From Candidatus Korarchaeum cryptofilum OPF8 (lineage in GTDB: Archaea; Korarchaeota; Korarchaeia; Korarchaeales; Korarchaeaceae), in assembly GCF_000019605.1 (NCBI RefSeq), contig NC_010482.1:840001-872000 (forward strand): a DNA stretch of 32,000 bases, read 5' to 3'. Positions 1-32,000 of this stretch are shown one piece after another (position 1 is the first letter of the stretch; each line of letters starts with the position of its first letter). The notes below the pieces were generated by a model. It was given only the letters and a program-made list of their open reading frames with translations. It had not been told where the DNA came from and did no database searches. The position numbers and the translations under genes were made by a program.

Positions 1-695
1 CCGAGGAGCTCTGCTTCATAGCGTAATCCCGCTTCCCCTAAGCTGATACCTTCCCTCTCGCAGAACCTCTCTACCTCAGATCCGCTTGAAAATATCTCCT
101 CACCTTTCATTGGCAGGAATATGGGCTCTATAATTCTCTCGCTCTCTATGGGGAGGGGCTCTGCGCTCTTGACTATCCAGATCCTCCTTCCCCCCGATTC
201 GAAGGAATGAGAGGCTCCCTCAGGCTCTCTCTCTACCAGATAGATGTACTCCTCCCCAGTCAACCTGACCGGGCTGCCGTTAAGCTCGAGGAACTCGAAC
301 ATCCCCCCTCCTATGGACCTAGCCCTAGCCACTAGCTCCCTCTCCCTGCCCCTCATCTCTATGACCACTTCATTCGGATGGGCCCCCTCACCTAGGTCGG
401 ATAGGGAGAACTCTACCTTCACCCCGAGCTCTTCAGCTAACTCTATGGACCTCTTGAACCTCTCATCCGCTAAATCCAATCCCAATAAGCCTGTGACGAA
501 AGCGAGATCGCTGGCTTCCTGCCTATAGACCCTAGCGTAGGAGCCCTTAACATCGAATATTATCCTAGCCTCTAAGAGGTCATCTGAGAGCAGGGCCCTA
601 GCTAACTTCCCGATGAAGTAAGATGCCCCGGTGTGGGAGCTAGAGGGCCCCCTTATCACAGGGCCTATGACGTGATTGAGGATGCTCAGCTTCAT
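1..695 (-). CDS. sdaA: L-serine dehydratase (iron-sulfur type, alpha-like chain), N-terminal part; gene runs off the window start
   Basis: Absent from the ORF track because it is open at the window edge. My minus-strand translation from ATG (CAT at 693-695) gives MKLSILNHVIGPVIRGPSSSHTGASYFIGKLARALL...GGGMFEFLELNG.... The GPSSSHT motif is the signature of Fe-S L-serine ammonia-lyases. The listed + ORF 244..528 is its low-complexity antisense shadow. Confidence 0.7.
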   Translation of the reverse strand, partial: MKLSILNHVIGPVIRGPSSSHTGASYFIGKLARALLSDDLLEARIIFDVKGSYARVYRQEASDLAFVTGLLGLDLADERFKRSIELAEELGVKVEFSLSDLGEGAHPNEVVIEMRGRERELVARARSIGGGMFEFLELNGSPVRLTGEEYIYLVEREPEGASHSFESGGRRIWIVKSAEPLPIESERIIEPIFLPMKGEEIFSSGSEVERFCEREGISLGEAGLRYEAELL

Positions 696-780
696 AAGGG
701 CTCATGTCACTCCAGCTAAAATGCTTTTCTCACCCTATATGATAGAAAGAGTTTTATTGGGCTCTCTAATCCACAGCCCC

Positions 781-1620
781 ATGAGGCTCCCTGAGGAACT
801 CCTCGAGAGGGCAAGGGATATACATTCTGAGGCCCCTTCCCACAGGATAAAGCTAGATAGAGTTGGAAGCTTCGGTTTAAAAGTCCCGGTCGAGTTCAAG
901 GGCTTCCTCTTACTCGCTGAAGCTGATGTCTGGGTGAGCTTACCCGAGGGGAGGAGGGGCGTCGACCTGAGCAGGCAGGTTGAAGCTATATATGAGCTCT
1001 CAAATCCCCCAAAAGATCCTTTCAGCCTCTGCAGGGAAGCTGCAATCTCTCTTTTGGAGAAGCTGAATTACGCTGATTCCTCCGGCGTCTCCATAAGGTT
1101 CGATGCCCCCCTCCAGGACGGTGAGTCCCTGAAGTATTACGGAGTTGAGATAAGCTCTATAGCTTCTGATGAAATCATAAATAAGATTAGAGTTGAAATT
1201 CTTGGAATGACAGCCTGCCCATGCACTGCTGAGCTCATAAGGGCTTACAAGAGTTCGGAGATTGCTGCAACTCACACTCAGAGGAGCTTGGGTATATTGG
1301 AGGTGAGCACTAAGGCTGAGCATCCGGATCCCGATAAGCTAGCTAGCATAATAGAGAGAGCAATGAGCTCCCCGCTCAGGACTTATACGAAGAGGCCCGA
1401 TGAAGGGGGCCTGGTGATCCGATCCCTGAGCAACGCTAGGCTAGCTGAGGACGTAGTGAGGGAGATGATACACCTCTTCCTGGAGGAGTTCGGGCACCTG
1501 CCTGAGGATACACATATACTAGCTGCCGTCAGGAGTATGGAGAGCGTCCACATGCACGATATATACGCTGAGAGGTCCTTCAGTTTGGATGAGATTAGGA
1601 AAGAGATATCATCCCACTAA
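781..1620 (+). CDS. mptA: GTP cyclohydrolase MptA / FolE2 (type IB) family
   Basis: The ORF 676..1620 contains VWVSLPEGRRGVDLSRQVE and GMTACPCTAELIRAY, typical of the COG1469 FolE2/MptA family. I start it at ATG 781 (MRLPEELLERARD) because the 676 start would overlap the divergent sdaA start. The AT-rich 696-780 spacer has TATA-like runs. Confidence 0.75.
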   Translation: MRLPEELLERARDIHSEAPSHRIKLDRVGSFGLKVPVEFKGFLLLAEADVWVSLPEGRRGVDLSRQVEAIYELSNPPKDPFSLCREAAISLLEKLNYADSSGVSIRFDAPLQDGESLKYYGVEISSIASDEIINKIRVEILGMTACPCTAELIRAYKSSEIAATHTQRSLGILEVSTKAEHPDPDKLASIIERAMSSPLRTYTKRPDEGGLVIRSLSNARLAEDVVREMIHLFLEEFGHLPEDTHILAAVRSMESVHMHDIYAERSFSLDEIRKEISSH

Positions 1621-2823
1621 ATTGGATAATGCATCCCTGACCTCTCCGAAGTCTTTCGAAAGGCTCCCTCCTATCTTCGAGTTCAGATCCATCTTCTCAA
1701 TAAGCCTCCTCAGTTGCTTCAAGTTCCCTATTATGACTAAATCCACCCTCTCCTCCCCGAAAACTATGGAGCTAGACGGCAGTGCAGCCTCCCCTCCTGA
1801 TGCCAGCATCTCCTGCTTCACGACTAAAGCCACCGGGTTCCTGACTCCCCTCATGTATATTATTCTCATCTCAGCTTTATCAGACATCCTTTTTGCTCCC
1901 TGAGGATGCGAGCCTATTTCGATGAAGAAGTCCTCCATGTCCTCAGCCCTCAGATCGAAACTGAATTGATAGGCCTCCACATCCCCTACTCTCACCTGAT
2001 CTACCTCCTTCCTGATGAACTCAGCTACTCTCACAGCTTGGACAGTTTCCTTGACGTCGTGAGTCCTTATCAGACTGGCTCCATTGTAAACAGCTATTGC
2101 TGTAGCTGAAAGACTCCCGAAAAGCCTCTTCTCGGGATCTTCCTCACCCGTAATCTTCCCTATGAATGATTTCCTCGATACGCCTATGCAGATAGGCCTA
2201 CCGAGTATTAGGAGGCTCCTAAGCCTCCTTATGACTTCAGAGTCCCTGATGTACCAGTTTTTCTCCCTGAAGAAACCTATCAGTGGATCTAAAGCTATTT
2301 TATCCTCTTTTATCCCGATAGCCCTCCTAAGAGCTTCCCTCAGGAGCCCCCTGATCTCCCTAATAGGATCCTCGCCCTTAACGCCCCCCCTAGCCCCTAG
2401 GATCAGGGAGAGGTCCATAGACGCTATGAGCTCCGCTAACCTGGGATCTGAGAGGCCGGAGACATCGTTTATTATCGTGACTCCAGCCTCCGCAGCGGCT
2501 GAAGCTACCTCATACCTCTGAGTATCTATAGAGATCGGGACGCCCAAATCTTTTATTTTCCTCAGGACAGGTATCACTCTCCTCTTCTCCTCCTCAGGGC
2601 TGACTAGAGTCTCCAAATATGGGGCTGTGCTCATACCACCTACGTCTATTATGGAAGCCCCCTCCTCCACCATCCTCTCAGCTCTCCTCAGGGCCTCATC
2701 GGGATCTTTAGCTACGGATCCCTTGTAGAAGGACTCTGGGCTCAGGTTTATCGCACCCATCACCTTAACCGGCTCACCCAACCCTATCTTGACCCCTGAG
2801 AGATCGGCTCTGAGGAACAACAT
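1609..2823 (-). CDS. Dihydropteroate synthase-like pterin-binding protein with an extra ~130-aa C-terminal domain
   Basis: The N-terminal ~270 aa show DHPS hallmarks (GAINLSPESFYKGS, EGASIIDVGGMSTAP, ISIDT, IINDVSG, IRTHDV). Residues ~275-404 (RKEVDQVRVGD...GVRNPVALVVKQEMLASGGEAALP...LKQLRRLIEKM) are an added domain I cannot name. Confidence 0.85.
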   Translation of the reverse strand: MLFLRADLSGVKIGLGEPVKVMGAINLSPESFYKGSVAKDPDEALRRAERMVEEGASIIDVGGMSTAPYLETLVSPEEEKRRVIPVLRKIKDLGVPISIDTQRYEVASAAAEAGVTIINDVSGLSDPRLAELIASMDLSLILGARGGVKGEDPIREIRGLLREALRRAIGIKEDKIALDPLIGFFREKNWYIRDSEVIRRLRSLLILGRPICIGVSRKSFIGKITGEEDPEKRLFGSLSATAIAVYNGASLIRTHDVKETVQAVRVAEFIRKEVDQVRVGDVEAYQFSFDLRAEDMEDFFIEIGSHPQGAKRMSDKAEMRIIYMRGVRNPVALVVKQEMLASGGEAALPSSSIVFGEERVDLVIIGNLKQLRRLIEKMDLNSKIGGSLSKDFGEVRDALSNLVG

Positions 2824-2831
2824 ATCCCCCG

Positions 2832-2847
2832 AAGCTTAGCTAAGCTT
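2832..2847. promoter_or_regulatory. Perfect 16-nt palindrome AAGCTTAGCTAAGCTT in the divergent DHPS-like/mptE promoter region (candidate operator)
   Basis: Read directly: aagcttag|ctaagctt is its own reverse complement. It lies between ATG 2823 (minus gene) and the TATA-like box. Confidence 0.45.
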
Positions 2848-2854
2848 ATTTAAA
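2846..2854. promoter_or_regulatory. Shared TATA-like box (TTATTTAAA) for divergent leaderless genes
   Basis: The box centre is ~27 nt from ATG 2823 (-) and ~24 nt from GTG 2874 (+). This is the typical archaeal TATA-to-TSS spacing if both mRNAs are leaderless. Confidence 0.4.
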
Positions 2855-2873
2855 GTGGATTCAATTAGCCCCC

Positions 2874-3545
2874 GTGAGGGAGATAGACCTAAGCTTCTGG
2901 ATGCCGATCTACTTCAAAATAGCTGAGAGGCTGAAGCTTGATGTTGAGGAGGATAGAAGAGCTACTAGAGTCATGGATTCCCTCATGATAGGGAAGAAGG
3001 ACCTCTCAGAGGAGCTAGAGGATCTTATAAAGGGAGAGGATGTTTTAGTCGTGGGGAATGGCCCCTCTTTGAATAGGGGGTTCGATTTCGATGGCATAGT
3101 CATAACAGCTGATGCTGCTTCACTCAAATACTTGAGGCTCTTCGGGAGGGAGCCTGAAGTCATAGTGAGCGATCTGGATGGGCCTCCTGAGATACTATCG
3201 ATGAGATCCATCAAAGTGCTCCACGCCCATGGGGACAATATCGGGAGGATCCTCGAGCTCGTCCCCAGGGTAGAGGAGTTAGTAGCGACGACGCAAGTGG
3301 AGCCGACGGAGAGAGTTCATAACTTCGGGGGCTTCACCGATGGCGATAGATCGGTCTTCCTCGCTTGCATCTGCGGGGCTAAGTCCATAAGGCTGGCTGG
3401 CATGGACTTCGATTCTGTGAGCGAGTACGATATAGCTGCCGGCAAGGACATAAGGAGGAAGATGGAGAAGCTTAAGATAGCTAGGGAGTTACTGAAGTTA
3501 TCTATTGAGATGGGATGCCCGCTCGAGGTGGGAGGATGGAGCTAA
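2874..3545 (+). CDS. mptE: 6-hydroxymethyl-7,8-dihydropterin diphosphokinase, archaeal MptE-like (DUF115 family)
   Basis: Motifs VVGNGPSL, VSDLDG, HAHGDN and DGDRSVFLA match the MptE/DUF115 pattern. The gene is clustered with mptA and the DHPS-like gene. Confidence 0.7.
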   Translation: MREIDLSFWMPIYFKIAERLKLDVEEDRRATRVMDSLMIGKKDLSEELEDLIKGEDVLVVGNGPSLNRGFDFDGIVITADAASLKYLRLFGREPEVIVSDLDGPPEILSMRSIKVLHAHGDNIGRILELVPRVEELVATTQVEPTERVHNFGGFTDGDRSVFLACICGAKSIRLAGMDFDSVSEYDIAAGKDIRRKMEKLKIARELLKLSIEMGCPLEVGGWS

Positions 3546-4312
3546 TAGCCATAAGGACCCGTAAGATAGTCGAGGGAGACGATATAGTCAGCTTGCTCCT
3601 CTCCCTCTACGACCCCCGGGATCTGGATATAGTGGCTGTTGCCGATAAAGCTCTAGCAGCAAGCCAGGGGAGGTTCGTTAATCACGACATAGAGCCATCT
3701 GAGGAAGCCATGAAGTTAGCTGAGGAATCAGGTTTGGAGCCCGGTTTCGCCGAGCTAGTCATAAGGAACTCCGATCTAGTTTTGGGGACTGCCGAGAGGA
3801 CTATATTGACTGTTAAAGATGGTATATTAGTTGCTAATGCGGGGATAGATCATAAGAACGCTCCTATAGGTTTCGCAGCCCTATGGCCGGAGGACCCGAA
3901 CTATGAGGCTAGGAGGATAAGGGATGAGATAGCTAAGAGGACTGGGAGGAATGTAGGAGTTATAATAGTAGATAGCAGGCTCTCACCACTCAGGATGGGG
4001 ACTACTGGATTCGCTCTAGGGATAGCTGGCTTCAGGGGGATAAGGGATTACAGGGGGAAGAGCGACGCTTACGGGAAGAGGATATTGGTGACCACTCTCA
4101 ACGTGGCCGATGATCTGGCATCGGCAGCGCATCTCCTCATGGGTGAGGGGGATGATCTGGTCCCCTTCGTGATAATAAGGGGCGCTCCCGTTGAGTTCGG
4201 GGATTTCGATCCAGAGGAGCTTAAGATAAGCCCAGATAGATGCGCTTACTTCAGGCCGATTTACGGTCGCTTGTATGAAATGTCTGGAAGAATATCGGGT
4301 CGGCAGAAGTAG
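3536..4312 (+). CDS. CofE-family gamma-glutamyl ligase-like protein (F420-0:L-glutamate ligase family)
   Basis: LVANAGIDHKNAP, LWPEDPNYEARRIRDEI, VGVIIVDSRLSPLRMGTTGFALG and ADDLASAAHLLMGEGDDLVPFVIIRG fit the CofE fold family. ATG 3536 overlaps the mptE stop (3543-3545) by 10 nt, and ggagg lies just upstream. Confidence 0.7.
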   Translation: MELIAIRTRKIVEGDDIVSLLLSLYDPRDLDIVAVADKALAASQGRFVNHDIEPSEEAMKLAEESGLEPGFAELVIRNSDLVLGTAERTILTVKDGILVANAGIDHKNAPIGFAALWPEDPNYEARRIRDEIAKRTGRNVGVIIVDSRLSPLRMGTTGFALGIAGFRGIRDYRGKSDAYGKRILVTTLNVADDLASAAHLLMGEGDDLVPFVIIRGAPVEFGDFDPEELKISPDRCAYFRPIYGRLYEMSGRISGRQK

Positions 4313-4408
4313 CTTTCATTTCCTCTTCCAGTCTTTCGCGGATGCCCTTCTATCGGCTTAAAGCTACTCTGGTCATGAATGCATTTCAGGAGGTGAGATT
4401 TAAAGCAA

Positions 4409-4570
4409 ATGAGCCAATGGTTGAGAGGCGAGAGTATAGGGGAAATACTAGCGAAGCTCAACGATCCTCAGGAAGATTCGCCGGAGGAGATTGTCGACGC
4501 TGTGAGAGCGAATCCGAGGAGAGCTCAAGGGCGGGAAGATCTGTGGAGATACCTGAAGAGGATCCCTTGA
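4409..4570 (+). CDS. Small hypothetical protein (53 aa, below the ORF-track cutoff)
   Basis: My translation is MSQWLRGESIGEILAKLNDPQEDSPEEIVDAVRANPRRAQGREDLWRYLKRIP. A GGAGGTGA Shine-Dalgarno-like motif sits ~10 nt upstream of ATG 4409. It looks more protein-like than the overlapping listed ORFs 4342..4575(+) and 4261..4461(-). Confidence 0.3.
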   Translation: MSQWLRGESIGEILAKLNDPQEDSPEEIVDAVRANPRRAQGREDLWRYLKRIP

Positions 4571-4717
4571 GCTGAAATCAATCCAATACTCGCTTTTCAT
4601 TGAGGGATTTCGTAAAGCTCTGGAGGATGATATGGACCATATGATATGTTACCTTTACTCTCCGCTCCGATGAGGGAACTGGGAGAAATTTAAAAGGGAG
4701 GAAGTACTTATGAGTTG

Positions 4718-4933
4718 ATGTCCTTGGAGGAGTGGGAGTTAATAGATGAGGAACTCAGGGAACTGAGGAGGAGAGAAGCCGATTGGGATTACATAAGGGG
4801 CTTACCTCCTAAGCTCAGGGAAGCGATAGAGGTTTACATAGAGACTGGGGATCTCTGGATATCAGCTAAGATAGCTGGGATGACTGCTGATGAGTTCAAT
4901 GAGATCAGGATAAGGGCTGGGATCCTCCATTGA
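4718..4933 (+). CDS. UPF0175-family small protein (antitoxin-like, HTH)
   Basis: The C-terminal ...SAKIAGMTADEFNEIRIRAGI resembles the UPF0175 consensus (A-ELAGMS--EF-E-L---GI). A TATA-like aaatttaaaag lies ~30 nt upstream. ATG 4718 is preferred over TTG 4715. Confidence 0.5.
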   Translation: MSLEEWELIDEELRELRRREADWDYIRGLPPKLREAIEVYIETGDLWISAKIAGMTADEFNEIRIRAGILH

Positions 4934-4950
4934 GTTTACCATCTACTTGC

Positions 4951-5169
4951 GTGCTCGATACCTACTTCATAATAGATTGATCCCACTGGAGAAGGAGGCA
5001 CCTAATCAAGAAGATATTCAGCGCGGGCTTTATGCCCGAGATAGCTCTCAGGGAAGTGATCACAGAGAAGCCATTGAGAGCTCTGAGGGAGCTCATCTTA
5101 GACTGTTGGCTCACCTTCTACCTTAGTGATACTTTCAAAACAGATGCGCCTTCAATGCAAGTATTGTGA
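4951..5169 (+). pseudogene. Remnant of a PIN-like (DUF3368-type) toxin gene, in-frame TGA at 4978-4980 and truncated
   Basis: My translation from GTG 4951 is VLDTYFIID*SHWRRRHLIKKIFSAGFMPEIALREVITEKPL.... The VLDT start and L--L-K-F----P--V--EV resemble the DUF3368/PIN partners that usually follow UPF0175 genes. It has only ~72 codons and one internal stop. Confidence 0.35.
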
Positions 5170-5199
5170 GCAAGTGAGCTTCCAATATTGAGGCTATGC

Positions 5200-5475
5200 T
5201 TATCCCTTTACCGCCTCATGGCACCCGAATCCCCTGTCCTCCCTCCTCCCTAAGTTGTAAAGCATATCCTTGAGGGAATTCATAGCTTCATCCGAGCTCT
5301 TGAAAGTGCCCAGCCATATGTAGGGGGTCGTCCCCCTCTCATTATCCCTCTCAACTATGACAGCTATCACTTCAGGAGGATCCGAGAGTAAGTAGCCCTC
5401 GGCTCTGTACTCATCAACTCTCTCCGCTCCTCTGCACACCATATCGATCCTGCAGATTACCTTGAGCCTCCTCAT
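5200..5475 (-). CDS. Hypothetical protein (91 aa)
   Basis: An ORF with host-like codon usage. A TATA-like ctttataa (5497-5504, minus sense) is centred ~25 nt upstream of ATG 5475. Confidence 0.45.
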   Translation of the reverse strand: MRRLKVICRIDMVCRGAERVDEYRAEGYLLSDPPEVIAVIVERDNERGTTPYIWLGTFKSSDEAMNSLKDMLYNLGRREDRGFGCHEAVKG

Positions 5476-5584
5476 AACGCTGGAGGTGAGGCCAGCTTAT
5501 AAAGAAATCGAGAACCTCGCCTTCAAAGGCGGGGATTGTGAGGAAGGTTTAAATATTAAAAGCCTGAATGTCCTTTAGGATGTT

Positions 5585-5731
5585 CCCTCGCAGGAGGATG
5601 TAGCCCATGCCTTAATGGGAGGCATGGGATGGGGGAGTTCTGAGTTCCCGAACTGGCAGATGAGGGGAAAGGCGTGAAGCCTCCCTTAACGCCGGAAGCC
5701 TCGCTCTTTAGAGCGGGGCAGCTCACAAGCC
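5585..5731 (+). ncRNA. Candidate structured non-coding RNA of unknown class
   Basis: This is a 256-nt ORF-free gap. A BRE/TATA-like ggaaggTTTAAATATTaaaa (5542-5561) is followed by a G-rich segment that looks GC-richer than its surroundings. It has an 8-bp hairpin at 5604-5628 (cccatgcc/ggcatggg) and a 9-bp hairpin at 5698-5719 (gcctcgctc/gagcggggc). An alternative long-range pairing is gggaggc 5617-5623 with gcctccc 5679-5685. I recognise no tRNA, SRP or RNase P signature. Confidence 0.2.
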
Positions 5732-5971
5732 TCACTCCCCAGAGCTACTCTCACCTATGAGGAGCAGGGCCCTCCTCACTAAACTATCGGATTCCTTACC
5801 GAGCCAGGTAGGCCTCTCCAGGAGCTCAAATACTTCCTTAATATTAGATAGCTTCTCGTGTAGCTTAAGCCCGAGCCTCCCATTCCTCCTGAGCTCTAAA
5901 TCTAGCAATAATCCCTTCCCATCATCCCTGAGGCTCACCTCAGCTGTCAGGTCCCCTTCCCTCACTTCCAT
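5732..5971 (-). CDS. Hypothetical protein (79 aa)
   Basis: The ORF is divergent from uppP, and its composition is more plausible than the antisense ORF 5757..6005. Confidence 0.35.
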   Translation of the reverse strand: MEVREGDLTAEVSLRDDGKGLLLDLELRRNGRLGLKLHEKLSNIKEVFELLERPTWLGKESDSLVRRALLLIGESSSGE

Positions 5972-6029
5972 ACGTACCCCCAGCCAATGCTCGGTAAAGA
6001 TTTAAATAATCGAGGTCCTCGAAGCGGCA

Positions 6030-6818
6030 ATGGAAATAGCTCAAGCTCTCATCCTCGGGATAGTCCAGGGACTGACTGAGTGGCTTCCGATAAGTAGCTC
6101 GGGCCATCTAGTCTTACTTCAGATTATCTTATTATCTAGGAGCTCAGCTGCATTCATAGCTTTAGTGCACGCTGGGACTCTGCTGGCTGTGATCGTGGCC
6201 TTCAGGAGGGACGTATTTAACGTGATTAAATCCTTCTTGGAGGGCATCTCAGAGCTCCCTAAGGGTTCAGCGTTCTCCTCGCCTGAGAGGAAGCTCCCCC
6301 TCTACATCCTGATAGGCACGGTCCCTGTAGCCGTTCTGGGCTTGGCTTTAGCTAAATACGTCGATGAGATATTCGGGAGCTCGAAGATAGTTGGGGTAGG
6401 TCTCCTGATCACAGCTGCCCTACTCTATTCCACTAAATGGGCCGGAGGCGAGAGGCCCCTGGATCTCAGGAGAGCTCTCATAGTTGGATTAGCTCAATCT
6501 ATAGCTATATTCCCCGGGATATCTAGATCTGGAGCAACTATATCAACTGCCCTCCTGAGCGGTTTGAAGAGGGAGGAAGCTATAAGGTACTCATTCCTCC
6601 TCTCAATACCCGCATTAACTGGATTCCTCATCTTAGAGCTGATAGTATCCCCAGCCCATGAGATATTGAATCCTGAGGGTTTGGTGGGCCTCTTGAGCTC
6701 ATTCATCACTGGCTTGATCGCGATAAAGTTCCTCCTCTCTATTATAAGGAGGGGCAGGCTTCACCTCTTCTCCTATTACTGCGTTATAGTAGGAATCGCT
6801 ATCCTATCTCTCCTATAG
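6030..6818 (+). CDS. uppP: Undecaprenyl-diphosphate phosphatase (BacA/UppP family)
   Basis: It carries GLTEWLPISSSGHLVL and PGISRSGATI, the two canonical UppP motifs. The profile is polytopic membrane protein. Confidence 0.9.
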   Translation: MEIAQALILGIVQGLTEWLPISSSGHLVLLQIILLSRSSAAFIALVHAGTLLAVIVAFRRDVFNVIKSFLEGISELPKGSAFSSPERKLPLYILIGTVPVAVLGLALAKYVDEIFGSSKIVGVGLLITAALLYSTKWAGGERPLDLRRALIVGLAQSIAIFPGISRSGATISTALLSGLKREEAIRYSFLLSIPALTGFLILELIVSPAHEILNPEGLVGLLSSFITGLIAIKFLLSIIRRGRLHLFSYYCVIVGIAILSLL

Positions 6819-6886
6819 GCCCCGATTTTAAGCGGAACTAAACGCCCATCACAATGTTTTTAAGCGGGTGATGTGACGGATGATTT

Positions 6887-7123
6887 ATGGAGGGGAAGGA
6901 GGGGGACGAGATCCAGGAGGCTGCATCCCTCTCCCTCAAGTTGAGTAAGGAGATTTGGGATTGCCTTTTGTTCGCAGCTTCTATATCCGAGGATTTCTCA
7001 GCTAAGTTCAGATCGGGTCCCTTCTCCCTCGAGATAAGGAAGAGGTACGATGGGAGGGTGGAAGTATCTTACTCCGTCAGGAGTATGGATGGCACCGAGA
7101 GGATAATCAGGAAAGTTTACTAG
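6887..7123 (+). CDS. Hypothetical protein (78 aa)
   Basis: ORF only. A TATA-like tttttaagc lies ~30 nt upstream. Confidence 0.35.
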   Translation: MEGKEGDEIQEAASLSLKLSKEIWDCLLFAASISEDFSAKFRSGPFSLEIRKRYDGRVEVSYSVRSMDGTERIIRKVY

Positions 7124-7180
7124 ACCCTGAAATGAGCTTTGCGATCATATTTTGACTATACATCGGAATCTTTATACCCA

Positions 7181-7990
7181 TTACACATAAAGGACACCTA
7201 TACCGTATCCACCCTGCTTCCAGTCTTCAACGAACTCTTTATAATGGAAATTCTGCTTAATTTCACTCCAGAATTTTGGTACGCCACCTACAAGTTCTGA
7301 CGGACCTGGAACTATATCATGAAAAGCTATTATTCCTCCCTTCCTAACAAGCGGGCCGTACATTTCGAAATCCCTTCTGACTCCTTCATATCTATGATCA
7401 CCATCTATGAATAAGAAGTCTATCTTCTCGCCACCTAGAATCCTCTTCAATTCTTCCAATGTCTCAGGATCATGTGAATCCTTCCTTATGAGATAGATTC
7501 TCTGCTTTCCTCTGGAAAAGGCTCTGTATAATCTCATTCTCCACTCCGGGTAACCGCCTCCAAATGGCCCTCCCGGGAGGTCTATACTTATGATCTTAGC
7601 CTCTGTATCTGCGACTCTCGTGAATAAAAATAGAGTCCCTCCTCCCGCTGTCCCTATTTCTAGAACTACTTTCGGTCTTAAATCCGCCAGTATCTCTAGA
7701 AGCTTAGTTATCTCATATCTGATCTGCGCGGGCTCTATAGATATCCCACAACATTTAAATGAAAATACGAAATCCACAGCATCATATATGTTATTGATAA
7801 AGCTAATTAAAATTTTAAATTTTATTAAGAAGAAAATGCGCTTAATAGCTTCATTATATTTAATAATAATGGTAAGTAACTTAAAATACACATATAATAC
7901 TGATTTTTTAATGAATGCTCTCACGCCCTCCTTCTGCAGTACCTCCAGCCCCCTGCTGAGCATTCCATGACCCCTGATCCAGATCTCCAT
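7181..7990 (-). CDS. Class I SAM-dependent methyltransferase (Methyltransf_24 / CmcI-like)
   Basis: VLEIGTAGGGTLFLF (SAM-binding G-rich loop), IISIDL, FLFIDGDHRYEGVRRDF and GGIIAFHDI fit this family. The N-terminal ~90 aa lie in very AT-rich DNA, so the start is uncertain. Confidence 0.7.
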   Translation of the reverse strand: MEIWIRGHGMLSRGLEVLQKEGVRAFIKKSVLYVYFKLLTIIIKYNEAIKRIFFLIKFKILISFINNIYDAVDFVFSFKCCGISIEPAQIRYEITKLLEILADLRPKVVLEIGTAGGGTLFLFTRVADTEAKIISIDLPGGPFGGGYPEWRMRLYRAFSRGKQRIYLIRKDSHDPETLEELKRILGGEKIDFLFIDGDHRYEGVRRDFEMYGPLVRKGGIIAFHDIVPGPSELVGGVPKFWSEIKQNFHYKEFVEDWKQGGYGIGVLYV

Positions 7991-8113
7991 ATAATTAAAA
8001 ATTAATGTTAATTATACCATGAGTCGGCTCCCCTGCAGTAGATTTTATGATAACTACGAGACCGCTTTACTCAGAAGAATATCTTAAAGGTTTTTAAGTA
8101 AGCACCTGATGAG

Positions 8114-9322
8114 ATGGACGTGAGTTTACAGAGAGATTGCAGCTCAGATAAGAGGAGCTTGAGGGTGCTTGTGATAGCTCCTAATGATCTGCAAGTTTAC
8201 GATGGCACTACAATGCGTTTGATAGGTAGTATAACTTCTGTCTGCAGCGATATTGAGATTTCCCTCGCATCTAAGAATTTAAATGAAGAATTGAAAAAAT
8301 GTGAACTTAAATGGATAAAAATGAAAAATATAAATCCCTTGACTAGATTAATTGTTATAACTTTTTACTCAATTAACAGATCCTTGGGGAAGAGCATAGC
8401 TCTCGATTTATTCGGGAGACAGGAGATCGATTGCGATCTCATACACGCTCATTGGATTCACTCGATCCCTTTAGCTAAGGGATTGAGTGAAGAAACTCCA
8501 CTTTTATTAGATCTACATGGTCTCTTCGAACTCACCCCTGTAGATCTGAGAGCCCCACACTTTTGGGCTTTCGTAAGGATTTCCAGGGTATTGGAGAGGA
8601 TCATCTTAAGTAATTCTAACAATTTCACTAACTTAATTGTCCCATCTCTTCCACTGAAGAATTACATTGCTGAGAGGTTCGGCATTCAGAAAGATAAGAT
8701 ATTCGTGATCCCGGACGGTTTGGATCTCGAAAAGATCCCTCCATATGAAGAGCGGAGTATAAGTTCGTTGAGGGAGGAGCTCGGATTGAATGGTGGATAT
8801 TTGATAGTATATGCAGGAACGCCCTCATTCTATCATGGCTTCTGGGATCTGCTCAAAGCCTTCAAGCTCGTCAGGAGGTATCTGGAAAACGTACATCTCC
8901 TTATAATAACTCCCAGACATATGAGGAAAAAATTTGATTCTGAAGGAATTATATTTATAGAAAATGTACCTAAGGAGCGTATATATAAATACCTTTATGC
9001 CTCCGATGCTCTAATATTACCGCATAGATGCGGTACGCAATTCGAGTACCTCCCTTCCAATAAACTCTTAGACTATATAGCGGTCGGCAAGCCTATAATC
9101 GCTTACGCTACATCCTCAGTCACTCAAGCTCTTGAACATTATCCGCTGAAGAAGATCGTTGAATGTAATAATCCTTCGGCACTCGCTCAAGGGATAATTG
9201 AGGCATTGAGGGACTTAAGAGGTGCTAGAATAGATGGTAGTAAAATTATTAAAGAGTATGATTGGAGGGTCATAGGGAAGAGGCTTCTGGAGGTATACAA
9301 GAATGTCCGCACCATCAGTTGA
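8114..9322 (+). CDS. Glycosyltransferase, GT4 / group 1 family
   Basis: It has the GT-B-type two-domain length. C-terminal ...LPSNKLLDYIAVGKPIIAY... resembles the E-x7-E region, and IVYAGTPSFYHG resembles the GT1 core. Confidence 0.75.
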   Translation: MDVSLQRDCSSDKRSLRVLVIAPNDLQVYDGTTMRLIGSITSVCSDIEISLASKNLNEELKKCELKWIKMKNINPLTRLIVITFYSINRSLGKSIALDLFGRQEIDCDLIHAHWIHSIPLAKGLSEETPLLLDLHGLFELTPVDLRAPHFWAFVRISRVLERIILSNSNNFTNLIVPSLPLKNYIAERFGIQKDKIFVIPDGLDLEKIPPYEERSISSLREELGLNGGYLIVYAGTPSFYHGFWDLLKAFKLVRRYLENVHLLIITPRHMRKKFDSEGIIFIENVPKERIYKYLYASDALILPHRCGTQFEYLPSNKLLDYIAVGKPIIAYATSSVTQALEHYPLKKIVECNNPSALAQGIIEALRDLRGARIDGSKIIKEYDWRVIGKRLLEVYKNVRTIS

Positions 9323-10337
9323 GGCCTCAGTCATATGGTTGAATTATAATAGCTCCAATTTCTTGAGAATAGCTCTGAAATCACTTGAATCCGTCCTGAG
9401 CATTGATTTAAATGGTTCATTAGAGGTGATATTAGTAGACAATGCCTCAACAGATGGTAGCTTTAAGGTTTTGAAGGAATTCGCTGAGAGGAAGAAGCCC
9501 AGTAATGTCAGATTAAAGACCGTAGAGTTAAGGAGAAACAAAGGTTACTCAGGAGGGATGAATGCTGGTTGGGATGCAATAAGCCCTAATTCTAAATATG
9601 TAGCCTTCTTGAATAACGATTTAATCGTGGAACCACGTTCTCTCAGCGAATTAATCGATTTCATGAGGAGCAGCGGAGTAAGTGCGGCAAGTGGTCTTGT
9701 CTATTACGGCGATGGGAGGACGATATATTCAGCTGGTTGCTTTGTAACAGAGCTTTGGGGCACTTCTGGTATCTGCATGACTTTGCCTGAGACCGAGTGC
9801 TCCACACTCTCTAGACCGCATTATGTCACCTATGCTGATGGATCTTATATGGTCGTGAGCGTTGAGGCCGTGAGGGAAGTTGGTTATTTGGGTAGACCTT
9901 TCATAGATGAAGCCTTCATTTTTTTAGATGACTATCTCCTTGGCCTGCTCCTATGGAATCGAGGGAAAAGAGTTGCATATTTTCCAGTTAAGGCAGGATA
10001 TCATTTTTCACATAAGACGATAAAACCCGTAATCTTTAATTATAGTATAAGAGCAGGAGCTGCCTTGAGTAGAATACTCAGGACTCGTTTCAGTAGAATC
10101 TCTCACCTTTATATGTCTGGAATACTTTTATTCCATATCTTCCTTAATGCCTTTAATAGGAAAATGGTATATGAGATAATAAGAAACTTCTTTGATGGCT
10201 ACAGGCTGGACGAGAGCGTAAGAGAGAAAATCGGTACACTGTCTCTCTATAGAGCTCCCTTCATCAGAATCACACCAGCTAAGTTTCGTAAGCCTGCTAT
10301 ACCTACACATAGCGATTTAGTCTACTATGGCGAATAA
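9303..10337 (+). CDS. Glycosyltransferase family 2
   Basis: SVIWLNYNSSNFLRIALKSL...EVILVDNASTDGS...YSGGMNAG...LNNDLIV is the classic GT2 (GT-A, D-x-D-like) pattern. It overlaps the upstream GT4 gene by 20 nt. Confidence 0.8.
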   Translation: MSAPSVEASVIWLNYNSSNFLRIALKSLESVLSIDLNGSLEVILVDNASTDGSFKVLKEFAERKKPSNVRLKTVELRRNKGYSGGMNAGWDAISPNSKYVAFLNNDLIVEPRSLSELIDFMRSSGVSAASGLVYYGDGRTIYSAGCFVTELWGTSGICMTLPETECSTLSRPHYVTYADGSYMVVSVEAVREVGYLGRPFIDEAFIFLDDYLLGLLLWNRGKRVAYFPVKAGYHFSHKTIKPVIFNYSIRAGAALSRILRTRFSRISHLYMSGILLFHIFLNAFNRKMVYEIIRNFFDGYRLDESVREKIGTLSLYRAPFIRITPAKFRKPAIPTHSDLVYYGE

Positions 10338-10390
10338 GCTACGAGCGACGCCCTAATTCATGAATTAAAAAATAACTAATACTTGTCAAT

Positions 10391-11323
10391 ATGGTGAAAA
10401 GATCGATGATCCCTTTATACACGCCGATCTTTATTATTAAAAATTTTTATAGAGAACTTCGCCCTGGCAGGTTGAGGAGTACCATGACAGTAGCGATCAT
10501 AGTGACTCATGAAAGTGATAAAAAAAGATTTCCTATTGTTTTAAGAAATGCTTCTCTTCAAACAGATCGCGTTATAATAGTTGATAATGCTTCGAGTAAT
10601 TCCGGAGAATTAAAAACTTACTGTAGTTCTGTTAAAAATTGCGATTTCATAGAAGTTGGATTTAACTCAGGGATCGGGCATGCTTTAAATATTGGTGTGA
10701 TCCATGCTTTAAGGTATAATCCTGACTGGATCTTATTGCTGGATGATGATACTATATTGCTCGATGGTAGCATTGAAAAAGCCCTAAGATCCTTAGATTC
10801 TCTACCGAGGAGCATGAGGGAGAAAGTTATGGTCGTCTCTCTAGGATCTCAGATAGGAGATTGCTCTCTGAAACGTGCCCTCTCAGGGACGTTCTCTGGA
10901 TCTTTAGTCAGGGCTGAGGTATTTAAAAAGATAAAGTTTAGGGAAAACTTCTTCCTCGATCAAGCTGATTTCGACTTCTACTCTAGGGTTTGGGAGCACG
11001 GTTATATAGCATTACTCGTCGATTGCAAATTGATAGATCATCCAATAGGCAAGCGGGAGTGGATACCTGTACTGTCAAAGCTTAGAGGTGAAATGCTTCA
11101 ATATGAGCCTCCGTGGAGGTATTATTACATTGTGAGGAACTCGACGATACTCCTCATAGAGAGAAGGCTTTATATTGGATTCTACTTGAGTCAACTAGTC
11201 AGATGGGGACTAAGGATCCTTTTCAAAGACGGTTTTTTTGCATTTATAAAACCTCTAGCTCTCGGACTGTTCCATGGGTTGCTACGCATGGAGGGTTATA
11301 TGGATAAACGAGTTTTCTCGTAA
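10391..11323 (+). CDS. Glycosyltransferase family 2 (rhamnosyltransferase-like)
   Basis: VAIIVTHESD...RVIIVDNASSNSG...GFNSGIGHALNIG...LLLDDDT. The true start may be ATG 10484 (MTVAIIV), which is preceded by gaggag. Confidence 0.75.
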   Translation: MVKRSMIPLYTPIFIIKNFYRELRPGRLRSTMTVAIIVTHESDKKRFPIVLRNASLQTDRVIIVDNASSNSGELKTYCSSVKNCDFIEVGFNSGIGHALNIGVIHALRYNPDWILLLDDDTILLDGSIEKALRSLDSLPRSMREKVMVVSLGSQIGDCSLKRALSGTFSGSLVRAEVFKKIKFRENFFLDQADFDFYSRVWEHGYIALLVDCKLIDHPIGKREWIPVLSKLRGEMLQYEPPWRYYYIVRNSTILLIERRLYIGFYLSQLVRWGLRILFKDGFFAFIKPLALGLFHGLLRMEGYMDKRVFS

Positions 11324-11590
11324 AAAGGATAAAATTTTACAAAAAAATACATAATAAGAGATAGAGATATCATCTGATGCTTGGCTCTTATGATCGTGAA
11401 AAATATTAAGTGTAAATCATTTAATAAACTCTGTATTAAAATTTATAAATTCTGTGATCTTTTATAAATTATGATAATCCGCTGATCCCCTATTTACTGA
11501 TGATAGGAATTCCTTAGAAGTCAACCTTCTGCGAAAGTTTTTATTTTGTTTGATATTCCATCTCGATAATTAATGAGGTGAAATATACAA

Positions 11591-12653
11591 ATGAAGGGCC
11601 TCGTTCTCGCTGGAGGTGAGGGCTCCAGGCTCAGGCCTCTGAGCTTCTCCATACCTAAGCATTTAATCCCGCTGCTCGGTAAGGCTGTCATAGAGTATCC
11701 CATAGACCATTTACTCGAGGCTGGCATAAGGGAGATCGGAGTAGTGATAGGGTACTTAGGCTTCATGATACAGGATTACCTCAGCAGATCCCGTCCCAAT
11801 GCGTCTATAAGCTATATAAAGCAGGAGGAGAGGCTCGGAATAGCTCATGCGATCTATAGAGCTATAGAAGAGGGATTTATAGATGAGGAATTCGCAGTCT
11901 ATCTGGGAGATAACATAATAGAGAGCGGTGTCGGGAGGCACATCAAAAGCTTCGAGGAGAGCGATTTCGATTCTTACGTACTGCTATATAGGGTTAGAGA
12001 TCCATCGAGATTCGGGGTAGCCATCCTGAGGGATGGTAAAGTGGTCAAGTTAGTTGAGAAACCGAAGGAACGCATATCCGATCTCGCTGTCATAGGTTTC
12101 TATATGTTCAAGGATCCTGAGTTAGTAGCCCGAGCATTCAGGACGCTCAAGCCATCGTGGAGGGGTGAGTACGAGATAACTGAGTTGATACAATGGTTCA
12201 TAGATAACGGTTATAGAGTGGGGTATGATTTCGTGAACGGTTGGTGGAAGGATATAGGGACTCCTGAGAGCTTATTGGATGCTCTCTACTTCCTGATAGA
12301 TCGCATTGAGAACTCTATTAAGGGAGAAGTGAGGAGGGATTTCTCAGGGAGGGTATTCGTCGAAGACGGGGCTATCGTCGAAGGAAGTATATACGGTCCA
12401 GCTTACATCGGGAGGAACTCGTATGTAGCGAAGGAAGCTGTAATAGAGCCCTTTACTTCCATAGAAGCTCATGCGAGAGTTGAATCCGGGTATCATATCT
12501 AGGAGCCTCGTATTGAACAATGCCCGCTTGAAGCTCAATAAAACGAGGCTCATTAATAGTATAATCGGGAGGTATAGCGTGATAGAGTCCACTAGAGAAT
12601 TGCACGGCGATGTAGAATTTATTATAACAGATTACAGTATCGTGAGGCTCTGA
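11591..12653 (+). pseudogene. rmlA: Glucose-1-phosphate thymidylyltransferase (archaeal long form with C-terminal left-handed beta-helix), split by a 1-nt frameshift
   Basis: ORF 11591..12502 starts MKGLVLAGGEGSRLRPLSFSIPKHL (NTP-transferase signature) and stops inside the hexapeptide-repeat domain. ORF 12471..12653, one frame over, continues that domain (IISRSLVLNNARL...INSIIGRYSVIES...FIITDYSIVRL). Deleting one G from the GGG run at 12488-12490 restores ...VESGIISRS.... Confidence 0.75.
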
Positions 12654-12662
12654 GGGGATAGT

Positions 12663-13658
12663 ATGAAGCTCTTGATAACTGGTGGGGCGGGCTTCATGGG
12701 GAGCAACCTCGTTAGGTTCATAGCGGAGACTACGGATTTCGAGATAATGGTGTACGATAAACTGAGTTATTCGGGGAGAATTGAGAATATAGAAGATCTT
12801 ATTGAGAGGAAAAGGATAAGATTTGTCCGAGGGGATATATGCGATGAAGAGATGCTCACTTCCGTAATCGAGGAATTCCGCCCTGACGCTATAGTGAACT
12901 TAGCGGCTGAAACCCATGTCGACAGATCAATAAATGAACCATCTCCGTTCATACAGACGAATATTTTCGGTGTATATACAATATTGGAAGTGATGAGGAG
13001 GAGGGATATCCCCCTGCTCCTCCATCTATCGACAGACGAGGTATACGGGGACCTCAGTGAGCTAGGTATAGAAGCGGATGAGTCCTCTAACCTAAACCCA
13101 TCCAGCCCTTACTCAGGGAGCAAGGCCGCTGGAGATCTCCTGATTAAGGCTTACTCGAGGACTTATGGCCTGAAGTATAAGATCGCTAGGCCATGCAACA
13201 ATTACGGCCCGTATCAGCACCCAGAGAAGTTGATACCCAGGACCATCATAAGGTTATTACAAGGTAAGCCCGCTACGATATACGGTGACGGATCTCAGGA
13301 GAGGGATTGGATCCACGCATTGGATAATGCTAGGGCATTGCTCACGATACTAACTGAGGGGCTCAGTAATGAGATCTACAATATATGCAGACACAATTAC
13401 GCTAGTGTGAGGACTATCGTGGAGCTTATAACTAAGATAATGGGGAAGGACCCTAGGAGAGATATTATATACGTTAAAGGTAGGCCTGGTGAGGACCTCA
13501 GGTACGCTATGAAGTGCGATAAGCTGTTAAATTTAGGGTGGAGACCGATTTACGATCTTGAGACCGGTTTGAGGGATACACTGGAATGGTATTTAAATAA
13601 TGAGTGGTGGTGGAAGCCGCTACTGGATCACTACGTATTATCGGATGCACCCTGGTGA
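12663..13658 (+). CDS. rmlB: dTDP-glucose 4,6-dehydratase
   Basis: TGGAGFMGSN Rossmann motif, STDEVYG, and PYSGSKAAGDLL (the Y-xxx-K catalytic motif). The length is ~330 aa. Confidence 0.9.
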   Translation: MKLLITGGAGFMGSNLVRFIAETTDFEIMVYDKLSYSGRIENIEDLIERKRIRFVRGDICDEEMLTSVIEEFRPDAIVNLAAETHVDRSINEPSPFIQTNIFGVYTILEVMRRRDIPLLLHLSTDEVYGDLSELGIEADESSNLNPSSPYSGSKAAGDLLIKAYSRTYGLKYKIARPCNNYGPYQHPEKLIPRTIIRLLQGKPATIYGDGSQERDWIHALDNARALLTILTEGLSNEIYNICRHNYASVRTIVELITKIMGKDPRRDIIYVKGRPGEDLRYAMKCDKLLNLGWRPIYDLETGLRDTLEWYLNNEWWWKPLLDHYVLSDAPW

Positions 13659-13662
13659 GAGC

Positions 13663-14571
13663 ATGCTGATACTAGTGACAGGTGGGACGGGCCTGTTAGG
13701 TTGGCACTTAGTAAATAAGTTAGCGAGGGATTATCGAGTGATCGCGACTCACCATATCAATAGACCGCCATCCGAAGACCAACGAGTTGAGTGGGTCTAC
13801 TTGGACCTGCTAGATTACGAGGGGATAAAGCGGATAATAGGGGATCTGAGACCTGAGATAGTCATCCATACAGCAGCATACACGGATGTCGATGGTTGTG
13901 AGATTGACAGGAAGAGAGCTTTCGATGTGAATTATTTGGCCACGAAATCTCTCGCTAGAGCATGCCGGGGAGTATGCGAATACTTCATTTATATCTCAAC
14001 AGATTACGTCTTCGATGGGGAGAGGGGACATTACTCCGAGGAAGATCTTCCATACCCAATCAATTATTACGGTTTGACTAAACTCCTGGGAGAAGTAGCC
14101 ACTACAGATCTCTTAGATAAGAGCCTAGTCATCAGAACTAGTGGAATATATGGCTGCAGCCCTGGAGGTAAGAGGGGATTCGCTCTCAGCTTATTGGAGA
14201 AGCTCTCCAGGGGAGATGAAGTAATGGCCTTCACTGATCAGTACTTATCACCTACTTACGCTCCGCATTTAGCATCTAATATATTGAAACTCCTCGAGTT
14301 GAGGGTAAATGGTTTCCTACATATAGCTGGCGATAGAGCTTCGAGATATGAATTCGCAATAGCAGTAGCGAGGGAGTTAGGAGCTGATGAGAGATTAGTT
14401 AAACCCTCCTCAATGGATACTTCATCACTCAGAGCTCGTAGGCCCCGAGATTCGAGTTTAGATACGAAAAAAGCTAAGGAGGAACTCGGATTACCTTTTA
14501 AATCTATGCGTGACTGTATTAAGGAATTTATAAGGGATTGTGGTGAGGGGAATGCCGTTCAAGAGTTTTAA
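13663..14571 (+). CDS. rmlD: dTDP-4-dehydrorhamnose reductase
   Basis: MLILVTGGTGLLG, ISTDYVFDG and YGLTKLLGE (Y-xxx-K). ATG 13663 sits right after the rmlB stop, so the longer listed start 13600 is unlikely. Confidence 0.85.
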   Translation: MLILVTGGTGLLGWHLVNKLARDYRVIATHHINRPPSEDQRVEWVYLDLLDYEGIKRIIGDLRPEIVIHTAAYTDVDGCEIDRKRAFDVNYLATKSLARACRGVCEYFIYISTDYVFDGERGHYSEEDLPYPINYYGLTKLLGEVATTDLLDKSLVIRTSGIYGCSPGGKRGFALSLLEKLSRGDEVMAFTDQYLSPTYAPHLASNILKLLELRVNGFLHIAGDRASRYEFAIAVARELGADERLVKPSSMDTSSLRARRPRDSSLDTKKAKEELGLPFKSMRDCIKEFIRDCGEGNAVQEF

Positions 14572-15094
14572 GAGACTCGAGATACCAGATTTATTATTAA
14601 TAGATCATGTTTTATTTCCCGATTCGAGAGGTTTCTTTACAGAGCTTTACAAGAAATCGGATTTCACAGGGAATGGCATCCCGCACGACTTCGTCCAAGT
14701 GAACTTGAGCTATTCGAGGAAGGGCGTAGTTAGGGGGCTTCACTATCAACTGAAGCCGATGGAACAAGGGAAGTTAGTATACGTTATAAGTGGTAAAGTT
14801 TTTGACGTTGCAGTCGATATTAGAAGGGGTTCAAAATGGTTTGGAAGGTATGTTAGTGTATTGCTCGAGCCCGGCCTCGCTCTCTGGATACCACCTGGAT
14901 TCGCGCACGGTTTCCAAGCCCTAGAGGATACGTACTTCCTCTACCTCGTGACGAAGGAGTACTCACCTCAGCATGAGAGATGTATTAAATGGGATGATCA
15001 GGAGATAGGGATCGAGTGGCCTCTGAAGGAGGCTGTATTGAGTGAGAGGGACTCTAAATGCCCGCCTCTCAAATCATGCGAGACGAATTTTTGA
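14552..15094 (+). CDS. rmlC: dTDP-4-dehydrorhamnose 3,5-epimerase
   Basis: FPDSRGFFTELY, RGLHYQ, KLVYVISGKVFDVAVDIR and PPGFAHGF are cupin RmlC motifs. ATG 14552 is preceded by ggtgagggga. Confidence 0.85.
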   Translation: MPFKSFKRLEIPDLLLIDHVLFPDSRGFFTELYKKSDFTGNGIPHDFVQVNLSYSRKGVVRGLHYQLKPMEQGKLVYVISGKVFDVAVDIRRGSKWFGRYVSVLLEPGLALWIPPGFAHGFQALEDTYFLYLVTKEYSPQHERCIKWDDQEIGIEWPLKEAVLSERDSKCPPLKSCETNF

Positions 15095-15219
15095 AAATAT
15101 TCTCCCTCTTCAAGCTATTCATCTTCTTAACTCATTCCCTTTTCATGTTCTCTAACTATTTTACTTCAGAATGAGGAACGGATCCACTATAGTTCATCGC
15201 ATACATATGGCAATCCTAA

Positions 15220-16737
15220 TTAGGGCCGGGAGGATAGTTCCATTATTTTCCTCTCATAGGACAGTATCAGATCCGCAATCCTCCCTATCAGCTTTATTCG
15301 GGAGAGGACCTCCCTTAAGAATTCCAAATCAGCTTGCTCGAGTAATATCAATGGGATTAAGGATATGTAGAGGAGGAAGTAGAGAGGGAGGAGTATTATC
15401 CTGAGAGGAGAAATTAAGAAATGCCCTATCGCGATCACTGGCACTGCCGAGACTATCGAAGCTACGTATACTTTAATCGAGCTCTTGATGTCGATAGATG
15501 CCCTGAAATCCCTCAGTATGAGGAGGGAGAGTGAAGTTGATGCTATACTCGAGAATATTTGAGCTATTATTATACCGGTTATCCCATAAATATTCGTTAA
15601 TAAATAAGATAGTGGAAGAAATATTGAGGCACCAAAGGATGATATAATTAGAATTACCTTAGTTCTTCCCAAACTGCCTAAGAGGGGCCCTATTGAGAGG
15701 GATCCTATACCTACCAAGAGGTAGCTAAGCAGGAATAATGATAGGTAAAATGGTGTCAGTATATACTTATCTCCGAAAAATATTTTTACAAAATCTACTG
15801 AGAATATCATTAATGATACCGTGATAGGTACTATTAATAGAGAGGAGTACTTCACTGAGAGCTTGAACATCCTCTCGATACCTCCCTCGAGAGTCCTCGA
15901 GAAAGTCGAGAGGAGAGAGGGGCTTATGGAAGATGTCACTACCCCGAGCACAGATGAAAAAGTGGCTGCTGCATAATAGTTCCCTATCTCGAAGTCCGTG
16001 AATGAAGACAGGAGTAATGTAGTGTACTGGTTCACGGCTATCGCTATTATCGAGGAGAGGTGGAGGGGTAGGCTGTAGCTGAGCATTGAGGATAGGCTCC
16101 CGCTCGCCCTCCTGCTCAAGAAACCTCTTACTAAAAGGAGGCTCGCGATAGCAGCGACTATATAACCGGATAAATGACCGAATACTGCACCGAATATACC
16201 GAGACCAGATAAAACTAGTGTCGTTGACACTAGGAACTTAGATGTGGATTGGAAAAGCGGTACTGTAGAACTTCTCTCGGACATCCCGAGACCTAAGAGG
16301 ATCGAGGAAGATAGATTGCAAACAGTTACAAAGGGAATGGCTATCGCAGCCAACCTTACATAATTGCAGAGGTCGGGCCTCCTCAATACATAAGATGAAT
16401 AGGGCTCCGCTATAGCCACACCGATTAATGAGAGAAGAAGACTCAGTGAGAGGGAGATCCTAACAGTGAATGAAGCGATTTCCTTAGCTCTCTCATCCCC
16501 TCTCAATAGAGCCATGGTTCTCATTAAGAAAGGGGGTATCCCCATGTCAGAGAACACTACTAGGAGGGAGAATAAGGCGAGAGAAAGCGAGTAGAGTCCA
16601 TATCTATCAGGTCCAAGCAATCTAGCTAGTAAAATCGAGTTTATTGATAAAATAGCTGTTGAGATGATATTTCCGGACATCAGGAAGATGCTCCCTCTTA
16701 CAGCTTCAGCCATGGCATCCCTCAGATTTTCCTCCAC
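15220..16737 (-). CDS. Polysaccharide/oligosaccharide flippase, MOP superfamily (Wzx/RfbX-like)
   Basis: A 505-aa polytopic protein with roughly 12-14 hydrophobic segments. The N-terminal ...GSIFLMSGNIISTAILSINSILLARLLGPDRYGLYSL pattern is typical of polysaccharide biosynthesis protein families. It is adjacent to the rml and GT genes. Confidence 0.75.
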   Translation of the reverse strand: MEENLRDAMAEAVRGSIFLMSGNIISTAILSINSILLARLLGPDRYGLYSLSLALFSLLVVFSDMGIPPFLMRTMALLRGDERAKEIASFTVRISLSLSLLLSLIGVAIAEPYSSYVLRRPDLCNYVRLAAIAIPFVTVCNLSSSILLGLGMSERSSTVPLFQSTSKFLVSTTLVLSGLGIFGAVFGHLSGYIVAAIASLLLVRGFLSRRASGSLSSMLSYSLPLHLSSIIAIAVNQYTTLLLSSFTDFEIGNYYAAATFSSVLGVVTSSISPSLLSTFSRTLEGGIERMFKLSVKYSSLLIVPITVSLMIFSVDFVKIFFGDKYILTPFYLSLFLLSYLLVGIGSLSIGPLLGSLGRTKVILIISSFGASIFLPLSYLLTNIYGITGIIIAQIFSSIASTSLSLLILRDFRASIDIKSSIKVYVASIVSAVPVIAIGHFLISPLRIILLPLYFLLYISLIPLILLEQADLEFLREVLSRIKLIGRIADLILSYERKIMELSSRP

Positions 16738-16832
16738 GAGCTCACCTCTGTGAAGCGATCCTGCTATGAATTCAACGCAATATTAAAGAATTATAGCTCC
16801 AAGTTGTGCTAATTATGGAGAAGCTCTATTCT

Positions 16833-17081
16833 TTAGGATTCACTCCCCTCTAAATCCTTCAGAGACTCCTCCATCTCTTCTATAGGTTTCGGGGGAGGCG
16901 TTCTCACTAACACATACCCTATGAAAGCTAGAACACCAAAGACACCAGCTACCGCGATAAATCCCGTGAGCTGGAGTAGAAAAGTCGACCATTCAGTGAA
17001 GAAAACGATCCAACCATAGGTAATGATGATTGAGATGCTTAATACTATCATACAGACTCCTATTATGGTATCTCTACCCAT
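16833..17081 (-). CDS. Small membrane protein (2 predicted TM helices, acidic C-terminal tail)
   Basis: The ORF has two clear hydrophobic stretches followed by PPPKPIEEMEESLKDLEGSES. Confidence 0.45.
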   Translation of the reverse strand: MGRDTIIGVCMIVLSISIIITYGWIVFFTEWSTFLLQLTGFIAVAGVFGVLAFIGYVLVRTPPPKPIEEMEESLKDLEGSES

Positions 17082-17882
17082 GGGACATCACTGCGCCATC
17101 GGAGAGGCTCTTAATATAAAAATAATGAGCCCCCTCGATACGGCCCCATAATAAATTCTAATTAGACCCCTGGCTCCTAATATATTTGTCCTTTTTCCCT
17201 TATTAGATGGCATAAATCCATGAGATCAAAATATAGTGAAGATAATGTTGCCCTAGTACTAACTCATCGTAGAGACTATTTTATCTTCCCATAATGGAAT
17301 TCACAATGGGCTTTACTCCCATATTGAGATTCTAAGCTGAAGGTACAGAGATGCCCAAGTTAGACTTCTTCAGAGGGATCTGGTAGTCGAACATCTTCTT
17401 CAGTACTCTTGATCCGGGGTAGGAGTACCTGTAGAATGGAGTATGAAGGTCATCTAGCCCTCTGAATGGCGATAAGTAGAGGACTTAAGACGAAAAGCTT
17501 ATGCTAAATGATAATGAAAAGCGTAGAGAATATGAGAGAATCCCTAATTAAGCAAAGCCAAGCTAAAGGAACTCCGCATCTGTACTGAAGTCCTAGCGTA
17601 GAAATACTCATGAACTTCCGTAAGCTTTACTGGCTCTCATCCATTTATCTCGAGAATCTCATGTTGCCGCCCTCTGGAAGTGGATTATTATGGATATCTC
17701 CTCAGCTTGATATATCTTCTCATCCGAGAGCTTTATTAAGACCCTCCTGCTATACCTCAGCAGCCTCAGCGTCCCAGTAAGAGAACTAGAGCTTCTCGGC
17801 ACCTTCTAAACAGCAATTTTCAATACTCCCATAAGCTTAGAATCTTATTATTATAACTTTTTCAGATCAATCAGACTGAATA

Positions 17883-18277
17883 TTAGTGGGCCTCCTTCTG
17901 ACAGTTAGGGGTTCTTATCAACTTCTTGAGCTCGGCCACTAGCTGCTTCACATCCTCTGAGTACTCCCTGACCACATCCCCACGCAACCAGTTCTCATAG
18001 AAGTTCTGGTGCAATGTGCTGGCTACGGAGAAGAGCCTCCTCAACTCAGGGTTCCTCTCCTCCTCCCCCAATCTCCTGACGAAGCTGAAGAGCTCGTGCG
18101 AGGAGATCGAGATCCCCCTACTGGCAGCCACCGCCTTGACCATTAAAGCTGCAGCGCCCCACAGTTTCTCTGATGCCTGAACGTGATCCTTAGATAGGAG
18201 ATCCTCGGCCTCCCTGAGGTACTTCTCCGAGAGCCTTGCGGCTCCGCTCTATCGGATGGATCTATCTCCTCATCCAT
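17883..18277 (-). pseudogene. PaREP1-family protein gene, N-terminal region frameshifted
   Basis: The frame of listed ORF 17883..18143 is open 35 codons further upstream (SGAARLSEKYLREAEDLLSKDHVQASEKLWGAAAL-MVKAVAASRG...STLHQNFYENWL). This matches my recollection of the PaREP1 consensus (QASEKLWGAAA, LH-NFYE). The only upstream ATG (18277, MDEEIDPS...) is in another frame, and a TAG at 18249-18251 closes the main frame. Confidence 0.5.
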
Positions 18278-18308
18278 TCCCCTGCACAGAGCCTCTAGAG
18301 CTATTAGA

Positions 18309-18635
18309 TCATATTGCTCCTATCAGCCTGAGGAGTATCGGGATTACAGTCGCACCCCATATCGTCAGAATGATTCCTATGGTCCACTTGAAGTCGCTGT
18401 GCACCTCATTTCTCAGCTGAGCCATCTCTCCCCTTAACTGTGTTATCTCATTTCTCAGCTGAGCTATTTCACTCTTGAGATCCTTTATGTCCTCCTTTTT
18501 TGCTACATCAGGCAGGATTGAATTTATCATGAAGAGTCTCACATCCGGCTCAGATACGATCAGCTCCGCGAGCCTCATCTTCAGCTTCTTATTCGCTTCT
18601 ATCTCCCCTATTACCCTCTCGCCGAGAGATTCCAT
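18309..18635 (-). CDS. Coiled-coil protein with C-terminal TM anchor (DUF1640-like)
   Basis: This is the C-terminal 108 aa of listed ORF 18309..19001: MESLGERVIGEIEANKKL...EIAQLRNEITQLRGEMAQLRNEVHSDFKWTIGIILTIWGATVIPILLRLIGAI. It has its own TATA-like box 26 nt upstream of ATG 18635. The architecture parallels ORF 24174..24683. Confidence 0.5.
   Translation of the reverse strand: MESLGERVIGEIEANKKLKMRLAELIVSEPDVRLFMINSILPDVAKKEDIKDLKSEIAQLRNEITQLRGEMAQLRNEVHSDFKWTIGIILTIWGATVIPILLRLIGAI
18408..18470 (-). repeat. 3 x 21-nt in-frame tandem repeat (heptads E-I/M-A/T-Q-L-R-N/G)
   Basis: Read directly. Units 18408-18428 and 18450-18470 match at 19/21 positions. The middle unit is more diverged. 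Confidence 0.8.
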
Positions 18636-19364
18636 CGTTAAATAGAGAAAGGAGAGAATATAAACCTTAACTTTCCCAGAAGTTAGCTTCCCAATAGATC
18701 TGAAAGACTCCTTACTAGTGTGAGCTCCGCCAGATTCCAATGCTCCGGATTTCTCGGCAGGATCAACTCTCTTCCAAGATCTTCCGAGCTTCCGAAACAT
18801 CCTCTCAATGTCCGATAACCTCGCTCTCACATCCTCAGGATCGAACTTCGCCTCGTGGAAGCCCCAGACGTGTAACGTCCACGCCCTATCCCATGCAGCG
18901 CTGAACAAATCCCCCAATCTCTCAGAGATCCTCAGAACAGCCTTCTCAAGCTTCCCAATGCATCTACCGCTCCTCTCAACATCCTCGAGTATATCCCTCA
19001 AATTGAAGTGAGTCGCGAGCGCTTTAGTAACTTCCTCCGCAGCCTTGTAGAGCTTCTCACTAGCCTGAACAGGATCCTTATCGATGAGGTTCTTTCTATC
19101 GCTGAAATTCGATCAAAGAGATCTCCAAATACATTAGCAAGGTCCCTCAACGGAGGGGTAAGAGCCCTTAGATATAGCTGGAGCATCGCTCTATCAACTC
19201 GGAGATCCTTACCGTATCTGCTATTATGGGCACTGTTATATCTAATCTCCCTTGAGAGAGTAATCCTTTGCCCTGTCCCCGTAAAGGGAGGCGAGGATAA
19301 CCATTAAACGCGTTCTCGAGATTCTCAATGATCTCCAAAACATCTCGGGAGGATCAATGGGCAT
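18636..19364 (-). pseudogene. PaREP1-family gene broken by several frameshifts; its 3' part is fused in-frame to the coiled-coil gene
   Basis: The pieces lie in different minus-strand frames. They are MPIDPPEMF... (ATG 19364), EIIENLENAFNGYPRLPLRGQGKGLLSQGRLDI..., ...LRDLANVFGDLFDRISAIER, then KNLIDKDPVQASEKLYKAAEEVTKALATHFNLRDILEDVERSGR...AAWDRAWTLHVWGFHEAKFDPEDV. The last stretch strongly resembles the PaREP1 core (DPVQASEKLYKAAEE, LHV-GFHEA). Confidence 0.5.
18657..18665 (-). promoter_or_regulatory. TATA-like box (GTTTATATT, minus sense) internal to the long listed ORF
   Basis: It is centred ~26 nt upstream of ATG 18635. This supports an independent, probably leaderless transcript for the coiled-coil gene. 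Confidence 0.35.
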
Positions 19365-19505
19365 CCTCAACAAAGATGCATATTACATAAAACCTGAGGA
19401 GCAGTTCCGCATGGTGAGCTGCAGTAATACGGAAACTTGGCGAGACAGAACTCTATGTAAAAAACAAAACATCTAAACTCATAAGCCATGAAAATTTCAT
19501 TCCCG

Positions 19506-20546
19506 TTAAATCCTCTTAATAGCCCTGCGGAGAATCGGGTCCGCGATCGTGTACTCGTCATCGACCTTAACTATCAGTCCGTAATCCATCAGATTCCTGA
19601 GTATATTCGCTAGCGTGGCGTCTGGTATGCGTCCAAATTTAGCTTCCAGCCTCCTCTTAACTTCACTCCAGGAACACCTCTCCATAGCTGAGATCGTCTT
19701 CAGAGCCTCACTATATCTGCTCCCACCTAAGCCCCTTGTTTCGAGGAAGTGTTTGACTTCGGCTAGGACCATGTTTATTGCAGCATCGATTATCGGATCC
19801 ATGGATCTCAATCCCCTCGCATAGTTATATCCAAAGTATGTTAGCCAACCTATAACTCCATTAAAATTCTTCACAGCTTCATCTAGTAAATCGTCACTCA
19901 CATCTACGCCCTCCTGTTCAAATCCCCTCCTGAGGAAGTCCAATGCTGCCTCCCTCATCAATGGCCTGAGCTCTATTGTCTTGTGCGGCCTGCCATAAAG
20001 CGGCGCCTCTGGATCCTCGAACCTCAAGAACTTATGTAGCAAACCGACCTCCGAACCTGAAACCACTATTCTAATGTCCAAATGATCCAATGCATATGCT
20101 AGGAATCCATCGAGCTTAAACTTCAGATTCCTCAATTCCTGAGCTTCATCAAAAACTACAACAGCATCTCCTAAATTCTCGAAGATTCCTAGTAAGACAT
20201 CCGGCCTCCTGAACTTGAATTTAATAACTCCGCCTACCTCAAAGTAGTCAATATTCCTGATGAGCCTCCTAGCCCAGCTCTTCTTACTCACCTCGGCCTC
20301 TATTATACTTAGAAAGCTATCGAAGGATGATGTAGCAGATCTCAGCAATCTACAATCCAGGAACAAGTACTTAACATCAGCTGCATTCAATCCAGTGAGG
20401 ATCAGTGAAGTCTTACCGTACCTCCTCAATCCCCTGACGACTATGAATCTAAACTTACTCAATGAGCTCACGAAATCATTGAGCTCATCCTCCATATCGT
20501 AGAAGTCCTCCCTCCTCCTCTTCGGCTCCAGGGTGAAGTAGGCCAT
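19506..20546 (-). CDS. Archaeal ATPase (Arch_ATPase, PF01637-like) with C-terminal DUF234-like domain
   Basis: N-terminal EDFYDMEDELNDF, P-loop-like GLRRYGKTSL and Walker-B-like VVVFDEAQEL. The C-terminal ...RYSEALKTISAMERCSWSEVKRRLE...LRNLMDYGLIVKVDDEYTIADPILRRAI has the wHTH-like character of DUF234. Confidence 0.8.
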   Translation of the reverse strand: MAYFTLEPKRRREDFYDMEDELNDFVSSLSKFRFIVVRGLRRYGKTSLILTGLNAADVKYLFLDCRLLRSATSSFDSFLSIIEAEVSKKSWARRLIRNIDYFEVGGVIKFKFRRPDVLLGIFENLGDAVVVFDEAQELRNLKFKLDGFLAYALDHLDIRIVVSGSEVGLLHKFLRFEDPEAPLYGRPHKTIELRPLMREAALDFLRRGFEQEGVDVSDDLLDEAVKNFNGVIGWLTYFGYNYARGLRSMDPIIDAAINMVLAEVKHFLETRGLGGSRYSEALKTISAMERCSWSEVKRRLEAKFGRIPDATLANILRNLMDYGLIVKVDDEYTIADPILRRAIKRI

Positions 20547-20547
20547 C

Positions 20548-20581
20548 ACTAACCCCCCTTAGTAACTAACCCCCCTTAGTT
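20548..20581. repeat. Tandem duplication of a 17-nt unit (ACTAACCCCCCTTAGT[A/T]) abutting the ATPase start codon
   Basis: Read directly: 20548-20564 and 20565-20581 match at 16/17 positions. In gene sense each unit carries AAGGGGGGTT, which is Shine-Dalgarno-like. Confidence 0.85.
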
Positions 20582-20745
20582 ATCTAGAGGATGATAACTT
20601 ATTAAACACCCGTGCAACCCTTGAATTTCCACAGTACCTAAGTCAATAATAACATTACTCACGGTTTCAATTTAAAAATTTTTACTTATTTATGTGAGTA
20701 TCACTATGATATGCCCGAAAGTTACAGCAGCACATCGGCTCATGG

Positions 20746-21264
20746 CTAGTTATTGAGTATTCTCAGGTCCGCTCTCGATAAGGCTCCACTGCCTATTACA
20801 CCTTCACAGCACGTATAAGTCTTCATGCTGGGATTAGGTTCCCAGCCTCTTAGGATCTCGATATCCATTCTCCTAGCGACGTGCGATAGGTCCTTATCTC
20901 CAGTAAAGATCTACTTTGAGCTTCAACGCTAGCCATGGTCGAATCAACGAAGCTAAGGGTCCTACTTGCTAATTCGGGGCTTTCCCTCAGCACTCTATCG
21001 CTCTCGACCTTAATCCTAGCTGACTCCACGTAATCTATTATCTTAAGCTCAACGACCCTGAAGTACTCAGAGACCAGCGTTACTACTTCTTCCATGCTCT
21101 TGAAGGTGGGAATCCTACCCCTTAACCAGTGAACGCACAGCTGTAGACCACCGTGACCGGTAGATATCCTATGACCTCACCCCTCCTAACCCGAGTTAGG
21201 ACCTCCGCCTCCTTCACGAGCTCTCCATATGCCATCGCTAGTATCGCGTATCTATGACTACAAC
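20746..21264 (-). pseudogene. vapC: PIN-domain toxin (VapC-like) disrupted by at least three frame changes
   Basis: Minus-strand pieces lie in different frames. They are VVVIDTRY* (from ~21264), MAYGELVKEAEVLTRVRRGEVIGYLPVTVVYSCAFTG*, HWLRGRIPTFKSMEEVV...LSFVDSTMASVEAQSRS... (listed ORF 20850..21095), then IFTGDKDLSHVARRMDIEILRG.... The motifs -IDT-, -D-S-A and TGD-D are PIN hallmarks. It lies directly downstream of and overlaps vapB. Confidence 0.5.
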
Positions 21265-21491
21265 TTCGCTCTCCTCCTCCAAAATGCTTCCTCCTCCTTA
21301 TCTAGCTCCTCCTCAGCGCTACCAGTACAGCACCTCCAGACCTTATCCCAGAGATCGAGCGGCTCTAGTATTATCCTACCTTCCTCAACTCTCACCTCTA
21401 GGAGGGTCCCATCCCTTATGCCGAGAGCATCCCTAATACCCTTGGGTATGGAGGATGTCCTTCTACGGACCTTAACGACTTCCCGCTGCAA
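21258..21491 (-). CDS. vapB: AbrB/SpoVT-type antitoxin (VapB-like)
   Basis: VVKVRRRTSSIPKGIRDALGIRDGTLLEVRVEEGRIILEPL is a textbook swapped-hairpin AbrB/MazE DNA-binding domain. The start is TTG 21491, with a ggagctgatc SD-like motif and a cttataagc TATA-like box upstream. Confidence 0.7.
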   Translation of the reverse strand: MQREVVKVRRRTSSIPKGIRDALGIRDGTLLEVRVEEGRIILEPLDLWDKVWRCCTGSAEEELDKEEEAFWRRRAKL

Positions 21492-21614
21492 GCTTCCCCG
21501 ATCAGCTCCTTCTTTGGTTAGCTTATAAGTTTAACCGAGAGTTAAACAATTGAAGAGCAGCCGTTCCGAGTGGATTGCGGGGGATTTATGATTATTTTAA
21601 CACTCTTAGTCCCT

Positions 21615-21639
21615 TCTTCGGCACTAGGGTGAAGTAGGC
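21615..21639. repeat. Orphan copy of the 5' end of the Arch_ATPase coding sequence
   Basis: tcttcggcactagggtgaagtaggc (21615-21639) matches tcttcggctccagggtgaagtaggc (20519-20543) at 23/25 positions in the same orientation, 1096 bp apart. In minus sense it reads AYFTLVPKK against MAYFTLEPKR at the gene start. The copy has no start codon or gene body. Confidence 0.6.
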
Positions 21640-21909
21640 TGAACTCGAGACCACTATCGTCGATATCCTAAAACTTTTTATCATAAGCTTAATTAGTAGC
21701 ACTCTCTCCATGCTGAAGCTCTGGAGAGGGCTCTCTTCCTCTATTTTTCATGCGGGTTCATTAGACATGTAGCGAGTGACCCCTTCATTAAGAGATCGAT
21801 ACCTCTGGAAATGCCGATTACCTGCCATATCTGAGAGTCATAAGGGACTTTGGAACTGTTTCTCTCTAGCGTAAAGTTTATCAACCTAGCATAAGCTCCC
21901 ATTAATTGA

Positions 21910-23079
21910 ATGCCATTAGAGACCGTTAAGCTCACCGCAAGCTTTAAGCTGGACGGATCTTTTCCAGAGAGCCTCTTCTCGACATACAGAGAGGTCTTAG
22001 GACAACTGCTCGACTACGCTTGGGAGAAGGGGGTCACGAGCTTCAAGAGGCTTAAGGCGGAGAAGTACTGCGAGCTGAGGGCGAGGTATCCTAGCCTTCC
22101 GTCGCATTACATCTACACGGCCTGTCAGATGGCTTGCTCAATATACAAGAGCTTTAGGAAGCTCAAGAGGAGGGGCGCGACAAAGGCCGAGAAGCCCGTC
22201 TTCAAGAAGGAGGTCATAATGCTGGACGACCACTTGTTCAGCCTCGACCTTGAAGGCTGGGAGGCCTCGATAGCCGTCGGAGGCAGCAGGGTTAGGCTGA
22301 AGTTGCTCCACGGGACGTACCACGAGAAGTTCAAGGGCATGAGGGTCGGCCAAGCTTGGCTCGTAAAGAGGGGGAACGATCTCTATTTGAAAGCCGTCTT
22401 CTCCAAGGTCGTCGAGGTGGCGGAGATGGACGAGAGAGCGGTGGCCGTTGACGTGAACGAGAACAACGTCACCTTTGGCACTATGGAGCGCGTGGTGAAC
22501 GTGGAGACCAGGGAGAGGATCATAAGGACAGCCTACTTCCTCAAGCGTAGGAGGCTCCAGTCCAAGCCTAGGCTGAACGAAAAGCCCTTGCTGGCGAAGT
22601 ACAGAGGCAGGGAGCGAAGGAGAGTTGAGGCCATTTACCACGAGGTCGCCAACCGGATAATCGATGAAGCGAAGAAGGTGAAAGCCTCGACCATCGTGCT
22701 GGAGGATCTCACGAATATAAGGGAGAGGATTAAACGGTCAAAAGAGTTGAATGGCAGGCTGAACAGGTGGAGCTTCAGGAAGCTTCAGCGGATAGTGGAG
22801 TACAAGGCGAAACTCGCCGGTCTGAACGTCGTCTATGTCGAAGCTAGAGGGACTTCTAGCCTGTGCCCGATATGTGGGGAAAGGTTAAGCCCGAATGGGC
22901 ACAGGAGGTTGAAGTGTAGGTGCGGATTGGAAGAGGATAGAGACGTCGTAGCCGTGAAGAACCTGCTCCGCAAGTACCGGATGGATGTGGGGGCTTCGTC
23001 CGTTCACCCCGAAGGCCCTCCCATGACGACCGAGAGGGATGAAGAATACGAGGGGGGAAGGGATGAAAGTTTATTCTAG
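21910..23079 (+). CDS. tnpB: TnpB / OrfB RNA-guided endonuclease-like protein (RuvC + zinc finger)
   Basis: 389 aa. RuvC-I is AVAVD(181)VNENN, RuvC-II is TIVLE(265)DLTNI, the Zn finger is C319PIC322...C336RC338, and RuvC-III is EEDRD(345)VVAVKNL. The N-terminal region is typical of archaeal OrfB proteins. Confidence 0.9.
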   Translation: MPLETVKLTASFKLDGSFPESLFSTYREVLGQLLDYAWEKGVTSFKRLKAEKYCELRARYPSLPSHYIYTACQMACSIYKSFRKLKRRGATKAEKPVFKKEVIMLDDHLFSLDLEGWEASIAVGGSRVRLKLLHGTYHEKFKGMRVGQAWLVKRGNDLYLKAVFSKVVEVAEMDERAVAVDVNENNVTFGTMERVVNVETRERIIRTAYFLKRRRLQSKPRLNEKPLLAKYRGRERRRVEAIYHEVANRIIDEAKKVKASTIVLEDLTNIRERIKRSKELNGRLNRWSFRKLQRIVEYKAKLAGLNVVYVEARGTSSLCPICGERLSPNGHRRLKCRCGLEEDRDVVAVKNLLRKYRMDVGASSVHPEGPPMTTERDEEYEGGRDESLF

Positions 23080-23100
23080 ACCAGAACGGTACCAATAATT
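22930..23100 (+). ncRNA. Predicted omega-RNA (reRNA) scaffold overlapping the tnpB 3' end
   Basis: This is placed by analogy with characterised TnpB systems. The only direct observation is an imperfect hairpin at 22991-23018 (gggcttcg / cgaaggccc, one bulged G) followed by G-rich tracts. The extent and 3' end are unknown. Confidence 0.25.
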
Positions 23101-23244
23101 TTCGAGTGGACCGGGGAGACCGATGTAAGTGAGGAGGAGCTCGCGGAAAAATTGGCCGAAATACTTCTGAAGGGGGGCATTAAGGCGAAGCTGGCTCCAG
23201 GATTCAGCGCAGTCAAGGCGGTGGAGGGGAACAGGGAAGATTAA
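23080..23244 (+). pseudogene. 5'-truncated small ORF (possible antitoxin C-terminal half) translationally coupled to the PIN gene
   Basis: 54 sense codons (TRTVPIIFEWTGETDVSEEELAEKLAEILLKGGIKAKLAPGFSAVKAVEGNRED) with no ATG/GTG/TTG start. They begin right after the tnpB TAG in the same frame, and the stop overlaps the PIN start as TAATG. Confidence 0.3.
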
Positions 23245-23741
23245 TGGTGTACATCGACACAAGCGTTTTGGTCGCATACCACTTCAAGGAAGAGGAGCGC
23301 CATCAAAATATCAAAAGCATCGTAGAAGAGCTTAGAAAGGCAAACAACTTTTCGTATCACCCTTAACGAAGCTTTTCCCAAATCTCTAGGAACTTACCGA
23401 AGTACAGACTTCCTTCGCGTCTAAGGAGGCTCAGCGAAAGGACTAGGATCTACATACTCGTGGAACAAATTCTGAAGGATTTGAGTCCTGTAGTTGTGAA
23501 AGATGAGCCTCAGATAAAGAAGTTCAATGAGATTGAAGCCTTTCATATATTTCGAGAAGCTATCGATCATGCGCATAATCTCAAGCTCAGGACCCTCGAT
23601 CTCCTGCACATCATTTATGCCTTAAATCTGGCTAGGAAAGGCCTTTTAGACTCTCTCATAACCCTTGACGAGGGAATAATGGAGAAGAAGGACATCTTAG
23701 AGGAGCTTGGCCTGAAGGTCTATGGGCCGAAAGTGCCCTAG
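23244..23741 (+). pseudogene. vapC: PIN-domain toxin (VapC-like) with in-frame TAA at 23364-23366
   Basis: MVYIDTSVLVAYHFKEEE...NNFSYHP*RSFSQISRNL...(GTG 23460) EQILKDL...LRTLDLLHIIYAL...LITLDEGIMEKKDILEELGLKV. The frame is the same throughout. IDTS, LD-LH and T-D are the PIN acidic-residue contexts. Confidence 0.55.
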
Positions 23742-23945
23742 TAGTAAAGTCTCCTTGAACTCCTCCTGTAGCCTCAGGTTTATCTCGAGCGCTTCACTGG
23801 CATTAGCATCTATTGTGACATAATAGATGTAGCCCCAATCCGGCTCATATTCCGCTTCAATTTTATATGGTAGCCTGGTCAACTTCCTCAGCTCCTGTGC
23901 TATTTCCCTGCTGATGTGCTCCTTTTCAACCTCAGATAAGCTCAA
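23697..23945 (-). CDS. Hypothetical protein (82 aa)
   Basis: An ORF with a TTG start. It is convergent with the PIN pseudogene and overlaps it by 45 nt. I recognise no family. Confidence 0.35.
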   Translation of the reverse strand: MSLSEVEKEHISREIAQELRKLTRLPYKIEAEYEPDWGYIYYVTIDANASEALEINLRLQEEFKETLLLGHFRPIDLQAKLL

Positions 23946-24173
23946 GGTATCGATCTCTATACAACTTCCGTGAACTTTATATGCTTAGAGGTCACATCCG
24001 GTCCGCTGAACAAGCTCTCGATACAGGCAGAGGGTGCGGACCTTCGGGATACCTCACCAAATCAGAATTCCAGCTATATGCCCCAGTGCATTTAGCAATT
24101 TCGTTCCCGGGATTCGTTAGCAGTATCCCTAGGGGGCCTTAGCGAGAGTATTTCACAGAAATGAAAAATTAAA

Positions 24174-24683
24174 TTAGAAGAGTATCCTCAATATCAGCGG
24201 AACTAGTATAGTTGAGGCCAGCGTGATCACTATAGCGACTAAAGATGCTTTAACGATGCCGTAAAGGTCGCTTATCCTCTCATTTATGCTATCCAATCTG
24301 GTATCTATGTAAGATTTAAGCTCAATCACTCTCGCATCCACATAAGATTTCAGCTCGGCCTCCAGCTTCTCCATGTTCTCCTTAGTAGCTTTTCTCAGCG
24401 CTTCTATATCCTCTCTAAGGGCCTCTATATCTTCTTTAGTCGCTTTTCTCAGCGCTTCTATATCCTCCTTAGTTGCCTCTCTAAGATCCTCTATATCCTC
24501 CTTAGTAGCTTTTCTGAGGGCCTCTATATCTTCTTTAGTCGCCATCTCCCTTGATAATGCCAGAAGTATTGCTCTCCTGAGCTCCCTATTCCTTAGAACC
24601 TCTGGTATGAGCTCCTCAGCTAAAGCTCTCCTCAGCTCCTCATCCTTCCTCAACTCCTCCAATAGCTGCCTGCCGTTTGACAT
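24174..24683 (-). CDS. Coiled-coil protein with 11-residue tandem repeats and C-terminal TM anchor (DUF1640-like)
   Basis: ATKEDIEALRK / ATKEDIEDLRE / ATKEDIEALRK / ATKEDIEALR / EDIEALRK / ATKENMEKL, then ...ISDLYGIVKASLVAIVITLASTILVPLILRILF. A TATA-like ctttttatatt lies ~30 nt upstream of the ATG. Confidence 0.6.
   Translation of the reverse strand: MSNGRQLLEELRKDEELRRALAEELIPEVLRNRELRRAILLALSREMATKEDIEALRKATKEDIEDLREATKEDIEALRKATKEDIEALREDIEALRKATKENMEKLEAELKSYVDARVIELKSYIDTRLDSINERISDLYGIVKASLVAIVITLASTILVPLILRILF
24363..24542 (-). repeat. In-frame tandem array of 33-nt units (about 5.5 copies, some near-identical)
   Basis: Read directly. Unit 24510-24542 and unit 24414-24443 differ at one position over 30 nt. 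Unit 24444-24476 and the partial unit 24390-24413 are identical over 24 nt. Confidence 0.85.
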
Positions 24684-24779
24684 ATCAAGTTAAGGAGCCC
24701 CCACCAATATAAAAAGATAACTGAGGCCCCGCAAAATTATTATAAAAGTATGATGATAGAGCTTATTATCTCATTTCCC

Positions 24780-27700
24780 TTAAGAGTGCCTGAGGGACTC
24801 CAGCAGCAGGGCAGATATGATGAGGGCCGCTACGACTAATGCTATCAATATGTATCCAACACTATATCCTGATCCCTGGACAGTTTCCTGAGGGATCTCG
24901 GAGCTATTGTTCCTATCAGAACTTTTGCTCAAATTAAATGAGTTACTCAGAGTTTCCTCGCTAATCGAGGTTTCATTAGCTCTCTCAGGTATCTTCGATG
25001 CCTCGCTAGAAGTTCTCGTTGAATTCCCGCTGACTCCGGATGAATCAATTCCCTTCGATGAGTTCCTCTCGATCCTCTCCACTACCACCTCTATTTCCTT
25101 CCTCAACTCCCCGACCTTGCCAGCGATCTCATAGCGGAGTATCGCTTCCTCCCTTATCTCACCCTCAGCTGCGGGAAGTAGTATGAATTGAGCATCGGCT
25201 CTCCCCTTGGGGGGTAGCTTGAGGTACCATATTAGCTCATCCCTCACAACCCTCTGCTCGCCGATCGTGATGAAAGTGCCAAGCAGCTTGAAGGACCTCA
25301 GGGGTATCCTCACTTCAGCTGATAAGTTTAGAGCGCCGGGATTGCTCACTCTCACCCTTAAGGGGAAGGGCCCCGGCTTGATGTTGCGATTCGCATACAA
25401 GGAGAGCTCTGGCTCGTAAGATGATGCGATCAGCGTGAAGGAGCTCACGTATCTGGAGAGGCCGGAGTGGAGGAGGGGCTTGAAATCATCCGAAGGTTCC
25501 TCTATATCGAACGATATCATGCAGGAAGATTCATTCATAGCTCTGAGGTTGAGGTAGCCCCTCGGTCTCTGCAACTTCGAGCCGTTCGATAGCTGAATGG
25601 AATCCAAGCTTAGAAGCCATCCCTCGCATCCCTTCAATGAGGTAGTGAAGTTCCCGTAAATGGATAAGTTCATCAAGACCCTGACATCCTCATTGAGTGG
25701 AGCATATACTTCTAGCGAGGAGAGGGGCCTCATGGTGGCATCGTACCTCACTCCAGTCAGGGGATCATCGCTCCTCTCATCGTAGACGATGCAACCGGAG
25801 GATAAGCAGGATATATTGGCCTGAACCCTGAGGGGATCGCCTAAATATGTCTCCGCTATGCCCGTTATGTTGAGCACGTAAGTGCCGTAGGGGTCGATGG
25901 GGCTCCTCAATATCAGCTCCCTGTCCTCGAGCTCGAAGCTCCCCTTAGCCCAGCTCTCATTCATGAGGGGGGTGAAGCCATCCGGAAGCCTCAGCTTTGA
26001 GAGGACGCTCAGCTTCCTATCGCAATCGCTACCGATCCTCAGGGCATAACTGACCCTTTTCCCTGGACTTATTGGGTATATGGAGCTAGCGTTGAGCTCA
26101 GCCCATACTCTGCATGTGATGGCTTCAGTAGGAGTCTCGGTGGGAGTAGGAGTCGTGGGCGCAGCGTATACGAGGGATGCGTACTGATACCTGAAGGCCC
26201 CGGAGCCTGGAGGGGATTCCAAGGCTCCACCGGATTCATCGGGATCTATAAGGCCATTCCAGTAGTATATGGAGCTCAGCATCTCCCCTGATACGGAGAA
26301 TCTATGCGGATTATAGTTCCTCACGACGAAATCAGAGAGCTCCTCCTCAACTATCCAGAGCCACTTCGTCACATTATTCAGATCGAAGCCCGGAGGGCCG
26401 CAGTTCCCGTCGTAGCAGTAAGCGGTGTAATCTGGGGAGGAATCACCGTTCCTGTATATCTCCACGGTCCCGCTCAATGGATTACCGCTGCTATCGTGTA
26501 GCTTCACGTGCCCGAACCAGATCTTAACGGCATCCTTGGGGCTGTTGGGCCAGATGAGATTCTCGCTATTGAGGGAGTCGAGGGATGCCCACGGATTATC
26601 CAGTATGAAGATGCCATACTGCCCATTTCCCTCTATGAAATTGAAGGAGAGCCCTGAGCCGCTCGTCGCAGATGATATGACATCATCTGAGTAGGTTGAG
26701 GGGCTAGTCGCCATGGGGCCGGAGCCGAAGAAGGGCTCTATCCTGACCCCGCTTCCATCGTTCTCGTATATATCGTTACTTGAGGCGAAGCCTGAGGAAC
26801 CTATCCAATATATTCCATGTAGGGAATTATCATAAATAAAATTATCAGAAATTGCAAAATTTGTTGCTTTTATTAATATGATCCCGCTCCCTCTGTTGCT
26901 CGCCACCTCGTTATTACTCAGTGAGGTCGAGTCCGGGCCGGGACCGATGGACCCGGTGGCATAAACGGGGAAGGGGTAATGGATGTCTGGGGATGCAGCA
27001 CTTATGACGGCTATACCTGCCCCATTCCCTGAATTCCTATCGCCTAAATATGAACCATCCCTCGCGAATGATCCCACTCTATTATTTATTATTACGTTGC
27101 GGTTCGATGGACCCACCACAGCTATTCCCTCGTAGCGATGACCCGCGATTATGTTACCATCAATCACATTATCAGATGAACCATCCCCGATCCATATCCC
27201 TATATAGCAGTAATCTAGTAGGGGATCGCACCCAATGAAGTTTCCCTCTATCGTGTTACCATTAGTATCGCTTCCTCTGAGCAGTAAGTTCTGATAGCCG
27301 TTATAGGAGATATCGTTCCCATATATGTAATTTTTATTTGGGCCATTTACCAGCGATATTCCGCCCATTGCGTTAGGATGCGGGTTCCCTGAATCATCCA
27401 GGCCTATCTTATTGTAAGCTATCGTAACACCGTAAACATTGCCCATTAAGAGGATTCCCTCGGCCCCATTCCCATATACGAAATTCCCCGAGGAGGAATC
27501 CGCAGTATTCCCTATATTTATGTTCGATAAGTCCCCCGTTACCGTTATCCCCTGAAGGCTGTTGGAGTATATGTAACTCCTCAGGATGTAGATTGAGGTG
27601 GAGCCGGGGCCTCCGATGTACACGCCCTGCCCGTTATCGTGTATCCGCAGGCCCGATGCCGTTAGCTTGGATCCAGCTATGCTATTGGAGTAAATGACTA

Positions 27701-28160
27701 ACCCGAAGCTGCAGTCTGAGATCTCAACGTTATCAAGTGAGAGCTGGCCCTGAGGTGATGCGATTATTCCTGAGGTGAAGCCCTTCACTTTTATGTTCTT
27801 AACTTCGACATCGGGGTCATCGGAGCCGTCCCATGCAACTATTTGGAGAGCGTAGCTTACGCTACTGTCACCGTTTAAAGTGATCCTAGAATCGCCATCT
27901 ATTACTAGAGGGCATGTTATCGTGGGTAGAGGTGAGCTCAGGTGAATCTCCCCTGAAATAGCGAAGTTTATGAGATCCTTAGCATCCCAGCAGTCCGATT
28001 GAGCAGCATTTATAGCTTCCCTCAGTGTGCAATCCGAATCGCAGCTCCCATCATCGTGATCATCGAGTGTCGTGACGGTATAAGTGCCCGCCCGGGCCTG
28101 GATGAAACTGGCTAGGAGTAGGACTGCGAGGAGCGAGAGCATTAATGTATACTTCATCAC
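24780..28160 (-). CDS. Large secreted surface protein: signal peptide, CSLREA-like N-terminal motif, right-handed beta-helix (PbH1) repeats, T/P linker, Ig-like/DUF11-like region, S/N-rich stalk, C-terminal TM anchor
   Basis: MMKYTLMLSLLAVLLLASFIQARA signal, then TVTTLDDHDDGSCDSDCTLREAINAA. Many N-x-I/V-x-x-N-type turns follow (ISDNFIYDNSLHGIYW, NDIYENDGSGVRI, NVIINNRVG). Further features are the APTTPTPTETPTEA linker, numerous N-x-S/T sequons, and a terminal GYILIALVVAALIISALLL helix. Confidence 0.8.
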   Translation of the reverse strand: MMKYTLMLSLLAVLLLASFIQARAGTYTVTTLDDHDDGSCDSDCTLREAINAAQSDCWDAKDLINFAISGEIHLSSPLPTITCPLVIDGDSRITLNGDSSVSYALQIVAWDGSDDPDVEVKNIKVKGFTSGIIASPQGQLSLDNVEISDCSFGLVIYSNSIAGSKLTASGLRIHDNGQGVYIGGPGSTSIYILRSYIYSNSLQGITVTGDLSNINIGNTADSSSGNFVYGNGAEGILLMGNVYGVTIAYNKIGLDDSGNPHPNAMGGISLVNGPNKNYIYGNDISYNGYQNLLLRGSDTNGNTIEGNFIGCDPLLDYCYIGIWIGDGSSDNVIDGNIIAGHRYEGIAVVGPSNRNVIINNRVGSFARDGSYLGDRNSGNGAGIAVISAASPDIHYPFPVYATGSIGPGPDSTSLSNNEVASNRGSGIILIKATNFAISDNFIYDNSLHGIYWIGSSGFASSNDIYENDGSGVRIEPFFGSGPMATSPSTYSDDVISSATSGSGLSFNFIEGNGQYGIFILDNPWASLDSLNSENLIWPNSPKDAVKIWFGHVKLHDSSGNPLSGTVEIYRNGDSSPDYTAYCYDGNCGPPGFDLNNVTKWLWIVEEELSDFVVRNYNPHRFSVSGEMLSSIYYWNGLIDPDESGGALESPPGSGAFRYQYASLVYAAPTTPTPTETPTEAITCRVWAELNASSIYPISPGKRVSYALRIGSDCDRKLSVLSKLRLPDGFTPLMNESWAKGSFELEDRELILRSPIDPYGTYVLNITGIAETYLGDPLRVQANISCLSSGCIVYDERSDDPLTGVRYDATMRPLSSLEVYAPLNEDVRVLMNLSIYGNFTTSLKGCEGWLLSLDSIQLSNGSKLQRPRGYLNLRAMNESSCMISFDIEEPSDDFKPLLHSGLSRYVSSFTLIASSYEPELSLYANRNIKPGPFPLRVRVSNPGALNLSAEVRIPLRSFKLLGTFITIGEQRVVRDELIWYLKLPPKGRADAQFILLPAAEGEIREEAILRYEIAGKVGELRKEIEVVVERIERNSSKGIDSSGVSGNSTRTSSEASKIPERANETSISEETLSNSFNLSKSSDRNNSSEIPQETVQGSGYSVGYILIALVVAALIISALLLESLRHS

Positions 28161-28214
28161 ACCTGCAAGCTCAGGAAAAAATTAAAAAACTTTCGATTGA
28201 AGTTTCTCCCTGGA

Positions 28215-29246
28215 TCAGGAAGCTCTCTCATTATTTAAGGTGAGATAAGCTATCCCCCTCTCCCTGAAGGGCCAAGGTACTGCGCTCTCGCAACTCTCAC
28301 TCGATAACCTGACCATCCCCTTACGCATCTGAGAATCGATCCAGATATCTGGGGCTGACGGATATAGCGCGTAGAAGCTCACCAGCTTCCCCCTAACCTT
28401 AGCCCCCCTTAGCTCGAACTTCCTCCTCATGCTCCAATCCGAGAGCTCCTTCGATAGCTGATCAAGTACATCTGATAGTTTCTGGTTCAATATAGGTCTC
28501 GCATGAATCATTCTCTTCATCTTAGAAATTATGGAGCTTCTGAGCTCCCTATAGCTCTCGCTAACTCTCTGAGCTAGCCTGAGGAGGTCCAGAGAATCCC
28601 TCTTAGGCTGGGGGAGTTGAGCTCTGTACTCCTCACTCGAATGGAGTATCCTGGGGAGTAATTGGGGCACGCCCATAATGGAGCTACTGTCTAAGTAGGC
28701 CATCATCATAGTTGAGAAAGCAGCGGGATATACTACGAGCCTAAGGAGCTTCTCCAGATCTTCAGCTGTCTTAACGAAATTATCCATCCCTAAGCCGAAG
28801 AGTGAGACGAACTCCCTGGCTCTCTGCCCGAAGAGCAATTGGGATTCCCTAGCTAGCTTCAGATAGAATTCCCTCAGGTCCCTCAGGCCCATCCCTTGAG
28901 TAGAGGAGATGTTGAGGAGCCTCCAGGCCAATGAGAACAGGAATACCTCCCTGAAAGGATAGGGGAGCCCGCTTCTTCCTCTATCATCGAATAAATTTAT
29001 CATCTCCTCATTCTGGAGCCTCATGAGGTCTTTAGTCCTCATCCCAGTCTCCCCCTCGTTCAGGGGGACGGCTGGCGGACCCGCTAGTATGATCGCTTCC
29101 GTAAGCGAGATGCCGGAGTGAGCGGTCCAGAGTATTGAGTCCTCGATCTCGGGGCAGAAGTGCCTTATCGATAGAGGCCTCCCCCTTAAGAAATCTAAGG
29201 TTAGATGGAGTAAGCGATCGAGCCTCAGCTCCCAGTGGGAGCTCAT
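28215..29246 (-). CDS. Hypothetical cytoplasmic protein (343 aa), no recognisable family
   Basis: A long ORF with host-like codon usage. Its start is 3 nt after the stop of the upstream gene 29250..29738, which suggests an operon. Confidence 0.55.
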   Translation of the reverse strand: MSSHWELRLDRLLHLTLDFLRGRPLSIRHFCPEIEDSILWTAHSGISLTEAIILAGPPAVPLNEGETGMRTKDLMRLQNEEMINLFDDRGRSGLPYPFREVFLFSLAWRLLNISSTQGMGLRDLREFYLKLARESQLLFGQRAREFVSLFGLGMDNFVKTAEDLEKLLRLVVYPAAFSTMMMAYLDSSSIMGVPQLLPRILHSSEEYRAQLPQPKRDSLDLLRLAQRVSESYRELRSSIISKMKRMIHARPILNQKLSDVLDQLSKELSDWSMRRKFELRGAKVRGKLVSFYALYPSAPDIWIDSQMRKGMVRLSSESCESAVPWPFRERGIAYLTLNNERAS

Positions 29247-29249
29247 AAC

Positions 29250-29738
29250 TCAGCCACCCATAGGCACTAAGACTAGAGCTACACCGGGGGACCCCATATA
29301 AGATTTGAGCTCACTCATCCCCTTGATTATGAAGGTATTGGCTGCCCTATAGGTTCCGAACCTATCGTTGCCGGCTATTATAACGATGTACTTCCCCCAA
29401 GCTCTCTTTATGAAATAATAAGCGTAACCCTTCCTCTCCAGATTAGCCTTCTCCTCCCCCGAGAACAGGGGGGCTACGAGCTCGCTCACTCCAGCGGCTT
29501 TATGGCCCCCCAGTACTATGAGGAACTGGCAGTACTTTAAGGCATCCGCTAGCCTCTCCGGCGGGAATATCTCGACCTCGAAACCCATAGCAGTTAAAGA
29601 GGACTTTAGCTTCTCAGCAGTTGGCATATCGATGCTGTTTGAGATTATCGCCACCGGTCCGGTTAGCTCGATCGAGGAAACCGGATATAAGCTCAGGATC
29701 ATCAGCAGGATCATGAAGCAAGCGAAGTACCTCAACAT
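29250..29738 (-). CDS. Small exported/anchored protein with a possible cell-wall-binding-repeat-2-like domain
   Basis: An N-terminal hydrophobic segment MLRYFACFMILLMILSLYPVSS. IIAGNDRFGTYRAANTFI resembles the G-x-DRY-x-T motif of CWB2 repeats, but the similarity is weak. Confidence 0.5.
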   Translation of the reverse strand: MLRYFACFMILLMILSLYPVSSIELTGPVAIISNSIDMPTAEKLKSSLTAMGFEVEIFPPERLADALKYCQFLIVLGGHKAAGVSELVAPLFSGEEKANLERKGYAYYFIKRAWGKYIVIIAGNDRFGTYRAANTFIIKGMSELKSYMGSPGVALVLVPMGG

Positions 29739-29941
29739 CCCGCTTCAATGACGGGAGCCAAATAAATAGTTATCGCTATATTACAAATTCATCCGAACCA
29801 GAGCTCGAGGAGACCGGAAAGCTTATTATGAATCGCTGTATTTAAGCCCGGGCCGATGATGATAATTCCTTTAACCCCTCGATGGGGTGAGACGGGCGGT
29901 CTGAGGTCTCTGATATCGAATTGCCACAAAAAGGAGAAAAA

Positions 29942-30589
29942 TTAGGATGTGCCCATAGCCTCATTCATCATCAAGGCTAGGGATTTCCCGTAGAATACCT
30001 CTAGTAAGGCCCCCAATATTGATCCTACTACCCAGTGTATCGCTGAGCCTATAGTCGCAGCTATGAGCCCGATTACGAACATCACCACTAACCAGAGGAT
30101 ATAGTTCCCGAGACCGATCCTCTGGATCAGCTGCCAGTTCTCGCTGAATGCGAATATCTTAGAGAAGTTCCCAGTCCTTATCATATTTCCTATTGCTATG
30201 ACTCCGAATATCGCGAAGATAAAAGCTAGGATCACTCCGACTATTACGAGGCCGCTCGATAGTAGTGAGGAGAGCAACGACATAGGTGAGTAGAATGCGT
30301 ATCCACCTATGGAAAATGCTATACCGACTCCCAAGATTATTATTGGGACTATCATGTAGATTATCGCAGCGATTACTACAAGGAGCCCATCGATGAATAA
30401 CTTCCCGTAGTCGGAGAGCTTCGGTGGCTCCTCAGGGTTTTCCCTGACTATCCTCGCGAAATAGCCCGTGACGATTAAGTTGACGATCGGTATTATTCCT
30501 AAAACGATGAGGATTAGCAGATTCCCTGCATCGCTAAAAAGTTTGCCGACGAAGGAGGCTGATCTATTGAGGTTATCCGACAGATCCAT
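29942..30589 (-). CDS. DUF4013-family integral membrane protein
   Basis: LILIVLGIIPIVNLIVTGYFARIVRENPEEPPKLSDYGKLFIDGL... matches the characteristic DUF4013 N-terminal pattern. There are several TM helices. Confidence 0.65.
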   Translation of the reverse strand: MDLSDNLNRSASFVGKLFSDAGNLLILIVLGIIPIVNLIVTGYFARIVRENPEEPPKLSDYGKLFIDGLLVVIAAIIYMIVPIIILGVGIAFSIGGYAFYSPMSLLSSLLSSGLVIVGVILAFIFAIFGVIAIGNMIRTGNFSKIFAFSENWQLIQRIGLGNYILWLVVMFVIGLIAATIGSAIHWVVGSILGALLEVFYGKSLALMMNEAMGTS

Positions 30590-30823
30590 GCGAACCCCCT
30601 CTCTTCTATCCCTATTCTTTATTAAGTTTTCTGGGGGGAGATCATGTTTCCATTTTTAATCATTTCAATATTTTGTCAAATCTTTTAAGAGATATACATT
30701 AAGCATATACTCTGAATAGGATAAGGGATTATTCAGTAAGTTAATCGACCAGATAATGCTTTTCAAATCCCTGGATCTTATAAAAAATTTATGGATTCTG
30801 TTATCCAAGCTTTCTAGCACATT

Positions 30824-31927
30824 TTAGAGTATTATGAGCTCCCTACTCGTCTTAGTGAGCCTCTCTCCCCTCCCATTTATTACAGCCACATCATCCTCTA
30901 TCCTGATGCCGAATTCCCCTTCAAGGTAAATTCCAGGTTCTATCGTGAAGGTCATACCATTCCTCAGCTCCACATCGCTATTCTGGGCTATATATGGCTC
31001 CTCATGTATATCTAAGCCCAGGCCATGCCCAGTCCTATGTGTGAATCTCTCCCCATACCCCTTGCTCGCTATTATTTTTCTAGCAACAGCATCTATCTCC
31101 TTAGCTATAACTCCCTCCCTAACAGCTTGAAAAGCTTCCTCCTGAGCCTCCTTAACTATGTTGTAGACCTCTAGACCCCTCTCTGAGGGCTTGCCTATGG
31201 AGAAGGTCCTCGTTATATCGGAGCAATAGCCCTTATACTTAGCTCCGAAGTCCAGTATGAGGAGATCTCCCTCAGATATCCTCCTCTCCGTCGGTGTGTG
31301 ATGGGGGTTAGCTCCATTCGGGCCTGAAGCTACTATAGCATCGAAAGAGAATTTATCGGCACCCAGATCAACTATCTCATTCTCTATGAATCTAGCTATC
31401 TCCTTCTCCTTTCTACCGACCAATTTCTCGCTTATAACACTCTCTATTACCTTATCAGCTATCTTAGCAGCTTCCCTCATCAGTTTTATCTCCTCATCAT
31501 CCTTCACGATCCTGAGCTTTGAGATGAGAGGGCCCAGGGGAGTTAGATCGTATGCCCTCAGGCTCTCATAAGCCCTCAGTATATGAGCAGCCTGCATATT
31601 ATCATCTATAGCTATCTTCCCACTTCTCCCAAAGCTCTTCCTTATCAAGTCACTTAGGATGGCATATGGGTTCTCAGAATCGCTCCATATGACTATATTT
31701 TCTATCCAGCACCCCCTAAGCTCATTCTCATACAACTTCGGTGCGATGAGAGTTACTCCCCCATCTGGGGAAATTAGGAGGGCGAAGAGCCTCTCCAAGG
31801 TAGCTGAAGGTGAGAGACCTGTCAGATAAAAGAGGTTCGTTCCCGGCGAAATTATGGCGCCTGAAATACCTGAATCCACCATTAGAGACGTTAGCTTCTC
31901 AATCCTCCTATTGAAATGAGCGGCCAT
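30824..31927 (-). CDS. pepQ: Xaa-Pro dipeptidase / aminopeptidase P (M24B family)
   Basis: It has the creatinase-like N-domain plus the pita-bread fold. Metal ligand contexts are LILDFGAKYKGYCSDITRT, HRTGHGLGLDIHE, TIEPGIY and IRIEDDV. ATG 31927 is preferred over TTG 31945. Confidence 0.85.
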   Translation of the reverse strand: MAAHFNRRIEKLTSLMVDSGISGAIISPGTNLFYLTGLSPSATLERLFALLISPDGGVTLIAPKLYENELRGCWIENIVIWSDSENPYAILSDLIRKSFGRSGKIAIDDNMQAAHILRAYESLRAYDLTPLGPLISKLRIVKDDEEIKLMREAAKIADKVIESVISEKLVGRKEKEIARFIENEIVDLGADKFSFDAIVASGPNGANPHHTPTERRISEGDLLILDFGAKYKGYCSDITRTFSIGKPSERGLEVYNIVKEAQEEAFQAVREGVIAKEIDAVARKIIASKGYGERFTHRTGHGLGLDIHEEPYIAQNSDVELRNGMTFTIEPGIYLEGEFGIRIEDDVAVINGRGERLTKTSRELIIL

Positions 31928-31950
31928 ATCAACACCACCTACCAAAAAAA

Positions 31951-32000
31951 TTAAAGTTTTATCTTCGGAGCCAGGACCCAGAGGACCCTGACTTCCTCAT
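31951..32000 (-). CDS. 3' end of an unidentified gene entering from beyond the window
   Basis: The minus frame reads ...EEVRVLWVLAPKIKL* with TAA at 31951-31953. Only 16 codons are visible. Confidence 0.2.
   Translation of the reverse strand, partial: EEVRVLWVLAPKIKL

Follow-up and report, generated by a model that had tools for sequence, protein, structure and literature searches.

Among the described systems that can be compared with the element analyzed here, the IS607 TnpB of the CboIStron from Clostridium botulinum is partnered with a serine-recombinase TnpA, has a GG core dinucleotide at the element junctions and a TGGG TAM 5' of the left end (LE), relies on a guide RNA scaffold that ends at the right-end (RE) boundary, and has the empty donor or sister allele as its predicted target; a homing and maintenance role has been described for bacterial IS607 and IS605 (Zedaveinyte et al., 10.1101/2023.11.20.567912). 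The TnpB of ISDra2, an IS200/IS605 member (PDB 8H1J, 8EXA), combines a D-E-D RuvC triad and a zinc finger with an omega-RNA overlapping the 3' end of tnpB, within a Y1 transposon whose TAM is TTGAT and whose mechanism involves single-stranded DNA. Among archaeal thermophiles, SisTnpB1 of Sulfolobus islandicus is an RNA-guided nuclease (10.1101/2023.03.06.531077, PMC11043419); it comes from another host phylum, has been described as IS200/IS605-type and is set beside the Korarchaeum protein here by description only.

The element described here lies in a 32,000-nt window of the genome of Candidatus Korarchaeum cryptofilum OPF8 (the window is the whole stretch of DNA analyzed, and positions are counted from its first nucleotide) and is very probably a non-autonomous derivative of the IS607 family that interrupts a host gene and carries an intact TnpB along with a predicted omega-RNA scaffold. 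It resembles the CboIStron in the GG core at the junctions, in a predicted scaffold that ends at RE and in the predicted target, as well as in a serine-recombinase TnpA, which is present in its relatives, and in a G-rich motif 5' of LE, mostly TGGGG in these. Unlike the CboIStron, it resides in an archaeal, thermophilic host, contains no group I intron, has tnpA deleted, has a predicted scaffold located almost wholly within the ORF, of which just 10 nt form a non-coding tail, and belongs to a clade that lacks the guide-proximal stem. ISDra2 TnpB shares the triad, the zinc finger and the position predicted for the omega-RNA, and differs in the transposon type, TAM and mechanism; Cas12f differs in that the Korarchaeum locus includes no CRISPR array or tracrRNA, the guide being fixed by the insertion site. 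The locus reveals no new kind of system, and its novelty is smaller than anticipated by the sequence-only reading, which had seen in an archaeal thermophile TnpB a useful new OMEGA example: thermophilic archaeal TnpBs have already been characterized. No literature on Korarchaeum and TnpB was found. What the locus adds to the known set is a well-delimited archaeal, thermophilic IS607-type TnpB with exact ends, a comparative omega-RNA model, a natural empty target site and a presence/absence polymorphism, which opens three questions to testing: what TAM and guide are required, whether the guide-proximal stem is needed, and whether homing takes place in archaea.

The tnpB ORF (21910..23079, + strand) encodes 389 aa and is unbroken, and a protein of the same sequence already carries the TnpB annotation in Ca. 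Korarchaeum cryptofilum. It passes the cut-offs of NCBIfam NF040570 (guided_TnpB; 151.5 bits against 100) and Pfam PF07282 (TNB; 66.1 bits against 26.3). D181 (in AVAVDVNENN), E265 (in IVLEDLT) and D345 (in EEDRDVVAV) align with the RuvC-I, RuvC-II and RuvC-III positions in the Cas12f structures, D181 standing opposite the RuvC-I 'gvDmG/gvDlG' Asp, and a C4 zinc finger (C319, C322, C336 and C338) is located between RuvC-II and RuvC-III. Across 34 homologues, D345 and all four zinc-finger cysteines never vary, and the conservation of D181 and E265 is at least 90%. Foldseek searches with the AF2 model (pLDDT 83) retrieved AsCas12f (8J12), OsCas12f (9NZQ) and ISDra2 TnpB (E = 1e-13 to 1e-18, TM 0.59-0.65); among solved structures, the Cas12f proteins match best in both fold and sequence, and ISDra2 TnpB matches the fold with a TM of about 0.6 and the profile with only E = 2.5e-6, over residues 189-365. 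The dN/dS values of tnpB against its relatives (0.09-0.27) indicate that purifying selection acts on the clade's TnpB. Judged by its family scores, residues and fold, the ORF is a bona fide TnpB whose RuvC triad and zinc finger are complete; the reading as a domesticated, inactive protein was rejected because the catalytic residues are intact. The intact ORF, the three acidic residues and the zinc finger had all been called correctly by the sequence-only reading, and the GC3 excess over the flanking genes that it noted by eye is borne out as well (0.75 against 0.43-0.63 in nine neighboring genes).

The ends of the element (about 21847-23089, + strand) were set by comparison with related archaeal loci, approximately 40 in number, and with six sister-strain contigs that are free of the element. 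Unrelated genomes show DNA similarity to it over 21908-23089/90 and, at LE, over 21844-21914. On the left, LE (21847..21909, +) is delimited by alignment of its conserved motif GAACTGTTTCTCTCTAGCGTAAAGTTTAT, by upstream comparison and by the empty-site contigs. It is flanked by the G-run GGG (21844..21846, +); 14 or more independent loci resemble one another on the downstream side of a G-run (mostly TGGGG) and have diverging flanks on its upstream side, and GGG is the equivalent of the relatives' GG core or G-rich TAM-like motif 5' of LE. The outermost 6-7 nt of LE, contained in GACTTTG (21846-21852), occur in element-free strains too, so that the exact LE boundary is ambiguous by 6-7 nt. On the right, the element terminates with GAACGG (23084..23089, +): RE ends with ..CAGAACGG, after which the flanking sequence changes from locus to locus (about 30 loci), and the flanks differ past 23089 in every locus. 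Element and target have the last two nucleotides, GG (23088-23089), in common as the core dinucleotide, and the empty site has GG. The boundary, 23089|23090, lies 10 nt past the tnpB stop codon, inside the interval 23080-23120 that had been predicted, and it leaves the downstream ORFs outside the element, again as proposed, rather than as cargo.

LE is joined without a gap to the start codon of tnpB. The window yielded neither a Y1 nor a serine transposase, nor any further TnpB, in agreement with the earlier statement that it holds no tnpA. The GAACTGTTTCTCTCTAGCGTAAAGTTTAT motif probably served the lost tnpA as its BRE/TATA promoter (sigma-70 promoter and terminator models are inapplicable to archaea). 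A clean deletion across TGCC, which is common to both start regions, took out the tnpA gene, and the 5' leader and ATG of LE now run into tnpB; tnpA remnants or internal deletions are seen in L004, L005, L008, L012 and L044. The comparison identifies this copy as a tnpA-deleted derivative, not an autonomous IS607 member.

The element was thought to sit at the 5' edge of a toxin-antitoxin-like operon; it actually interrupts the first gene of a PIN operon, at GG (..AAGGAGG|TACC..), and borders a 0.66-kb inversion. The interrupted gene encodes a protein of about 115 aa, with no Pfam or NCBIfam family and no antitoxin family match, and is continuous in the sister-strain contigs L045-L050. Its 3' half is found at 23090..23244 (+) and its 5' half (residues 1-65) at 23752..23945 (-), now on the opposite strand; no start codon for the ORF 23080-23243 is gained by joining the flanks, and the empty-site contigs show a gene split by inversion. 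The ~115-aa gene overlaps the start of the PIN-domain (VapC-like) gene (23244..23741, +), which is a pseudogene here given a single in-frame stop at 23364-23366; its PIN domain scores 23.0 bits, just under the cut-off of 23.6 that the intact allele in L049 passes with 27.3 bits. The same stop is present in some element-free strains. The claim that most accessory genes of the neighborhood are broken is overstated, as the PIN-gene stop and the split gene are the verified cases. The element adjoins one of the two breakpoints of the inversion, both of which are G-rich; at the right breakpoint (23745..23751, -), TAAAGTC repeats GACTTTG in inverted orientation with one mismatch, and from 23752 on the host sequence keeps the ancestral orientation. 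The inversion probably arose when one junction of the element recombined with a GG site resembling it; the proposed partners are the junction at LE and, in the host, the site CATAAGGGACTTTG.

The predicted omega-RNA scaffold (22860..23089, +) comprises the last ~75 tnpB codons and the 10-nt non-coding tail, with a 5' end that we infer. Identity at synonymous codons, about 0.5 at baseline, reaches 0.79-0.86 over residues 321-335 and 351-375, dS is halved in the scaffold region, and the scaffold nucleotides stay conserved despite differing reading frames and stop positions. In the C-terminal tail (residues 362-389), the DNA is conserved whereas the protein is not and is disordered, with low confidence in the model. 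The third base of the Leu318 codon covaries with residue 331 (H/Y/R/Q/W). The embedded RNA would strongly shape the protein C-terminus, codon and amino-acid choices covarying such that the RNA stem is kept. In the RNA structure, 96% of the cells pair and nine pairs have changed on both sides, a value reached in 0/500 shuffles. In stem 1 (22860..22905, +), where 22860-22868 (CCTGTGCCC) pairs with 22897-22905 (GGGCACAGG), 91% of the cells pair, one pair is seen as AU (10), GC (7) and CG (5), and the covariation is 0.25 compared to 0.15 in shuffles (0/500) and at most 0.07 in slid controls; this stem was independently predicted by RNAalifold. Helix A (22988..23011, +; 22988-22992 with 23007-23011) shows GC to CG swaps, in 4-6 sequences per pair, and helix B (23016..23057, +; 23016-23021 with 23052-23057) has 5/6 pairs changed on both sides; the helix B loop contains a 20-nt lineage-specific insertion, which moves the tnpB stop from the relatives' TGA to TAG at 23077. 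The length-variable terminal hairpin was scored by script. These patterns point to a structured scaffold that overlaps the tnpB 3' end, as the sequence-only reading had supposed, and stops at the RE boundary. The particular hairpin it singled out (22991-23018) does not hold as a conserved fold: the arms 22991-22998 and 23010-18 are complementary in the OPF8 sequence itself, but across 29 relatives only 58.9% of the cells pair and the covariation is below that of shuffles. The very compact right end that was also envisaged applies to the 10-nt non-coding tail and not to the scaffold, which is about 230 nt long and inside the ORF. Rfam models yielded no omega-RNA-like match: nothing passed the gathering thresholds in the whole window, and an E-value scan of 21700-23300 produced chance matches only. 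The single-sequence fold of 22855-23089 is no more stable than shuffles (z = -0.99).

The copy might be a dead relic, incapable at present of either transposition or RNA-guided cleavage, with the ORF intact only by virtue of recent insertion; we consider this doubtful, and yet a possibility to be taken seriously. The insertion is present in some and absent from other strains that are 96-99% identical, and is therefore young; there is no TnpA in the window, the LE junction is rearranged, and in sister strain L043 a 787-bp deletion has eliminated LE together with one third of tnpB at its 5' end, which suggests that the copy may be decaying. Furthermore, the guide-proximal stem 3, which in 19 relatives at a greater distance is well paired (124/133 cells) and covaries, and which L012 and L013, for example, retain, is essentially missing in the element's clade (nine loci, with 3-4/7 positions pairing), and the RNA may accordingly be impaired. 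However, the RE without stem 3 is common to nine loci from different archaeal phyla, all with different flanks, which implies that the variant has spread, and most of these loci carry full-length tnpB ORFs; the low dN/dS and the retention of all catalytic and zinc-binding residues likewise argue against a relic.

The terminal GAACGG is exactly complementary to CCGTTC (23000-23005) in the helix A loop, and the two hexamers, which show little or no variation across 29 sequences (96.6% paired, leaving covariation impossible), form a candidate pseudoknot. This candidate resembles the pseudoknot beside the guide in the ISDra2 TnpB structures. Because these hexamers never vary, their conservation could instead reflect a DNA-level TnpA site. 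Extended to the entire region, this would mean that the conserved 3' nucleotides are only the right-end DNA binding site of the recombinase and not RNA, in line with the invariance of the terminal CAGAACGG and the internal CCGTTC and with the requirement of about 60 bp of RE for IS607 excision in bacteria (10.1101/2023.11.20.567912). We regard this explanation as quite improbable: stem 1, helices A and B, and stem 3 of the distant relatives all maintain pairing through compensatory changes, which a recombinase site in double-stranded DNA does not require, and the constraint extends 230 nt inward.

The relatives share the layout LE - tnpA (MerR-like HTH and serine recombinase) - tnpB - RE. In at least 13 of them, the IS607 serine transposase gene (PF00239 and HTH_17), absent from the present locus and from the window, is directly upstream of tnpB and overlaps it; the relatives' TnpA matches NF033518 with 227 bits, and no Y1 transposase was found in any of the relatives examined. 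The GG is seen at the junctions (RE ends with ..GAAC-GG, the empty site is ..AAGGA-GG-TACC.., and the G-run precedes LE). No terminal inverted repeat is evident between LE and RE, the junctions being confounded by the inversion and by the 7-nt GACTTTG, which occurs at the two ends in inverted orientation. Solo tnpB elements are classed as IS1341-type, and a Y1-type (IS200/IS605, IS1341-like) solo TnpB, the type assumed in the sequence-only reading, would fit that class and the partial matches of the ORF to IS200_TnpB and TIGR01766 (NCBIfam), but this assignment is highly improbable and was rejected on the relatives' serine transposases, the GG at the junctions and an NF038281 (IS200_TnpB) score of 43.6 bits against a cut-off of 425.

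For the IS607-family derivative, then, the guide can be predicted. In the TnpB/omega-RNA paradigm, the guide is located past the right end, that is, in the host DNA immediately 3' of it (23090..23109, +; TACCAATAATTTTCGAGTGG, with an assumed length of 20 nt). In six element-free sister-strain contigs, TACCAATAATTTTCGAGTGG identically follows ..TTCAAGGAGG, and the predicted guide matches the intact allele of the sister strains. The LE promoter would drive transcription of the tnpB mRNA, whose 3' part would be processed into the omega-RNA, with the adjacent host sequence from 23090 onwards as the guide; the TnpB-omega-RNA complex would then cut DNA that has a G-rich TAM beside TACCAATAATTTTCGAGTGG, namely, the uninterrupted allele of the sister strains. 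Lacking TnpA, the copy would be unable to move on its own. At its most ambitious, this scheme has a transposase-less TnpB that is still active with a pared-down omega-RNA (no guide-proximal stem and a 10-nt tail) and acts as a homing or allele-killing drive among Korarchaeum strains, the inversion being a by-product; we deem this combination improbable. Were it true, the match of the guide to a coexisting intact allele would let the element act on whole populations of hot-spring archaea as such a drive, and the 0.66-kb inversion would be a by-product of the IS607 recombinase, or of the repair of a TnpB break, at a look-alike GG site. As a point against the scheme, the TAM position at the original target is occupied by GGAGG, compared to the usual TGGGG of the family.

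The tnpB gene (21910..23079, plus strand) is an unbroken ORF for an intact protein of 389 aa, in agreement with the sequence-only reading of this DNA; it scores 151.5 bits against NCBIfam NF040570 'RNA-guided endonuclease TnpB family' (cut-off 100) and 66 bits against Pfam PF07282. The catalytic residues D181, E265 and D345 and the zinc-finger cysteines C319, C322, C336 and C338 claimed in that reading are all present; no variation at D345 or at any of the four cysteines is seen among 34 homologues (61-88% identity), and conservation at D181 and E265 is at least 90%. Alignment places D181 opposite the aspartate of the RuvC-I 'gvDxG' motif in Cas12f proteins; the other catalytic residues compared are known as E324 and D401. 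An AlphaFold model (pLDDT 83) resembles AsCas12f, OsCas12f and ISDra2 TnpB (TM ~0.6). Disorder is predicted for residues 362-389. The GC3 of tnpB is 0.75 vs 0.43-0.63 for genes nearby, an excess already noticed by eye. The gene call itself is already known because public databases hold the identical protein ('RNA-guided endonuclease InsQ/TnpB family protein [Candidatus Korarchaeum cryptofilum]'). The dN/dS values against relatives (0.09-0.27) show purifying selection in the history of the clade and are no proof of activity for the window copy.

Both ends of the element were defined by alignment with other copies, run here on archaeal relatives (BLASTN of window 21001-24200 against 39 archaeal loci encoding relatives). 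DNA similarity to unrelated genomes begins at 21908-21910 and ends at 23087-23090. Because about 30 loci terminate in CAGAACGG, with different flanking DNA past the terminus each time, the right end is placed at 23089/23090, 10 nt past the TAG stop of tnpB and inside the interval predicted for it (about 23080-23120). The left-end motif GAACTGTTTCTCTCTAGCGTAAAGTTTAT (21853-21881) is conserved in 14 or more independent loci, in all of which flanking similarity is lost upstream of a G-run (usually TGGGG); the window equivalent is GGG at 21844-21846.

In at least 13 relatives, an ORF of about 200 aa lies between the left end and tnpB, overlapping the tnpB start, and encodes HTH_17/MerR and Resolvase domains (227 bits on NCBIfam NF033518 'IS607 family transposase'); several loci retain internally deleted tnpA remnants. 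The layout in the relatives is the left end, ATGCCGGA (tnpA) and (G/A)TGCCATTAGAG (tnpB). The window has lost tnpA: the left-end leader and the ATGCC of tnpA are joined directly to tnpB codon 2 by a clean deletion across TGCC microhomology. Neither a serine transposase, a Y1 transposase (as read earlier) nor a second TnpB was found within the window. Given the IS607 tnpA of the relatives, the deletion junction and the lack of a transposase in the window, the element is classified as a tnpA-less IS607 derivative; an IS200/IS605 (Y1) element is rejected, the relatives carrying IS607 tnpA upstream of tnpB. The GG at both junctions agrees with the GG core dinucleotide of IS607 elements and the TGGG TAM of CboTnpB (10.1101/2023.11.20.567912). 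The first 15 tnpB codons (21910-21954), which overlap the tnpA 3' end in intact relatives, also show raised synonymous-codon identity (0.73).

Scanning metagenomes with the element's right flank as the query yielded six sister-strain contigs (96-99% identical) that lack the element and carry window 23088-23751 in reverse orientation. These contain a continuous ORF of about 115 aa (...EEFKE/VPIIFEW...), overlapping the PIN gene start, the N-terminal half of which corresponds to the window minus-strand ORF 23945..23752 and the C-terminal half to 23090..23241. In the element orientation, the empty target reads TTCAAGGAGG/TACCAATAATTTTCGAGTGG, and the second inversion breakpoint reads CATAAGGG/ACTTTGCTGC; GACTTTG at 21846-21852 has an inverted copy with one mismatch at 23745-23751. 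By the empty-site contigs, the split ORF and the breakpoint sequences, the window therefore amounts to an insertion at GG plus a 0.66-kb inversion bounded by the right end and a G-rich site. The element may have entered the ~115-aa gene first, the left-end junction then recombining with a left-end-like site, or the order may have been the reverse, on the right-end side; the left end is accordingly ambiguous in its outermost 6-7 nt. In L043, another sister strain (98.6% identical), this insertion is also present, but a deletion of 787 bp (21496-22282) has taken out the left end and the 5' third of tnpB.

The 3' region of tnpB is conserved and structured up to the element boundary. The relatives differ from one another in the length, reading frame and stop position of their C-terminal tails, and some of their ORFs extend beyond the element end, with the underlying DNA conserved regardless. 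Along tnpB generally, codons that specify the same amino acid have an identity of about 0.45-0.55, rising to 0.79 at residues 321-335 and 0.83-0.86 at residues 351-375, where dS is halved. RNAalifold and explicit pair counts support stem 1 (22860-22868 with 22897-22905), helix A (22988-22992 with 23007-23011) and helix B (23016-23021 with 23052-23057). One stem 1 pair occurs as AU 10, GC 7 and CG 5 times, and 0/500 shuffles attain the score of the stem; covariation also links the third base of the Leu318 codon to residue 331 (H/Y/R/Q/W). Helices A and B and the candidate pseudoknot are paired in 96% of cells, with 9 double-changed pairs (0/500 shuffles as high). The pseudoknot would join CCGTTC (23000-23005, helix A loop) to its exact complement, the terminal GAACGG (23084-23089); both hexamers being invariant, it is a candidate without covariation support. 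From the codon constraint, stems and helices, we therefore predict a scaffold of about 230 nt inside the tnpB ORF, so that the right end, described as very compact, is compact in its non-coding tail but not in its scaffold. The hairpin proposed earlier (22991-23018) is paired in 58.9% of cells with no covariation and was discarded as a conserved fold; the suggested covariance-model scan matched no Rfam family, and the single-sequence fold of the scaffold region was not significant. A stem of 7-12 bp between GAAG and CAGAACGG is present in 19 relatives at greater distance (124/133 cells paired, with several pair types at a position, five at most); it is nearly missing in the clade of the window (nine loci; 3-4/7 positions paired). 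The helix B loop contains a 20-nt insertion (23022-23051) resembling a duplication of GGGATGAA and common only to L043, the archaeal locus L004 and L042, a locus in a Methanomethylicota MAG; the resulting frame shift moves the tnpB stop to TAG 23077 in place of the TGA of relatives, adding about 10 disordered residues.

By analogy with established TnpB/IS607 biology (10.1101/2023.11.20.567912; PMC10278001), transcription would start at a TATA-like motif in the left end, TnpB would process the 3' region of its own mRNA into omega-RNA, and the complex would cut the uninterrupted allele beside a G-rich TAM. The sequence at the predicted guide position is identical to a site next to GG in the strains that lack the element. 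TnpBs associated with serine recombinases form a recognised group, and in TACK archaea TnpBs are very common; thermophilic archaeal TnpBs have also been characterised already. The element adds a well-delimited example to what is known. Its useful extras are a natural empty site, a presence/absence polymorphism, a stem-less RNA variant and coding/RNA covariation.

The same clade (76-91% DNA identity to 21910-23089) occurs in L004, L005, L007, L008, L036 and L044, in MAGs labelled Thaumarchaeota, Geocrenenecus, Jordarchaeum (Asgard), Methanodesulfokora and Archaeoglobales; the flanks differ in every case, a sign of wide horizontal spread through hot-spring archaea. L042 (185-400) is a gene-less miniature element of ~215 bp with the left-end motif and a right end 99% identical to window 22980-23087 over 108 nt, terminating in CAGAACAG, not CGG; this likeness means either that the element crossed between phyla very recently or that binning went wrong.

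The PIN gene (23244-23741) has an in-frame TAA at 23364-23366, inside a locally frameshifted stretch. The stop is shared by L043 and the element-free contigs L046, L047 and L050, and the gene is intact in the element-free L045, L048 and L049 (27.3 vs Pfam cut-off 23.6); its pseudogenisation is thus independent of the insertion. Window 21318-21780 (463 bp, including part of the minus-strand MazE-like gene 21258-21491) is present in L049 and replaced by ~20 bp in L046, L047, L048 and L050. The proteins at 24174-24683 and 18309-19001 (both minus strand) share KEDIEALRKAT-type coiled-coil repeats and a C-terminal hydrophobic helix, the latter with a PaREP1 domain as well. The low-GC stretch 7000-17000 (0.35-0.47), which may be a separately acquired island, holds a glycosylation cluster with a methyltransferase, three glycosyltransferases, dTDP-rhamnose pathway genes and a polysaccharide flippase-like gene.
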